A DNA stretch of 64,000 nt from Chloroflexota bacterium (GCA_050257635.1 JBLMXG010000023.1:82983-146982); one strand, 5' to 3'. Positions 1 through 64,000 are shown, counted from the stretch's first letter. Translations and numbers: made by a program. Notes: a model not told the origin generated them from the letters alone.

Positions 1-637
1 GCTGGTAAACCAGGCCAAGTTTGGGCAGGTCGGCCAGAATGTTCATGCCGCGCTTCTCCGCGATAATGCTGGCGGGCGGATTGACCACCGTGGCCTGGAC
101 TCGACCGGTCAACGTGGCGTCCACCCGCGCCGTGGTGCTGCCGATTTGGACGAGGGTTACATCTTTACCGGGAGTCAGTCCGATTTTCCCCAGCGCGAAG
201 CGGGCGATGAAGTCCGAGGCCGAGCCGAATCGGCTGATCGCCACGGTGCCGCCCTTGAGCTGCTCGGGAGTTTTTATCTCGGAGCGGGCGAGGAGGTAGT
301 AATTGAGTGAAGTGACTCCGCCGGCAATGAGCGCAGCGTCGGAGCCGGCGATAACCGAATGGACGACGGCGGGGCCGGCCAATTGAGCGATCGGCGTGTC
401 GGCGGACACCAGCGCCATCACCGCGGTAGTGCCGCCGGTGAAGAACACCAACTGCACATCGAGGCCGTTTTTCTCAAAAATTCCGGCGTCCTTGGCCACC
501 CACGCGGGCATGGCGTCGCCGCTGATGGCGCTGTAGCCGACATTTATTCGGGTCATCTGCGCGCCGCCATCGCCGGGCCAGATAGCCGCGGCGAACAAAA
601 AGCATGAGATCAAGACTCTCGTTCCAAGTTCTTTCAT
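1..637 (-). CDS. ABC transporter substrate-binding protein, NMT1/THI5-like (NitT/TauT type), 3' end truncated by the window edge
   Basis: Minus-strand reading frame runs off the left edge, so it has no stop in the window and is absent from the ORF track. The start is ATG at rc 635-637. The hand translation begins MKELGTRVLISCFLFAAAIWPGDGGAQMTRINVGYSAISGDAMPAWVAKDAGIFEKNGLDVQLVFFTGG, which is a signal peptide followed by a periplasmic binding fold. Confidence 0.75.
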   Translation of the reverse strand, partial: MKELGTRVLISCFLFAAAIWPGDGGAQMTRINVGYSAISGDAMPAWVAKDAGIFEKNGLDVQLVFFTGGTTAVMALVSADTPIAQLAGPAVVHSVIAGSDAALIAGGVTSLNYYLLARSEIKTPEQLKGGTVAISRFGSASDFIARFALGKIGLTPGKDVTLVQIGSTTARVDATLTGRVQATVVNPPASIIAEKRGMNILADLPKLGLVYQ

Positions 638-791
638 AAAGCGTTCCTTTCTTCCGTCTGGCGGTTCGATAAGTATGCACTTTCAGGTCGCCGGCTTCGG
701 CCGGGACGAGAAAGCGACTGTTGCTTTATCCGGCCGCGCTAGCTAAAAAATAAAGCTACCCACGTATACCGTATAATAAGGAGTGGTCAAT

Positions 792-3485
<2,694 letters not shown>

Positions 3486-3663
3486 GAAAAAAGATTCACC
3501 AAGATGGCCGGAGGGATGTAATATCTTACACCCCTGCGGCCATCGCACGAAATTTGTGACTACCCGACGCGAAGCGCTGGCGACAATCGGCAAAACATCG
3601 CTGGCGTTTTTTTTTGCCCATTCGATATTTCGCGGCGAGAGCGCGGCCGCTGAAGGGACTGCG

Positions 3664-4473
3664 ATGGCGACACCGAATTTTGTCGGCAAGTTTACCGCTA
3701 ACAATCCCGGCATTATGACGCTGCAGGGGACGAATCAATATATCGTCGGGAAAGAGACCGGCCTGGTGATCGACGTGGCCTTGAGCGCCGATTCCAACAT
3801 GGACGGCATTATCGAACAGGCCGAGGCCATGGGGGTCAAGAAGATCGACAAGATTCTGCTCACCCATATTCACAGCGACCACTGCGGCGGTGCGCTGGCG
3901 CTCAGAAAGCGCTGCGGCGCCAAGCTCGGCATTCACCGCTCGCGCAAGGGGTATCTGGGCGGGGAAGACTTTCAGTACGACGACAACGACCGGATCGCCT
4001 TCAGCGGCGGCGAACTACATGTGCTCCATACCCCGGGGCATGAGTCCGGCCACTGCTGTTTTTACGAAGGCGGCGACAAGGTTTTGTTCAGCGGCGACAA
4101 TATTCTCGGCTACGGGACAGCGGTGATTCATCCGCCCGACGGCAACATGACCGACTATATGAAAACCCTCGAACGCTTGCTCGGCTTCGACATCAGCTTG
4201 ATCCTGCCCGGTCACGGCCCGCTGATCGGCAAAGCCGAAGCGAAGATCCGCGAGTACATCCAACATCGTCTCGAGCGGGAGCAGCAGGTGCTCACCGCAA
4301 TGCGCGCCGGACGCCAGACCATCGGCGATATCACGCAGATGATCTACGTCGATGTGTCGGCGGCGCTGCAGCGGGTGGCGGAATTTTCCGTTCAGGCGCA
4401 TTTAGAGAAACTGATGCGCGAGGGGCGGGTGATGCGCGAGGGCAGCCGCTATCTGCTGACGAGCGACAATTGA
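3664..4473 (+). CDS. MBL-fold metallo-hydrolase with C-terminal winged-helix
   Basis: Carries the HxHxDH motif (THIHSDHCGG), a downstream HTPGHESGH, and a C-terminal LEKLMREGRV winged-helix-like tail. The start is uncertain: in-frame GTG 3556 would add a Tat-like TRREALATIG leader (see findings). Confidence 0.85.
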   Translation: MATPNFVGKFTANNPGIMTLQGTNQYIVGKETGLVIDVALSADSNMDGIIEQAEAMGVKKIDKILLTHIHSDHCGGALALRKRCGAKLGIHRSRKGYLGGEDFQYDDNDRIAFSGGELHVLHTPGHESGHCCFYEGGDKVLFSGDNILGYGTAVIHPPDGNMTDYMKTLERLLGFDISLILPGHGPLIGKAEAKIREYIQHRLEREQQVLTAMRAGRQTIGDITQMIYVDVSAALQRVAEFSVQAHLEKLMREGRVMREGSRYLLTSDN

Positions 4474-5846
4474 CGCGACCGCTTGCCCAAATCAAACGGC
4501 AGATCCATCGTTTCCTTTTCAATCTCTAAATCCAGCCAAGCGTCATTGGCGAGATCGATTAAACGGCCCGCCGGCGCCGCGCTGATCAGCAGCACGACCG
4601 TGCCGCGATTTTGCAGCAGCCAGCCGCGCTGGTCGCCACCGCTGGCGATCCATGGGGCATTTTTGGGCGCGGGCGAAAAATTGAAACGGATAGCGTGGCG
4701 ATGCTCGAGGACCGCACGATAGGCTTGTAAAAATTCTCGGGCTTGATTTTCCGTCGACCACGAGCTGAACCACGCCGTCGTCAGGTTGGCGCCGTCGCGA
4801 AATGCGAAGAGCCGGTCGCCGCGCCATCCCGAGGCGGTCGCGTCGGCAGATTTTTCAGGGTGGGCGCTTGCCAGCGAAGCGGCGACGGCGTCTTCGCCCA
4901 AGGATTGTTCCAAATTCGGGATTTCTTTGTAGCGGCGCAGCAATGCCGCGGGAAAATAGCGCAGCGGCGCAGCGTGCTGAAGGAAGTATTTTTCCGGATG
5001 GAGAATCTCCGCCGTGGAGACCGGCGGGTTGACATAAAGAGCGTTGACGCCCGGCCAACCCCGCGCTTTGTAGGCCCAGTAGATGAACTGGCTGCCGGCC
5101 CGGTAGGGGAGGGTCAATTGCCGGCGCATATAACCGGGTAACGCCGCCGCCAGCTTATCGACTTCCGCGGCGATTTGGGCGGAGGCCGTGAGAATCGCCG
5201 CTGACGAAGTCGTCTTGCTCGAAACCAGGGAGATCGCCGCGAGTGCCGCATCGCCGCCGGTGAGAGCGTAAAACGCGGCGCGACGGTCTTCGCTCGCCAT
5301 CGAACGGATGCGCTCGCGCCAGTTGAACTGTTGTTCTTGCAGCGCCAAGGCGATGCCCAAGGCAACAGGCAGCTCGCGCGCCGCGCGCGGATTGGCCCTT
5401 TCAAGCGGCGCGCCAAGTCTAGCCGCGCCGGGGGCGAGGCTCAAGGTGGCGGTCGCGCTGTTATAATCGATCAGCCGCAGGATATGCCGATACTCGCCCC
5501 ATGCTTTGCCAAGTTGCGCATCATTGGCTAACAGGCCGACGCTTTTGTAAGCGCGTTCGAGATCGGGAATCGGCACCGGACTCGAAAACGCGCTCTCCAA
5601 GCTTGCGGCGCCGTTGATCTCTTTCCGATTGAGTCGAATTTCTTTGGCGACCGGTAAGCCGCGCGATTGCGCGAGCGCTTGGACGAGATCCCGAAAAGCG
5701 CTCACCGAGGGCATCGGAACGGCTGAGGATTCCGGCGAAAAACAGCCTGGGAGCGCGATTGTCAGAAGAATCAGCAGCAAAAGACCGCGATCGGGTCGGA
5801 AGCGCAGCGGCGCGACGGCAATTTTTAACCGATTCGGCTCATCCAC
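4449..5846 (-). CDS. hypothetical lipoprotein (465 aa)
   Basis: Long ORF with protein-like composition and an N-terminal LLLILLTIALPGC lipobox. No family recognised. Its start abuts the rlpA stop (5846/5847). Confidence 0.7.
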   Translation of the reverse strand: MDEPNRLKIAVAPLRFRPDRGLLLLILLTIALPGCFSPESSAVPMPSVSAFRDLVQALAQSRGLPVAKEIRLNRKEINGAASLESAFSSPVPIPDLERAYKSVGLLANDAQLGKAWGEYRHILRLIDYNSATATLSLAPGAARLGAPLERANPRAARELPVALGIALALQEQQFNWRERIRSMASEDRRAAFYALTGGDAALAAISLVSSKTTSSAAILTASAQIAAEVDKLAAALPGYMRRQLTLPYRAGSQFIYWAYKARGWPGVNALYVNPPVSTAEILHPEKYFLQHAAPLRYFPAALLRRYKEIPNLEQSLGEDAVAASLASAHPEKSADATASGWRGDRLFAFRDGANLTTAWFSSWSTENQAREFLQAYRAVLEHRHAIRFNFSPAPKNAPWIASGGDQRGWLLQNRGTVVLLISAAPAGRLIDLANDAWLDLEIEKETMDLPFDLGKRSRQLSLVSR

Positions 5847-6548
5847 CTACTGCTCCATGATGATGACCGAATAGCCGGCCTGGGATATTTGCCGCGCTCG
5901 CTCTTCGGCGTCGAAGCGGCTGGAAAATTTTCCCAATTGCACCCGGTAGAAGGTGGCATCTTTGGACTGTAGCGGCGCGATCATAACGTCACCGTAGGAC
6001 TTCGCCAGACGATCGCGCAGCTGTTGTGCGTTTTCCAATCGCGCGAAAGAACCTAGCTGGAGCGTGTAGTCGAGGGAATCCCGAATGGTTTGAATTCTCA
6101 TCGGACTGTCGATCACATCGACGCGAACCAAGGCCGTGCCTGGTCCGACCATCTCGAGCAGTTGCGCCGCCGAGTAGGAGAGATCGATGATGCGTCCCTT
6201 GGCGAACGGGCCGCGATCGTTGATCGTAACTTCTGTGCTGCGGCCGTTTTCGAGGTTGGTGACCATGACTCGGGTACCGAGCGGCAGGGTTTGGTGCGCC
6301 GCGGTCAGATCGTTCTGATTATAAACATCGCCGCTGGCGGTGGCTTTGCCGTGGAAGCCTGGGCCATACCAGGAAGCGATGCCGGTCTGGCTTAGCGGCG
6401 TGGCCGGCCGCTCCGGGACACGGACCCTGCTCGGCGGGATCGAACAGCCGGCAGCGAGAAGAAGCAAGAAAAGTAGCGCCGCGTTCTTAAGACGCGCCGG
6501 TATGCTAAAGCCGAGGGCTGTTGAAATTAGCGGTAGTGCGCCGCTCAT
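5847..6548 (-). CDS. rlpA: septal ring lytic transglycosylase RlpA family lipoprotein with C-terminal SPOR domain
   Basis: DPBB motif: ASWYGPGFHGKATASGDVYNQNDLTAAHQTLPLGTRVMVTNLENGRSTEVTINDRGPF. Has an LLLLAAGC lipobox and a SPOR-like C-terminus (YTLQLGSF...YRVQLGKF). Confidence 0.93.
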   Translation of the reverse strand: MSGALPLISTALGFSIPARLKNAALLFLLLLAAGCSIPPSRVRVPERPATPLSQTGIASWYGPGFHGKATASGDVYNQNDLTAAHQTLPLGTRVMVTNLENGRSTEVTINDRGPFAKGRIIDLSYSAAQLLEMVGPGTALVRVDVIDSPMRIQTIRDSLDYTLQLGSFARLENAQQLRDRLAKSYGDVMIAPLQSKDATFYRVQLGKFSSRFDAEERARQISQAGYSVIIMEQ

Positions 6549-6767
6549 CGCCGCCGAGTATAACGAAAAACGCCGGGAGAAAAAAGCAATTTGCGCTGTT
6601 CCATCGCGCCGGTGTCAATCTTCGCAAACGCCGTCCGTGCGCGCAAGGAGCGGATTGGGGCTGTCCCTACAAGGGCTGGTCCAGAGGTCATGGAGGGCGC
6701 ACTCATGGTTTACCCAGCAACGCGTTTGTGTTAGCTTACCCCCGAATTCAAAGGGAAGGCTTAGGTT

Positions 6768-7514
6768 ATGTCCGGTCATTCAAAGTGGAGCACGATCAAG
6801 CATAAGAAGGCTGCCAAGGACGCAAAACGAGGCAAGATCTTCACCAAGCTGATCAAAGAAATCACTGTTGCCGCGCGCATGGGCGGCGGCGATATCAACG
6901 CCAATCCGCGCCTGCGCACGGCGGTGCTGACCGCGCGCAGCAACAGCATGCCCAGCGATAACATCGAGCGGGCGATCAAAAAGGGGACGGGTGAGCTCGA
7001 GGGAGTGACTTACGAAGAGGTCCAGTATGAAGGCTATGGGCCGGGCGGTGCGGCGATCATTGCGCAGGTTGTGACCGACAACAAAAATCGCACGGTTTCG
7101 GAGATTCGTCGGTTGTTCACGAAGCACGGTGGCAACCTGGGTGAAACCGGTTGCGTCTCCTGGATGTTCGATAACAAGGGACTGATTACGGTCGAGAAAT
7201 CGCAGGTGGACGAAGAGCGGCTGATGGGGATTGTTCTCGACGCGGGAGCTGAAGACGTCCGCGAGGAGGATGACCTTTTCGAAGTCGTGACCTCGCCGGA
7301 AGCCTGCGCCGCGGTCAAGGATCGTCTGGATCAGGAGAAGATCGCCGTGGCCAGTGCCCAGGTGACGCTCGTGCCGAAGAATACCGTTGACGTTGACGCA
7401 AAGCATGTCGAGCAGATTTTGAAGCTCACCGAAGAACTGGAAGATCATGACGACGTACAGAGCGTTTCGGCTAATTTCAATATTCCCACCGAACTGATGG
7501 AGAAGGCGAGCTGA
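6768..7514 (+). CDS. yebC: YebC/PmpR family DNA-binding transcriptional regulator
   Basis: Begins [28 protein letters not shown], the canonical YebC N-terminus. Sits upstream of ruvC as in many bacteria. Confidence 0.96.
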
Positions 7515-7518
7515 ACCA

Positions 7519-8109
7519 GTGGCGCCGACGCTAAAGAGCAGCGCCAGGCGGCTCCATCGCGAAATCATCCTCGGCATCGATCCCGGCTCGCTCGTCACTG
7601 GTTGGGGGCTTGTGGAAATCGACGCTAATCGGTTGCTTTACCGTTGCCACGGAACCATCGGCACCTCGGCCTCGCTTGGCCTCGCCGAACGTTTAAGCCA
7701 GATCTATCGTGGCCTTCAGGAAGTCATCGAGCGTTACCAGCCGACGGCGGTGAGCCTGGAAAAAGTATTTTTTTCCCGTAATGTCCAGAGCGCGCTCAAG
7801 CTCGGCCAAGCGCGCGGCGTGGCCCTGCTGGCGGCGGCGGAAAATCATCTCAGTGTCGCCGAATACTCCGCGGCAGAAATCAAGCTGGCTGTGGTTGGCT
7901 ATGGTCAAGCGACCAAGGAGCAAGTGCAAAAGATGGTCGGCGCGTTGTTGTGTTTGCGAGGCTCGATGCGCGCGGATGCCGCCGACGCATTGGCGGCGGC
8001 GATCTGCCATATCCACCGGCGTCGGTTTCACACCCTGATCGGCCCGTCGGCGCACGGCCGTGCCAAGGTGGCGAGTTGGCGCGACTATAACGAAAAGGCG
8101 TCGCGGTGA
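7519..8109 (+). CDS. ruvC: crossover junction endodeoxyribonuclease RuvC
   Basis: ILGIDPGS catalytic Asp motif and a C-terminal DAADALAAAICH motif. GTG start; no alternative start lies before the ILGIDPG motif. Confidence 0.94.
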   Translation: MAPTLKSSARRLHREIILGIDPGSLVTGWGLVEIDANRLLYRCHGTIGTSASLGLAERLSQIYRGLQEVIERYQPTAVSLEKVFFSRNVQSALKLGQARGVALLAAAENHLSVAEYSAAEIKLAVVGYGQATKEQVQKMVGALLCLRGSMRADAADALAAAICHIHRRRFHTLIGPSAHGRAKVASWRDYNEKASR

Positions 8110-8154
8110 TGAGATCTGCGGGAAGAGCGTTTCGTTGTTTTTTTCGATCTTAAA

Positions 8155-8748
8155 GTGATTGCACAAATCAGCGGCAGATTGGCCGAAAAGATTCCCGGTG
8201 AAATTGTCGTCGACGTTGGCGGAGTGGGCTACCAAGTTTTTATCCCGCTCAACGTGTTTTATCGGCTCCCCGATGTCGGGGCGCCGGTGAAGCTGCAAAT
8301 CTTCACCCATGTTCGTGAAGACGCGATTCAGCTATTTGGCTTTCAAGACGCCGGTGAAAAGCGGCTGTTTTTGCTCTTGCTCGGCGTCTCGGGGATCGGT
8401 CCAAGGCTCGCGGTCAATATTTTATCGGGCATCCCCGCGGAAGAATTAGCGCGGGCTTTGAAAGAAGGCGATGAGATTCGTCTGGTGGCGATACCTGGCG
8501 TCGGCAGGAAGCTCGCCGAGCGCATGATTGTCGAGCTCAAAGATAAATTCGCCACCTTGGCGCCGGCCGCGGCGGGGAGCGCGAAGCCCGACGAGGGATC
8601 GCAGCTGGCGATGGATGCGGTTTCAGCGCTGGTGAATTTGGGTTATAAAAAAGCTGAGGCGGAAAAAATGGTCCGCGAGGTGCTCCAGAGGGGCGAGAGC
8701 TCCCTCGAGAATGTCCTGAAAGAAACGCTGCGGCGCATCGGCCCGTAA
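8155..8748 (+). CDS. ruvA: Holliday junction branch migration protein RuvA
   Basis: [10 protein letters not shown]-terminus and HhH motifs ([22 protein letters not shown]). Lies between ruvC and ruvB. Confidence 0.95.
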
Positions 8749-8752
8749 GGCG

Positions 8753-9808
8753 TTGCGCCGAATTCGGGCCGAGCTGGTTCTCATGCTGAGCGGCAACAAA
8801 ACCGAAGACGATCTAACCTACGAAATCAACCTTCGTCCGCGCGCCTTCGACGAATACGTCGGCCAGGAGCAGGTCAAGGCCAACCTCAAAGTCGCGATCG
8901 CAGCGGCGCGCAAACGCGGGGACGTGCTCGACCATCTGTTGTTTCACGGCCCGCCGGGGCTTGGGAAAACTTCGCTGGCATACATCATTGCGCGTGAAAT
9001 GGGCGTTAACATTAGGGCTACTTCAGGTCCGGTGGTGGAGCGTCCGGGCGACCTGGCGGCGCTGCTGACCAATCTCGAAGAAGGAGATATTCTTTTTATC
9101 GACGAGATTCATCGCCTGAACCATGTCGTCGAGGAAGTGCTCTATCCGGCGATGGAGGACTACCAGATCGATATCATGATCGGCCAGGGGCCGGCGGCGC
9201 GCTCCATCAAACTGGATCTCAAGCGGTTCACTTTGATTGGAGCCACCACCCGCTCCGGGTTGTTGACTTCCCCGTTGCGCGATCGCTTCGGCCATATTCA
9301 CCGTTTGGATTTTTACGACAGTGCGGCGTTGTCACTGATCCTCAAGCGCTCGGCCGCGATTCTCGGAGTGCGCGAGCAAAACGACGGCATCGCCGAGATT
9401 GCCTCGCGCTCGCGGGGCACGCCGCGCATCGCCAATCGATTGTTGCGCCGCGTGCGCGACTATGCCCAGGTCAAAGGAGACGGTACGATCACCAAGGCGG
9501 TGACCGACGAAGCGCTGCGGTTGCTAGAAGTCGATCGACTCGGCTTGGACAAGATGGATACAATGTTACTGCTCACCCTGATCGACAAGTTCGCCGGCGG
9601 ACCGGTCGGGGTAGAAACACTGGCCGCGGCTATCGGCGAAGATAAGGATACCATCGAAGACGTTTACGAGCCGTTTCTTATTCAGGCCGGTTTTATTCAG
9701 CGGACGCCGCGCGGCCGGGTCGCCACGCGGCTGGCTTTCAATCACTTCGGGCGCGAGTTGAACAGTCCCGCGAGCAGCGTGGCAAGAAAGCAACCGACGC
9801 TCTTTTAG
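8753..9808 (+). CDS. ruvB: Holliday junction branch migration DNA helicase RuvB
   Basis: Walker [12 protein letters not shown], Walker [11 protein letters not shown], and [15 protein letters not shown]. The start could instead be ATG 8783. Confidence 0.96.
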
Positions 9809-9862
9809 TTGGGCCAAACAACCGAAACGATGGATATGCAATCAATCTAAAGCCGTAAATCG

Positions 9863-10075
9863 ATGGCCGGATTCGGCAAAATTTTTATTTACCTCGGATT
9901 ATTGCTGGTGGTCGTCGGAGTGATTTTTTCGTTCGCCGGCAAATTGCCCTGGCTCGGCCATTTGCCGGGGGATATTTCGATCCAGCGCGAGGGTTACTCT
10001 TTTTACTTTCCGATCACCACTTGCATCCTAATCAGCGCCATCATTTCGCTTGTTCTTTACTTCTTTAGAAGGTAA
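9863..10075 (+). CDS. DUF2905 family small membrane protein
   Basis: 70 aa with two TM segments and the LPGDI motif (KLPWLGHLPGDISIQREGYSFYFPITTCI). Typical position after ruvB. Confidence 0.85.
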   Translation: MAGFGKIFIYLGLLLVVVGVIFSFAGKLPWLGHLPGDISIQREGYSFYFPITTCILISAIISLVLYFFRR

Positions 10076-10116
10076 ACTTTTCCTTAATTTTCTAGCCTCT
10101 TAGCACAATAAAGCCG

Positions 10117-12348
10117 ATGCAAGTCGCGAATTCTGCTACGTTCGTCGAAGAAACTCTCAAACGGGAGGAAAGCAAGCGCCGCAAACGCGAAGCGATCGTC
10201 ATCCTAATTACCGCGTTGATGGTGGGCGCGCTCATCTACTTCGAAGTTCAGCTCCCCGACGTCTCGCCGGAATATTCTACCGGCAGCAACATCATCTTTT
10301 TCCTGTTGATCAACGTCAACATTATTCTTCTCGGGCTGCTGGTTTTCCTAGTCGTCCGCAATTTGATCAAGCTGGTGGTCGAACGCAAGCAGCGCATTCT
10401 CGGATCGCGCCTGCAAGTGCGTTTGGTCTTGGCTTTTGTGTCGCTCTCTCTGGTTCCAAGCGTCTTGTTGTTTGCCCTCGCCGGTGGCTTGTTGACCCGC
10501 TCCTTCGACCGTTGGTTCGATTCCAAGGTGGAAAGCGCGCTGCAGGGGTCGTTGGAAATCGGCCAGACCTACTATCAAAATTCGGCGAACAACGCGATTT
10601 TCTACGCCCGACAACTGAGCCGGCGAATTAGCGATGAGGGGCTCCTCGAAACCCGCCGCGCAGCGGAGCTCAAAGCGTTCGTTCAAGCCAAACAGCGCGA
10701 ATACAATCTCGGTACAGTCGAAGTGTTCGCGCCCGACGGGCAGGCTTTCGTGGCCGCGTTCAACCGGCAGGTGCCGACCGGCATGGTCATCAAGCCGGAG
10801 GGTGAATTTCTCAACCGGGCGCTGCGAGGCCTGGAAGTGACGCGCACCGAAGTTTTTGGCGACGGCGACGTCATCCGGGGCGGTGTGCCGCTCTACGACC
10901 GTGATCGACGAATTCGCGGCGTGGTGGTGGTGGACTACTATGTGCCGAAGAGCATTTCCAAGCGCGCGGTGCAGATCTCGCAATCTTACGAGCAATACAA
11001 GTATCTTACCTTTCTCAAGACGCCGGTGAAAAATAGCTACATCTTGACCATGCTGTTGATCACCCTGGTGATTATTTTTGCGGCGACCTGGTGCGGTATC
11101 TATCTTTCCAAGGGAATTACCGTGCCGATCCAAAAGCTTGCCGAGGGCACCCATGAAGTCGCGCAGGGCAACTGGGACTACCGGATCGAGTCGGGCCGCG
11201 ACGACGAAATCGGCGTGCTGATGAATGCGTTCAACCAGATGACCGGGGATCTGAAGCAAATCAAGCTGGAGCTCGAGCGGCGCGGCACGGTGGTCGAGAC
11301 ACTGCTTGCCAACATCGCGGCGGGCGTTGTCTCAGTCGATCCGGCGGGCAAGATCACCACATGGAACAAAGCCGCCGAGCAAATTCTGGGAGTTCAAGCC
11401 GATCACGCATTGGGGAAAAGGTATCGCGAGGTTTTCCACGCCGAGACATTGCGCGAGATCCGCGAGATTCTCGACAGCGTGGTGGGACGCGGAAGCGTCG
11501 AAAGAGAAATTAAACTTTCGTTGCAAGATCGGTTGCTGACTCTTTTAGTGAGCGCGGCGACGCTGCGCGAAGACGACGGCTCGATCTTGGGCGTGATGTT
11601 GTTTCTCGACGACATCACTCAGATTCAAAAGGTGCAGCGCATGGAAGCCTGGCGCGAAGTTGCCCGGCGCATCGCCCACGAAATCAAGAATCCGCTGACG
11701 CCGATCCAGCTTTCGGCCGAGCGTCTCCGCAAACGCTACGCTAAAATGCTTGAAGGGGACGGCGCTGTCCTGGACAAATGCACGACAACGATCATCCAGC
11801 AGGTCGAAGAGCTCAAAAATCTCGTCAACGAATTTTCTCAGTTTGCGCGCTTGCCGTCGGCGCGATTGGCGTCGAACGATCTCAACGGCATTGTCCGGGA
11901 CGCTCTGGTTTTGTTTAAAGAAGGGCACCACGGCGTTCAGTTTCATTTCGGCGGCGGGCTGATCCCGCCGCTCGAATTGGACCGCGAACAGATCAAGCGC
12001 GTTTTGATCAATCTGCTGGACAATGCGGTGGCAGCGGTGGGGGGACAAGGCGAGGTCAAATTGGCGACGGCCTATGACCCGCAACGGGGCGTCGTTACCC
12101 TGGAAGTGGCCGACGATGGATGCGGCTTGCTCCCGGAGATTCGCACGAAAATTTTCGAGCCGTATTTTTCGACCAAGGAGAACGGCACGGGCCTAGGACT
12201 GACCATCGTCAGCCAGATCATTGAAGACCACCGGGGATATATCCGCGCCTGGCCCAACGAGCCTAGAGGGAGCCGCTTTATCATCGAACTGCCTGTGAGC
12301 GCAGACGCGGGCGTCGAAGAGACGGTCAAGAAGACCGCGCAGCTGTAA
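10117..12348 (+). CDS. ntrY: NtrY-type sensor histidine kinase (TM-HAMP-PAS-HisKA-HATPase)
   Basis: N-terminal TM bundle, HAMP (DDEIGVLMNAFNQMT), PAS (TTWNKAAEQILG), H-box AHEIKNPLTPIQLSAERLRKRY (the NtrY signature), N-box LLDNAV, and G-box DDGCG...GTGLGL. Confidence 0.92.
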   Translation: MQVANSATFVEETLKREESKRRKREAIVILITALMVGALIYFEVQLPDVSPEYSTGSNIIFFLLINVNIILLGLLVFLVVRNLIKLVVERKQRILGSRLQVRLVLAFVSLSLVPSVLLFALAGGLLTRSFDRWFDSKVESALQGSLEIGQTYYQNSANNAIFYARQLSRRISDEGLLETRRAAELKAFVQAKQREYNLGTVEVFAPDGQAFVAAFNRQVPTGMVIKPEGEFLNRALRGLEVTRTEVFGDGDVIRGGVPLYDRDRRIRGVVVVDYYVPKSISKRAVQISQSYEQYKYLTFLKTPVKNSYILTMLLITLVIIFAATWCGIYLSKGITVPIQKLAEGTHEVAQGNWDYRIESGRDDEIGVLMNAFNQMTGDLKQIKLELERRGTVVETLLANIAAGVVSVDPAGKITTWNKAAEQILGVQADHALGKRYREVFHAETLREIREILDSVVGRGSVEREIKLSLQDRLLTLLVSAATLREDDGSILGVMLFLDDITQIQKVQRMEAWREVARRIAHEIKNPLTPIQLSAERLRKRYAKMLEGDGAVLDKCTTTIIQQVEELKNLVNEFSQFARLPSARLASNDLNGIVRDALVLFKEGHHGVQFHFGGGLIPPLELDREQIKRVLINLLDNAVAAVGGQGEVKLATAYDPQRGVVTLEVADDGCGLLPEIRTKIFEPYFSTKENGTGLGLTIVSQIIEDHRGYIRAWPNEPRGSRFIIELPVSADAGVEETVKKTAQL

Positions 12349-12369
12349 GCGGATTGTCGAGGAGGGTTA

Positions 12370-13668
12370 GTGGAAGAGTTGGTCATGCAAAAGACGATTT
12401 TGGTCGTTGATGACGAAGACGGCGTGCGAGAGTCGGTGCGCGAGGTCTTGACCGATGAAGGTTACCGAGTCGTCGACACCGCCGATGGCACTCGAGTGCT
12501 CGAGATGATCAAGGAAGAGAAGCCGGAGCTGGTTCTTCTCGATATTTGGATGCCTCAGGTCGACGGCATCGGTCTGTTGAAAGAGATTAAATCCGAAGAG
12601 CCGGAGATCAACGTCGTGATGGTGTCCGGACACGGCAACATTCACACGGCGGTAACCGCCACCAAATTCGGTGCTTTCGACTTCATCGAAAAACCAGTTT
12701 CCCTTGAAGGGCTCCTGCTCACGGTGCAGCGTGCGCTCGGAGACATGCCGGGAGCGTCGCTGCAAAAAATACCGTCTGCCGGCAACCGAAGAGGACGGTC
12801 GCTCAAGGTGATGGCGCCGAAGAACGACGCAGTTTCGCATTCAGTCAGACAGAAGACCTTGAAAAAAAGCGTCGTTCTGTCGGGGCAAGGGCTTCATTCG
12901 GGAATTAAAACCGGATTGATTCTGCACCCGCTGCCGGCCCATCGCGGCATCTTGTTTACGGGAATTTCCGGCGACGTGACGCTGCCGGCGCACCTCGACT
13001 ACGTCGGCTCGACAGGTTACGCGACCTCGTTGCGATCTAAGGGTTTTGCGGTGGGGACGGTGGAGCATTTTCTCGCCGTAGTGCACAGTTACGGGATCAC
13101 GAATTTGCTCGTCAAGGTCCAAGGCGAGCTGCCGATCATGGATGGCTCGGCGCTAGAGTTTTGTCAGGCGATCGAAGAAGCCGGTATCGAAGAGCAAGCC
13201 GAAGAGTGTTCCGAGATCGTGATCGACCGGCTCTACCAAATCCAAGCGAAGAACGGCGAGTCGATCAGCATCGCGCCGGCGGAAACGCTCTCTGTGCATT
13301 ACCGGTTGCGTTACCCGGAACCGGTGGGCCAACAGGAGCACACTTACCAGTACCAGGGGCCGGGTTTTTTCAAAACGGAAATCGCTCCAGCGCGCACTTT
13401 TGGTTTCATACGCGATATCGAAAAGCTCCAAACCATGGGGCTAGCCGGCGGCGGTAAGCTCAACAACTGCATCATCATCGGCGACGATAAGATCATCAAT
13501 ACCGATTTACGCTTCGCTAATGAGTTCGCACGCCACAAGATATTGGATATTCTCGGCGATTTTTATTTGCTCGGTCGACCGATTCGCGGCGCCATTTCGG
13601 CTTGTATGACCGGCCACTCGGACAACATCGCGTTGCTCAAGCAGATTCGCAGCGGCATGGATTTATAA
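12370..13668 (+). CDS. lpxC: response-regulator receiver domain fused to UDP-3-O-acyl-N-acetylglucosamine deacetylase (REC-LpxC)
   Basis: Residues 1-125 form a CheY-like REC domain (VVDDED, LLDIWMP, MVSGHG, GAFDFIEKP). After a linker of about 45 aa, a full LpxC follows: KTLKKSVVLSGQGLHSG, TVEHFL, IMDGSA, ARTFGF, FARHKILDILGDFYLLG, TGHSDN. One uninterrupted ORF; GGAGGG lies just upstream. ATG 12385 is an alternative start. Confidence 0.9.
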   Translation: MEELVMQKTILVVDDEDGVRESVREVLTDEGYRVVDTADGTRVLEMIKEEKPELVLLDIWMPQVDGIGLLKEIKSEEPEINVVMVSGHGNIHTAVTATKFGAFDFIEKPVSLEGLLLTVQRALGDMPGASLQKIPSAGNRRGRSLKVMAPKNDAVSHSVRQKTLKKSVVLSGQGLHSGIKTGLILHPLPAHRGILFTGISGDVTLPAHLDYVGSTGYATSLRSKGFAVGTVEHFLAVVHSYGITNLLVKVQGELPIMDGSALEFCQAIEEAGIEEQAEECSEIVIDRLYQIQAKNGESISIAPAETLSVHYRLRYPEPVGQQEHTYQYQGPGFFKTEIAPARTFGFIRDIEKLQTMGLAGGGKLNNCIIIGDDKIINTDLRFANEFARHKILDILGDFYLLGRPIRGAISACMTGHSDNIALLKQIRSGMDL

Positions 13669-13728
13669 AGGTATCCGAGCGAACACGAACGGCGCGAATT
13701 AGAGATTCACCGGACGACGCATTTATTC

Positions 13729-14178
13729 ATGAGCTCTTCGGATCATTACGCGCGACTTTTTACCGTCAACGAGGCCAATGCGCTGTTGCCCCAGCTGCGC
13801 CCGCTGGTCGAGCAGATCCTCGAAAATATTCGGCGCTTGAAACGCGCCAGCGAAACGACGATCCGCAGAGAAAATCTCGATCCCGAGGCGCCCAACCTCA
13901 TGAACCGACTGCGCGAGGACGGCGAGATCGCTAAACTCATCGGACAGATCACCGGCTGGGTTGATGAAATCAACGCCTATGGCTGTATGTGCAAAGGCGT
14001 TGAGCAGGGACTGGTCGATTTTCCCTGTATGCTCGGCACCGAGGTGGTTTTTTTGTGCTGGCAGATTGGCGAGCCGACGGTGAGTCACTGGCACCGCATT
14101 GAAGACGGCTTTGCCGGGCGGAAACCCTTGCTTGATGGCGAAGGTTCCGATCCCGACGATAACATCTCCTATCATTGA
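13729..14178 (+). CDS. DUF2203 domain-containing protein
   Basis: FTVNEANALLPQLRPLV N-terminus and GLVDFPCMLGTEVVFLCWQIGEPTVSHWHRIEDGFAGRKPL C-terminus, both typical of DUF2203. Confidence 0.8.
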   Translation: MSSSDHYARLFTVNEANALLPQLRPLVEQILENIRRLKRASETTIRRENLDPEAPNLMNRLREDGEIAKLIGQITGWVDEINAYGCMCKGVEQGLVDFPCMLGTEVVFLCWQIGEPTVSHWHRIEDGFAGRKPLLDGEGSDPDDNISYH

Positions 14179-14265
14179 TTTCGCTTCCGGCCTTTTGGCC
14201 ATGGCGAGGTCGGCGCTGCGATTCCGACCTGCACCTGACGAAAGTGTTGAGCTTTAGGTTTTAGG

Positions 14266-15441
14266 ATGAAGCCTTCTTCAGAGCGGAACGTTGGCGTCTT
14301 AACTCAACAAATTAAGGAAGCATCCCGAGGGCTAGGCTTTGATCTGGTCGGCATCTCGGCGGTGCAGCTGCCGCCGCATGAAACTTCCTTCGCGCGCTGG
14401 CTGCGCGAGGGGCTTGCGGGCGAGCTGGATTACATGAAGCGGACCGAGCTCCTTCGGCGCGATCCCAAGAGCCTGGTGCCCTGGGCCACTTCGGTCGTTT
14501 CGGTTGGGATGAATTATTACACGCCCTGGCCGCGTCCCGATCCCGCCGGCGGATCGAGCGGTTGGATCTCACGCTACGCCTGGGGAGATGACTATCACGG
14601 ATTGATGAAGTGCAGGCTCGATGCATTGCTCGATCGTGTATCGGAATTGTCTGGCGGCCCGGTGCAAGGTCGCGCGTTCGTCGATTCCGGGCCGGTTCTG
14701 GAACGGGATATGGCCGGCGTCGGGGGGCTGGGCTGGATTGGCAAAAATACGCATCTTATTTCGCCGCGGCGCGGCTCGTGGTTTTTTTTGGGCGAATTGT
14801 TTCTCGACTTACGGCTCGCCTACGATCGCCCGATCCGCGATCGCTGCGGCCGCTGCGAACTTTGCCTGAAGGCCTGTCCGACCGGGGCGTTTATCGGCCC
14901 CTACCTGCTCGACGCGCGCCGTTGCATTTCCTATCTCACCATCGAATTGAAGGGCTGGATCCCGTCTTATCTCCGGCCGATGATCGGCAATCATATTTTC
15001 GGCTGCGATATCTGCCAGGAAGTTTGCCCGTACAACGTAAAAGCGCGAGCCAGCGCCGAAGCGGCGTTCCGGCCGAGGACCGGTTTGCATGCGCCCGAAT
15101 TGATCGGACTTTTGGCCCTTACCCAGGATGAATTTCGCCGTCGTTTTCGCGGCAGTCCGATTCTTCGTGCGAAAAGGCGCGGCCTGCTGCGCAATGTTGC
15201 GGTAGCTCTCGGCAATCTCAAGTGCGCAGAAGCCGAGCCGGCGCTGGTTCGGGCGCTCGATGACGACGAGCCTTTAGTGCGCGGCCACGTAGCTTGGGCG
15301 CTCGGACAAATTGGACTGGGCTCAACGCTGGCAGCGCTCCGACGGCGATTGCGAGTTGATACCGACAGCGAGGTTAAAGCTGAGATTAGCGGCGCGATCG
15401 GAATGATAACCGCGAGGTTGGGCGATAGCTCGCCGACTTAG
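14266..15441 (+). CDS. queG: tRNA epoxyqueuosine(34) reductase QueG
   Basis: Two 4Fe-4S motifs (CGRCELCLKACP, CDICQEVCPYN), GLGWIGKNT, and C-terminal HEAT-like repeats (DDEPLVRGHVAWALG). Confidence 0.93.
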   Translation: MKPSSERNVGVLTQQIKEASRGLGFDLVGISAVQLPPHETSFARWLREGLAGELDYMKRTELLRRDPKSLVPWATSVVSVGMNYYTPWPRPDPAGGSSGWISRYAWGDDYHGLMKCRLDALLDRVSELSGGPVQGRAFVDSGPVLERDMAGVGGLGWIGKNTHLISPRRGSWFFLGELFLDLRLAYDRPIRDRCGRCELCLKACPTGAFIGPYLLDARRCISYLTIELKGWIPSYLRPMIGNHIFGCDICQEVCPYNVKARASAEAAFRPRTGLHAPELIGLLALTQDEFRRRFRGSPILRAKRRGLLRNVAVALGNLKCAEAEPALVRALDDDEPLVRGHVAWALGQIGLGSTLAALRRRLRVDTDSEVKAEISGAIGMITARLGDSSPT

Positions 15442-15869
15442 CCGGGAGCAGCGTGAATCGCGTCAAACATGATTTTGGGTATCCGCACGATTCTGCCGGA
15501 GCCATCGATCGATGCATGCTTGGTCGCGCCAGTGGCCAAGATCCGGTGATCGGCGGCGCGGGAAATGCGATAGTTGAAAGCCAAAGACGCCCGGCCCAGT
15601 TCCGCCAGCTCGGTGCGGATTTTAACCAGGTCGTCGTAACGCGCCGATTCATTGTAGCGGCAGGTTACTTCGACCACGGGAAAACGGACTCCCTGCCGCT
15701 CAATAGTCGAATACGGTAACCCGATCTGACGGAGAAGTTCCGCGCGGCCGCGCTCGAACCAGCGCAAATAATTGGCGTAATAGACAACGCCCATTTGGTC
15801 GGTGTCGCCGTAAATGACGCGATAAGATGTGACATTGGCAAGCCGCGGCGGCGCGTTTTCCATAGCCAA
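15438..15869 (-). CDS. acyl-CoA thioesterase, YbgC/4HBT hotdog family
   Basis: YRVIYGDTDQMGVVYYANYLRWFERGRAELLRQIG matches the 4HBT catalytic Asp region. 143 aa. Confidence 0.88.
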   Translation of the reverse strand: MAMENAPPRLANVTSYRVIYGDTDQMGVVYYANYLRWFERGRAELLRQIGLPYSTIERQGVRFPVVEVTCRYNESARYDDLVKIRTELAELGRASLAFNYRISRAADHRILATGATKHASIDGSGRIVRIPKIMFDAIHAAPG

Positions 15870-16166
15870 ATATTAGTATGGTGTTTCTCGAGTTTTCTCA
15901 ACGCGATCGCACGCGCGCCTGCGCGGGATCATGTTGAATCCCGATCTCGCTCAAGCCTAACGATCGAAATACGCTCGCCTCGGATGTCCACTCGACGAAC
16001 CCCGCTCGTGAATCGCGGGACAGTTTCGGCGTGGTCGGGCTTGCGTTTGGCAGCATCACCTTGACAAGTCAAAGTCAATTATGGTTTAAGCTTTTAAATT
16101 TCGTTCGAGTGTGGTCGAAACGAAGACTGTCGGAGGCATTTTTGCGACACCCAAGGAGGATGAAAA

Positions 16167-16583
16167 ATGAATAGCGTATTCAAATGTGCAGCCTTGTCTG
16201 CCGGGATTTTTCTCGCGAGCTCGCTCTTGGCCGCGTGCGCCTCGGTTGGCGAGCAAACTGCGCCGAAGCCGGCCGCATCCGCAGCGCCGCCGGCGCCTGC
16301 AAAAACAACCAAAACCAAAGCGGTCGAGGTCCAAGGGGTGATTAGCTCGGTGGGCCAGCGAACGATCACGTTTCAAATGGAGCGCAAAGGCAAGGTCCGG
16401 GAAGAAGTCGTCGGCGTGGACGACAAGACCAAGATCGAAAAGAACGGCGCCAACGTCAAGTTGCGCGATTTGGAAGTGACCGATCAAGCGATGATCAACT
16501 ACGTGCCCGAAGCGTATACGCCGGCGATCGCCATCAAAGTCACCGGTAAGGGTAAACTCAAGAAAAAAGGCGGCGACGACTAG
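16167..16583 (+). CDS. hypothetical lipoprotein (138 aa)
   Basis: AGGAGGA RBS. Signal peptide plus lipobox FLASSLLAAC, a PA-rich linker, and a beta-rich C-terminus. No family recognised. Confidence 0.65.
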   Translation: MNSVFKCAALSAGIFLASSLLAACASVGEQTAPKPAASAAPPAPAKTTKTKAVEVQGVISSVGQRTITFQMERKGKVREEVVGVDDKTKIEKNGANVKLRDLEVTDQAMINYVPEAYTPAIAIKVTGKGKLKKKGGDD

Positions 16584-17536
16584 GAGCGATAACGGTCGGC
16601 GCGGTCGCCGCCGACAACCTCCAGGTCAAAAGACTGATCGTCCCGCAGGATGTGAAACGAGATCCGTTCTCCCGGGCGCTTTTTCCACATTTCTTGATAA
16701 AGCTCTCGGCGGGTTCGGATCTCCTTTTTTCCCACGCTTAAAATGATATCTCCCTGCGCCATGCCGAACTTAGCCGCGGGACCGTTGGCTACAAGACCGC
16801 CGATCACTACATGCCCGGCCATCGCCTGAGGATAAATACCGAGCCAAGGCCGGCGGGGCCGGCTGCGAACCTGCCCATACTGTTTCAGTTCCTGCTCGTA
16901 AGCTCGATAGCAATCGATCGGGATGGCGAGAGAGAACTTGCCCACGTCGCTCAGATTCAACGACACCACGCCGATCAATTCGCCGCGGAAGTTCGCCAGG
17001 GTGCCGCCGCCAAAGCCTGGGTTGAAAGTGGTGACACGAATCGATTTGTCGATCATGTATTCCCACTGGCCGTCATAGGGTTCGAGCGAGGTGACGTAAC
17101 CGCCGCTGACGCGGCGCGCGGCTTGTCCACTACTTGCGATCATGACCACGGCTTGTCCGAGCTCGACCGCGTCCGGCGCTGCCAGCTTGAGACACGGAAG
17201 GCCGTGCTCTGCGACTTTCACCAAGGATAGGCCGGTCTCTTGATCTTGGGCCGCAACTTGCGCTGGGTATTGTTCGCCATCCGGCAAGGTCACGGTGATT
17301 GAGGTGGCGCCAACCGTGACATAGTGAACCGTCAAAATGTAACCGTCGGAATCGATGATCGTGCCCGAACCGACTCGCTCGGAACCAAGATTGCGTGCCG
17401 ACGGGTGATTCTCGGGGATTTTGACTTGGAGATCGACCGTCGCCGGCAGGATCGAATGAATGAGACCGATATGACCGTTCAAATTGTCACTCCTGGATAA
17501 GATCCGGCAAGGCTTTGTGCCGGGGAATACTCTCAC
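16580..17536 (-). CDS. HtrA/DegP-like trypsin-fold + PDZ protein, catalytic triad not conserved (predicted pseudoprotease)
   Basis: The S1C scaffold is present (GSGTIIDSDGYILT..., NPGFGGGTLANFRGELIGV) with a PDZ domain (GDIILSVGKKEI). Gly replaces the DegP Ser, Gly replaces the Asp, and Tyr sits at the His position. A likelier start is TTG 17482, with AGGAG 7 nt upstream and 4 nt after the stop of the preceding gene. Confidence 0.8.
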   Translation of the reverse strand: MRVFPGTKPCRILSRSDNLNGHIGLIHSILPATVDLQVKIPENHPSARNLGSERVGSGTIIDSDGYILTVHYVTVGATSITVTLPDGEQYPAQVAAQDQETGLSLVKVAEHGLPCLKLAAPDAVELGQAVVMIASSGQAARRVSGGYVTSLEPYDGQWEYMIDKSIRVTTFNPGFGGGTLANFRGELIGVVSLNLSDVGKFSLAIPIDCYRAYEQELKQYGQVRSRPRRPWLGIYPQAMAGHVVIGGLVANGPAAKFGMAQGDIILSVGKKEIRTRRELYQEMWKKRPGERISFHILRDDQSFDLEVVGGDRADRYRS

Positions 17537-18485
17537 GCTCGCGTGAAAATAATCGACCTTGCCAAGTGTCCCGGCGTTGCAAAGCCTTGGAGATGGCGTT
17601 GTGAGTGCCGAGTTTATCGATCGACCAATCCGGCGCGACCGTGATCGCGCGATAGGTTTCTCCCGAAAGCCGATGTACGACGACGGCCGGATCCAAGCGC
17701 TCGAGAAAATCGATGACCAGCGCGACGTATTCGTCGCGACTCATCAGCGGTACCTGTCCCAACTGAAAAAATTTCTCCAGGGCGGTGCCTTTGATCACGT
17801 GCAAGTTATGCAGCTTGACGCCATCGATATCAAGCCGGTTGAGAAGCTCGGGGGTAGCCAGCATTTCCTCGCGGCTTTCGCCAGGAAAGCCGAGGATTAA
17901 ATGCGTGCAGATTCGCAGTCCCCTCATTTTGGCTCTGGCCACAGCGTCGAGGTAGTGGTGCAAACTGTGACCCCGGTTGACCCAAGCGAGCGTGCGATCA
18001 TACATGGACTCCAAACCGAGTTCGAGCCACAGGTAGGTTTCCTTGGATAGGTCGTAGATGAGGTCGAGCGTAGCGTTGGGTAAGCAGTCCGGTCTTGTTG
18101 CGATCGCTAGTCCTACCACGCCGGGAAAATCCAGCGCCTCACGATAAAGTTTATCGAGTTTCGTCGTCGAGTCATAGGTATTGGTGTAGCTTTGAAAATA
18201 GGCGATAAAACGTTCCGCTCGATGCCGTTTTTGCAACGCTGCGGCGCCGCTTTCGAGCTGCGCGGTGACCGAGGTCCGAGGGCGGTAGTTTTGCGGTGTG
18301 TGGCTCGCATTGTTGCAATAGATACAACCGCCCACCGTGACCGTGCCGTCGCGGTTGGGACAAGTAAAGTCGAGGCGCAGACCTATTTTATAGACGCGCG
18401 CATCAAAGGCCTCGTGCAGCACGCGGTTATAGGAGTTGTATCGCTTGCCGCGCCAAAGTTCGTTGAGTGAAACAGGAAAATTCAT
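17487..18485 (-). CDS. TIGR01212 family radical SAM protein
   Basis: YNRVLHEAFDARVYKIGLRLDFTCPNRDGTVTVGGCIYCNN: the family-typical CPNRDG...GGCxYC cluster motif. 332 aa. Confidence 0.9.
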   Translation of the reverse strand: MNFPVSLNELWRGKRYNSYNRVLHEAFDARVYKIGLRLDFTCPNRDGTVTVGGCIYCNNASHTPQNYRPRTSVTAQLESGAAALQKRHRAERFIAYFQSYTNTYDSTTKLDKLYREALDFPGVVGLAIATRPDCLPNATLDLIYDLSKETYLWLELGLESMYDRTLAWVNRGHSLHHYLDAVARAKMRGLRICTHLILGFPGESREEMLATPELLNRLDIDGVKLHNLHVIKGTALEKFFQLGQVPLMSRDEYVALVIDFLERLDPAVVVHRLSGETYRAITVAPDWSIDKLGTHNAISKALQRRDTWQGRLFSRERESIPRHKALPDLIQE

Positions 18486-18654
18486 CGGTTGAACAAAAAA
18501 CCGTTAACAAAAAGCTCTGGCATACACAAGGCGCGGGAATGACCGCCGCGTCGTCGATCGGAAACCATCCGTGCGCCTCGCGAGCGATTCCCCCCTTGTT
18601 CTGGAAGTAATTAATAAATCATGATCTTTTCGCCAATGGCAAATCGATCCAAGC

Positions 18655-18682
18655 TTGACAATGAGGCCAAATTGTCTATAGT
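18655..18682 (+). promoter_or_regulatory. sigma70-type promoter candidate for the yceD-rpmF-plsX operon
   Basis: TTGACA (18655-18660), a 16-nt spacer, then TATAGT (18677-18682), 33 nt upstream of the yceD start. Confidence 0.5.
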
Positions 18683-18714
18683 CAAAGGACGCTCAACGGC
18701 CCGCGCGACTGCTG

Positions 18715-19251
18715 ATGAAAATCTCCGTCGATGAGATTCCTCAATCTCCCAAAGAGATCAGGTTCTCAGAAAGCATTGAGGAACTCAACGAAATCTACCG
18801 CCGGAGTAAGAACCGGGACTTTGGATTTCCCTCCTTGTTGGAGGTGGAACTCGTGTATTACCGTTCGGGCTCCGAACTGTTTTTTAGCGGCAGCTTTCGC
18901 GGCAGGTTCACAGGGTGTTGCGGCCGTTGTTTGGAGAATTATAGCTTCACTCTGAATCAGAAGTTCGATTTCGTCCTGACTCCCGATCCAGCTAGATCGG
19001 AGCGCGGCGCCGAGGAGTTGCACTCCGATGAGCTTGGATTGAGTTACTACTCGACCGATGAAATTAATCTGACGCCGTTAATTATGGAGCAAGTGATGCT
19101 GGCTCTGCCGACGAGACCGTTATGCTCCGATGAATGCCGGGGGTTGTGCGGTGCCTGTGGCGCGAATTTAAACACCGAGCCGTGCACGTGTTCCAGTGCG
19201 GCAGGTGACCCGCGCATGGCAATATTTCGAACGCTCAAAGTCGGTCGTTAA
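18715..19251 (+). CDS. yceD: YceD family (DUF177) large ribosomal subunit accumulation protein
   Basis: Position upstream of rpmF. C-terminal Cys motif [17 protein letters not shown]...CTC, typical of DUF177. Confidence 0.9.
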
Positions 19252-19316
19252 GCCAGTTATTTAGTGTAAAAAGAGTTGTCGCGGCTGAAACGCGGAGAAA
19301 GATTAGGATTAAACCG

Positions 19317-19499
19317 ATGCCGGTACCCAAGCGAAGGACCTCGAAGCGAGTCAAAAACCAGCGCCGCTCCCACGACGGCTTGACCAAACCGCAATGGAGC
19401 ACCTGTTCGAATTGCGGTGAAACCGTGCTGCCACACCGTGCATGCGCCCATTGCGGCTTTTACCGCGGCCGCGCCGTAATTCAAGTTGAAGAAAGCTAA
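19317..19499 (+). CDS. rpmF: 50S ribosomal protein L32
   Basis: [19 protein letters not shown] and a CxxC...CxxC zinc ribbon (CSNCGE...CAHCG). 60 aa. Confidence 0.97.
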
Positions 19500-19517
19500 C
19501 CCGCTCTCTCCATAAAT

Positions 19518-20636
19518 ATGCCAAAAATCGCCATCGACGCGATGGGCGGAGACCATGCTCCGCAAGTGGTGATCGAGGGTGCTTTATTAGCCGCCCGAGA
19601 TCTCGGCGTCGATTTAGTCCTCGTCGGCCAGGAAAACGCCATTCGGGGCGAGTTGGCCAGGCATCGCGACGCGCCGAAGTTCGAGATCGTTGCTGCAGAC
19701 CAAATCGTGCCGATGCATGAATCGCCGAGCGCTGCGCTGCGCAAAAAGGATTCTTCCATGGCCGTGGGGTTCGAGCTGATGAAGCGCGGCGAAGTCGACG
19801 CCGTAGTCAGCGCGGGAAACTCTGGGGCGATGATGGCGATTGGCATGTTCGTCATGGGCACGCTCTCACAAGTGGCCCGTCCCGCCATTCTCGTGGTCGT
19901 TCCAAACCTGGACAAGGGCACAGTGATCGTCGACGCCGGCGCCAACGTCGAATGCAAGCCGCGTCATTTGGTCCAATTCGGATTCATGGGCTCGATCTAT
20001 GCCGAGCGGGTTCTCGGCATAGATCGACCGCGGGTGGGAGTGTTAAGCAACGGCGAAGAAGACGGCAAGGGTAACGATTTGACCCGTGCCGCAAGTGAAT
20101 TGCTGTCGGGGACCACGCTTAATTATATCGGTTATGTTGAAGGACGCGACATCTTCAACCGCAAGGTGGATGTCGTCGTGTGCGATGGTTTTACTGGAAA
20201 CATCGCGCTCAAAACCATGGAGGGTGTGGCTGGTTTCGCAGGCGAAGTATTGAAAGCGGCGTTCCAGAAGAATTTATCGACCCGCTTGGGATATTTGTTG
20301 AGCCGCAGTGCACTCACGGAAGCGTATCGCCGCTTGGATTATGCTGAATACGGCGGCGCTCCATTGATCGGCCTGGACGGGGTCGGCATTATTGCTCATG
20401 GCGGGTCTACTCCGTTGGCGATCAAGAACGCGATTCGCGCGGCGCGGGACGCCGTCAATCAAGAAATGAATCGTCATATCGCTGAGGCATTGAGCGAGGC
20501 CGAGGATATTGCCGGCCTCAAGAAGGAAGGCTTGCCAAAGAAACTCTGGGAGCGCTTCAAATCGAAGATCGAATCGCTAGGTGAAAAGGCCGAAGTCGGA
20601 GGTGAAACCGGGGACCGGAGGAAGGGTGGCGAGTAG
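19518..20636 (+). CDS. plsX: phosphate acyltransferase PlsX (with C-terminal extension of about 35 aa)
   Basis: IAIDAMGGDHAP N-terminus, VSAGNSGA, and CDGFTGNIALKTMEG. 372 aa versus the usual 330-345. Confidence 0.95.
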   Translation: MPKIAIDAMGGDHAPQVVIEGALLAARDLGVDLVLVGQENAIRGELARHRDAPKFEIVAADQIVPMHESPSAALRKKDSSMAVGFELMKRGEVDAVVSAGNSGAMMAIGMFVMGTLSQVARPAILVVVPNLDKGTVIVDAGANVECKPRHLVQFGFMGSIYAERVLGIDRPRVGVLSNGEEDGKGNDLTRAASELLSGTTLNYIGYVEGRDIFNRKVDVVVCDGFTGNIALKTMEGVAGFAGEVLKAAFQKNLSTRLGYLLSRSALTEAYRRLDYAEYGGAPLIGLDGVGIIAHGGSTPLAIKNAIRAARDAVNQEMNRHIAEALSEAEDIAGLKKEGLPKKLWERFKSKIESLGEKAEVGGETGDRRKGGE

Positions 20637-21561
20637 TCGGATCGCATTTGTTTTTCCCGGCCAGGGATCTCAGCATGTCGGTATGGCCAAAGAGCTTGTC
20701 ACGCAGTTCAAGGCAGCTCGAAAAGTTTTTGCCGATGCCGATGACACGCTCGGCTTTTCTTTGAGCGAGCTTTGCTTTGGCGGTCCCGAAGCCGATCTTA
20801 AACTCACCGAAAATACCCAACCGGCAATCCTTACGGCGTCGATCGCCGCATTGCGTGTGCTGGAGGCAGAAACGCCGTTGCGTCCGGCATTTGTCGCGGG
20901 CCACAGCCTTGGAGAGTATAGCGCGTTGGTGGCCGTCGGGGCGCTCAGTTTTCGCGATGCCGTGCAGCTCGTGCGTGAGCGCGGCCGATTGATGCAGCAG
21001 GCGGTGCCGGCGGGTGAAGGTGCAATGGCGGTGGTGTTGGGCCTGGAGATGGAAGCTGTCCGTGCGCTTTGCGTCGACGCGAGCCAGGGAGAGGTGGTAT
21101 CTCCTGCTAACTATAACGGCGGCGGGCAGGTAGTTATCGCCGGTGCCAAGCAAGCCGTTGTCAGAGCGATGGCGCTAGCTAAAGAACGCGGCGCCAAACG
21201 GGTTTTGGATTTGCCGGTCAGTGCGCCGTTTCACTGTGCTCTCATGCAGCCTGCCGCCGATGGTCTGAGAGCGGCCTTTAGTAAGATTTCGATCCGGCCT
21301 TTCAGCGTCGGGGTAGTTGCGAACGTTGACGCGGAAATTAATCTCGACGCCGAACGTGTAAAATCCTTGTTAGTCGAGCAGGCGGTTCGCCCGGTTCGTT
21401 GGGAGGAGTCGGTGCGCAAGCTGGTTTCACTGGGTTGTACTGGAGCGGTGGAGATTGGCCCGGGCAAAGTTCTAAAAGGCTTAATTAAGCGGATCGCGCC
21501 AACAATGGAAGTCGATACCTTCGAAGCGCCGCAGGATTTGTTGAAACTGACCGCAGCATAA
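20626..21561 (+). CDS. fabD: ACP S-malonyltransferase
   Basis: IAFVFPGQGSQ and GHSLGEYSAL (active Ser). GTG 20626 is preceded by GGAGGA and overlaps the plsX stop. The ORF opens at 20581. Confidence 0.95.
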   Translation: MASSRIAFVFPGQGSQHVGMAKELVTQFKAARKVFADADDTLGFSLSELCFGGPEADLKLTENTQPAILTASIAALRVLEAETPLRPAFVAGHSLGEYSALVAVGALSFRDAVQLVRERGRLMQQAVPAGEGAMAVVLGLEMEAVRALCVDASQGEVVSPANYNGGGQVVIAGAKQAVVRAMALAKERGAKRVLDLPVSAPFHCALMQPAADGLRAAFSKISIRPFSVGVVANVDAEINLDAERVKSLLVEQAVRPVRWEESVRKLVSLGCTGAVEIGPGKVLKGLIKRIAPTMEVDTFEAPQDLLKLTAA

Positions 21562-21565
21562 TTCC

Positions 21566-22309
21566 ATGGGCCTCGAAGGACAGATCGCTTTAGTCACCGG
21601 CGCCAGCCGGGGTATCGGCCGTGCGATTGCTCTGGCGCTCGGAGAATCCGGTGCCTATGTCATTGTGAACTATTTGGGTAACCAGCTCGCAGCCGAAGAA
21701 TCGTTGTCTGCGATCATGGCGCAACGCGGGCACGGGGAGATATGCCAGTTCGATGTCGCCGCCGAAGATCAGATCGATAACGCTGTAAAGAAAATCGTTG
21801 ACGGCCATAAAAAAATTGATATTCTCGTCAACAATGCCGGCGTAACTTCCGATAATCTCTTGATGCGCATGAAACCGGCGGACTGGGACCAGGTTATTGG
21901 CACCAATCTCAAGGGCACGGTACTGTGCACTAAGGTCGTGTCTCGCTATATGATTCGCCAGCATTATGGGCGGATCATCAATCTCTCATCGGTGGTGGGG
22001 CAAACGGGCAACGTGGGGCAAGCGCTCTACGCCGCCTCGAAGGCGGGGATCATCGGTTTTACCAAAGCGATTGCGCGAGAAGTCGCCTCGCGAGGGGTTA
22101 CGGTTAACGCAGTAGCCCCCGGATTTATCGAGTCGGACATGACGGCGAAGCTGCCGGAAAAGCTGCGCGAGGAATTCCTTAAGGCGATTCCCCTGGGCCG
22201 CTTCGGCACTTGCGCGGAAGTTGCCGAGATGATTGTATTTCTCGCTGGGGTGGGAGGGGGATATATCACCGGCCAGGTGTTTAGTATCAATGGCGGGCTG
22301 TACATGTGA
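21566..22309 (+). CDS. fabG: 3-oxoacyl-ACP reductase FabG
   Basis: SDR motifs TGASRGIG, NNAG and YAASKAG. Sits between fabD and acpP. Confidence 0.95.
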   Translation: MGLEGQIALVTGASRGIGRAIALALGESGAYVIVNYLGNQLAAEESLSAIMAQRGHGEICQFDVAAEDQIDNAVKKIVDGHKKIDILVNNAGVTSDNLLMRMKPADWDQVIGTNLKGTVLCTKVVSRYMIRQHYGRIINLSSVVGQTGNVGQALYAASKAGIIGFTKAIAREVASRGVTVNAVAPGFIESDMTAKLPEKLREEFLKAIPLGRFGTCAEVAEMIVFLAGVGGGYITGQVFSINGGLYM

Positions 22310-22336
22310 GGAATTTGTAGCAGGAGGTAAGCGAAG

Positions 22337-22573
22337 ATGGCGGCATCTGTTCAAGCCAGAGTGAAGGAAATTGTATGCGAGCAACTTGGAGTGAGCGCGG
22401 AGGAAGTGACACCGGAAGCCTCCTTTATCGAGGATTTGGGAGCCGACTCGCTAGACATAGTCGAACTGGTGATGGCGCTGGAAGAAGAATACGAAATGGA
22501 GATTTCTGATGAGGACGCGGAAAAAATCAAAACCGTCCAGGACGTCATTTCCTATATCGAAGCCCATCGCTAA
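22337..22573 (+). CDS. acpP: acyl carrier protein
   Basis: [32 protein letters not shown], with the phosphopantetheine Ser in DSLD. Confidence 0.97.
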
Positions 22574-22747
22574 GATCTGATCTCCCGCGGCTTTGCATGG
22601 CAGTGGGGCCGTTGTTTGATTGCCCGAGCTTTGACCCGAAGAAATTTCGCAGATAGCAGGGAGCCGCGGTTCTGCCCGCGCGTTGCTGTTTTCTTTATCG
22701 ATGGAGTAATCTTCCCCTTTAGAAGGCGGAAGTCGGTTGAGTAAGGC

Positions 22748-23221
22748 ATGATCGCTTTCGGTTGCGACCACGGTGGCTTCGAGCTTAAAGAATTTTTGCT
22801 CAATGAGCTGCGCGCCAAGGGCTTCGATGTCCACGACTTTGGCACCGAGGGGCGGGAGTCAGTGGACTATCCCGACTTCGGCAAGGAGGTTTCCCGGTCG
22901 GTCGCTTCAGGCCAGGCCGAGCGCGGTGTGCTGATCTGCACGAGCGGTATTGGCATGTCGATCACCGCCAACAAGTTTCCCGGAGTGCGCGCCGCTCTGG
23001 TCCAGGACATCGATGGCGCGCGTTCGAGCCGAGAGCACAACGATTCTAATATTTTGGTTCTGAGCGGTGCCAAGACCGAAGGTGCGTTGGCGCGGCAAAT
23101 TGTCGACACTTGGCTGGCGACGCCGTTTGCCGGTGGGCGGCATCAGCGTCGCATCGATAAGATCAGTCAAATCGAAACCGATCTCGGCACCCGTCTCAGC
23201 GACGACATGGAAAAGAAGTAA
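22748..23221 (+). CDS. rpiB: ribose 5-phosphate isomerase B
   Basis: MIAFGCDHGGFELK, ICTSGIGMSITANK, and SREHNDSNILVL. Confidence 0.94.
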   Translation: MIAFGCDHGGFELKEFLLNELRAKGFDVHDFGTEGRESVDYPDFGKEVSRSVASGQAERGVLICTSGIGMSITANKFPGVRAALVQDIDGARSSREHNDSNILVLSGAKTEGALARQIVDTWLATPFAGGRHQRRIDKISQIETDLGTRLSDDMEKK

Positions 23222-23239
23222 GCGAGCTAAGGTACCGAC

Positions 23240-24493
23240 ATGACATTTCTTGAACGGGCCGACCCGGAAGTTTACGCAGCGATCGAAAAAGAGACCCGGC
23301 GGCTAGAAGGCAACCTGGAGCTGATTGCGTCTGAGAACGTCGTTAGCGAAGCGGTGCTGGAGGCGCAGGGCTCCGTGATGACCAACAAATACGCCGAGGG
23401 TTATCCGGGCAAGCGTTACTATGGAGGCTGTGAGTTTGTCGATGTCGTCGAATCGCTGGCGATTGCTCGAGCGAAGGAGCTTTTCGGCGCTGACCATGCC
23501 AACGTGCAACCTCATTCCGGGTCGCAGGCGAACATGACGGTATATTTGTCCGTGTTGAAGCCTGGCGATACCTATCTCGGAATGAACCTTGCCCACGGTG
23601 GGCACCTGTCGATGGGTAGCCCGGTGAACTTTTCCGGATTCATTTATAAAGTTATTCCCTACGGTGTCTCCGAAGATACCGAAACCATCGATTACGCCGA
23701 AGTGGAGCGGCTAGCAGAAGAACACCGGCCGAAATTGATCGTTGCTGGGGCAAGCGCTTATCCACGGATCATCGATTATCCGAGGTTCCGTAAGATCGCC
23801 GACAAAGTGGGCGCATTTCTCATGGTCGATATGGCGCATATTGCCGGCTTGGTGGCAGCGGGTGTTCATCCCACTCCGGTCCCTTACGCGGACTTCGTTA
23901 CCACCACCACACACAAGACTCTGCGCGGGCCACGAGGCGGCATGGTGCTTTGCAAGGCAGAGCACGCCAAAACGGTAGACAGCAAGGTTTTTCCCGGTAT
24001 GCAGGGCGGCCCGCTGATGCATGTGATCGCCGCCAAAGCAGTGGCGCTCAAGGAAGCTTTAGGCTCCGACTTCAAGGTTTACCAGCAGCAGATTGTGAAG
24101 AACGCGCAAGCGCTCGCTCAGGCTCTCATGGCCAAAGGCTTTCGCCTGACTTCCGATGGTACCGATAATCATTTGATGCTTGTCGACCTGCGCAAGTCCG
24201 AGCTCACCGGCAAAGTAGCGCAAGAGGCTTTGGACAGGGCACGCATCACGGTCAATCGCAATGCTGTGCCCTTCGACACCCGCTCCCCCTTTGTGACCAG
24301 CGGGATTCGTATCGGCACGCCCGCGGTTACGACGCGGGGAATGAAAGAAGTTGAGATGGCAAAAATCGCGGATTTGATCGCTCGCGCGCTCAACCATGTG
24401 GCGGATGAGGCCGCGCTTCGATCCATCGCCGATGAAGTCGGAGCGCTCTGCAAGCAGTTTCCGGTTTATCCGCACCGCCGCGCGGAGGCTTGA
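23240..24493 (+). CDS. glyA: serine hydroxymethyltransferase
   Basis: LIASENVVS, and [14 protein letters not shown] with the PLP-binding Lys. Confidence 0.97.
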
Positions 24494-24559
24494 GCCATGG
24501 ATCGAAGATGGCGGCCGTCGCCTTTTATGGATTGTCCGTCCTTTCATTAGCAAGCGGCC

Positions 24560-25063
24560 ATGAAATGCCCTTTTTGCCACGAGACCCAGAATCGCGTCAT
24601 CGATTCGCGCTTGAGCAAAGACAATAACATGATTCGGCGCCGACGCGAGTGCGAGCGCTGTGCACGCCGCTTTACGACCTACGAACGGGTCGAAGAGATG
24701 ATGCCGATGGTGGTCAAGAAGGACGGCCGGCGAGAGGGCTACGACCGGCTTAAGATCATCAACGGTTTGAAGCGCGCTTGCGAAAAGCGGCCCGTCAGCA
24801 TCGATACCATCGAAGCGATCGCCGATCGCATAGAACGGACGCTGCAGGAACGCGGCGAAAAAGAAATCCCTAGCTCGGTCATCGGCGAAGCCCTTATGCG
24901 CGAGTTACACGACACCGATCCGGTCGCCTATGTGCGCTTCGCTTCGGTATACCGCTCATTCAAAGACATCAGCGAATTCATGGTCGAGCTGGAAGAGCTG
25001 CTCAAGGAGCGCAAAGGAGCGCCATCCGCCAAGGTCGCCGAGCTGCGGCAGAAACGGGAATAG
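24560..25063 (+). CDS. nrdR: transcriptional repressor NrdR
   Basis: [17 protein letters not shown] zinc ribbon plus an ATP-cone. Confidence 0.96.
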
Positions 25064-25068
25064 CTTCG

Positions 25069-26172
25069 TTGACCGAATCTCGGGGCCGCGCTCAAGACGA
25101 TTACTATCTGCGGTTGGCCTGCCGGCTGGCGCGCAGAGCGGCGGGCCGAACCAGTCCAAATCCGATGGTCGGCGCCGTGATTGTGCGCGCGGGAAGAATC
25201 GTCGGCAGCGGCTACCATCGGTTCGCCGGCGGCGACCATGCCGAAATTATTGCGCTCAAGCGCGCCGGAGCCAGGGCAAGGGGCGCGACGCTTTACTTAA
25301 CTCTCGAGCCGTGCAGCCACCACGGCCGCACGCCGCCTTGCGCCAGTGCGGTGATTCGCGCTGGTATCGCCCAAGTGGTGTGCGGTACACGGGATCCCAA
25401 TCCTTTAGTCGCCGGTCGCGGCATTAGCCAGCTGCGCCGGGCGGGCATCAAAGTCCGCGTCGGTGTGCTCGATCAAGAATGTCTAAAGCTGATCGAGACT
25501 TTCGCGAAATTTATCACACAACGCGTGCCTTTCGTGACGCTTAAATTGGCGGCTTCGCTGGACGGTAGGATTGCGACCGCGACCGGCGACGCGCGCTGGA
25601 TCAGCGGCGAAGAGTCGCGGCTCGCGGTGCATCGGATGCGTAACGAAGCGGATGCGGTTTTGATCGGCTCGGGTACGCTGCGAGCCGACGATCCGCAGCT
25701 GACCTGTCGCATTGCCGGCGGGCGCAATCCCTGGCGGGTTGTTTTAGACACCCGCCTGAGCATCTCTCCCGCGGCCAAAGTCCTCCACCAGGCGGACCGG
25801 CATAAGACTATCATTGCGGTTGGTGACGGCGTCTCGGCGAGAAAGAAACGCGCCGTCGAAGCGCTCGGCGCGCAGGTATGGCGCTTGCCGATTAAACATA
25901 AACAAGTCGCTTGGTGGCCATTGCTTCGAAAGCTAGCGGACTTGGGTATTGTCAGCGTGCTGATCGAAGGGGGCGGCACGATTGCCGCCTCCGCGCTCGA
26001 AGAAAAGATCGTTGATAAGATTCTATTTTTTTACGCGCCGAAAATTCTTGGCGGTGATGGCCGCCCGATGATCGATAGCTTGGGATTACGGGCGGTGGCC
26101 CAAGCCGTTCCCGTCAAAGACTGGCGTTTTATTCGATCTGGCGGCGACTTGCTGGTAACGGGCTATCTCTAG
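25069..26172 (+). CDS. ribD: bifunctional diaminohydroxyphosphoribosylaminopyrimidine deaminase / 5-amino-6-(5-phosphoribosylamino)uracil reductase
   Basis: Deaminase motifs HAEIIAL and PCSHHGRTPPC, followed by a reductase domain (KLAASLDGRIA). Confidence 0.95.
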   Translation: MTESRGRAQDDYYLRLACRLARRAAGRTSPNPMVGAVIVRAGRIVGSGYHRFAGGDHAEIIALKRAGARARGATLYLTLEPCSHHGRTPPCASAVIRAGIAQVVCGTRDPNPLVAGRGISQLRRAGIKVRVGVLDQECLKLIETFAKFITQRVPFVTLKLAASLDGRIATATGDARWISGEESRLAVHRMRNEADAVLIGSGTLRADDPQLTCRIAGGRNPWRVVLDTRLSISPAAKVLHQADRHKTIIAVGDGVSARKKRAVEALGAQVWRLPIKHKQVAWWPLLRKLADLGIVSVLIEGGGTIAASALEEKIVDKILFFYAPKILGGDGRPMIDSLGLRAVAQAVPVKDWRFIRSGGDLLVTGYL

Positions 26173-26223
26173 TCGCCGCGGTGGCGCGTAGTCTCAGCGA
26201 AATTTTAACCGTGAAGCCAAATC

Positions 26224-26817
26224 ATGTTTACCGGATTGATTGAAGATGTGGGCGTAATCGCAGCGCTGCGTATTCAAAAAGGCGCGGCAGTCATGACGGT
26301 TAAAACCACCTTGCGGGTATCGTCGATGCCGCTTGGGGCTAGCATCGCCGTCAATGGAGCCTGCTTGACCGTGGTCAAAAAATTCAAGCGGGCCTTTACT
26401 GTGGATGTCTCTCCGGAAACGCTCAGCCGAACCAATTTGCAAAGCTTGAAGGTCGGCAGCCTGGTCAACCTCGAGCGCCCGATGCGTCTACAAGAGCGCC
26501 TCGGAGGCCATCTGGTTACGGGGCATGTGGACGGGGTCGGTGCCATTGTTGGAATTAAGAAACAGGGCGACTTTACAATTTTCAATATCCAGGTTCCGGC
26601 CAAACTTGGTGCGTTGCTGGTGTCGAAGGGTTCGGTCGCCGTCGACGGTATCAGTCTGACAGTAAATGAATGCCGCGCCGAGCGTATTTCGGCGGCAATC
26701 ATCCCATTTACTCTGTGCCATACGAATTTGCGCGGTCGCAGGGTTGGTGATAAAGTCAATCTCGAAACGGATTTAATCGGCAAATACGTTCAGAGTTTCA
26801 TGAAGCAGCGCAAGTAA
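26224..26817 (+). CDS. ribE: riboflavin synthase (alpha chain)
   Basis: [11 protein letters not shown]-terminus and a duplicated lumazine-binding repeat ([13 protein letters not shown] / [12 protein letters not shown]). Confidence 0.95.
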
Positions 26818-26855
26818 GCAACCACGAAGTCAAGTCGTCGTTCCTGTTCCAGTTC

Positions 26856-28082
26856 ATGCCAATCTCCAGCATCGAAGAGGGTCTTGAAGAAATTCGTCAT
26901 GGCCGGGTGATTATCCTGGTCGACGAAGATGCGCCGGACAGCGATGGGTTCTTTTGTGTCGCCGCCGAGAAGGTGACCGCCGAGAACATCAACTATATGC
27001 TCCATCATGGGCGCGGGATTCTCTACGTTACGTTGACCGACGAACGCATCCGCGAATTGGGCATTCCGATGATCCCGGAGGAGAACAGCCGATTGGCAGG
27101 GCTCATTTGCGGCGCGTCTTTCTCCGTTGCCTTGGAAGGCGTGCACGGAGTTTCGGCGCAAGGGCGGGCTCATACGATTCAAGCGGTTATCGCCGACCAA
27201 ACCAAGCACGAGGACCTGGTTATCCCCGGTCACGTACAGCCGCTTCAGGCGCGCAGCGGGGGAGTGCTGGCTCGTTCGGGACGGACCGATGCATCGGTGG
27301 ATCTGGCTCGGTTGGCCGGTTTTAAGCCTGCCGGCGCTATATGCCAAATTTTGGCTGACGACGGTTCGGTGGCGCGGATGCCCGCGCTTGAGCGGTTGGC
27401 CGAAGAGGAGGGGCTTAAAATAGTTTCGGTGGCGAATTTAATCGCCCACAGGCTGCGCAACGAAAGTTTGGTCAAACGCATCGCCGAGGAAGAGTTTCCG
27501 ACCATACAGGGCGGCATGTACAGAGCAATCGTGTACCGCAACGAGGTCGATCGTGTCGAGCATATGGCATTGGTCAAAGGAGACGTCGAAAACGCCGAAT
27601 GCGTTTTGGTACGAGTCCACTCCGAATGCTTGACCGGGGATGTCTTTGGCTCGGAACGCTGCGATTGCGGCGATCAGATCCGCCAGTCGCTCCGGCTGAT
27701 TGATCAACAGGGCAAAGGCGTGCTCATTTACATGCACCAAGAAGGGCGCGGTATCGGTCTGACCAACAAAATTCGCGCCTATGCACTGCAAGATCAGGGA
27801 CGCGATACAGTGGAAGCGAACATCGAGTTGGGCTTCAAGGAAGACCTGCGCGATTACGGCATCGGCGCACAGATCCTGCGCGACCTCAAGGTGAAAAAAA
27901 TCGCCCTCCTCACCAACAATCCGCGTAAGATCACCGGGCTCGAAGGTTACGGCATAAAAGTGGCGGAGCGGGTTCCGCTCGAGGTAGCACCGCGGGAGAC
28001 CAACATCCATTACTTGCGCACCAAGCAAAGAAAACTGGGCCACCTGCTGTCAAACCTCGAAGGCAAGTCCGCCAAAAGCTAA
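26856..28082 (+). CDS. ribBA: bifunctional 3,4-dihydroxy-2-butanone-4-phosphate synthase / GTP cyclohydrolase II
   Basis: DHBP synthase N-half ([11 protein letters not shown]) and GCH-II C-half ([20 protein letters not shown]). Confidence 0.95.
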
Positions 28083-28106
28083 GCGCTCGCGGCGGCGCAC
28101 CGACCC

Positions 28107-28574
28107 ATGGCACAGCTTGTCGACGGAAAAAAGGACGCCCAAGGGCTGAGGATCGGTATTGTCGTCAGCCGCTTCAATAACTTTATCACCGAAAAGCTGC
28201 TCGAAGGTGCGCTCGACGGTTTTAAGAGTCATGGCGGCGAAGACGACAAGCTGACCATCGTGCGTGTCCCCGGCGCCTTCGAAATTCCTCTGATCGCCGA
28301 GAGGTTGGCAGCGAGCGGTAAGTTTGATGCGCTAGTTTGTCTCGGCGCGGTGATCCGCGGCGATACGCCGCATTTCGACTACGTGTGCGACGCGGTAACG
28401 CGCGGCATTGGTGATGCTGTGCGGACTTACAAAATCCCAATCGGGTTCGGTGTATTGACGACCGATGACGTTCAACAGGCCATGGAACGATCCGGCGCCA
28501 AAGATGCCAACAAGGGCTATGAGGCGTTGTTGACGGCTGTCGAAGTGGCGCATGTCATTCGCCAACTGCCCTAG
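28107..28574 (+). CDS. ribH: 6,7-dimethyl-8-ribityllumazine synthase
   Basis: RIGIVVSRFN, VPGAFEIP, and LGAVIRGDTPHFDYV. Confidence 0.96.
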   Translation: MAQLVDGKKDAQGLRIGIVVSRFNNFITEKLLEGALDGFKSHGGEDDKLTIVRVPGAFEIPLIAERLAASGKFDALVCLGAVIRGDTPHFDYVCDAVTRGIGDAVRTYKIPIGFGVLTTDDVQQAMERSGAKDANKGYEALLTAVEVAHVIRQLP

Positions 28575-28616
28575 TGGAGTTGCGCCCAACGGCACGAATC
28601 ATTTGCAGAGTACCCA

Positions 28617-29075
28617 TTGTCGGAGAACCAACAGGAAACCACGGCGGGCCACGCGGTCAGAGGCACGCGCCGAAAAGGGCGCGAACTTGCCTTGCAGGCG
28701 TTGTACCAAATCGAGATCACCGGCGACTCTTCGGTGAGCGCGGTGGAGCTTTTTCTGCGTCATTTTGAAGGCAATGCGCAGGCAAAAGAGTTCGCCCGCC
28801 GACTGGTTTCGGGTGTCGTCAGTCAACATGCCGAGATCGATCGCATGATCGAGACCTGCACGGAGCACTGGAAGCTTGCGCGACTGGCCAAAGTCGACTT
28901 GGTGATCCTCCGTTTGGCGACTTACGAGCTGGTCCATTGTCCCGATATTCCTTCTTCGGTGAGCCTCGATGAGGCGATCGAGATTGCCAAGCGCTTCGGC
29001 AGCGCCGAGTCGGCCAATTTCATCAACGGCGTATTGGATCATTTGGCGCACACGCACCATTTGAAAACTCAATGA
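28617..29075 (+). CDS. nusB: transcription antitermination factor NusB
   Basis: [15 protein letters not shown]-terminus and FINGVLD C-terminal motif. Position after ribH. TTG start. Confidence 0.93.
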
Positions 29076-29085
29076 GTTGAAGCCC

Positions 29086-31683
29086 ATGGAAGAGCGCTAT
29101 CAAGCCAAAGCCATCGAAGAGAAGTGGCAACGGATCTGGGCGACAGAGCAATCGTTTGATGTTCGCGAGGACGCGTCGAAGCCAAAGTACTATGTTTTGG
29201 AAATGTTTCCTTATCCGTCGGGGCGTATCCACATGGGCCACGTGCGCAACTATTCCATCGGCGACGTGGTGGCGCGCTATAAGCGCATGCGCGGCTTTAA
29301 TGTGCTGCATCCCATGGGGTGGGACGCCTTCGGTTTGCCGGCCGAGAACGCCGCGATCGAGCGCGGCGTTCATCCGCAAGCCTGGACCGAAGAAAATATT
29401 CTATACATGAAAACCCAGCTCAAGCGCATGGGTCTTTCCTACGACTGGGGGCGCGAGGTGGCAACCTGCCACCCCGAATATTACCGGTGGAATCAATGGA
29501 TCTTCCTGCAATTTTTCAAGAAGGGATTGGCGTACAAGAAAAATTCATATGTCAACTGGTGTCCCTCCTGTGAGACGGTCCTGGCCAACGAGCAGGTGGT
29601 TGACGGTGCCTGTTGGCGCTGCGACTCCGCAGTCGTTCAAAAGGAGCTCGAGCAGTGGTTCTTGAGGATCACCGACTACGCCGAGGAACTACGCCAGGAT
29701 TTGGACAAACTCAGCGGCTGGCCCGACAAAGTGGTCACCATGCAGCGCAACTGGATCGGCAAATCGGTCGGCGCCGAAATCGAATTTCCTCTGCCGGAAC
29801 ATGACGATGCTTTGCGAATCTTCACCACTAGACCGGACACAATCTTCGGCGCCACCTTTGTCTCCCTAGCGGTGGAGCATCCCCTCGCGCTCACCTTGGC
29901 AGGCGGCACCGCGCAACGCCACGCGGTCGAAGAATTTATCAACCGGTTTAAAAAAATCAGCCAGGCCAAGCGCGGCGAGGAGGAAACCGAGAAAGAGGGT
30001 GTTTTTACCGGCGCCTACTGCCGCAATCCGTTTACCGGAGAAAATATTCCGATATACTTGGCAAATTTTGTTTTGATGGAATACGGCACCGGCGCCGTAA
30101 TGGCAGTGCCCGCTCACGATCAGCGCGATTTCGAATTCGCCAAGAAATACGGTTTGCCGATCCGTGTCGTGATTCAGCCTAACGACCGATTCCTGAGTGC
30201 TGAATCTTTGGCGGAAGCCTACGTCGATGAGGGCACGATGGTCGAGAGCGGCGCATTCTCCGGCTTGCCCAACACCGACGGCAAGGAAAGAATCACCGCC
30301 TATGCCGTAGCGCAAAGGTGGGGCAAAAAGGCGATTCGCTATCGCCTGCGCGACTGGGGAATTTCGCGCCAGCGCTATTGGGGTACGCCGATCCCCATAA
30401 TTTACTGCGATCGCTGCGGCACGGTGGCCGTACCGGAAACCGACTTGCCGGTGGAGCTTCCGAAGGACGTCCCGTTCAGCGGCAAGGGCGGTTCGCCGCT
30501 GCGCGAGAGCAAATTCTTTGCTCAAGTGACATGTCCGAAGTGCGGCGGTGCTGCCCGGCGCGAGACCGATACCATGGACACCTTTGTTGATTCCTCGTGG
30601 TATTTTCTCCGTTATACTTCGGCCGGTTTTAAACAAGCGCCGTTCGATGCCGACAAGGCGCGCTATTGGATGGCCGTGGACCAGTATATCGGCGGTGTCG
30701 AACACGCCGTGTTGCATTTGCTTTACGCGCGTTTTTTTACCAAGGCGCTGCGTGATTTGGGGCTGGCCAAAGTCGACGAGCCTTTTGCCAATCTTCTTAC
30801 GCAGGGCATGGTGTCCAAGGAGACCTATCGCTGCGAGAATCATGGCTGGCTATTCCCAGGCGATCTTGTCGGCTCGGAAAAAGACGGCTGGCGCTGCGCC
30901 GAGTGCAGCCGCTCGGTGACCGTAGGCCGAGTCGAAAAAATGTCCAAGTCGAAGAAAAACATCATCGATCCCGAAGAGCTTATCAGCCGCTACGGGGCCG
31001 ACACGGCGCGGCTGTTTACTCTCTTCGCGGCCCCACCGGAAAAGGATCTGGAGTGGAGCGATCAAGGCGTCGAGGGCGCTTACCGGTTTTTGTCTCGGCT
31101 CTGGCGCTTGATCTACCAGCAGCGCAGCCTGTGGACGCAGACTCAGCGGGCCGAGGGTGCCACGGAGCTATCCAGCGAAATGCGCGAGCTGCGCCGGGCA
31201 ATTCACCGAACCATCAAAAAAGTCTCCGACGACATCGACGGACGATTTCACTTCAATACCGCGATCGCGGCGATCATGGAGCTGTTCAACGTGTTAAGCG
31301 CGGCTGCACAGGGCGATCTACAATCGAATGCCGCCAGCGGCGTTATCAAAGAAGGAACGGAAGCGATCATTGTCTTGCTCGCGCCGTTCGTGCCTCACGT
31401 CGCCAATGAGATTTGGGAAATACTGGGTCACGACGACCATTTAAATGAGGTTCGCTGGCCAAGTTTTTCCCAAGAAGCCATCGAGGAAGAAAAGCTACTG
31501 ATCGTGGTTCAGGTCAATGGAAAAGTTCGCGGCAAGATTACGGTTCCGGCCGATGTAACACAGGAGTATATTGAAACCAATGCCCTTGCCGACCCAAGAG
31601 TCCTCGCTTTCATCGATGGCAAGAGCGTCCGACGCGTGGTTTATGTGCCGCGCCGTTTAGTGAATATCGTTGTGGAGGGCTGA
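29086..31683 (+). CDS. leuS: leucine--tRNA ligase
   Basis: HIGH motif ([15 protein letters not shown]), KMSKS motif ([10 protein letters not shown]), and the CP1 editing domain. ATG 29086; the ORF opens at TTG 29077. Confidence 0.97.
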
Positions 31684-31687
31684 AACC

Positions 31688-32302
31688 ATGCATGGGAACC
31701 GACTTCGGTATTACGGTTGGAAGGATGTGAGCGTCGCCTTATCGTTGTTGGCGGCTTTCGGTGGTTGTGGCTACCAATTCACCGGAGAGAGTTCGCTCCT
31801 ACCCAAGGATGCCCGGACGATTTATGTCGAGCCCTTCGTTAATCGCAGCCGCGATGTCGGCATGGACAAGGAACTGACATCGGCATTGCGTGGTGAGTTC
31901 TACCGCCGCGGGCAGCTCAATGTTGTCGAGCAGTCCGAGCGGGCGGATCTGATTCTGAGCGGAGTGATTCGATCGCTCGATCAAAACGTCGCTTCGGTCA
32001 ACCGAAAAGACGAGGTGCTGCAGTACGAATCCGTGCTCATCTTGGATGTCACTTTACGACGGCGAGAGCCCAACGAAATTTTGTGGCGAGGCCAGGGAGT
32101 GCGCCTGAGCGACGTGCACGGTGGCTCACGCGCGGCTGTGGTCACAACCTCGTCGGATTTCCTCACAGGAACTTTGAACGCGTCGGACGTACGCCGAATG
32201 ACCGATATACAGCTGACCGAAATCGAACGCAGGGCCGTGCGTGACCAGCTGATGGAGCGCTTTGCAAAAGAACTCCACCAACGGGTGATGGAAATGTTTT
32301 GA
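31688..32302 (+). CDS. lptE: LPS-assembly lipoprotein LptE
   Basis: Conserved position directly after leuS. Lipobox AAFGGCGYQF, the typical LptE N-terminus. About 205 aa. Confidence 0.8.
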   Translation: MHGNRLRYYGWKDVSVALSLLAAFGGCGYQFTGESSLLPKDARTIYVEPFVNRSRDVGMDKELTSALRGEFYRRGQLNVVEQSERADLILSGVIRSLDQNVASVNRKDEVLQYESVLILDVTLRRREPNEILWRGQGVRLSDVHGGSRAAVVTTSSDFLTGTLNASDVRRMTDIQLTEIERRAVRDQLMERFAKELHQRVMEMF

Positions 32303-32304
32303 GA

Positions 32305-32325
32305 CCGAAACCTTCTCAGTTTCGG
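32305..32325. terminator. hairpin between convergent lptE and rpsT
   Basis: CCGAAAC-cttctca-GTTTCGG (7-bp stem) 3 nt after the lptE stop. A second small hairpin (cagac-gctc-gtctg) lies at 32346-32359 next to the rpsT stop. T-tracts are weak. Confidence 0.35.
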
Positions 32326-32363
32326 ACGGTTAGGCGACGGATCAACAGACGCTCGTCTGAAAG

Positions 32364-32636
32364 TTAGCCGGCTTTGGACAGCAGTAATGCCGATCGAGAA
32401 AGACGGGACAGCCAGCGCGACGCCGTGTTCCTCTGAATAATGCCTTTGCTGACAGCCATTCCAAGGGCTTTGTTAACCGCGCGGATGTGGCTCGCAGCCG
32501 ACTCTTGATTTTTGGCGTCGATAGCTTGGCGCGCTCTTTTGATTAATGTCCGCAGTTTTGATTTCGTTTCGATGTTGCGCGCCCGCCGTTTCAAGCTCTG
32601 GCGATGTCTTTTGATGGCCGAGGTATGGATGACCAA
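32364..32636 (-). CDS. rpsT: 30S ribosomal protein S20
   Basis: HTSAIKRHRQSLKRRARNIETKSKLRTLIKR is the S20 signature. TTG 32636 is preceded by GGAGGAG. The ORF opens at 32672. Confidence 0.93.
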   Translation of the reverse strand: MVIHTSAIKRHRQSLKRRARNIETKSKLRTLIKRARQAIDAKNQESAASHIRAVNKALGMAVSKGIIQRNTASRWLSRLSRSALLLSKAG

Positions 32637-33377
32637 GGAACTCCTCCAATTATTTTTCAATTTTCTTACCATTGGCCCCGGTCGGAGTCAACGAAGTCTC
32701 AACGCAGCGGCACCCAAATCAGCGCTAACATGATCAAGGGGTCTGAAAAATTGAGCGAGGCACGACTCAGGCCGGGTTGCGTCAACCGCCGGACAAGCTG
32801 TTTGCTTTGTTTGGGTGGCGGTAGAGCTGCCGCCGGCCTCCAAAAGCGCTATCCTGAAGATCTTGTTATTTTTTGGGATAACCTGCCAACTAGTGGAAAT
32901 TTAGAGATTTCGAGAGCTGTGAAATTAGGCAATTCGCTACGGTCCGCTAATTTTGGCCCTGCGAGCCGATCCGGAATTACGTTATCAACAAGTTATGAAC
33001 ATTTCGTGTTAGCTCTGGCTTAGGCCGATGGGGATCCTCGGCAAACTCTAGATAGTTCGGCGATGTTAGGCCAGGCGCATAAAAGTTGCGCCATCCAGTC
33101 ATCGATAGCTTCGACTAAACTTGCATGCTGGCTCGGCTTGCGGCCACAACGGTCAAATTGTTTTTCAACGGCCACTGTAGCGTTCGGAAAGAGGCGCCGA
33201 AGTGGGACGGTTAAGCGTTTGTTTCTGGTTGATCTGATTTTGGGACGGTAGAAATAAGCCCGCCAACGGTACGGAATGGGGCTTGTTGCGCTTGAATATC
33301 CCAACACATTGTGCGATATGAATGGATTAATAGGTAAGGCTCTTTAGAAGTGTGACGGGAAAGGAGGTGAATCAAGG

Positions 33378-33623
33378 ATGGGAAAGAAATTCGTTTCGTT
33401 GTCGGCAATTACCCTCTTCGCTTTTACTCTAACATTTGTCGGTTGCGGTAAGAAAGAAGAGCCAGCTCCGCCTCCACCGCCAGCACCTGCGGAATCTGCT
33501 GCGCCTGCGCCTGCGGAATCTGCTGCGCCTGCGCCAGAGCAGAAAGCGGATGAGGCTGCAAAGGATGCGGCTCCAGCGCCGGAAAAGGCTCCTGAGAAGA
33601 AGGAAGAGGCGAAGACCAAGTAA
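33378..33623 (+). CDS. small Pro/Ala-rich lipoprotein (81 aa)
   Basis: GGAAAGGAGG RBS. Lipobox LTFVGCG, then a low-complexity PAPAESAAPAPAESAAPAPEQK...KKEEAKTK tail. Followed by a strong terminator. Confidence 0.7.
   Translation: MGKKFVSLSAITLFAFTLTFVGCGKKEEPAPPPPPAPAESAAPAPAESAAPAPEQKADEAAKDAAPAPEKAPEKKEEAKTK
33486..33533 (+). repeat. perfect 2 x 24-bp tandem duplication inside the lipoprotein gene
   Basis: cctgcggaatctgctgcgcctgcg occurs twice head-to-tail and in frame, encoding PAESAAPA x2. Confidence 0.9.
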
Positions 33624-33659
33624 AGTTCGATTGATTTACACTGGGCTTAGCCAACAAGA

Positions 33660-33692
33660 AAGGGGAAGGGATCGTATCCTTCCCCTTTTTTG
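33660..33692 (+). terminator. Rho-independent terminator
   Basis: AAGGGGAAGG-(8-nt loop)-CCTTCCCCTT, a 10-bp GC-rich stem followed by a T-run, 37 nt after the lipoprotein stop. Confidence 0.8.
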
Positions 33693-33735
33693 TGATTTCG
33701 GATTGTGGTAGTGGATTTTGGCGAGCGATTCAAAT

Positions 33736-34446
33736 ATGACGCTGACGGAGCACCTCGAGGATCTCCGTTGGTGCGTTCTAAAATCGATTTTGGCCGTTGT
33801 CCTCGCCTCGGGCATTAGCTATTTTTTCTCCGATGCGATCTTCGGTTTTGTCGTCGCGCCATTACGGCAAAACTTGCAGCCGGGTCAAAGTCTCATCGGG
33901 ACCAGCGTCACTGAAGCATTTTTTGTTGAAATAAAGGTTGCTCTCGCCGCCGGCGTACTTTTTTCTTGCCCGGTGATTTTTTATCAAATCTGGCGCTTCG
34001 TAGCGCCCGGGCTGTCGGGCAACGAGCGGAAATGGGTCGTACCGTTTGTCTTATGCGCGACATTTTTTTTCGTGTCCGGCGCGTTTTTTTGTTATCAATT
34101 CGTGCTGCCGGTAGCTTTCAAATATTTCATCGAGCAGTACGAGAGTATGGGGGTTAGTCCGGCAATTCGTATCGGCGAATATTTTACTTTTTTCTTTCGC
34201 ATGGTCTTGGCTTTTGGAGCGACGTTCGAATTACCTGTTTTCACTTTTTTTCTGGTGCGGATCGGCATCTGGGACTATCGGTTCATGCTTCGGTCGTTCC
34301 GTTACGCGATCGTGGCGATCTTTATAGTTGCGGCGATTTTGACGCCAACCCCCGACGTGATCAACCAAAGTCTTCTCGCCGTGCCGATGTTGCTACTTTA
34401 CGCTCTCAGCATCGGAATCGCGTATGTTTGGCGCAGACCCGAATGA
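33736..34446 (+). CDS. tatC: twin-arginine translocase subunit TatC
   Basis: MTLTEHLEDLRWCVLKS N-terminus, six TM segments, and FQIWRFVAPGL. The ORF opens at TTG 33718. Confidence 0.93.
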   Translation: MTLTEHLEDLRWCVLKSILAVVLASGISYFFSDAIFGFVVAPLRQNLQPGQSLIGTSVTEAFFVEIKVALAAGVLFSCPVIFYQIWRFVAPGLSGNERKWVVPFVLCATFFFVSGAFFCYQFVLPVAFKYFIEQYESMGVSPAIRIGEYFTFFFRMVLAFGATFELPVFTFFLVRIGIWDYRFMLRSFRYAIVAIFIVAAILTPTPDVINQSLLAVPMLLLYALSIGIAYVWRRPE

Positions 34447-34475
34447 TCAAAATGTACTAGGGATGAGGAGGAGTA

Positions 34476-36599
34476 ATGATCTCGTTTGTGATTGCGATTA
34501 GCTGTTTGTCATTGGTCTTTGCGGTCTTTCTGGCCCGCTACGTGATTCAACGTGATGTGGGAACGGCGAAGATGCAGGAAATTTCCAACGCCATCAAAGA
34601 GGGTGCGGAGGCGTTTCTCTCGCGGCAGAATCGAACGATCATCACTCTGTCCGCGGTTTTGGCGGTACTAATTTTCTTCCTTTACGGATTCGTCCGCAGG
34701 CCGAGCCCGGCCGACCCCGCGCCTCCGATCGAGCTGGCGTTTTGGACTACGCTGTCCTTTGTTCTCGGCGCGGCATGCTCAGTCATCGCCGGTTACGTTG
34801 GCATGTGGGTTTCGATCCGCTCCAATATTCGTACCGCCGCGGCTGTGCGCTCCAGTCTCAACGCGGGTCTACAAATCGCTATGCGAGGCGGCGCCGTGTC
34901 CGGACTTTTCGTCGTCGCGATGAGCCTCCTGGGAGTCGGCGGTCTCTACGCGGTGCTCGAAGCGCTCGGCCATGATCCGCAAAAGATTCCATTTACGATC
35001 GTTGGCTACGGCTTTGGCGCCTCGTTCGTCGCGCTTTTTGCTCAGCTTGGCGGCGGTATCTATACGAAAGCCGCGGACGTCGGCGCGGATCTCGTCGGCA
35101 AGGTCGAGGCCGGAATTCCCGAAGACGATCCACGCAACCCCGCCGTGATCGCGGATCTCGTCGGCGACAACGTCGGTGATTGTGCCGGCCGCGGCGCCGA
35201 CCTGTTCGAATCCACGGCCGCGGAAAATATCGGCGCAATGATTCTTGGCGTCGGACTGTACCCCTACTTCGGTCTCAAGGGGATTATGTTTCCGCTCGTC
35301 GCCCGCGCTTTTGGTTTGCTCGCTTCGATCGTCGGGGTCATGGTGGTCAAATGCAAGGAGAACGAAGATCCGATGGCCGCGCTCAATCGCGGCTACTACG
35401 TGACCAGTGTGCTCGCCATCATCGGCTTCTTTTTCGCCGCCCAATGGCTGCTCGCCGTAGATCCTGCGGTCCACCCGGAAGCGGTGTCCGCCTGGTTCTA
35501 TTTCTTCCTATGCGGTGTTATCGGTATCCTGATGGCGCAGGCCTTTGTTTATATCACGCAATACTACACGGAATCTAAATATCGTCCCGTCAAGGCCATC
35601 GCCGAGGCTTCCCAGACCGGGCCGGCGACCAATATCATTGCCGGAATCGCGGTGGGTTTGGAGTGCACTGCCATCCCTGTCGTGGTGATTTCGATCGCGA
35701 TCATTGCTTCCTATTATCTCGGCGGCATGAGCGGAGTGCCGCACGCCGGTTTGTTTGGGACGGCAGTGGCGACCATGGGTATGTTAGGAACCGCGGCATA
35801 TATTTTGGCAATGGATACCTTCGGCCCAATCACCGATAACGCCGGCGGCATCATCGAGATGAGCGGTCAGCCCGAAGAAGTTCGCCACAAAACCGATCGC
35901 CTCGATGCGGTGGGCAACACGACCAAGGCTTTGACCAAAGGCTACGCCATCGGCTCAGCAGCGCTCGCGGCATTTTTGCTGTTCTCCGCATACCTCGACG
36001 AAGTCGCTCATTACGGTTCGAAGCTCGAATCGGTCAACATCGCCAAGCCTGAAGTTTTCGTTGGCGGACTGTTGGGGGCGACTCTGGTCTTTCTGTTTTC
36101 CGCTTTGGCAATCCGCGCTGTCGGCAAGGCCGCTTATTACGTCATCAACGAGGTAAGGCGCCAGTTCAAGGAAAATCCCGGCATTTTGCAGGGAACCGCT
36201 AAACCGGATTACGGTCGTTGCGTCGATATCGTAACCGTCGGCGCGCTGAAGGAAATGGTATTGCCGGGAGTGATTGCGGTTGGTACCCCAGTTGCGGTCG
36301 GTCTGGTCTTTCGCCTGTTTGGTGTCGGCGCCGAGGCGGTCGCAGCGCTTCTGATGGTCGGCACGATTGCCGGTATTTTAATGGCGACGTTCCTCAATAA
36401 CAGCGGCGGAGCCTGGGACAACGCCAAAAAATTTATCGAGACCGGCGCCCTTGGCGGCAAAGGCTCCGATCCGCATAAGGCGGCGGTGGTCGGCGATACG
36501 GTCGGCGATCCGTTCAAAGACACCGCCGGCCCGAGTCTGCATGTTTTGATCAAGCTCTTGAGCACAATTACACTAGTCCTCGCGCCGTTGTTTGTTTAG
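34476..36599 (+). CDS. hppA: K(+)-insensitive pyrophosphate-energized proton pump
   Basis: GGAGGAG RBS. Motifs [11 protein letters not shown] and [22 protein letters not shown] (Lys rather than Ala) marks the K+-independent class. About 16 TM segments. Confidence 0.95.
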
Positions 36600-36622
36600 A
36601 AGACATTGGCGTCTATACCAAT

Positions 36623-36642
36623 GGCCTCTCTCTCGAGAGGCC
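36623..36642 (+). terminator. hairpin downstream of hppA
   Basis: GGCCTCTC-tctc-GAGAGGCC, an 8-bp perfect stem 24 nt after the hppA stop. It is followed by the T-rich taagtattttcttc. Confidence 0.5.
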
Positions 36643-37051
36643 TAAGTATTTTCTTCGGCCGGCAATTGTGTGAGGAGAATTCCGGTAGCGATTGGCCGGT
36701 GAATTAGTTTGCTCCGGTCTTGTCGGTAGTGGCAGTGGCCACACGACATTTGCCGGGATTACGTTGACTGAATGGAAGTCCCTGACAGCGCTCTTTGCCC
36801 TTTCTTCCAATTTCGCGGCAATACACATGAGAGTGAATTGCCCTTACCGGGGAATGGCAGGGTGATTAAGCTGCCGCTGGTGTTGCAGCCTTGTGCATAT
36901 CGAGCCGCTTCACCGATAGGCTTGGAAGAAGGTTAATCAATGCTCAGGCCCTCTGGGCAGTTTTTTTGCGGACCGCCATCACGATAAATATCGTTAAAAA
37001 GATTTCATGCCATCAAACCGAGAGCTTGCGTTTCTCAGCAAGCCAATCCTG

Positions 37052-37080
37052 TTGACAATTCGGTGTTGAGAATCTAACTT
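37052..37080 (+). promoter_or_regulatory. sigma70-type promoter candidate upstream of the ThrC-like gene
   Basis: TTGACA, a 17-nt spacer, then TAACTT, 47 nt upstream of ATG 37127. Confidence 0.3.
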
Positions 37081-37126
37081 CGACGGCCTGACATGATTCG
37101 TCAAATGTGCTCGGCATGAGGCGCGC

Positions 37127-38317
37127 ATGACTTTTGCAAAAGAGATCGTTTGTCCTCGCTGCGATAATCGTTTCGATCTCGGTCAAATACTTAACCTCTG
37201 TGTGTGCGGATCGCCTTTGCTGGTACGGTACGATCTAAAGCGAGCCGCAAGCGCGCTCTCCAAAACGGCTCTTCAAGGCCGAACGCCAACCCTCTGGCGC
37301 TATCGCGAACTGTTGCCGGTGCAAGATGACGTCAATGTCATTTCGTTGGGCGAAGGGTTCACACCGCTGCTCGAAGCCAAAATGTTGGCCCACGAGTTGG
37401 GGTTGCGGCAGGTCTGGATTAAAGACGAAGCTCAGAATCCCACAGGCTCGTTTAAGGATCGCGGTCTATGCCTTGCGGTCTCACGCGCCAAAGAGTTGGG
37501 GGTAAAAAAAATTGCCATCCCATCGGCAGGAAACGCCGGCGGTTCCCTTTCGGCTTACGCGGCGCGCGCCGCCATTGATGCCTATGTTTTTATGCCCAAG
37601 GACACGCCTGCGGCCAACCAAATCGAAGCCCGGCAGTACGGTGCGATGCTCACGCTCGTGGATGGCTTGATCAACGATTGCGGACGGATCATCGCGGAAA
37701 GAAAAACGGCGGAAGGTTGGTTTGATGTTTCGACTCTCAAAGAACCCTATCGCGTGGAAGGGAAAAAGACGATGGGGTACGAGATTGCCGAACAGCTCAA
37801 CTGGAAGCTTCCGGACGTGATCATCTATCCGACCGGCGGCGGCACTGGGCTGATCGGCATGTGGAAGGCATTCAGCGAATTGGAAGAAATGGGGTGGATC
37901 GGCCGCGAGCGCCCGCGCATGGTGTCGGTCCAAGCCAGCGGCTGCGCTCCTATCGTGAAAGCGTTCGACGAAGGTAAAGAGACGGCCGAGCCATGGCAGA
38001 ACGCCAAGACCATCGCGTCCGGGCTGCGCGTGCCGCAGGCGGTGGCTGATTTTCTTATGTTACGCGCCTTGCGTGAGAGCCACGGCGCGGCCTTGAGTGT
38101 CAGCGATGATGAAATGCTCGGAGAAATTCCCCGAGTGGGTCGGGCCGAAGGCATTTTTTTCTGCCCCGAAGGGGCGGCGTGCGTTGCCGCGCTGCGCCGG
38201 CTGAGCCATCAGGGATGGATCAAGCCGGCAGACGAGGTGTTGATTTTCAACACCGCCTCGGGACTCAAATATTTGGACGTCATTCAAGCCGCACAAGGCA
38301 CGGGCACAGCGATTTAA
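37127..38317 (+). CDS. threonine synthase-like PLP-dependent enzyme with N-terminal zinc ribbon
   Basis: CPRCDNRF...CVCGSPLLVRYDL zinc ribbon. PLP-binding lysine motif NPTGSFKDRG. PSAGNAGGS and GGGTGLIG loops. Confidence 0.85.
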   Translation: MTFAKEIVCPRCDNRFDLGQILNLCVCGSPLLVRYDLKRAASALSKTALQGRTPTLWRYRELLPVQDDVNVISLGEGFTPLLEAKMLAHELGLRQVWIKDEAQNPTGSFKDRGLCLAVSRAKELGVKKIAIPSAGNAGGSLSAYAARAAIDAYVFMPKDTPAANQIEARQYGAMLTLVDGLINDCGRIIAERKTAEGWFDVSTLKEPYRVEGKKTMGYEIAEQLNWKLPDVIIYPTGGGTGLIGMWKAFSELEEMGWIGRERPRMVSVQASGCAPIVKAFDEGKETAEPWQNAKTIASGLRVPQAVADFLMLRALRESHGAALSVSDDEMLGEIPRVGRAEGIFFCPEGAACVAALRRLSHQGWIKPADEVLIFNTASGLKYLDVIQAAQGTGTAI

Positions 38318-38327
38318 GCTTCTCCCT

Positions 38328-39311
38328 GTGGCTCCCCCGGCGCAAATCACGATCGCAATTCTCGGTGCCCGCTATGGAGATCTCGATCTCGAGCGCCATC
38401 TCCTCGGTCGTTGGCGTGCAGAGGTAGTAGAGGGAAATGGAGCAAACGAGGAAGAGATCGTTGCCGTTGCCCAAGGCGCTCGAATCATCCTCTGCGGCGG
38501 CGCCCCGAAAATAACCGCATCGGTCATCCGCCGGCTTCCCGAGCTCAAAGCCGTTGTGCGCTATGGCATCGGGGTGGACACGGTCGATCTGGCGGAATGT
38601 ACCAAGCGTGGAATCTACGTCGCTAATGTTCCCGATTATTGCATCGAAGAAGTTGCCACGCATGCGCTTACGCTCGTTCTCAACTGGTCGAGAAAATTAC
38701 CGCTGGCTCAGCGGACAATAAAAAACGGTGAGTGGGATATCGCCGAGTTGCGGCAACTTGAGTCGCCGCGGGACCAAGTTTTAGGGCTATTGGGTTTCGG
38801 GCGAATCGCTCAAGCGCTGTGCCGGATGGCTCGCGCGATTGGATTTCAGGTATGGGCCCACGATCCTTATGTCGAGAAGAGCCGGATCCAAAGGCACGGA
38901 GCCAAGCCGGTCTCGCTGCAGCGCCTGGTTCGCGGCGCCGACTTTATCTCGCTTCACCTGCCGCTCACGGCAAAGACGCGCCACGTCATCAACGCGGAGC
39001 AGTTGCGCGAGATGAAAGCCACGAGCTATCTGATCAATACTGCGCGAGGAGAACTCGTCGACGAGACAGCGCTGGAGCAGGCTCTGGAACAAGGCCGGAT
39101 CGGCGGCGCCGCGCTGGACGTCATGGAGCATGAACCGCCGGCGAGCGATCATCCGCTGCGATTTTTGGAGCGTGCAGTGATTACCCCTCATTGTGCCTGG
39201 TACACGGAGCGATCCCAAAAAGAGTTGCGCCAGAAAGCCTGCGCCGAGGCCATTCGCGTACTGCGTGGCGGCATCCCTAAACACCTTGTGAATAAGCCGC
39301 CTTTACGATAG
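38328..39311 (+). CDS. D-isomer-specific 2-hydroxyacid dehydrogenase family (CtBP/PGDH-like)
   Basis: NAD-binding GLLGFGRIAQ, YLINTARGELVD, the catalytic region GGAALDVMEHEPP, and ITPHCAWYT. Confidence 0.88.
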   Translation: MAPPAQITIAILGARYGDLDLERHLLGRWRAEVVEGNGANEEEIVAVAQGARIILCGGAPKITASVIRRLPELKAVVRYGIGVDTVDLAECTKRGIYVANVPDYCIEEVATHALTLVLNWSRKLPLAQRTIKNGEWDIAELRQLESPRDQVLGLLGFGRIAQALCRMARAIGFQVWAHDPYVEKSRIQRHGAKPVSLQRLVRGADFISLHLPLTAKTRHVINAEQLREMKATSYLINTARGELVDETALEQALEQGRIGGAALDVMEHEPPASDHPLRFLERAVITPHCAWYTERSQKELRQKACAEAIRVLRGGIPKHLVNKPPLR

Positions 39312-39520
39312 ATACAAACGCGCCGGCAATTCGACGACTCCGAAGAGGCTACATTGAATTCTATTCAGGATTCGGCGAGGAGAATACAACTCGACGGAAT
39401 AGACTTAAGTGGTGATCGAGAAATGGCGGCTTGATACAGCCGAAGCGATGAAACATTGGGGAGGAGCACCGGACGCAATTAGACGCTTGAGTTGGAGAAA
39501 ACAACAAAAAGGAGAGTGCT

Positions 39521-40549
39521 ATGAAGAGCAAACTTCTAATTCTGGCCTTCGTCACGACGATCGGCATTCCTTTTGGCGCTAAAGCGCAAAGCCAAACGAA
39601 AGATCCGCTTTTAGATGCGGCCAAGAAAGAGGGCAAAGTCGTTTTTTACTCTTCGGAAGACCGCACGGCGCTCGCGGAGCCGGTGAAGGCCTTCGAGGCG
39701 AAATACGGCATCCCGATCGAGCTCAACCGGCAATCGACTGGTCGAATTCTGAAGGTCGCCCAGTCCGAGTTCGAGACCAACACGGTTCGATCCGACGTGC
39801 TGGACATCACCAACCCGCTCGTCTTTTTTGATTGGAAAAAGAAGGGGTACCTGAAGCAATGGAAAGCCAGCCACGCCAACGAGCAGGTTACCGACCGGTT
39901 CAGAGACAACGACAATACCATCTGGTCGAGGCGGTTGCTCATTACCTGCATCGGCTACAACAAGAAGGTTGTCAGTCAAAATGATGCCCCGAAAAGCTGG
40001 CAGGATCTTGTGACACCGAAATGGAAAGACAAGGTTGCCACCGCCGGTCCAGAAGCCGGCCCAACCTTTGGCTGGATTGTCTATATGAGCCATAAATACG
40101 GCTGGGATTATTTTGATAAGCTGCACGCGAACAATCCGATCGTCGCCCCGAGCAGCGACGAGACCGTCGCACTGTTAGCCACCGGGGAAAGGCCGATTGC
40201 CATCGTAAATTGCTTTGACATCCTTGAAGCTGAGGCGCAGGGTTCCCCGATCGGAAATATCTTTCCTAAAGATGGTCTGGCCGCCTGGTGGGCCGGTCTG
40301 GCGATCCCTAAGGCTGCGCCGCATCCCAACGCTGCCCTGCTGCTGGCAAATTTTGTGATGAGCGCGGAGGGAGCTGCGGCAGCCTCCAAGGGCCGGCATG
40401 GCTATGTCGCCTATCTGAACAAGGATACGCCAATGGCAAAAGTTCTGCCGCCAATGACAGAACTGGTAAAAGGGTATCCCAAGATTGATTGGGCGAACCT
40501 TAATGCTGCGCAAGTCACCAAAGAGTTCCGAAAGCGAATGGGGCAGTAA
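39521..40549 (+). CDS. ABC transporter substrate-binding protein, family 1 (Fbp/AEP/thiamine-like)
   Basis: AAAGGAGA RBS, signal peptide MKSKLLILAFVTTIGIPFGAKA, and a KVVFYSS... periplasmic binding fold. Confidence 0.85.
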   Translation: MKSKLLILAFVTTIGIPFGAKAQSQTKDPLLDAAKKEGKVVFYSSEDRTALAEPVKAFEAKYGIPIELNRQSTGRILKVAQSEFETNTVRSDVLDITNPLVFFDWKKKGYLKQWKASHANEQVTDRFRDNDNTIWSRRLLITCIGYNKKVVSQNDAPKSWQDLVTPKWKDKVATAGPEAGPTFGWIVYMSHKYGWDYFDKLHANNPIVAPSSDETVALLATGERPIAIVNCFDILEAEAQGSPIGNIFPKDGLAAWWAGLAIPKAAPHPNAALLLANFVMSAEGAAAASKGRHGYVAYLNKDTPMAKVLPPMTELVKGYPKIDWANLNAAQVTKEFRKRMGQ

Positions 40550-40704
40550 GCACCGGCGTTACGGAGAAATCAGCGCATCATCGACAGGCGACCCGGTCGC
40601 CGGTTGGCGCGGGCTGGCTTCGCACCAGAGACCGATCGGCGTGAGCCAAAAGCCTCGCCGCTGAGAAGTACTTTGACAGGGACGCGGGGGACTATTTAGC
40701 CGTT

Positions 40705-42447
40705 ATGGCGGAACGCGTGAACCGGACAATCTCGCTTGGGCGATGGAATAACAATGGCCTGCCTTTAGCGACGCCACGCGAAGCCCCCTGGCGCCGGCTC
40801 TCGCGCGGCCTGCCGGTCATTCTCCCGCTTCTCGTTCTCGCCGTGCTCGTTGTGTATCCCGTCGCCGGCCTTGTCGGTTCGAGTTTCTTCGACGAAAAAG
40901 GCTTTACAATAGGTAATTACACCGAGCTTCTATCCCCGCGCTTCTTCAAAATAATGGTCAACACCATGACCTTGGGTCTCGGCGCCGCGGTTGTCGCCAC
41001 CGCCGCAGGGACGGTTTTCGCATGGCTATGCGTTTGCACGGACTTGCCGTTTAGAAAGGCATTCACAATCCTTCATATCGCGCCTTACGGCCTGCCGACC
41101 ATTGCCGCCGCCCTCGCCTGGATATTTCTCCTGACGCCCAAGGCTGGACTCTTCAACCGCTTTCTAATGTGGCTTTTCGGCTTACAAAACCCGCCGTTTA
41201 ACATTTTAAGCATGCCCGGCATGATCTGGGCGCTCTCTGCTCATTTATATCCGTGGGCGTTTCTGCTCACGTCGGCGGCCTTCGCGACCATGGACCGATC
41301 TCTGGAGGACGCGGCCCGGATGAGCGGGGCAAACCAATTCAAAACCTTTCGAAAAATTACCGTGCCTCTGGTTGCGCCCAGTATAGCTGCGGCCTTTATG
41401 TTGGTCTTTACGATCTCCATCGAACAGTTCTCGATTGGCGGAACCATCGGGGTGCTCGCCCGAATTCCTATCCTGCCCGTAGAAATCTACCGATCGATCG
41501 CCGTCTATCCACCGGAGTGGGGCTTTGCCACGACACTATCCGTGGTGCTCCTGTTAATCACGAGCCTGCTGATCTATGGGCAAAACAAGCTACTGGCTGA
41601 AAAGTCGTTTGTCACGGTTACGGGAAAAGAGACGATGGAGCGCACAAGGCTGGGTAAGTGGCGCTGGCTTGCCTTTGCCGCCTCGACGCTCTTTGTCTCC
41701 ATCGCAGTCCTCTTGCCCTATATTGGCATGATCATGGTATCGCTGAGTCCATCCCTGGGCGCGGACTTGACCTTGAGTAATTTTACTTTCAAACACTATG
41801 TCTACCTTTTCACCGAGCATCCATTCGTCTTTCGCGCAATCGGTAACAGCCTTTTCTTGGCAGTCTCTGCCGCGACCCTGCTCGCGCTCTTCACGCTCGC
41901 CGCGGCTGTCGTTGTCAAGCGATCGCAAATTCCGGGACGGGGCTTGCTGGGCTACTTGACTCGGTGGCCCGTGGCCATACCCGGCAGCGTTATCGCCGTG
42001 TCGCTTCTCTACACCTACATCCGGCCTCCGATTCAATTGATCGGCACGATTTGGATCTTGCTACTCGCCTATTTGATTCGGAATCTCCCCTACGCTTATA
42101 GCGCAGCCTATGCGGGACTCTCCAGGGTCGACCCTGCGCTGGAGGAGGCCGCCAGAATTCACAGTACCCCGCCGCGCCGAACCTTTTTTCGAATTATCGT
42201 CCCTCTCACGATTCCGAGCGTCATGGCCGGTTGGGTCATTGCGTTCATCAACTCGTTCAGAGAATTGCCGGCCTCGTTGTTGTTGTTCTCACCGGGAAAT
42301 GAAACCATCTCGGTAGCGATCTATGAAATGTTCGAAGAGGGAGCATTCCAGTTGACCAACGCGGCGGCGCTGATGACGTTGCTTTCACTGGTCACGCTTT
42401 TACCCGCGATCGTCATCAAACTCAGATCCCGCGAAACGGGAAATTGA
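40705..42447 (+). CDS. ABC transporter permease, fused double BPD-type domain (FbpB/ThiP-like)
   Basis: 580 aa with about 12 TM segments and two EAA-like loops (LEDAARMSGANQFKTFRKITVP and LEEAARIHSTPPRRTFFRIIVP). Confidence 0.88.
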   Translation: MAERVNRTISLGRWNNNGLPLATPREAPWRRLSRGLPVILPLLVLAVLVVYPVAGLVGSSFFDEKGFTIGNYTELLSPRFFKIMVNTMTLGLGAAVVATAAGTVFAWLCVCTDLPFRKAFTILHIAPYGLPTIAAALAWIFLLTPKAGLFNRFLMWLFGLQNPPFNILSMPGMIWALSAHLYPWAFLLTSAAFATMDRSLEDAARMSGANQFKTFRKITVPLVAPSIAAAFMLVFTISIEQFSIGGTIGVLARIPILPVEIYRSIAVYPPEWGFATTLSVVLLLITSLLIYGQNKLLAEKSFVTVTGKETMERTRLGKWRWLAFAASTLFVSIAVLLPYIGMIMVSLSPSLGADLTLSNFTFKHYVYLFTEHPFVFRAIGNSLFLAVSAATLLALFTLAAAVVVKRSQIPGRGLLGYLTRWPVAIPGSVIAVSLLYTYIRPPIQLIGTIWILLLAYLIRNLPYAYSAAYAGLSRVDPALEEAARIHSTPPRRTFFRIIVPLTIPSVMAGWVIAFINSFRELPASLLLFSPGNETISVAIYEMFEEGAFQLTNAAALMTLLSLVTLLPAIVIKLRSRETGN

Positions 42448-42460
42448 GAAGAGAAGTCAC

Positions 42461-43534
42461 TTGGCACACGTGGAGCTAAGAAAACTCCGTAAAATGTACG
42501 GCAAGACCGTAGCTGTCGACGGCGTGGATCTCGACATCGGCAAGGGCGAATTCATGACCCTTCTCGGGCCCAGCGGCTGCGGAAAAACAACCACATTGAG
42601 AATGATCGCGGGCTTGGTGGAACCGACGGACGGGGAGATCAGAGTCGCCGGCAAGTTGTTATCCTCTCCCGGCACGAAAGTGGTTCCTCCCGAAAAGCGC
42701 AACATGGGGATGGTCTTTCAAAGCTACGCGGTATGGCCCCATATGAAGGTCTTTGAGAACGTCGCGTTTCCATTGCATAACTTAAAAAAACCCAAGGAAG
42801 AAATCCGCAAACGGGTGCGCGCCGCATTGGAAATGGTCAAGTTAGATGGGTTTGAGGACCGGTATCCGTCGAATCTGAGCGGCGGTCAGCAACAGCGAGT
42901 CGCGTTGGCTCGCGCTATGGCGGTCGAGCCCGACATCTTGCTGTTCGACGAGCCGCTCAGCAATCTAGACGCTAAGCTCAGAGAGGAGATGAGATTCGAG
43001 CTCAAAGAGATTCAACGAAGAATCGGCGTCACATCGATTTACGTGACGCACGATCAGGCGGAAGCCATGGCCATTTCCGACCGGATTGCGGTCATGTCCC
43101 ACGGAAAAATTAAGCAGATCGGAAACCCTTGCGAAATCTACGACAGCCCGCAAGACTCTTTCACCGCCGAATTCATAGGACTAGCAAACTTCTTCTCCGG
43201 TAAAGCCACCGGAGAGAAAACCGTTTGTTTAGCCGGCCACCAGGAACTGGTTATCGACGGATGCAGGACGCTCAACGTCGGCGCGGACGTGCTCCTTTCT
43301 ATAAGGCCGCATAATATCAGAATGTACAAAGAAGGAAGTAAAACGAGAAACGAGCTTCAGGGGATCGTGGAGAAAGGGGCGTATCTCGGCGACAAAGTGG
43401 ATTATCGAGTGCGCGTCGGCGAGAGTATTCTCAGAGTTCAAACTCCGCCAGGAGAAGTTTTTACCGACGGGACCGAAGTGTCCTTACATTTGCCCGCGGA
43501 GAAAATCAGCGTGATTTCAGTGAACCTCGGATGA
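42461..43534 (+). CDS. ABC transporter ATP-binding protein with C-terminal TOBE-like domain
   Basis: Walker A GPSGCGKTT, signature LSGGQQQRVALARA, Walker B LLFDEPLS, and H-loop YVTHDQ. Confidence 0.93.
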   Translation: MAHVELRKLRKMYGKTVAVDGVDLDIGKGEFMTLLGPSGCGKTTTLRMIAGLVEPTDGEIRVAGKLLSSPGTKVVPPEKRNMGMVFQSYAVWPHMKVFENVAFPLHNLKKPKEEIRKRVRAALEMVKLDGFEDRYPSNLSGGQQQRVALARAMAVEPDILLFDEPLSNLDAKLREEMRFELKEIQRRIGVTSIYVTHDQAEAMAISDRIAVMSHGKIKQIGNPCEIYDSPQDSFTAEFIGLANFFSGKATGEKTVCLAGHQELVIDGCRTLNVGADVLLSIRPHNIRMYKEGSKTRNELQGIVEKGAYLGDKVDYRVRVGESILRVQTPPGEVFTDGTEVSLHLPAEKISVISVNLG

Positions 43535-43559
43535 GATTCAAGTTTCAACCTGGCGTGAT

Positions 43560-45317
43560 ATGGTTCTCGAGGGGGTCGGGGTTAAACCATTGATCGCGGG
43601 TCATTCTAAAACGCAAACGATCGAAACCGATGTCCTCGTCATCGGCGGCGGTGTGGCCGGATGCCTGGCTGCCCTCGGGGCTCGGGAGATGAATGCCCGG
43701 GTCGCAGTGGTGGATAAAGGCGGGCTGCTGGAACGCTGCGGCAGCATTGCGGCAGGCGTCGACCAGATCTTGGCGGTTGCCGAGGATGGACCGGAGTGGG
43801 ACACGCCGGAATATCTCCTGCACCACATCCCGAAATTGACGGACTCCATTGTCGATATCAAGCCGGTAGAGACCTTTGTGCGCGGCCTTCCCGCCATGCT
43901 CAGAAAATTGGAAAAGATGGGAGTGCCTTTCAGGGACCCTTCAACCGGCAAATACTTTCGTCATCGAACTTTTGGCTTGCCCGGTGAATATCATATCGAC
44001 TTCGACGGCAGCAAATTCAAGCCGAAAATTTCCCGGGCGGTGCTCGATTCTGGTGCGCAGATTTTCCTGCGCACGATGGCGGCAAATTTTTTGACGCGCA
44101 AGGATCAGACGGTCGGCGCGTCGGTATTTAACATCCGGACCGGTGAGTTTTATTTTTTTCGCGCCAAGGCAATCGTTCTCGCCACCGGCGATACCAACCG
44201 GCTCTCGCGCAATTCCTCGGGCCTTGCGTTCGATAGCTGGCATTGCCCTTACAACACCGGCGACGCTCAGGCCATGGCGGCTCGCCATGGCGCTTTGCTG
44301 GCCAATATGGAATTTACTGAGAACACGATCACGCCCAAGGGGATTTCTTCCCAAGGAACAAACTCGCTCACCGGACTTGGCGCTTATTTCATCAACGCCA
44401 AGGGAGAACGCTTCATGCTCAAATATGACCCGGCGGGCGAACGGGCCAGGCGGGATATCCTCACGAGCGCCATTGTCAGCGAAACGCTCGCCGGCAACGC
44501 TCCAATTTATTGCGACTGCCGTCATCTCCCTGCAGATATGCTGGAACGGCTCGAAGAAACGCTCGGGGTCGATCGCCCGTCTCTGCCGCGCTGGTTCAAG
44601 GAAAAAGGCATCGATCTTAAAAAAGACCCCTTCGAAGTCACCGTCTCGGAATTCTCCTCGCGCCGCGGCGGCGTCTACTTTCGCGGCAGCGGCATTTTAA
44701 TCGATGCCAAGACCGCGACCCAGATCGCCGGGCTGTTCGCCGCCGGGGATTGCTGCACAGTGAGCGGCGGTATCTCGGGCGCCGCGGTCATGGGCTACGA
44801 GGCTGGCAAACAGGCGGGTCTATTCGCTTGTCATCATGGCGTCGAAGAAAGTCTGCAAGAGCAGGAACTCGAAGCCGAGCATGAGCGTCTGCTCTATCCT
44901 TGCCGCAACGCCAGCGGCATTTCGCCGCGAGACTACGAAGATAAGGTGCGCCAGGTCGTGACCGACTATATTGGTTATCAGAGAACGGAGGAAAAGCTGC
45001 GCACGGCCATTGAGAAACTGCGGGGATTGGCCGCGGAAGAGCCGCTCCTCCGCGCTCGAGATTTTCACGAGCTCATGCGGGCCCATGAGGCGCTCAATAT
45101 TCGCGAGGTCGCTGAAATGGTGGCCACGGCCGCCTTGGAGCGGCGCGAAAGCCGCGGCAGCTACTCGCATTTCCGCGCCGATTTTCCGAACCGCGACGAT
45201 GCCCATTGGCGCAAAATGATCGTGCTCAAAAGACGAAACGGGGGTTACGAAATAGATTACCGACCGGTCGGGCCGAGCGATCCGACCACGGAGAAAACGA
45301 ATGCCCATTCTAATTGA
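43560..45317 (+). CDS. FAD-binding oxidoreductase, succinate dehydrogenase/fumarate reductase/AprA-like flavoprotein
   Basis: Dinucleotide fold DVLVIGGGVAGCLAA, AAGDC, and the C-terminal RRESRGSYSHFRADFP motif typical of this flavoprotein family. Confidence 0.85.
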   Translation: MVLEGVGVKPLIAGHSKTQTIETDVLVIGGGVAGCLAALGAREMNARVAVVDKGGLLERCGSIAAGVDQILAVAEDGPEWDTPEYLLHHIPKLTDSIVDIKPVETFVRGLPAMLRKLEKMGVPFRDPSTGKYFRHRTFGLPGEYHIDFDGSKFKPKISRAVLDSGAQIFLRTMAANFLTRKDQTVGASVFNIRTGEFYFFRAKAIVLATGDTNRLSRNSSGLAFDSWHCPYNTGDAQAMAARHGALLANMEFTENTITPKGISSQGTNSLTGLGAYFINAKGERFMLKYDPAGERARRDILTSAIVSETLAGNAPIYCDCRHLPADMLERLEETLGVDRPSLPRWFKEKGIDLKKDPFEVTVSEFSSRRGGVYFRGSGILIDAKTATQIAGLFAAGDCCTVSGGISGAAVMGYEAGKQAGLFACHHGVEESLQEQELEAEHERLLYPCRNASGISPRDYEDKVRQVVTDYIGYQRTEEKLRTAIEKLRGLAAEEPLLRARDFHELMRAHEALNIREVAEMVATAALERRESRGSYSHFRADFPNRDDAHWRKMIVLKRRNGGYEIDYRPVGPSDPTTEKTNAHSN

Positions 45318-45621
45318 CGCGGATCTTTGCGTGAAAGGATGCACGCTCTGCGACCAATTTTGTCCGGGAGACATCATCTACCGCTTGGACCCGCAGAAAA
45401 CACCGGTAATAAAATACGAAGACGAATGCTGGTATTGCGGCAGCTGCGAAGAATATTGTCCAACCCATGCGGTGAAGATTGTATTCCCTCGGGAAATGCT
45501 TCATTCCAAAACCCAAGCGGAGAGCTTATTCGGCAAGGCCAGCGCGGAGGGGCAAAATATCGTTGAGACGCCGCGGCAGTCGCGAACGGAACCGGAAAAT
45601 CCGGCTAGCCCTAAAACGTAA
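45301..45621 (+). CDS. 4Fe-4S dicluster ferredoxin (AprB-like N-terminal domain)
   Basis: CVKGCTLCDQFCP and CWYCGSCEEYCP motifs. The start overlaps the flavoprotein's 3' end by 17 nt, suggesting translational coupling. Confidence 0.8.
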   Translation: MPILIDADLCVKGCTLCDQFCPGDIIYRLDPQKTPVIKYEDECWYCGSCEEYCPTHAVKIVFPREMLHSKTQAESLFGKASAEGQNIVETPRQSRTEPENPASPKT

Positions 45622-45653
45622 TCCGATCTCGTAATCCAGAGGAGCCCAAGACC

Positions 45654-46412
45654 ATGCGAGAGTCTCTGCTCAAGATGACCCAGCCTGAGGCTGAAGCGAT
45701 TTTAAAGCGCAGCGGTCTCGCCATTCTTCCGATGGGGAGCGTGGAGCAACATGGCCCTCACCTTCCTTGCGGCACGGACTATCTGGCTTCGCTGGTTATC
45801 GGCCAGCAGGTTGCCGAGAGGGTCGATGGTCTCCTGGTCCCGTTCTGTCCCATAGGAGTCACCCCTTTCCACATGTCCTTTGCCGGGACGTTGACGCTCC
45901 AGCCCCAAACTTTTATTGCCGTGGTCGAAGATATCTGCGCGAGCCTGGCCCAGCACGGCGCCAAGCGGGTAGTGTTCCTCAACTGGCATGAAGGCAACAC
46001 CGCCTCGATGAATCTCGCCGGCGTGTCTGTCCAGCAGCGCTATGGACTGCGCGTGCTCGTGGTGCAGGCATGCTATATCGCTTTTGAGCTTTTCGGCAAA
46101 GAGTGCGGCCTCACCCACGGCGGGGAACTCGAAGTCTTGCCCGTGCTCGCTTATGACCCGTCTTTGGTTCACCTGGAACGCGCGACCAATCCGTCTTCGC
46201 CCGAGCAGGCGCAAAAGATCGATGCGCTCAGGCGCGGCAGGGCCGGCTATCCCTTTTTGAGAGATATTCGAGAGATCGCCCCTACCGGCTGGTATGGCCA
46301 GCCGCAAAACGCGACTCCCGAGCGCGCCCAAAAATTCTTAGACGGCGTCGCTAATGCCGCTGCAGAATACATCGAAAAAACTTTCAAGGAGTTGAAGGAA
46401 TATGGCCAATGA
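45654..46412 (+). CDS. creatininase family amidohydrolase
   Basis: LPMGSVEQHGPHLPCGTD is the creatininase/MftE/ArfB family metal-binding motif, followed by HGGELE. 252 aa. Confidence 0.85.
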   Translation: MRESLLKMTQPEAEAILKRSGLAILPMGSVEQHGPHLPCGTDYLASLVIGQQVAERVDGLLVPFCPIGVTPFHMSFAGTLTLQPQTFIAVVEDICASLAQHGAKRVVFLNWHEGNTASMNLAGVSVQQRYGLRVLVVQACYIAFELFGKECGLTHGGELEVLPVLAYDPSLVHLERATNPSSPEQAQKIDALRRGRAGYPFLRDIREIAPTGWYGQPQNATPERAQKFLDGVANAAAEYIEKTFKELKEYGQ

Positions 46413-47439
46413 ACCCGTGCGAGTGGCAGCTGTCGGTTTAGGGCGTTGGGCGAAGGTGCTTGCCGATGCGATGCGCAAGAGCGAGCGGCTTCGTCTTGTC
46501 AACTGCTTCAGTCGCTCGGAGAAGAGCCGTGAAGCATTCGCGCAACAGTACGGTTGCCGCAGCGCTAAAAGCTATGAGGAGCTGCTGGACGATCCCGCGG
46601 TCGAAGGGCTGATTATCACTACGCCCAATGACGTGCATCGGGAACCTATCGTCGAAGCTGCGGAAAAAGGAAAGGATGTGTACGTGGATAAGCCCCTCGC
46701 CCACCGTCTGGCGGACGCCGTCGCCATCGAGCGCGCCTGCCGGGAAGCGGGAGTCATCCTCTCAGTGGGCCACAGCGCGCGCCGGCTCCAGGGCAGCCGC
46801 AAAATCAAGGAGCTTATCGATCAGGGAGGTATCGGCAAGCTCGTCATGGCCGAGTGCAATTTTTCCAATGATCGAAGTCTGGAGCTAACTCCGGAAAAAT
46901 GGCGCTGGTATCGGGACAAGAACCCAGGAGGACCGCTGATCCAGCTGGCGGTACACCATACCGACACACTCAATTACCTCTTTGGTCCGGCCAAAAACGT
47001 CACCTGCATGGCGAAGAAGCTCTACAGCCCGGCGGAAACCGAAGATGTAACGATGACGGTTATCGAGATGGAAAGCGGGCAGCTCTGCTACATCGGTTCG
47101 AACTGGGCTTCTCAGGGAACCTATTTTACTTACGTTTATGGCATGGATGCCAATCTCTACTTTACGGTCGATTTCAATTTTTGGAGCCGCTCCGACGTAG
47201 TCGACCAGCATAGCCAGCTCGAGATTCAACATCGCGGCTCTTCCGAGCATAAACCCATTCCTTTGGGGCAGGGCGACATGTTTCGCGAGCAATTGGAGGA
47301 GTTTGGCGAATGTATCCGCAGCCGAAAACAACCGGAGGTCGGGGGCAAGGAAGGCATAGCGGCCTTGGCGGTGATCGATGCGGCGCTCCGCTCGGCCGAA
47401 AGCGGCCGCACCGTGGCGATCAAGGAAGTGCTGGAGTAA
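46402..47439 (+). CDS. Gfo/Idh/MocA family oxidoreductase
   Basis: VRVAAVGLGRWA Rossmann N-terminus, the EKPLA-like motif (YVDKPLA), and a C-terminal alpha/beta domain. Overlaps the previous gene by 11 nt. Confidence 0.88.
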   Translation: MANEPVRVAAVGLGRWAKVLADAMRKSERLRLVNCFSRSEKSREAFAQQYGCRSAKSYEELLDDPAVEGLIITTPNDVHREPIVEAAEKGKDVYVDKPLAHRLADAVAIERACREAGVILSVGHSARRLQGSRKIKELIDQGGIGKLVMAECNFSNDRSLELTPEKWRWYRDKNPGGPLIQLAVHHTDTLNYLFGPAKNVTCMAKKLYSPAETEDVTMTVIEMESGQLCYIGSNWASQGTYFTYVYGMDANLYFTVDFNFWSRSDVVDQHSQLEIQHRGSSEHKPIPLGQGDMFREQLEEFGECIRSRKQPEVGGKEGIAALAVIDAALRSAESGRTVAIKEVLE

Positions 47440-47442
47440 CTC

Positions 47443-47835
47443 ATGGCAATCCGTAAAATTAACCGTAACGACATCGCGCCCAAAAAACTTCCGAGCCGTT
47501 ATTTTCGCGAATTGGTATCCCATCGAGTTTTAAAATCGAAACGCATAGCGCTCCGCTTCGTCGAGCTGTTGCCGGTGCGGCAGGCGGGTCCGCGCCATCC
47601 GCACAGTCACAGAGGCATGGAAGAGGTCATCTTCGTACAAAAAGGCAGCGGCAAGGCTTGGGTGAATGGTCAAATCGAGAAACTGGTTGCCGGCGATACG
47701 CTTCTTATCCCAGCGGGCGCGCGCCATATGATGATCAATACCGGTCGCAAACCGATGACTCTAATCTGCGCGTTTTCCGCCGCCGATCCTGAAAAGCGGT
47801 ACAAAGAGCACCCTGAAATCAGTTATTCCGGATAG
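47443..47835 (+). CDS. cupin domain-containing protein
   Basis: 130 aa. HPHSHRGMEEVIFVQKGSG...IPAGARHMMINTG matches the two cupin motifs. Confidence 0.8.
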   Translation: MAIRKINRNDIAPKKLPSRYFRELVSHRVLKSKRIALRFVELLPVRQAGPRHPHSHRGMEEVIFVQKGSGKAWVNGQIEKLVAGDTLLIPAGARHMMINTGRKPMTLICAFSAADPEKRYKEHPEISYSG

Positions 47836-48098
47836 CGGTTCGAACACGGCAATCGCCAACGCCCTTTGTTTGGACTTGAAGAGAAGCGGAATAACGTTGG
47901 CAGCGCTGTGGGATCGACAAACCCAAGGCTTGCTAACGCAGTGTGATTTCGTTCTCGTTACCATGTCGAGCCAGTCATGTGGCGTAGAACTCGCGCACTG
48001 CATCTCACCAAAACGGATGAAGTCAACGAAACCGCGCCATCGGTCGCAGGGAAAATTGCAAAAATTCGATGGTGAAATCGGAACGCGACACACCCGCA

Positions 48099-48134
48099 CC
48101 TACATATTTCCACCCGTGGAATTCTAGATGTAGG
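48099..48134. repeat. nested inverted repeat upstream of tRNA-Leu
   Basis: Outer arms CCTACAT/ATGTAGG enclose an inner 6-2-6 palindrome, TTCCAC-cc-GTGGAA. Confidence 0.6.
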
Positions 48135-48334
48135 GTGAATACATGCCGCGTGACACGCTGGCCGATGATGAGGTAGCCGTGATGACAGTTGCAGAACAAA
48201 TATCCAATTCCTAAGAAGCTAGCCCCCACGAACCTTCACACGAACTTGTGAAAAGCACCGTCAAATTGGCTGCGGACGAGTAACAGTAAACGCGGTTGAA
48301 AATCAGAGCGCTGCAAGCTAATGAATTTACTTGC

Positions 48335-48423
48335 GCCCGGATGGTGGAATAGGTAGACACAAGGGACTTAAAATCCCTCGGACCGAAAGGTCTGTGCCGG
48401 TTCGAGTCCGGCTCCGGGCACCA
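48335..48423 (+). tRNA. tRNA-Leu (anticodon UAA), class II with long variable arm, CCA encoded
   Basis: Hand-folded cloverleaf. Acceptor GCCCGGA/TCCGGGC. Anticodon stem AGGGA/TCCCT with loop CTTAAAA. Variable arm CGGACCGAAAGGTCTG. T-arm TGCCGGTTCGAGTCCGGC. Discriminator A followed by CCA. Confidence 0.93.
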
Positions 48424-48772
48424 TGGTTGTTTAAACTTGCCTGCTGTTCCTGCAAGGGTTTTTAATCTTATAACTGGCAATCGCGGTTGTCAGTGTATGC
48501 CGACGGTCGACCACAGTCGTGAGTTGTATAGTATCGAGTCGTTCGCAACAGAAGCGTTATTTTTAACCGCACCGATATCGTCTTCGCAAATGTGACCCGT
48601 TGAGAGTGCGTACTCCGACGTGGGCTGGGACGAGGCAGGGCTGAACTCGCCTGACTATTGACCGTAACTTTCATCACGGCTATCAGAAGACCTGTGGGTC
48701 TGTCGTTGGGCAGAGCGCGAGGGTTTCTGCGGGGTTTTGCGGTCAGCCGACTCAATTGAAAGGTGATATCCA

Positions 48773-49885
48773 ATGAAAATATTCAGTCTGGCAAATTTGC
48801 TTTCGGTGTCGCTGTTGAATATCGCTCTTGCCGGTTCGGTTTACGGCGATTGGAAGCAGGATTGGGACAAGACGGTGGCCGCGGCCGAAAAAGAAGGCGA
48901 AGTGACTATCTATGGCCAGTCCCGTGCCGGGGTCGGCAAGGCGATCATGGCGTTCAAAGACGCTTATCCGAAAATAAAAATTAATTTCGTTGGCGGCTCG
49001 GGGAGCGATCTGGCGAAAAAAATTATGGCCGAACACCGCGCCGACAAGCATCTTGTCGACCTGAGCGTCGGCGGCGGCGGAACCATGGTCTTGGTTTATC
49101 ATAAGGCCGGTCTATTGCAGCCGATTCCGCCTCAGTTGATTCTTCCGGAAGTTGTCGATCAGACGAAATGGTGGTCAAAAAAACATCTCTATGCCGATCC
49201 CGACGGGCAATATGTTTTTATGGCCCAGGGGGACGCGGGCTCCGGGATGGGCGCGATTAATACCAACTTCATTAAAGCCGGCGAAATCGATTCTTGGTGG
49301 GATCTGCTCGCGCCCAAATATCACGGCAAATTAGTTATGACCGATCCCGACTCCGCCGGCAATATCGGCAATTGGCGATTTATTTATTACAGTCCCGATC
49401 TAGGTCCGAAGTTCATCACGCGGCTACTCACAGAAACGCAAGTTGCGTTCGCCGCCAACGAGCACCAAATGATGGACTGGGTAGGCTCAGGCAAATATAT
49501 CATGCATGTGCTGGCAAAGCTTGAGAACACCGAAAACGCGCGCAAACAAGGGTTGCCGGTCAGGCAAATTTTCAGCGAGAAAGAGGGCGATACGATCAGC
49601 ACCGGCTCGGGACATATTGCCTCGTTTAAAAACGCGCCCCATCCCAACGCGACCAAGGTTTACATCAACTGGTTCCTGTCGCGCGACGGCCAGCTCACCT
49701 GGCAGAAACTCACCGGGCGTAATTCCTTTCGCACTGACATTCCCAAGGATATGATTCGCTACAAGGAAGAGCAGGTGCCCAAGGAAGGGGGAAAGTATCT
49801 CCTGTCCAGCTTGCCGCAATACGAAGACGTGAAACCGCTGCGGAAACTGGTCGACGAAGTTCTGGCCAAGGTCAAGGGGAAGTAG
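48773..49885 (+). CDS. extracellular solute-binding protein, family 1 (orphan; no adjacent permease or ATPase)
   Basis: Signal peptide MKIFSLANLLSVSLLNIALAGSVYG, a VTIYGQS... periplasmic binding fold, and overall similarity in layout to the SBP at 39521. Confidence 0.82.
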   Translation: MKIFSLANLLSVSLLNIALAGSVYGDWKQDWDKTVAAAEKEGEVTIYGQSRAGVGKAIMAFKDAYPKIKINFVGGSGSDLAKKIMAEHRADKHLVDLSVGGGGTMVLVYHKAGLLQPIPPQLILPEVVDQTKWWSKKHLYADPDGQYVFMAQGDAGSGMGAINTNFIKAGEIDSWWDLLAPKYHGKLVMTDPDSAGNIGNWRFIYYSPDLGPKFITRLLTETQVAFAANEHQMMDWVGSGKYIMHVLAKLENTENARKQGLPVRQIFSEKEGDTISTGSGHIASFKNAPHPNATKVYINWFLSRDGQLTWQKLTGRNSFRTDIPKDMIRYKEEQVPKEGGKYLLSSLPQYEDVKPLRKLVDEVLAKVKGK

Positions 49886-49940
49886 CGCGAGGCCTTTCCG
49901 CTTCGATGCCGATCAGTCGCCTTGCGGCCTGCGCTTGGGT

Positions 49941-51014
49941 TCAGAGCAACCGACCGCCGGGTATGTGCGGGAACGCGCTCATCTCGTGGGTCGGAGATAG
50001 CGGTTGAACACTGCAGAGATAAGCCGGCGTCAGTTGGTCGAGGCGCGTGATGCCGATCAATCCCATGGCGGTGACAATTTCGCTTTCAACTATTTCCAGC
50101 ACCCGCACCAGGCCGGCTTGGCCGGCGGCAGCGAGTCCCCAGCCTTGCAGCTTGCCGATCGTCACGGCGCGGGCGCCGAGGGCAACGGCTTTGAGCACAT
50201 CGGTGCCGCGCACAATGCCGCCGTCGAGCACGATCTCCGCTTTGCCGCCGACGGCGGCGACAATCTCCGGGAGCATCTCGATCGTCGCCCGCCCATGATC
50301 GAGCTGGCGTCCGCCATGGTTGGAGACATAAACTGCGGCAACGCCGTGCTTGACGGCGACGGCCGCGTCTTCGGCAGTTGCTACGCCTTTCAAGATAAAC
50401 GGCAGGCCGGCCATTTCTCTAATCGCGTCCATGGTCTCCCAGGTGAGCCCGGCACGATATTCGTAGCCGAAGCCGCGCCGGCTTGGCGGTAACCACCGAT
50501 CCATCATTTGCCGTTCGCGATGGCCGTAGTGCGCCGTGTCGACGGTCAAACAAAGGGCGGCGTAACCCGCTTCCTTGACCCGCGTCAAAATATTTTCGAC
50601 CCATTTCAACTCGCCCTGTACATAGAGCTGAAAAATTTTCGGGTTAGAGCTAGCGCCGGCGATCTCTTCGAGGCTGGGTTGCGTCACCGAGCTGACGAAG
50701 TTCACCGTGCCGTACTCTTCGGCGGCCTTGGCCACGGTAACCCCGCCTTCGGGAGTGATCGACTGTAAGGATCCGAGGGGTGCGAGCATGACGGGAATTT
50801 TGAGTTTATGGCCGAGAAAAGTTGCCGACGTATCAATTGCCGATACATCGACCAGCACGCGCGGCCTAAAGGCAAGGCTATCCAACCCGAATCGGTTGCG
50901 CCGCATGGTGGTTTCGGACTCTGCGCCGCCGGTCAAGTAGTGCCAGACGTTATCCGTCAGATTGCGCCGCGCCGCGACAATGATTTCTTGATTGGTAACA
51001 AAATCCAGACTCAT
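49941..51014 (-). CDS. FMN-dependent alpha-hydroxy acid dehydrogenase/oxidase (LldD/glycolate oxidase/mandelate dehydrogenase family)
   Basis: Family motifs PVMLAPLG, LTVDTAHYGHRERQ, SNHGGRQLD and DGGIVRGTDVLKA. GAGGGG RBS before ATG 51014; the ORF opens at 51029. Confidence 0.9.
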   Translation of the reverse strand: MSLDFVTNQEIIVAARRNLTDNVWHYLTGGAESETTMRRNRFGLDSLAFRPRVLVDVSAIDTSATFLGHKLKIPVMLAPLGSLQSITPEGGVTVAKAAEEYGTVNFVSSVTQPSLEEIAGASSNPKIFQLYVQGELKWVENILTRVKEAGYAALCLTVDTAHYGHRERQMMDRWLPPSRRGFGYEYRAGLTWETMDAIREMAGLPFILKGVATAEDAAVAVKHGVAAVYVSNHGGRQLDHGRATIEMLPEIVAAVGGKAEIVLDGGIVRGTDVLKAVALGARAVTIGKLQGWGLAAAGQAGLVRVLEIVESEIVTAMGLIGITRLDQLTPAYLCSVQPLSPTHEMSAFPHIPGGRLL

Positions 51015-51398
51015 ATTTTTACCCCTCAATCAGCGTATCGCGAACCGATGCGGAACGGGTTCGCGCCTTTCCGAGTTAGCGCAATCAAGATTTTTTGGCA
51101 ATCGGATTATGCTGGCGATGCCTTTGTTGTCGCATTTCTTGCCGGGGGTAAGCTCAGGGGTAAGTGGAGGTGAGGCGCGGCAGGCTCTAAAAGCCAATTT
51201 CGGTTGCGAAAGAATGAGCCGCAGCCGAGACGATCAAGCAGCGCTGCCTTATGCGCTTGGGTATCGGAGAAGTGTTGCCGCTGCCTCAGCCCGATGCTCG
51301 CTGCAGCGCGAAGAAATCTCTCTGCTTTGTCACAAAGTCGAGAGAATACGAAAACTCGCTGCGCGATTCAGTAGCATTGCAGCGAGGAATGCTCTCGT

Positions 51399-51701
51399 TT
51401 ACGCCGCGCGATTGGTCGCTTGGGCCCGTGCGGCAATCGAGTCGCGCATTCTTTGATTGGCTTCTCTCAGGACGCGCTGGCGCACGGCCGCCGGATCCAT
51501 CGACAAATGATGGCAAATCCAGATAAAACTGCCGATGGAATCGTCTTTCGAAACAAACCACAGCCGTGCCGGACGTGCGATGGGGTCATGACCGCCAAGA
51601 TCCGCAAGTGCTTGGAGCAGCACATGCGCCCACAATTTTCGTTCGGGATCGGTTAACTGTTCCGCTTCAATCATCGTCTCAACTCTCTTTCTATTTGTCA
51701 T
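51399..51701 (-). CDS. hypothetical protein (100 aa), possibly of mobile-element origin
   Basis: The only protein-like ORF in a 1.5-kb gene-poor stretch. The helical pattern LWAHVLLQALADL...ARLWFVS...FIWICHHLSMDPAAVRQRVL recalls small phage/plasmid proteins. No family assigned. Confidence 0.4.
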   Translation of the reverse strand: MTNRKRVETMIEAEQLTDPERKLWAHVLLQALADLGGHDPIARPARLWFVSKDDSIGSFIWICHHLSMDPAAVRQRVLREANQRMRDSIAARAQATNRAA

Positions 51702-51966
51702 CCCTGATCGGCATCGCCGATTAGAGAGCCGTCACGTTTTGCTCGAGGAAAATTTGTTGCCGTCCGCCGCTACCTGTAACCTCTTAAGCTTGCCGTTGTG
51801 GTCGACTCACCCGCGCGATATGAAACATCACGTCGCGTATTCTGCCGAGATCGCAGCGCAAACTTACTGCAGGGTTCGCGAGCATGGGTCGCGGCAAAGT
51901 CGGCGTAATAAGGTGTTAGCAAGTCCGGTGCCTAGAATTTTCAGATTTCATCGAAAGCGAATAAAT

Positions 51967-52143
51967 CTAGCTTCGACGAGGAGTTGCCTCACTAAAATCC
52001 AGCCGGGCGCGTGCACAGAGGTGGTGCGGGCGGGCCATGTCAAGGCAGGAGCCGACAATATTGTACAAACGACGGCGGGATTTGGTCATTTCGTCGCAGG
52101 CAGAACAGTGGCGCCCGTGCATGCTTCGCGGCATCAGAGTCAT
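51967..52143 (-). CDS. possible 58-aa Cys/His-rich small protein
   Basis: Hand translation: MTLMPRSMHGRHCSACDEMTKSRRRLYNIVGSCLDMARPHHLCARARLDFSEATPRRS. Contains a CxxC pair and a second Cys pair. No Shine-Dalgarno sequence. Below the ORF-track cutoff. Confidence 0.2.
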   Translation of the reverse strand: MTLMPRSMHGRHCSACDEMTKSRRRLYNIVGSCLDMARPHHLCARARLDFSEATPRRS

Positions 52144-52588
52144 CGGAGAAGTTGAATTGTTTTTGCCGAGGCGGCTCCACCGAGAATGGCGGCGAAGCCT
52201 GCCCGCGGTGCTTCGTGCTTATTGGGCGCAGTGAATTTTGCTCTGGGCGAGCAAGGAGTGCGTTAGCTCTTGCTCGTGATCAGGCCGGAGTGGCGGAAAT
52301 TGCGGGGGTGAATTTGTGCGGATTCGGGTTCTTATTTTCGACACTATAATTTCCTTTTCGCCGCGGCCGGCGCCGCTTTACGGATTCTCTCGTTGCCGCG
52401 ATCGAAGCGTCTAGCGCTCAAAAGGCCGTCGAGAGGGTTGCCCAACGCTGACAAAACTCGGTACGAAATTTCTCGCAAAGCAAACGGGGTTAATGCACTA
52501 GAGGGGGTTTGTTTTGTTACCGCCGTTGAGTTTTTCTGGTATGACCATTTATGGTCGTGTACTCATCATGAACTAGGAGGATATTGGA

Positions 52589-53350
52589 ATGGTTGCCTGG
52601 CGTGCGCGCATTGGTTTAATCAAGCCGACCCATCGCGGCAAGTCGTTCGCCTATTGGTACAAGCACGCGCCCGAAGGTGTCGAGATCGTGCCGACCTTCA
52701 TCGGCTTTCGCAGCGAGCGGCGCGAGAGCTTTCTCGAAGGCTTCAAAAAAGCCGAAGAGCTAGCTGTTCAATTGAAGGAAGTCGGCTGCGATATCATTTC
52801 GATCAGTGGCACGCCGCCGTTTCTGCTGAAAGGGCTCGATTTCGAGCGGCGATGGGCGCGTGAACTGTCAGAGAAAATCGGTTTGCCGGTGGTGACGCCG
52901 ATGGAGCCCCATGCAATCGCTCTGCGGGCTCTCGGTGTAAAGAAAGTGGCGGTGGCGACCTATTATGGCCGTGAGCTCAATCAAGCGATCGTTGAATATT
53001 TTTCCCACTTCGGTATCGAATCGGAGCTGATGCCCGGTTTAAGCATGACCGGGCAAAGCTCGGGCTTGTACACGACCTCGCTTGCTGCTCTGGATGAAGT
53101 TTCGCACATGGATGTCTACCGCCATTGCAAGCAAGGACTGGCAAGGCTGCCGTCGGCACAAGCGGTTTATATCAATGGCGGTGGTTGGGACGCGGCGCCG
53201 GCTATCGATTATCTGGAGCGTGATCTCAAGGTCAAAGTCGTATGGGCGTTGGCGGCGGAGATGTGGCTTACCTATCACATGCTCAAGATCGAAAATCCGA
53301 TCATCGGCGGTGGCGCCTTGCTGAGCGGGAATTACGCGCCCGCAATGTGA
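52589..53350 (+). CDS. arylmalonate decarboxylase / maleate isomerase-like protein (Asp/Glu racemase superfamily), both catalytic Cys positions are Gly
   Basis: AGGAGGA RBS. Collinear with Bordetella AMDase as I recall it: IISISGTPPF vs VVSLMGTSLSF, LPVVTPMEPHAIALRALGVKKVAVATYY vs LPCTTMSTAVLNGLRALGVRRVALATAY, and VYINGGGWDAAPAIDYLERDLKVKVV vs ILLSCGGLLTLDAIPEVERRLGVPVV. Confidence 0.8.
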   Translation: MVAWRARIGLIKPTHRGKSFAYWYKHAPEGVEIVPTFIGFRSERRESFLEGFKKAEELAVQLKEVGCDIISISGTPPFLLKGLDFERRWARELSEKIGLPVVTPMEPHAIALRALGVKKVAVATYYGRELNQAIVEYFSHFGIESELMPGLSMTGQSSGLYTTSLAALDEVSHMDVYRHCKQGLARLPSAQAVYINGGGWDAAPAIDYLERDLKVKVVWALAAEMWLTYHMLKIENPIIGGGALLSGNYAPAM

Positions 53351-53380
53351 CTCAGTTTTTACAACAAAAGGAGATTCACG

Positions 53381-53515
53381 ATGAGCCAGATCGATTGGGC
53401 AAAACCCTACGCGGCGATGGACCAGCGCGTCGAATTAAAATATGAGCAATTGCCGAGCGGCGAGCAGATGGGCAAAAGGGAAGCGGCGCCGGTGACCCCC
53501 GCAAAATCGGTGTGA
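53381..53515 (+). CDS. 44-aa micro-ORF with strong Shine-Dalgarno
   Basis: AAAGGAGA lies 6 nt upstream of the ATG. Translation: MSQIDWAKPYAAMDQRVELKYEQLPSGEQMGKREAAPVTPAKSV. Sits 30 nt after the AMDase-like stop. Not in the ORF track (<60 aa). Confidence 0.45.
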   Translation: MSQIDWAKPYAAMDQRVELKYEQLPSGEQMGKREAAPVTPAKSV

Positions 53516-53746
53516 ACAAAACGCGGGCGGCAGCCGAAATAGTTTCTTCATCGTTCGGCCGGCGGTGCGCGAAGTTTTCGACCTATGCGAAAACTTGCCC
53601 GCTGGATTTCCCCTTTGACCCTGGGGTCTGGGCGAGTTAGGCGACCCCGTCCCGATGGGCGGCAAAACGCGGAGTTGAAATTCGGGTTCGGCGGGCAATC
53701 GCGGAGCGGTCGTTTGTCCTTAAAATCGAGGTTTGCAGGAGAGGCC

Positions 53747-54544
53747 ATGGAGATTTTCGACATTCATCATCATCTCGGTTCGCTAAGCGGAGGCAGCCTT
53801 CAAGAAAGCCACGGCTGGCAAGAGCGCGATTACGCCAATCGAGTGCAGATCATGGACGCCAACGGCGTGACACTGGCGGCGATCCTGGCCGCCACGGGAT
53901 ATATCCAGGCGGACGGTATCAAGGACACTATGCGCTGCAACGACAGCGTGGCGGTTTACCGTAGGCTCGACCCGAAGCGTTTTCCAGTGGCCTGCGGTAT
54001 CGTCGAGCCGCTCCATGGCCCGCGCTCTCTGGGAGAGCTCGAACGGATCAAATATGAGTTGGGGCTTAACGGAGTGGTCTGGCACAACCGGTTTCAGGGT
54101 TTGGCGGTCGACCACCCGCTTATGCGGCCGTTGCTCAAGAAGGTAAGAGATCTCGGCCTGGTGCCGCTGATCCACACCAATGCGGAATCGAACCTCGAAG
54201 CGGTATGGCGACTAGAGCGTCTCGCGTTGGAATTCCCTGAGCTCACGCTGGTGGCGTTGGATGCCCTGACCACCAATACCAACAGCCAACTGGCGCTCGA
54301 CATCGCCAAGCGCACGCCAAATATTCTTTTCGATACGGCCCATGTGCGCGGCGCGGGCTTCCTGCGTCAGTTCGTCGAAGCCGTGGGCTCGCACCGGCTG
54401 ATCTTCGGCAGCCTGTTTTACTCGCAACCGGCGAGCTATGAGCACTGCGCTACGCTGGAGCTGATCCGCATGGCGAAGATTACCGACGCCGACAAGGAAA
54501 ATATTCTCGCACTCAACGCCAAGCGGCTGTTCCAATTGGTATGA
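53747..54544 (+). CDS. amidohydrolase_2 family metal-dependent hydrolase/decarboxylase (ACMSD-like TIM barrel)
   Basis: MEIFDIHHHLGS (HxH metal motif at the N-terminus), a later LIHTN, and DTAH. GCAGGAGAGG RBS. The track ORF opens at 53585, but that extension is Arg-rich and not protein-like. Confidence 0.82.
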   Translation: MEIFDIHHHLGSLSGGSLQESHGWQERDYANRVQIMDANGVTLAAILAATGYIQADGIKDTMRCNDSVAVYRRLDPKRFPVACGIVEPLHGPRSLGELERIKYELGLNGVVWHNRFQGLAVDHPLMRPLLKKVRDLGLVPLIHTNAESNLEAVWRLERLALEFPELTLVALDALTTNTNSQLALDIAKRTPNILFDTAHVRGAGFLRQFVEAVGSHRLIFGSLFYSQPASYEHCATLELIRMAKITDADKENILALNAKRLFQLV

Positions 54545-54680
54545 AGGCGGGCCTCAGCCGCCCGATCGCAGCAAAGATTTCGATTGAGATACAGGCGCAT
54601 TTGGAGTTACTGTTTGGGGGAATTGGACGGCCTATGGATTGCGTTGAATGACATGATGGCTGCCACAAAAGGAGTTCGTT

Positions 54681-55112
54681 ATGCCGATCGTAAAAAGGAT
54701 TCTCGCGCCGACGGATTTCTCCGAGCTCTCGGCCAAGGGCGTACGTTACGCGTTTCAAACGGCCAAGGAAATAGGCGCGGAAGTCGTGGTACTCAACGTT
54801 GTGGTACTCGATGAGACCAACAGCGTCCGCAAACCGGAGATGGAGCAGCACAAACAGCGGCTTGCGGACTTCGTCGCCAAAAACAGCGCCGATCTCGGTG
54901 CCGATTTGAAAATTCGCCAGATTGTCGACCCTGGCCAACCCTACGGTGCCATCGTCAGTTGCGCGGAGAACGAGCAGATCGACTTGATCGTTATATCCAG
55001 CCATGGGCGCACCGGCCTTTCCCGCATGTTGATCGGCAGCGTCACCGATAAAGTTCTACGGGGTGCCCCCTGTCCGATTCTCGTGGTCCCGTCCGGTCCG
55101 GCAAAGTCCTAA
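54681..55112 (+). CDS. universal stress protein (UspA family)
   Basis: ILAPTDFSE, DLIVISSHGRTGLSRMLIGSVTDKVLRGAPCPILVV (ATP-binding G-2x-G-9x-GS motif). Confidence 0.92.
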   Translation: MPIVKRILAPTDFSELSAKGVRYAFQTAKEIGAEVVVLNVVVLDETNSVRKPEMEQHKQRLADFVAKNSADLGADLKIRQIVDPGQPYGAIVSCAENEQIDLIVISSHGRTGLSRMLIGSVTDKVLRGAPCPILVVPSGPAKS

Positions 55113-55256
55113 GCGAGCGCGCCGCTGAGGCTTTGGCGGGCCCGGATCTTTCCAAGCGGCATCGGCGGCAGCATCAAAGGGTTCCGTTAGAGCGAAGTTG
55201 CGTCGTTCGCGAATTAAGTCCGAGGCCAAATTTCTCGGTCCTGATTCGACAAGCTC

Positions 55257-55931
55257 ATGTCCGTAAGGTTTGCTAAAAGAATTTACGACGACGGAGGGCG
55301 CATAATCTCGCCATTAATGTTAATGAATCGAACCGCAGCTATTTTCTTGCTGATGTTTTCGGGGTTGTTGCTCTGCCGCGGCGACCGGCTTTTAGCCGCG
55401 CAAAAGGCGTCGGTTCAGCTTGCCTTGCTGAAGATCGACAAAAGCTACGAGAAAAGAACCGTAATTAGAAAATCGACGATTCCCAACGCCGGCAACGGTC
55501 TGTTCGCCGCGGTAAAAATCAAAAAAGGCGAAGTCATCGGCGAGCTCGGCGGCCGGCTGGTGACCCCCGAGGCGATCCCAAAGGATACCCATTACCTGGC
55601 GGGGCTTCCGGAGTGTGCTTGGGAAAAGGCCGCGCCGTACCGGTATATCGACAGCAAGGAATACGGCGCTCATGTGAGCCGGATCAATTTCGCGCCGCAA
55701 AAAATCAACGGCATCGACACGCATTTTCAAAACGCCGCGATCAAGCAGCTCTGCCAGCAGCCTTACTTTATATTTGTCGCTTTGCGCGACATCGAACCGG
55801 GGGAGGAGATTTGGTCGAGCTATGGACCGCACTACGATTACGATCGGTTCATGCGTCTGCCGGCGGTGCGGGATTTCTTCTGCGCTTTGGCAAAGATCGA
55901 TTGCCGACAAAAATATGAATTTGAATCGTAA
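55257..55931 (+). CDS. SET domain-containing protein with N-terminal signal/TM segment
   Basis: IRKSTIPNAGNGLFAAVKIKKGEVIGELGGRLV (SET N-region), SRINFAP (NHS-like region), and GEEIWSSYGPHY (ELxxxY C-region). The hydrophobic segment AAIFLLMFSGLLLC lies near the N-terminus. Start uncertain. Confidence 0.75.
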   Translation: MSVRFAKRIYDDGGRIISPLMLMNRTAAIFLLMFSGLLLCRGDRLLAAQKASVQLALLKIDKSYEKRTVIRKSTIPNAGNGLFAAVKIKKGEVIGELGGRLVTPEAIPKDTHYLAGLPECAWEKAAPYRYIDSKEYGAHVSRINFAPQKINGIDTHFQNAAIKQLCQQPYFIFVALRDIEPGEEIWSSYGPHYDYDRFMRLPAVRDFFCALAKIDCRQKYEFES

Positions 55932-56261
55932 GCGGCGATTGTCCTCCTACGATCGCGAATAGGTACGATCCGGTCCGTCGACTGTGTGGTGGCGAATTTT
56001 TGCGCTGTAGTATTTCCGTCGGTTGAGGACCAAGGCGATCAACGATCGCTGGTTCACCCGCGGGGCAAAAAAGTTGGACTGCAGCTGGGTTCCGCCTTGC
56101 GAGGGTCCTGACCCCAATTTTTTCAACTTGCGAATGACCGGGTTGTTTCCGGAGTGGTGATAAACCGGGAGTTACTTTTAAATACCGATCAGTTATGTCA
56201 TAGAGAGGGCGTTGCGGAGGACACAAGTTCCGAGGCAACAAATCCAAGCAAGGAGCAACCC

Positions 56262-57170
56262 GTGGCTTTTCAAACGATCGGCATCATGAGCATTGGCGAG
56301 ATGGGCTTTCACTGGGCCAAGCTTTTAAAGAGCCACGGCGTGGCGGTGTTGACTTACGACCGGGACCGCGGTGAGGTGAGCCGCAAGCGCGGCGAGAACG
56401 CCGGCGTCACATCGGTGGCATCGATGGCGGAACTAGTCAGGAGCGCCGATCTGATTGTTTCCATCGTCGTGCCTTCCGCTGCCAAACGGGTGGCGGTCAA
56501 CGTTGCCAAGGCAGTAAAAAAAGTCGGACGCAAGGATCTTTTATTTCTTGACGCTAATGCGATTTCACCGATGACCGCAGATGCCATCGCCAAAGTGCTC
56601 AAGCCCGCTGCGGTGAATTTTGTCGACGGCTGTATCATCGGCTCAGCGGCAAAAATGGGCAAAGGGACAATTGTTTATGGTTCCGGCCCGGAGGCGAGCC
56701 GACTTAAGGCACTCGAGCCGTTCAATATTCCAGTCAAGGTGCTAGGTCCTAGTACCAATCAGGCGTCGGCTTTCAAAGTGGTTTACGCCGGACTCACCAA
56801 AGGGCTGCAAGGACTTTTCTGCGAGCTGTTGATGGGAGCGCGCCACTTCGGTCTGCTCGAAGAGTTGAAGGCTCAGTACGAGGAGAGCTTTCCCGGGCTG
56901 CTCGACAAGGTAGCGCCTTCGATCGTTGGCTTGCGCATTCATGCTGGCCGGCGCGCCGAAGAGATGGACGAGCTCAAGCGGACATTCAATCACCACGGGA
57001 TGAAGTCATTCATGGCGCCGGCGGTGCAAAAGGTTTTGCAAGCGATCGCCGCCCTCGAAGCGGGGCAGGCCTCGGCGAGCGGCGCGCGCGAGGGAGATCT
57101 GCCGGAAACCCTGGAGTTGTTTTACCAAAAGGGTCTGCTGCAAATGCGTCCGGAAGCGGAGAATTCTTGA
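56262..57170 (+). CDS. NAD(P)-binding 6-phosphogluconate-dehydrogenase-like oxidoreductase (DUF1932-type C-terminus)
   Basis: IGIMSIGEMGFHWAKLL Rossmann N-terminus. AAGGAG lies 6 nt upstream of GTG 56262. The track ORF opens at 56154. Confidence 0.7.
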   Translation: MAFQTIGIMSIGEMGFHWAKLLKSHGVAVLTYDRDRGEVSRKRGENAGVTSVASMAELVRSADLIVSIVVPSAAKRVAVNVAKAVKKVGRKDLLFLDANAISPMTADAIAKVLKPAAVNFVDGCIIGSAAKMGKGTIVYGSGPEASRLKALEPFNIPVKVLGPSTNQASAFKVVYAGLTKGLQGLFCELLMGARHFGLLEELKAQYEESFPGLLDKVAPSIVGLRIHAGRRAEEMDELKRTFNHHGMKSFMAPAVQKVLQAIAALEAGQASASGAREGDLPETLELFYQKGLLQMRPEAENS

Positions 57171-57241
57171 TCCAGCTCTAGCCACGGGACCCAATTCTTG
57201 GTATGGAGTGCAGAACATAAATTTGTGGGAGGAGCAGACCC

Positions 57242-59011
57242 GTGTCCCGAGTAGAAAAAAAGCAACCCCAATACGGTTCCGACGTCGTTGTCGATTTGAT
57301 GAAAGCCTTTGATATCGAGTATGCCGCGTTTAACCCAGGCGCAACCTTTCGAGGAATTCACGATTCCATCGTTAACTACGGCGGTAACTACAAACCGGAA
57401 GTGATCTTCTGCCATCACGAAGAAATTTCCGTGGCGGTAGCGCATGGCTACGCCAAGGCGAAAAACAAACCGATGATCGCTATCGTGCACAACATGGTTG
57501 GGCTGCAGCATGCCAGCATGGCGATCTTCAACGCCTATATCGATCGAGTGCCGATGATGGTGCTCGGTGGTACCGGACCGATGAACTCCAAACGGCGCCG
57601 CCCGCGCATCGACTGGATCCACACCGCGCTGGTGCAGGGCAACCAGGTGCGCGATTACACCAAATGGGATGATCAGCCCTACTCGTTGGCGGATGTGCCT
57701 GATTCGTTCATCCGCGGTTACCGGATTGCCACCACCGACCCGACAGCCCCCGTTTATATCAACTACGACGCCGACATTCAGGAAGACGCGCTCACCGCTC
57801 CGTTCGAGATCCCCGATGTGAATCGTTATTCGACGCCGGCCCCGATGCAGGCGAACCCGGAATCGCTGCGCCGCGCTGCCGAGCTCCTGGTCAACGCGCA
57901 AAACCCTTTGATCATCGCTGACAGCCTGGGACGCAATCCGAGAACGGTGCCCGCGTTAATTCAGTTGGCCGAACTGTTGGCCGCGCCGGTGGTGGACAAG
58001 GGCGGGCGCTTCAATTTTCCTTCGAGTCATCCTCTGGATGCGACCGACGGCGCGCGGGAGCTTCTACAAAAAACCGATTTTATCCTGGCCCTCGACGTGG
58101 CTGATCTATTCGGTTCGCTTACCACGGTGAGCAAACAGACCCGCAACTGCGAATACGTTACTTCGCCTTCGGTGAAAATCGCGGCGATTTCGATGAACGA
58201 CATGCTGGTCCACTCCTGGGCCAATGACTACCAGGCACTGCAGCCGATCGATGTGCCGATGAGCGCTGACACCGCGGTGGCAGTGCCGGAATTGACGCGG
58301 CTTTGCCGCGAGCTGCTTGGTCATGACGCCAAGAAAAAAGCCGTCATCGAGGCGCGCCAGAAGGAATTGACGGAAAAGCACAAGAACCGCCGAGCCAAGT
58401 GGCGCGCCGACGCCGAGGCCAAGGGCTCGCAGAAAGAAATCTCCACCGCCTGGTTGGGATTGGAGGTAGGTGAGGCGGTGAGGAAGGAAGACTGGGTGCT
58501 AGTCAACGGCACCTCCAACGGTTGGACGCGGCGCCTTTGGGATTTCACCAAGCCCAATCAATCTCTCGGCGGCAGCGGCGGCGCCGGTCTCGGTTACGGT
58601 CCCGGCGCGTCCATAGGTGCGGCGCTCGCGCTTAAAGGCACCGGCCAGCTCGCTGTAGCGATTCAGTCCGACGGCGATATGCTGATGACTTCGAGCGCTC
58701 TGTGGACCGCGGCGAAACATCGTATTCCGCTCTTGATGGTCATGCACAACAACCAGTCCTATTACAATTCCGAGGAGCACGGTATCGAAGTCGCCAAGTT
58801 CCGCAAACGCCCGGTGGAAAATGCAGGGATCGGCACCCACGTGGATGACCCGGCCATCGATTTCGCGACTATGGCAAAGTCGTTCGGCGTGCAGGGCGAA
58901 GGGCCCGTGACTCGCCCGGCCGACCTGCGGCCAGCCATCGAGCGCGGCGTGAAATACGTCAAAGAAAAACAGTTGCCGTATTTGGTGGACGTCATCGCCG
59001 AACCACGCTAA
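57242..59011 (+). CDS. thiamine diphosphate-dependent enzyme (acetolactate synthase / benzoylformate decarboxylase superfamily)
   Basis: N-terminal Pyr domain with a catalytic Glu (HHEEISVAVAHGYA), and a C-terminal ThDP motif SDGDMLM...MHNNQSY. GGAGGAG RBS. Confidence 0.88.
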   Translation: MSRVEKKQPQYGSDVVVDLMKAFDIEYAAFNPGATFRGIHDSIVNYGGNYKPEVIFCHHEEISVAVAHGYAKAKNKPMIAIVHNMVGLQHASMAIFNAYIDRVPMMVLGGTGPMNSKRRRPRIDWIHTALVQGNQVRDYTKWDDQPYSLADVPDSFIRGYRIATTDPTAPVYINYDADIQEDALTAPFEIPDVNRYSTPAPMQANPESLRRAAELLVNAQNPLIIADSLGRNPRTVPALIQLAELLAAPVVDKGGRFNFPSSHPLDATDGARELLQKTDFILALDVADLFGSLTTVSKQTRNCEYVTSPSVKIAAISMNDMLVHSWANDYQALQPIDVPMSADTAVAVPELTRLCRELLGHDAKKKAVIEARQKELTEKHKNRRAKWRADAEAKGSQKEISTAWLGLEVGEAVRKEDWVLVNGTSNGWTRRLWDFTKPNQSLGGSGGAGLGYGPGASIGAALALKGTGQLAVAIQSDGDMLMTSSALWTAAKHRIPLLMVMHNNQSYYNSEEHGIEVAKFRKRPVENAGIGTHVDDPAIDFATMAKSFGVQGEGPVTRPADLRPAIERGVKYVKEKQLPYLVDVIAEPR

Positions 59012-59025
59012 CTCACAGGGCCACA

Positions 59026-59859
59026 TTGGCTCACGATCCTTATCGCGAATTTCGTCAGGCCGTCGACCGAGGCGATGAGAAAATCGACCTCGGTCGCGCG
59101 GCCTTGGCGATCGCCTTAAACGAATATCCCAATTTGGATATCTCGGCTTGCCTGGCGTGCATCGATGCGCTTGCGGTGGAAGTTGTCAGTCGCCGCGCCG
59201 CCGGCAGCGACGTTTATCAATCGATTGCCGCGCTCAATTACGTGTTGTTTCGACAGCATGGTTTTCACGGCAACCGAGACGATTATTATGATCCCAAAAA
59301 CAGCTTCCTGAACGAGGTCCTCGTGCGCAAAACTGGCATTCCGATCACACTGTCTTTGCTATACATGGAAGTGGCGCAGCGCATCGGACTGGCGCTCGAC
59401 GGCGTCGGTTTTCCCGGCCATTTTCTGGTTAAGTGCGCTGACGATGGCGCGGAAATCATCATTGATCCCTTTAATAAGGGCGAGATTAAATCGCGCGGGG
59501 ATCTGGGCCGGATGCTAGAAAACCTGTACGGGAGCGCGATTGGACTCCGGCCCGACTTTCTCAAACCGGCGAGCAAAACAGAGATCCTCAAGCGCATGCT
59601 CGGGAATCTGAAAGCGATTTATTTGAAAGCCAACGACCTGGTAAAGCTGCTCGCGGTGCTCGACAGAGCGATCATTTTGGCGCCCGCGGCCTCTGAGGAA
59701 GTCCGGGACCGCGGATTCGTTTATCTAAGGCTGGAGTGTTATCCGCAGGCGCGCGCGGATTTCGAGACCTATTTACTCTTGGCACCGCAGGCCGACGACG
59801 CCGGAGCGGTGCGCGAGCAACTGGTCAGCCTGGCAAACCAGGTGACGTCTATCCACTAG
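59026..59859 (+). CDS. SirB1-like transglutaminase-fold + TPR protein
   Basis: ALNYVLFRQHGFHGNRDDYYDPKNSFLNEVLVRKTGIPITLSLLYMEVAQRIGL is the SirB1 N-domain signature, followed by a C-terminal TPR-like region. Confidence 0.8.
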   Translation: MAHDPYREFRQAVDRGDEKIDLGRAALAIALNEYPNLDISACLACIDALAVEVVSRRAAGSDVYQSIAALNYVLFRQHGFHGNRDDYYDPKNSFLNEVLVRKTGIPITLSLLYMEVAQRIGLALDGVGFPGHFLVKCADDGAEIIIDPFNKGEIKSRGDLGRMLENLYGSAIGLRPDFLKPASKTEILKRMLGNLKAIYLKANDLVKLLAVLDRAIILAPAASEEVRDRGFVYLRLECYPQARADFETYLLLAPQADDAGAVREQLVSLANQVTSIH

Positions 59860-59869
59860 CCGGCGTGCG

Positions 59870-62119
59870 CTACTGTTTGGAAAATTCGCGGAAACTGTTG
59901 GCGAAGGAGGTCGTCAGGGAGAAATCTTTGACCATCGCCTTGGCGAACCGCCAGGGCCGGATCTGCCACAGCTTCAGCCGGCGCAGATTGAGCAGAGTCT
60001 GCGACCAGACGCGCTGCAACTCCTGGCGCGAATAGACAACGCGGTTATTGATGGCGTCGAACTTGATCAGGCTGAGCTGGGCTCTTGACGGCAGGCTGCC
60101 GCGCAGCCTGGTATAGGCCTCTTGCCATTCTTGGATGCGGTCGCCCAGGCGAACGTTGGCCTGTATATGGTGGATCTCGTCCAGCAAGCGGCGCGCCGCT
60201 TCGTTTTCCTTCGGTCGGAGCTCCTGAATTTTTTCCTTCAGGTTGTCCCACTGCCGCAAAAAGCGGTTGAGGTCGTTGCGGTTGTAAACCACCCGCGATG
60301 AAAGATCTTCCAGCGGTTCGAGCAGGGCGCGCGCCCGCTCCGGCAGATTTTCCTTTGCGCTGTTATAGAGTCGTTGAATCTCGCCGATTCTTAATGCTTG
60401 CCAAATATCGGCCTGCAACTTTTGAATCTGTTCGAGCCAACGCTCCTCGCCCTCGCTTTTCTTACGGGTTTGCAGCCAGACCTCTTCCATCTCCTTGACG
60501 AACTGCGCCCAGGTGATCAGCAGCTTGGTGACTTCCTTGGTGCGCTTCCACAGATGCACCGGGATAGAATCGACGGTGTAGCCGGGCCGCCGCGCCTTGC
60601 GGTCTTTGAGCCGGAAGAATCCCGCCACCATCGGATGCTGTTTTTCGATCAAGGCGGCGTTCTTGTACCAGAAGAAGATCGACATCAAGTTCCAATAATT
60701 CTTCGGCCGTTCCGCCCAGCGAGAAAGATTCCGAATCATGTTTTCCTTGCTGTAGAACGATTTCCAGGCGTTCTCGTAAGCCTCGGTCCATTCATCGGCG
60801 CTCATCAGCGGATGCTTGATCGTCGCGTGGAAGGAGTCGCGCTTGTTGAAATCCGGATCCATCCAATCGCCGCGCTTTTTCATCTCGCGGTGATCGTGGG
60901 AGCCGGGCAGCGGAGTCAGCATGAAAAAAGATGCCTGGTCGGGACCGACTTCTTCCATCAAAAAACGCACATCGGCAGCGACCTGCTCTTTGGAATCCCA
61001 GGGCAGGCCGATGATATACCCGGTGTGCACCAGCACGCCGGCGTCGTGCCATTCCTTGATGATGCTGCGGTACTCTTCGACTTTGTTCTGCTTCTTGCCT
61101 TCGGCTTCGAGGTTTTGCGGGTTGACGCTCTCCATGCCAATGAAGACCTGGGTGCAGCCGGCGCGGGCGGCAAGGGGGACAAATTCTTTGGGTTTCTTTG
61201 CCAAATCGACCTGCATCATGAAGGAAACGTCGAGACCTTCTTCGCGCAGCTTGATGATCTCTTCGAAAGTTTCGCGCCAAAGTTTCTTGCGCGCGAAATT
61301 GTCGTCGGTGAAAAAGTAAAAAGACAGGCCGTGATCGAGATAGTTCCGGCGCATCATCGCGGCAATGCTCTGCGGGCTGCGCTCGCGCATTTTCCGTCCC
61401 TGTACGTTGATGATCGTACAGAAGCTGCACGCAAACGGACAGCCGCGGGAGGTATCGGCGGTGGCGAAGCTCGGGTAGGCGAAATGCTTCATCGTTTTGG
61501 CGCTGGCTTTCGGAAGCGGCGCTTCTTCGATATCGACCAGGTTTTGCAAATCCTGGGCAAAGCTATAAAGAGACTTCAGTCGGCCGTGCAGATAGTCCGA
61601 CAAGATGCCTTCCCACTTGCCCTCGACCTCCCCGGAGACCATGCAGATGCCTTCCCGGTAGAGTTCCTGAATGTCCGGTTCCTGGTCGCCGAGCATGTTG
61701 ATCGTGCCGCTGGTGTGAAAGCCGCCCATGATCACCGTGATGCCTGCGGCCTTGAAGATGCGCGCCATGTCCAGCGCACGGGGAAATTGGTTGGTCTGGA
61801 CGCCAACCAGACAAACAAGCAGCTTGGTGCCGGGCGCTTTGCTCCAGCGAATGATCCGCTTGAGCGGTACCTTCTCGGCGGTTTCATCGAAGGTGGTAAC
61901 TTCGATCGGCAGCGCGCCGAACACTCCCCGCGCCTTGATGTCTTCGGTGAGGCCGTGCAGGACGTTGAGTGTGTTACTCGGCAGGACGCCTTTCCAGAAG
62001 CGAATCACGTAACCGTCATCGTCGTACTTCGACGGCTTGATCAAGACGATGTGAAAATTATTGATTTGATCGAGCATGGGATCCGTCACCTCCCCAGTGC
62101 TTGTAAGTTCGCGCGGCAT
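59870..62119 (-). CDS. B12-binding domain-containing radical SAM protein with long repeat-containing C-terminal extension (749 aa)
   Basis: N-terminal cobalamin-binding-like Rossmann region (LVCLVGVQTNQF...VIMGGFH). Radical SAM cluster motif TSRGCPFACSFC. The C-terminal ~200 aa are helical with two ~75-aa internal repeats. The start could be ATG 62077. Confidence 0.88.
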   Translation of the reverse strand: MPRELTSTGEVTDPMLDQINNFHIVLIKPSKYDDDGYVIRFWKGVLPSNTLNVLHGLTEDIKARGVFGALPIEVTTFDETAEKVPLKRIIRWSKAPGTKLLVCLVGVQTNQFPRALDMARIFKAAGITVIMGGFHTSGTINMLGDQEPDIQELYREGICMVSGEVEGKWEGILSDYLHGRLKSLYSFAQDLQNLVDIEEAPLPKASAKTMKHFAYPSFATADTSRGCPFACSFCTIINVQGRKMRERSPQSIAAMMRRNYLDHGLSFYFFTDDNFARKKLWRETFEEIIKLREEGLDVSFMMQVDLAKKPKEFVPLAARAGCTQVFIGMESVNPQNLEAEGKKQNKVEEYRSIIKEWHDAGVLVHTGYIIGLPWDSKEQVAADVRFLMEEVGPDQASFFMLTPLPGSHDHREMKKRGDWMDPDFNKRDSFHATIKHPLMSADEWTEAYENAWKSFYSKENMIRNLSRWAERPKNYWNLMSIFFWYKNAALIEKQHPMVAGFFRLKDRKARRPGYTVDSIPVHLWKRTKEVTKLLITWAQFVKEMEEVWLQTRKKSEGEERWLEQIQKLQADIWQALRIGEIQRLYNSAKENLPERARALLEPLEDLSSRVVYNRNDLNRFLRQWDNLKEKIQELRPKENEAARRLLDEIHHIQANVRLGDRIQEWQEAYTRLRGSLPSRAQLSLIKFDAINNRVVYSRQELQRVWSQTLLNLRRLKLWQIRPWRFAKAMVKDFSLTTSFANSFREFSKQ

Positions 62120-62233
62120 TCTTTATAGATAATTCAAGACGCGGAAATTTCGCCAACTCTAACAACCCCCTACCTTCATGTCAAGTTAGATTTTCAATAA
62201 ATAGCGGATCTGTCAGCGGAATCTGCAGTTTCG

Positions 62234-62923
62234 ATGATTCAGTTTTTTCACGTCTCGAAAACCTATCCGCCGAACCATCGGGCGTTATCCGACATCACAC
62301 TAGAAATCGCCGCCGGCGAATTCATTTTCATCGGCGGCCCCAGCGGCGCCGGTAAATCGACCCTGCTCAAACTCTTGTTTCGTGAAGAAGAGCCGAGCGA
62401 AGGGCAGATCCTGCTCAACGGAAAAAATATCACGCGGCTTAAAAGCCACGGTGTCGCCCAGCTGCGTCGAAAGCTCGGTTTGGTTTTTCAAGAGTTCAAG
62501 CTGCTGCGGAACCTGACGGCGCTGGAAAATGTCGCGCTGGCTGCGGAAATTGTCGGACTGTCCAAACGCGAGAGCCGAACTCGGGCTTACCAGGCGCTGC
62601 GCGACGTGGGCTTGAAAGAACGTTATGATGCCAAGCCGTTGGCGTTGTCGGCCGGCGAACAGCAGCGGGTTGCCATCGCGCGGGCGCTGATCAACGATCC
62701 GCTGTTGATTTTGGCCGATGAGCCGACAGGTAATCTCGATGCGGAAGTGGCCGATGGGATCATGCGCCTTTTCCTCAAGATGCGCGACGGCGGTGCTACG
62801 ATCGTCGTCGCTTCCCACGACCTGAACATGATAAACCGCTACGGCACGCGCGTGCTTTCCTTGTATCGCGGCGCTTTGGTCGATGACCTCAGCCGTCGTC
62901 TGCCTGAGAGGCAGAGCGGATGA
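62234..62923 (+). CDS. ftsE: cell division ATP-binding protein FtsE
   Basis: [11 protein letters not shown], Walker [10 protein letters not shown], signature [14 protein letters not shown], and Walker [13 protein letters not shown]. Confidence 0.95.
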
Positions 62924-63843
62924 AGCTTTCTCTCATCGGCTTTGTGCTGCGCCGCGTGCGCAGCAATCTGCGCCAGCTGTTGTGGACCCACGCGCTCACC
63001 GCTGGGACCACGGCGATGACGCTATTCGTCTTCGGCGGATTCATGCTGCTCGAAATCAATTTGCAGCACCTGCTCAAAGGCTGGGGCGACCAGATTCAAA
63101 TCACGGTGTATTTGCACAACGGATTGGCCCCGGCCGATGTCCAGAGATTGGTGAAAAATGTCGCGGCGATGGCCGAGGTGGAGCGGGTGCGCCACGTCAG
63201 CCAAGAGCAGGCCTGGCGCGATTTTCAAGCGGCCTTGGGCGCACAGTCCGGCTTGTTGGAGGGATTGCCGCACGAGGTGTTGCCGGCCTCCCTCGAAATC
63301 TCGCTCAAGGCGGCGTATCGCGACGGCCCGCTGGTCGAAGGACTCGCGCGGCGCCTGAGAACAATGCCCGAGGTTGCCAGCGTCGAATATCCTCAGGAAT
63401 GGGTCGAGAGGCTTGCGCTGGCAGTCCTCGCGGTGGAATGGATCAAATGGATTTTGGGCGGCGTGCTGTTTTTAGCCACTTTTTTTATCGTGGGTAGCAC
63501 AGTCAAGCTGGCGATCCTGGGACGCAAGGATGAAGTCGAGATTATGCAACTGGTGGGCGCTTCGGAGAGCCTAATTCAAGCGCCCTTTGTCATCGAAGGC
63601 ATGGTTCAGGGAGTAGCCGGCGGCGCGCTTTCGCTCGCCGGATTGTGGGTCGCTTATTTATTTTTGCGCGGCCAAGTGCCAGCGCTGGGCGGTTTTTTGG
63701 CACCCCTTGGCGAATTGCAATTTTTGGACGTAGACAGCATGACACTTTTGCTCGTCATCGGCTGGCTGCTGGGCGCGGCCGGCAGCCTGATCTCGCTGCG
63801 GAGGTTTATCAGGACATGGAAGGTTTCCGGCGCGCAGGCCTGA
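62920..63843 (+). CDS. ftsX: cell division permease-like protein FtsX
   Basis: ATGA overlap with ftsE, four TM segments, and a periplasmic loop with a V(T)VYL motif. Confidence 0.92.
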   Translation: MKLSLIGFVLRRVRSNLRQLLWTHALTAGTTAMTLFVFGGFMLLEINLQHLLKGWGDQIQITVYLHNGLAPADVQRLVKNVAAMAEVERVRHVSQEQAWRDFQAALGAQSGLLEGLPHEVLPASLEISLKAAYRDGPLVEGLARRLRTMPEVASVEYPQEWVERLALAVLAVEWIKWILGGVLFLATFFIVGSTVKLAILGRKDEVEIMQLVGASESLIQAPFVIEGMVQGVAGGALSLAGLWVAYLFLRGQVPALGGFLAPLGELQFLDVDSMTLLLVIGWLLGAAGSLISLRRFIRTWKVSGAQA

Positions 63844-64000
63844 CCGCATTGCTCTTATGTCTCCTAGCGCCAGCGTTCCTGCCCGCGGCGGCGCTCAAAG
63901 GCGATCTCGACAACATCAAAAAAAAGATCGAGAGCGAGAAGAAAGATCTTTCGCGATTGAAGGACCAGGAGACCTCGGTTCTTCAATCTTTGGGTCAAAT
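63816..64000 (+). CDS. envC: EnvC-like murein hydrolase activator (M23 family), N-terminal fragment truncated by the window edge
   Basis: Hand translation: MEGFRRAGLTALLLCLLAPAFLPAAALKGDLDNIKKKIESEKKDLSRLKDQETSVLQSLGQ. This is a signal peptide followed by a coiled coil. Conserved position after ftsEX. Confidence 0.65.
   Translation, partial: MEGFRRAGLTALLLCLLAPAFLPAAALKGDLDNIKKKIESEKKDLSRLKDQETSVLQSLGQ

Follow-up and report, generated by a model that had tools for sequence, protein, structure and literature searches.

Excess and shortage of LpxC are both lethal, and the enzyme is known to be controlled by proteolysis (FtsH/LapB/PbgA), by MurA activation, and by indirect transcriptional effects. 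The locus described here raises the question of whether LpxC can also be the direct output of a two-component system. It lies in a window of 64,000 nucleotides (the whole stretch of DNA that was analyzed) from a Chloroflexota bacterium (GCA_050257635.1 JBLMXG010000023.1:82983-146982), in which the gene for an NtrY-type histidine kinase is followed by a gene that encodes both a receiver (REC) domain and LpxC. The features of the locus are as follows:

9863..10075, + strand: DUF2905 small membrane protein, 70 aa (PF11146, 84.7 bits)
10117..12348, + strand: NtrY-type sensor histidine kinase, 743 aa (each Pfam domain above its cutoff)
12349..12369, + strand: intergenic spacer, 21 nt, with AGGAGG at 12360-12365
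12370..13668, + strand: REC-LpxC fusion gene, 432 aa, GTG start, TAA stop
12391..12741, + strand: REC domain, NtrX-like, residues 8-124 (PF00072)
12742..12843, + strand: interdomain linker, residues 125-158, disordered
12844..13665, + strand: LpxC (UDP-3-O-acyl-GlcNAc deacetylase) domain, residues 159-432 (PF03331, TIGR00325)
13729..14178, + strand: DUF2203 protein, 149 aa (PF09969, 121 bits)

One gene encodes a receiver and LpxC

The fusion gene is a single open frame without interruption in the window sequence, and the AGGAGG in the spacer is a Shine-Dalgarno sequence ahead of its GTG. Pfam places Response_reg (PF00072) at residues 10-119 (108.5 bits; cutoff 30.2) and LpxC (PF03331) at residues 161-426 of the same chain (270.2 bits; cutoff 27), both far above cutoff, as had been expected from the sequence alone.

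A fusion of this kind might reflect two genes joined by a sequencing or annotation error at the junction. However, the junction recurs in all protein clusters listed (at least 120, with 76-92% identity, all matching PF00072 and PF03331) and in 17 independent genome assemblies from different projects, which excludes a missed stop or frameshift and makes read data unnecessary. The frame is identical and continuous in these assemblies and clusters, the GTG or TTG start and reading frame are kept in 13 orthologous loci, and split versions are seen only at the end of a contig or on a contig riddled with frameshifts. Separate genes for REC and LpxC are refuted by this recurring frame and by conserved synteny across loci, and we regard the chance of an artefact as negligible. 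It is nearly certain that one real gene encodes REC, a disordered linker, and a full LpxC. The orthologue alignment gives dN/dS values of 0.04 for REC, 0.08 for LpxC, and 0.6-0.8 for the linker, which indicates that strong purifying selection is acting on the REC and LpxC domains alike.

The REC domain combines the PF00072 profile with the full set of conserved receiver residues: D14 and D15 (VVDDED), the phospho-acceptor D58 (LLDIWMP; codon 12541-12543), S86 (MVSGHG), F105, and K108 (IEKP). D14, D15, D58, S86, and K108 are invariant across 14 orthologues. Among the proteins listed (at least 120), the acidic pair is found in 119/120, and the D58 motif and F105 with the KP motif are each found in 120/120; conservation of S86 was scored in alignments of 14 sequences, 39 representatives, and 40 sequences. 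The top NCBIfam match of the domain is NtrX (NF051870, 133.8 bits, model positions 3-120 of 452), and in the PDB it best matches the receiver of Brucella NtrX (4d6x/5m7n). In an AlphaFold2 model, REC has a pLDDT of about 80-93.

The LpxC domain matches PF03331 over profile positions 1-266 of 268 and the lpxC equivalog TIGR00325 with 239 bits (cutoff 187.25). The zinc ligands H233, H389, and D393 and the catalytic residues E232 and H416 are all present, as are T343, F344, K390, and D397. These residues fall within the motifs TVEH (E232-H233), ARTFGF (T343-F344), RHKILDILGD (H389-K390, D393, and D397), and TGHS (H416), line up with the matching motifs of Pseudomonas aeruginosa LpxC (5u39), and are invariant at the active site across 14 orthologues. 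The domain is Aquifex-sized, aligns to residues 4-264 of A. aeolicus LpxC, and does not have the enterobacterial C-terminal tail. Residues 158-429 of the AlphaFold2 model superimpose on A. aeolicus LpxC with a TM score of 0.95 and an rmsd of 1.5-1.6 Å, so that profile, zinc and catalytic residues, and two-domain fold all identify the domain as LpxC. On the basis of these residues and the model, the fusion protein is predicted to be a catalytically competent LpxC. The window also includes lptE (31670-32302), which shows that the organism makes LPS.

The linker between the two domains is basic, rich in Ala, Lys, Gly, Ser, and Pro, and variable in sequence. Residues 126-153 have a pLDDT below 50, the linker pLDDT is about 30, and among 118 Binatia-type proteins the linker is 32-40 aa long with a net charge of +1 to +9. 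AlphaFold2, given an input alignment of 40 sequences, predicts no confident packing of REC against LpxC (pTM 0.65), and CheB-like occlusion of the LpxC active site is therefore unsupported. These results bear out the sequence-only reading of the locus in most respects, namely one uninterrupted ORF, a complete CheY-like receiver, and a full, Aquifex-sized LpxC with every zinc and catalytic residue. That reading was also right that a linker separates the domains, but its length is about 34 aa rather than the proposed 45.

An NtrY-type kinase precedes the fusion gene

The kinase has an NtrY_N membrane region (35.4 bits against a cutoff of 23.2), HAMP, PAS, HisKA, and HATPase_c, the five domains and the order expected of the NtrY-type architecture. 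Its H-box, AHEIKNPLTPIQLSAERL, which had been read from the sequence, is inside HisKA. No NtrY model is among the best 25 NCBIfam matches of the kinase, so orthology to characterized NtrY rests on its architecture and on the NtrX-like REC of its putative partner. A scan for promoters and terminators between the two genes found none, and the kinase and fusion genes are thus probably cotranscribed. ORF and Pfam analysis found no second response regulator in this operon.

The DUF2905 gene sits immediately upstream of the kinase gene and keeps this position in most related Binatia-type loci long enough to show it (L001-L007, L009, L011-L013, and L015). The DUF2203 gene, 60 nt downstream of the fusion gene, is syntenic in all related loci that extend so far.

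REC-LpxC proteins form a large family

The sequence-only reading treated the fusion as a feature of a single locus, but it belongs to a large family that is found in several phyla. We find the REC-LpxC architecture in over 120 protein clusters and in 17 genome loci, for the most part under the label Candidatus Binatia, and the gene order ruvCAB-DUF2905-kinase-fusion-DUF2203-queG is kept wherever the contig is long enough. Spirochaetota, Desulfobulbales, and Nitrospirota have short REC-LpxC forms as well. A full NtrX-like regulator joined to LpxC (REC-AAA+-HTH-LpxC) is found in Nitrospinota, Tectomicrobia, and Schekmanbacteria, and an intermediate architecture, REC-HTH-LpxC, occurs in the same LpxC clade. 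Members of the family have already been deposited under routine "LpxC" or "NtrX" names. Complete genomes with related forms exist, for example that of Desulforhopalus sp. 52FAK, whose entry is for an organism and not for a MAG.

Across 39 full-length proteins, each representing a 50%-identity cluster, the phospho-accepting Asp is kept by 37, the Lys by 38, and the Ser/Thr by all 39; the zinc and catalytic residues of LpxC are each kept by 38-39. This retention implies that both halves stay functional throughout the family.

The association of the fusion with a kinase holds in part. A kinase orthologue is directly upstream of the fusion gene in every Binatia-type locus whose contig reaches there. 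Kinases also precede long or intermediate forms at four loci; three of these (L026, L027, and L030) have a complete NtrY-type kinase, and at the fourth (L019) the histidine kinase is a C-terminal fragment. The L026 kinase, which precedes a REC-HTH-LpxC gene, is 39% identical to the window kinase over its full length. At six examined loci (L020, L024, L025, L028, L029, and L031), the fusion gene has no adjacent kinase, and the pairing with NtrY is therefore not universal.

Because the window and the 21-kb loci represent a small share of each genome, the fused gene could be an accessory, condition-specific paralogue, with a canonical stand-alone lpxC elsewhere performing the housekeeping function. 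This is improbable in our estimation. The lpxC gene is single-copy in most LPS producers, the fusion scores above cutoff as an lpxC equivalog (TIGR00325), and its neighbours are housekeeping genes (ruvCAB here; trmD, recN, or rpmE in other lineages). The fusion is also strongly conserved and is found on small, near-complete chromosomes of 1.8-2.7 Mb, and apparent stand-alone members of the fused clade were, where checked, all truncation or frameshift artefacts.

Probable origin of the fusion from an NtrX-like regulator

The position of the fusion gene, in the slot normally taken by ntrX, had been noticed from the sequence, and the long relatives strengthen this assignment. Their domain strings are REC-Sigma54_activat-AAA_lid-HTH_8-LpxC and, in the intermediate form, REC-HTH_8-LpxC, and the N-terminal 445 aa of the long relatives match the full length of the NtrX model (344 bits). 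These relatives imply that the REC domain in the window is a true NtrX remnant. However, the window protein matches the NtrX equivalog NF051870 (cutoff 600) through its REC part only, and the long relatives, at 344 and 245 bits, are also below this cutoff. Pfam finds neither an AAA+ nor an HTH domain in the window protein, which therefore cannot be a transcription factor. Judged by these domain architectures, the protein descends from an NtrX-like regulator without being an NtrX itself.

The GAFTGA motif is found in none of the 132 long relatives, and a recognizable Walker B is missing in 118 of them. Neither the window protein, which has no AAA+ domain, nor the long relatives, which have no GAFTGA, are thus sigma54 enhancer-binding proteins of the usual kind. 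NtrX was called a sigma54 activator in the sequence-only reading, but it is an atypical enhancer-binding protein rather than a classical activator of this type (PMC6158489), and the absence of GAFTGA and Walker B in the long relatives is as expected for it.

In neighbor-joining trees, the only trees constructed, the LpxC domains of fused proteins form their own clade relative to more than 60 stand-alone LpxCs (bootstrap 94/100). Within it, the window LpxC groups with the long forms and not with the short forms of spirochaetes and Desulfobulbales, with moderate support (72/100). Sequence comparison thus makes it likely that an NtrX::LpxC fusion was followed by domain loss. An ancestral ntrY-ntrX unit would have gained lpxC, joined to the C-terminus of NtrX, and REC-AAA+-HTH-LpxC would have resulted. 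The AAA+ module, already without the sigma54-contact motif and mostly without a recognizable Walker B, would have been lost first and the HTH later, with REC-linker-LpxC as the end product in the Binatia lineage of the window.

Possible control of LpxC by phosphorylation

On the most likely reading of the sequence data, the kinase would modulate LpxC output through phosphorylation. The NtrY-type kinase, whose gene ends 21 nt before the fusion gene, would have the fusion protein as its partner and would phosphorylate D58 of REC. Phosphorylation might then alter the alpha4-beta5-alpha5 surface, as in other receivers of the NtrC/NtrX family, and so change REC dimerization or intramolecular contacts. 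Passed on through the flexible tether, this change could shift the available LpxC activity sterically or by oligomeric control, although LpxC is normally active as a monomer, which counts against a route through REC dimerization. The whole explanation, in which an NtrX-derived fusion has an LpxC output that is modulated by NtrY, appears to us to be about evenly balanced between right and wrong. Direct phospho-control of the enzyme's output, taken on its own, is likewise an even call.

Alternatively, REC might set the amount of LpxC rather than its activity, with its phosphorylation state deciding whether a protease (Lon, ClpXP, or FtsH) recognizes the protein, in place of the enterobacterial FtsH/LapB degron. 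Receiver proteins with a part in regulated proteolysis are known (RssB and CpdR), the LpxC domain stops after the catalytic core without the enterobacterial tail, and the disordered linker could be an initiation site for degradation. Moreover, the level of LpxC is its usual control point, and where a lineage has no degron, control is exerted in other ways (PMC12444477). However, the Binatia locus has no linked gene for a protease or adaptor, and no degron can be identified in the sequence, so we consider this mechanism unlikely.

It is also conceivable that REC has little or no effect on the enzyme and is a docking or localization handle to the membrane kinase, or a phosphate sink for NtrY, with LpxC constitutive. 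The long flexible linker is free to vary in sequence, no domain contact is predicted, and many lineages have no kinase beside the fusion gene; in Neisseria, a LapB homologue may localize LpxC to the inner membrane (PMC12444477). Such a passive tag is hard to credit given that, over several phyla, next to no variation is seen in the pocket of the phospho-acceptor or in the switch residues (S86, F105, and K108) and that the dN/dS of REC is below that of LpxC. In addition, the fusion outlived repeated domain loss that spared just REC and LpxC. A passive REC therefore seems quite doubtful.

Comparison with known systems

The locus resembles NtrY/NtrX of Brucella, Rhodobacter, and Caulobacter in its kinase architecture, in the best matches of its REC, and in its order of kinase then receiver, and the long relatives resemble NtrX end to end, including the lack of GAFTGA. 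In contrast to NtrX, the window protein has no AAA+ or HTH domain, and its output is an enzyme. CheB, the GGDEF proteins PleD and WspR, the HD-GYP protein RpfG, and REC-PP2C proteins share with it an N-terminal receiver, a flexible linker, and a C-terminal catalytic domain, and the adjacent kinase would be the cognate kinase of the window protein. By analogy, the window protein plausibly works like these regulators, with phosphorylation changing catalytic output. However, its output domain is not a signalling enzyme but a zinc amidase that takes part in lipid A biosynthesis, and no REC-catalytic interface is predicted for it.

Canonical LpxC, which is subject to FtsH/LapB(YciM)/PbgA proteolysis in E. 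coli and to MurA activation in P. aeruginosa, has the same fold and the same active-site residues. The window protein differs from the enterobacterial enzyme in having no degron-bearing C-terminal tail, and its proposed control is through a fused receiver and a histidine kinase rather than an adaptor and protease. Another natural LpxC fusion is the bifunctional LpxC/FabZ protein of the Bacteroidota type (NF009667), which the window LpxC part matches at 207 bits, below the cutoff of 465. The partner in that fusion is a C-terminal metabolic enzyme, whereas here it is an N-terminal signalling domain and there is no FabZ part.

In Desulfovibrio vulgaris, the DVU2931/DVU2934 system has an NtrC-family regulator with lpxC as its single target (PMC3333781). 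Compared by its description, this system is a two-component system dedicated to lpxC and is from the same broad bacterial group, and it sets a precedent for a histidine kinase acting on the committed step, but it acts on transcription, and its regulator is encoded apart from lpxC. Experimental work has linked NtrYX itself to lpxC: in Rhodobacter and Caulobacter, it represses transcription of the gene and reduces LPS (PMC7240162, PMC12444477).

Our literature searches found no paper that describes a REC-LpxC architecture, and the words "receiver" and "fusion" are absent from a 2025 review of lipid A regulation (PMC12444477), consistent with the earlier view that no characterized example exists.

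Implications for LpxC control

The fusion is a response regulator with an enzymatic output and represents a widespread, previously unstudied family. The series REC-AAA+-HTH-LpxC, REC-HTH-LpxC, and REC-LpxC would be a clear case of a transcription factor whittled down to a signalling-controlled enzyme. The fusion is also an independent, genomic link between NtrYX and LpxC, and this link fits the unexplained rise of lpxC mRNA and LPS in Rhodobacter NtrYX mutants and the reported repression of lpxC by NtrYX in Caulobacter.

A broader and more tentative proposal, which we think is somewhat doubtful, is that the fusion is the sole LpxC of Binatia and, in related form, of Nitrospinota, Schekmanbacteria, Desulfobulbales, and Spirochaetota. 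NtrY would sense the envelope or redox state and set lipid A synthesis by phosphorylating the enzyme's own REC, as a proteolysis-independent feedback, and control of LpxC would be an ancient core function of NtrYX. If true, this would explain the altered lpxC expression and LPS of NtrYX mutants in Alphaproteobacteria, and the fusion series would be a "Rosetta stone" for NtrYX control of LpxC.

Phospho-control is directly testable, for the protein is small and standard assays exist for both domains. A receiver-LpxC fusion is conserved across several phyla, accompanied in several lineages by an NtrY-type kinase, and from this we predict a fourth mode of LpxC control, by a two-component system directly. 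The fusion family thus suggests that some bacteria may control the committed step in making lipid A by direct signalling.

The REC-LpxC fusion and its operon

The fusion gene encodes a receiver domain (REC), a linker, and LpxC, the deacetylase for the committed step in the synthesis of lipid A, in one protein. It is preceded by a gene for an NtrY-type histidine kinase, and two flanking genes may belong to the same operon. The DUF2905 gene is syntenic in most, and the DUF2203 gene in all, of the related loci that reach these positions.

9863-10075, DUF2905 small membrane protein, directly upstream of the kinase gene
10117-12348, + strand, kinase ORF, 743 aa, with its stop codon 21 nt before the fusion gene
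12360-12365, + strand, Shine-Dalgarno sequence AGGAGG of the fusion gene
12370-13668, + strand, REC-LpxC fusion ORF, 432 aa, GTG start, no interruption
13729-14178, DUF2203 protein, 60 nt downstream of the fusion gene

The sequence-only reading proposed a single ORF at 12370-13668, and the frame is indeed uninterrupted over all 432 codons. The expected Pfam domains, PF00072 and PF03331, are matched in one chain: Response_reg at residues 10-119 (108.5 bits), and LpxC at residues 161-426 (270.2 bits, profile positions 1-266 of 268). The protein also scores 239 bits against the NCBIfam lpxC equivalog TIGR00325, which has a cutoff of 187. All of the REC and LpxC residues listed in that reading are present. 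The receiver includes D14, D15, the phospho-acceptor D58, S86, and K108, as well as the aromatic switch residue F105. The LpxC domain includes E232-H233, T343-F344, H389-K390, D393, D397, and H416, which line up with the matching motifs of P. aeruginosa LpxC. The LpxC part of an AlphaFold2 model fits the A. aeolicus LpxC structure with a TM score of 0.95 and an rmsd of 1.5-1.6 Å. The REC::LpxC fusion is thereby confirmed.

The kinase comprises NtrY_N, HAMP, PAS, HisKA, and HATPase_c domains, each exceeding its Pfam cutoff, and contains the H-box that had been quoted for it. A scan of positions 9700-14400 yielded about as many promoter and terminator matches as shuffled sequence does, with none between the kinase and fusion genes.

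Genomic surroundings

Neither the window nor the 21-kb loci that carry the fusion gene contain a second lpxC gene. Elsewhere, the window is ordinary housekeeping DNA from the chromosome of an LPS-making bacterium. It includes genes for aconitase, RlpA, YebC, RuvCAB, PlsX-FabD-FabG, SHMT, NrdR, and a riboflavin operon, as well as LeuRS followed by LptE, TatC, H+-pyrophosphatase, and FtsX. The leuS-lptE order is the canonical arrangement, and its occurrence confirms an LPS-transport machinery, and therefore an LPS outer membrane, in this organism. An RlpA-like gene also occurs near the fusion gene in two other loci (L020 and L022).

4449-5846, - strand, 465-aa ORF without a Pfam match at E<=1e-4
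5847-6548, RlpA-like lytic transglycosylase (DPBB+SPOR), adjoining the 465-aa ORF
29077-32302, leuS, then lptE
59870-62119, - strand, radical-SAM protein, 749 aa, with the core radical-SAM domain alone recognized and the remainder unannotated

Conservation of the fusion

A search covering about 5.8 billion proteins revealed, among the matches listed, at least 120 clusters of 415-449 aa with 76-92% identity, each of which contains PF00072 and PF03331. The source names of these clusters, where given, are mostly Candidatus Binatia. A scan of species-representative genomes revealed 17 loci with 64-87% identity. Binatia-type loci (those with close orthologues of the window's gene) share the gene order ruvC-ruvA-ruvB-DUF2905-kinase-fusion-DUF2203-queG wherever the contig is long enough, and they retain a GTG or TTG start and the reading frame. 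An assembly artefact or missed frameshift is ruled out by the recurrence of the fusion in these clusters and loci with conserved frame and synteny.

Pairwise dN/dS is 0.04 for REC, 0.08 for LpxC, and 0.6-0.8 for the linker, so selection maintains both domains and leaves the linker sequence free to vary. Among family representatives of all architectures, the phospho-acceptor Asp is kept in 37 of 39, the Lys in 38 of 39, and the Ser/Thr in all 39, and each LpxC catalytic residue is kept in 38 or 39 of the 39. It is quite improbable that the receiver is a largely passive appendage of the enzyme.

Five loci (L005, L008, L014, L015, and L017) carry a Binatia-type fusion gene at 70-83% identity, in most cases with the flanking synteny, and are deposited as Verrucomicrobiia, Limnocylindrales, Opitutaceae, and Syntrophobacter MAGs. 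These names probably reflect mis-binned contigs or outdated taxonomic labels.

The NtrX::LpxC family and its probable origin

When 1.84 billion cluster representatives were searched exhaustively with HMMER and domains were then mapped, the nearest relatives of the window's LpxC domain proved to be not stand-alone LpxCs, but fused proteins of three architectures.

Type A, REC-Sigma54_activat-AAA_lid-HTH_8-LpxC, about 650-770 aa
Type B, REC-HTH_8-LpxC, 491-505 aa
Type C, REC-linker-LpxC, 412-461 aa, which includes the window's protein

In the matched REC and LpxC stretches, type A proteins reach 59% identity to the window's protein. They are found in Nitrospinota (Nitrospina, Nitrospinaceae, and Ca. 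Nitromaritima), Tectomicrobia, Schekmanbacteria, and Thermodesulfobacteriota, and many carry the JGI name "NtrX". Their N-terminal ~445 residues match the NCBIfam NtrX model end to end, scoring above the NtrC and AtoC models and under the equivalog cutoff. None of 132 type A proteins has a GAFTGA-like motif, and their AAA+ module retains Walker A and lacks a recognizable Walker B in 118 of the 132. Judged by these motifs, the module is atypical in an NtrX-like pattern. NtrX itself, which the sequence-only reading called a sigma54 activator, is an atypical enhancer-binding protein rather than a classical activator of that kind (PMC6158489).

Trees were built by neighbor-joining only. In the tree of 105 LpxC domains, the fused LpxCs form a group apart from the more than 60 stand-alone ones with bootstrap 94/100, or 68/100 once one very divergent short group is counted in. 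Within it, the window's protein and the Binatia representative cluster with types A and B, apart from the Spirochaetota and Desulfobulbales short forms (72/100). Four "LpxC-only" sequences, P0162, P0167, P0202, and P0225, fall within the fused clade and might have represented gene fission or an unfused ancestor; P0162 and P0167 were checked. Both checked sequences are artefacts: P0162 begins at one end of its 902-bp contig, and P0167 derives from a contig on which the ruvB and kinase genes are frameshifted. Locus L022 (contig_25414 of ERZ25039586) has the same synteny, with ruvB, the kinase gene, and the REC part in fragments. It resembles a frameshift-rich long-read assembly, and it gave rise to the spurious representative P0167.

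In the most economical history suggested by these architectures, an NtrX-type regulator became joined to LpxC, then shed its degenerate AAA+ module, and after that its HTH. Domain loss probably occurred more than once. Because the history would begin with an NtrX-type regulator, the earlier description of the window's gene as occupying an "NtrX slot" is literally correct.

Downstream of the long and intermediate fusion forms is a conserved block of genes for a PurN-like formyltransferase, then LolA, and then, in L020 and L031, an RseP-type M50 protease. LolA and RseP are envelope-related. The Binatia locus lacks this block, whose positions elsewhere are as follows.

L020, 12418-15100
L026, 9594-10881
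L030, 10503-11114
L031, 9154-12037

Pairing with NtrY-type kinases

A histidine kinase gene lies immediately upstream of the fusion gene in every Binatia locus whose contig reaches upstream, and also in a type A locus of Schekmanbacteria (L030). In a marine type B lineage (L026 and L027), the order is DUF4390-NtrY-fusion. All of these loci encode a complete NtrY-type kinase. In L019, a type A locus of Nitrospinae, a C-terminal fragment (HATPase_c) alone is on the contig upstream of the fusion gene. The kinases of the window and L026 share 39% identity across the full 740 residues, which suggests joint inheritance of the kinase and fusion genes. Not every fusion gene has this partner: in six loci, no kinase gene adjoins it.

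L020, type A fusion on a 3.25-Mb contig
L031, Tectomicrobia
L024 and L029, two Spirochaetota-type chromosomes
L028, Desulforhopalus sp. 52FAK
L025, a further divergent lineage

The interdomain linker

The linker (12742-12843, residues 125-158) had been estimated at ~45 aa, and the unstructured segment measures ~34 aa. Among 118 Binatia-type orthologues, it is variable in sequence, 32-40 aa long, and rich in Ala, Lys, Gly, Ser, Pro, Thr, and Arg, with a net charge of +1 to +9 (median +6). Some of these linkers contain AT-hook-like RKGRP strings. The REC-LpxC linkers of other lineages are neutral or acidic and 20-65 aa long. As judged from these comparisons, the basic charge is specific to Binatia, and the idea that a basic linker rich in Ala, Lys, and Pro serves the family in general, as a membrane or DNA tether or an HTH remnant, was rejected. 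By eye, the Binatia linker does not resemble the HTH found in the intermediate forms.

Possible regulatory mechanism

The receiver pocket and the LpxC active site both have intact residues in the window's protein, no second response regulator is found in its operon, and REC and LpxC are the two domains retained through the successive domain losses. The alpha4-beta5-alpha5 face is the dimerization surface of NtrC/NtrX-family receivers. Perhaps NtrY phosphorylates D58 of REC, and the resulting change at this face would alter REC dimerization or contacts in cis, and thus the amount of available LpxC activity. Such direct phosphorylation control of enzyme output has roughly even chances of being correct. 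The structural part of the sequence-only interpretation is supported, and is extended by the NtrX-like long relatives; its functional part is plausible, and unproven.

Occlusion of LpxC by REC, as in CheB, is unsupported because the AlphaFold2 model predicts no fixed docking of the two domains. Both domains are modeled with confidence, pLDDT is below 50 over residues 126-153, and the interdomain arrangement is not confident (pTM 0.65). Alternatively, REC might control the stability of the LpxC protein or localize it to the membrane kinase, and both are live alternatives to direct control of activity. Stability control is rather unlikely, although less so than a largely passive receiver.

Relation to known systems

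Response regulators with enzymatic outputs are well known, and include CheB, PleD/WspR, and RpfG. Compared with these, the fusion family would add a new and unusual output domain, a core biosynthetic enzyme. For LpxC control, a 2025 review of lipid A regulation describes proteolysis involving FtsH, LapB, and PbgA, possibly Lon in some Alphaproteobacteria, localization of LpxC by a LapB homologue in Neisseria, and, in Rhodobacter and Caulobacter, repression of lpxC transcription by NtrYX; the words "receiver" and "fusion" are absent from it (PMC12444477). In R. sphaeroides without NtrYX, lpxC mRNA is increased 8.8-fold and LPS is also increased, with no NtrX site at lpxC (PMC7240162). In D. vulgaris, lpxC is the only target of an NtrC-family regulator, DVU2934, in a system with the kinase DVU2931 (PMC3333781). 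No description of a REC-LpxC or NtrX-LpxC protein was found in the literature, in agreement with the initial impression that no example has been characterized, and the fusion proteins are already deposited in public databases under routine names. The family consists of response regulators with an enzymatic output that are uncharacterized, yet widespread, and it is an independent genomic sign that NtrYX-type signaling and LpxC belong together.
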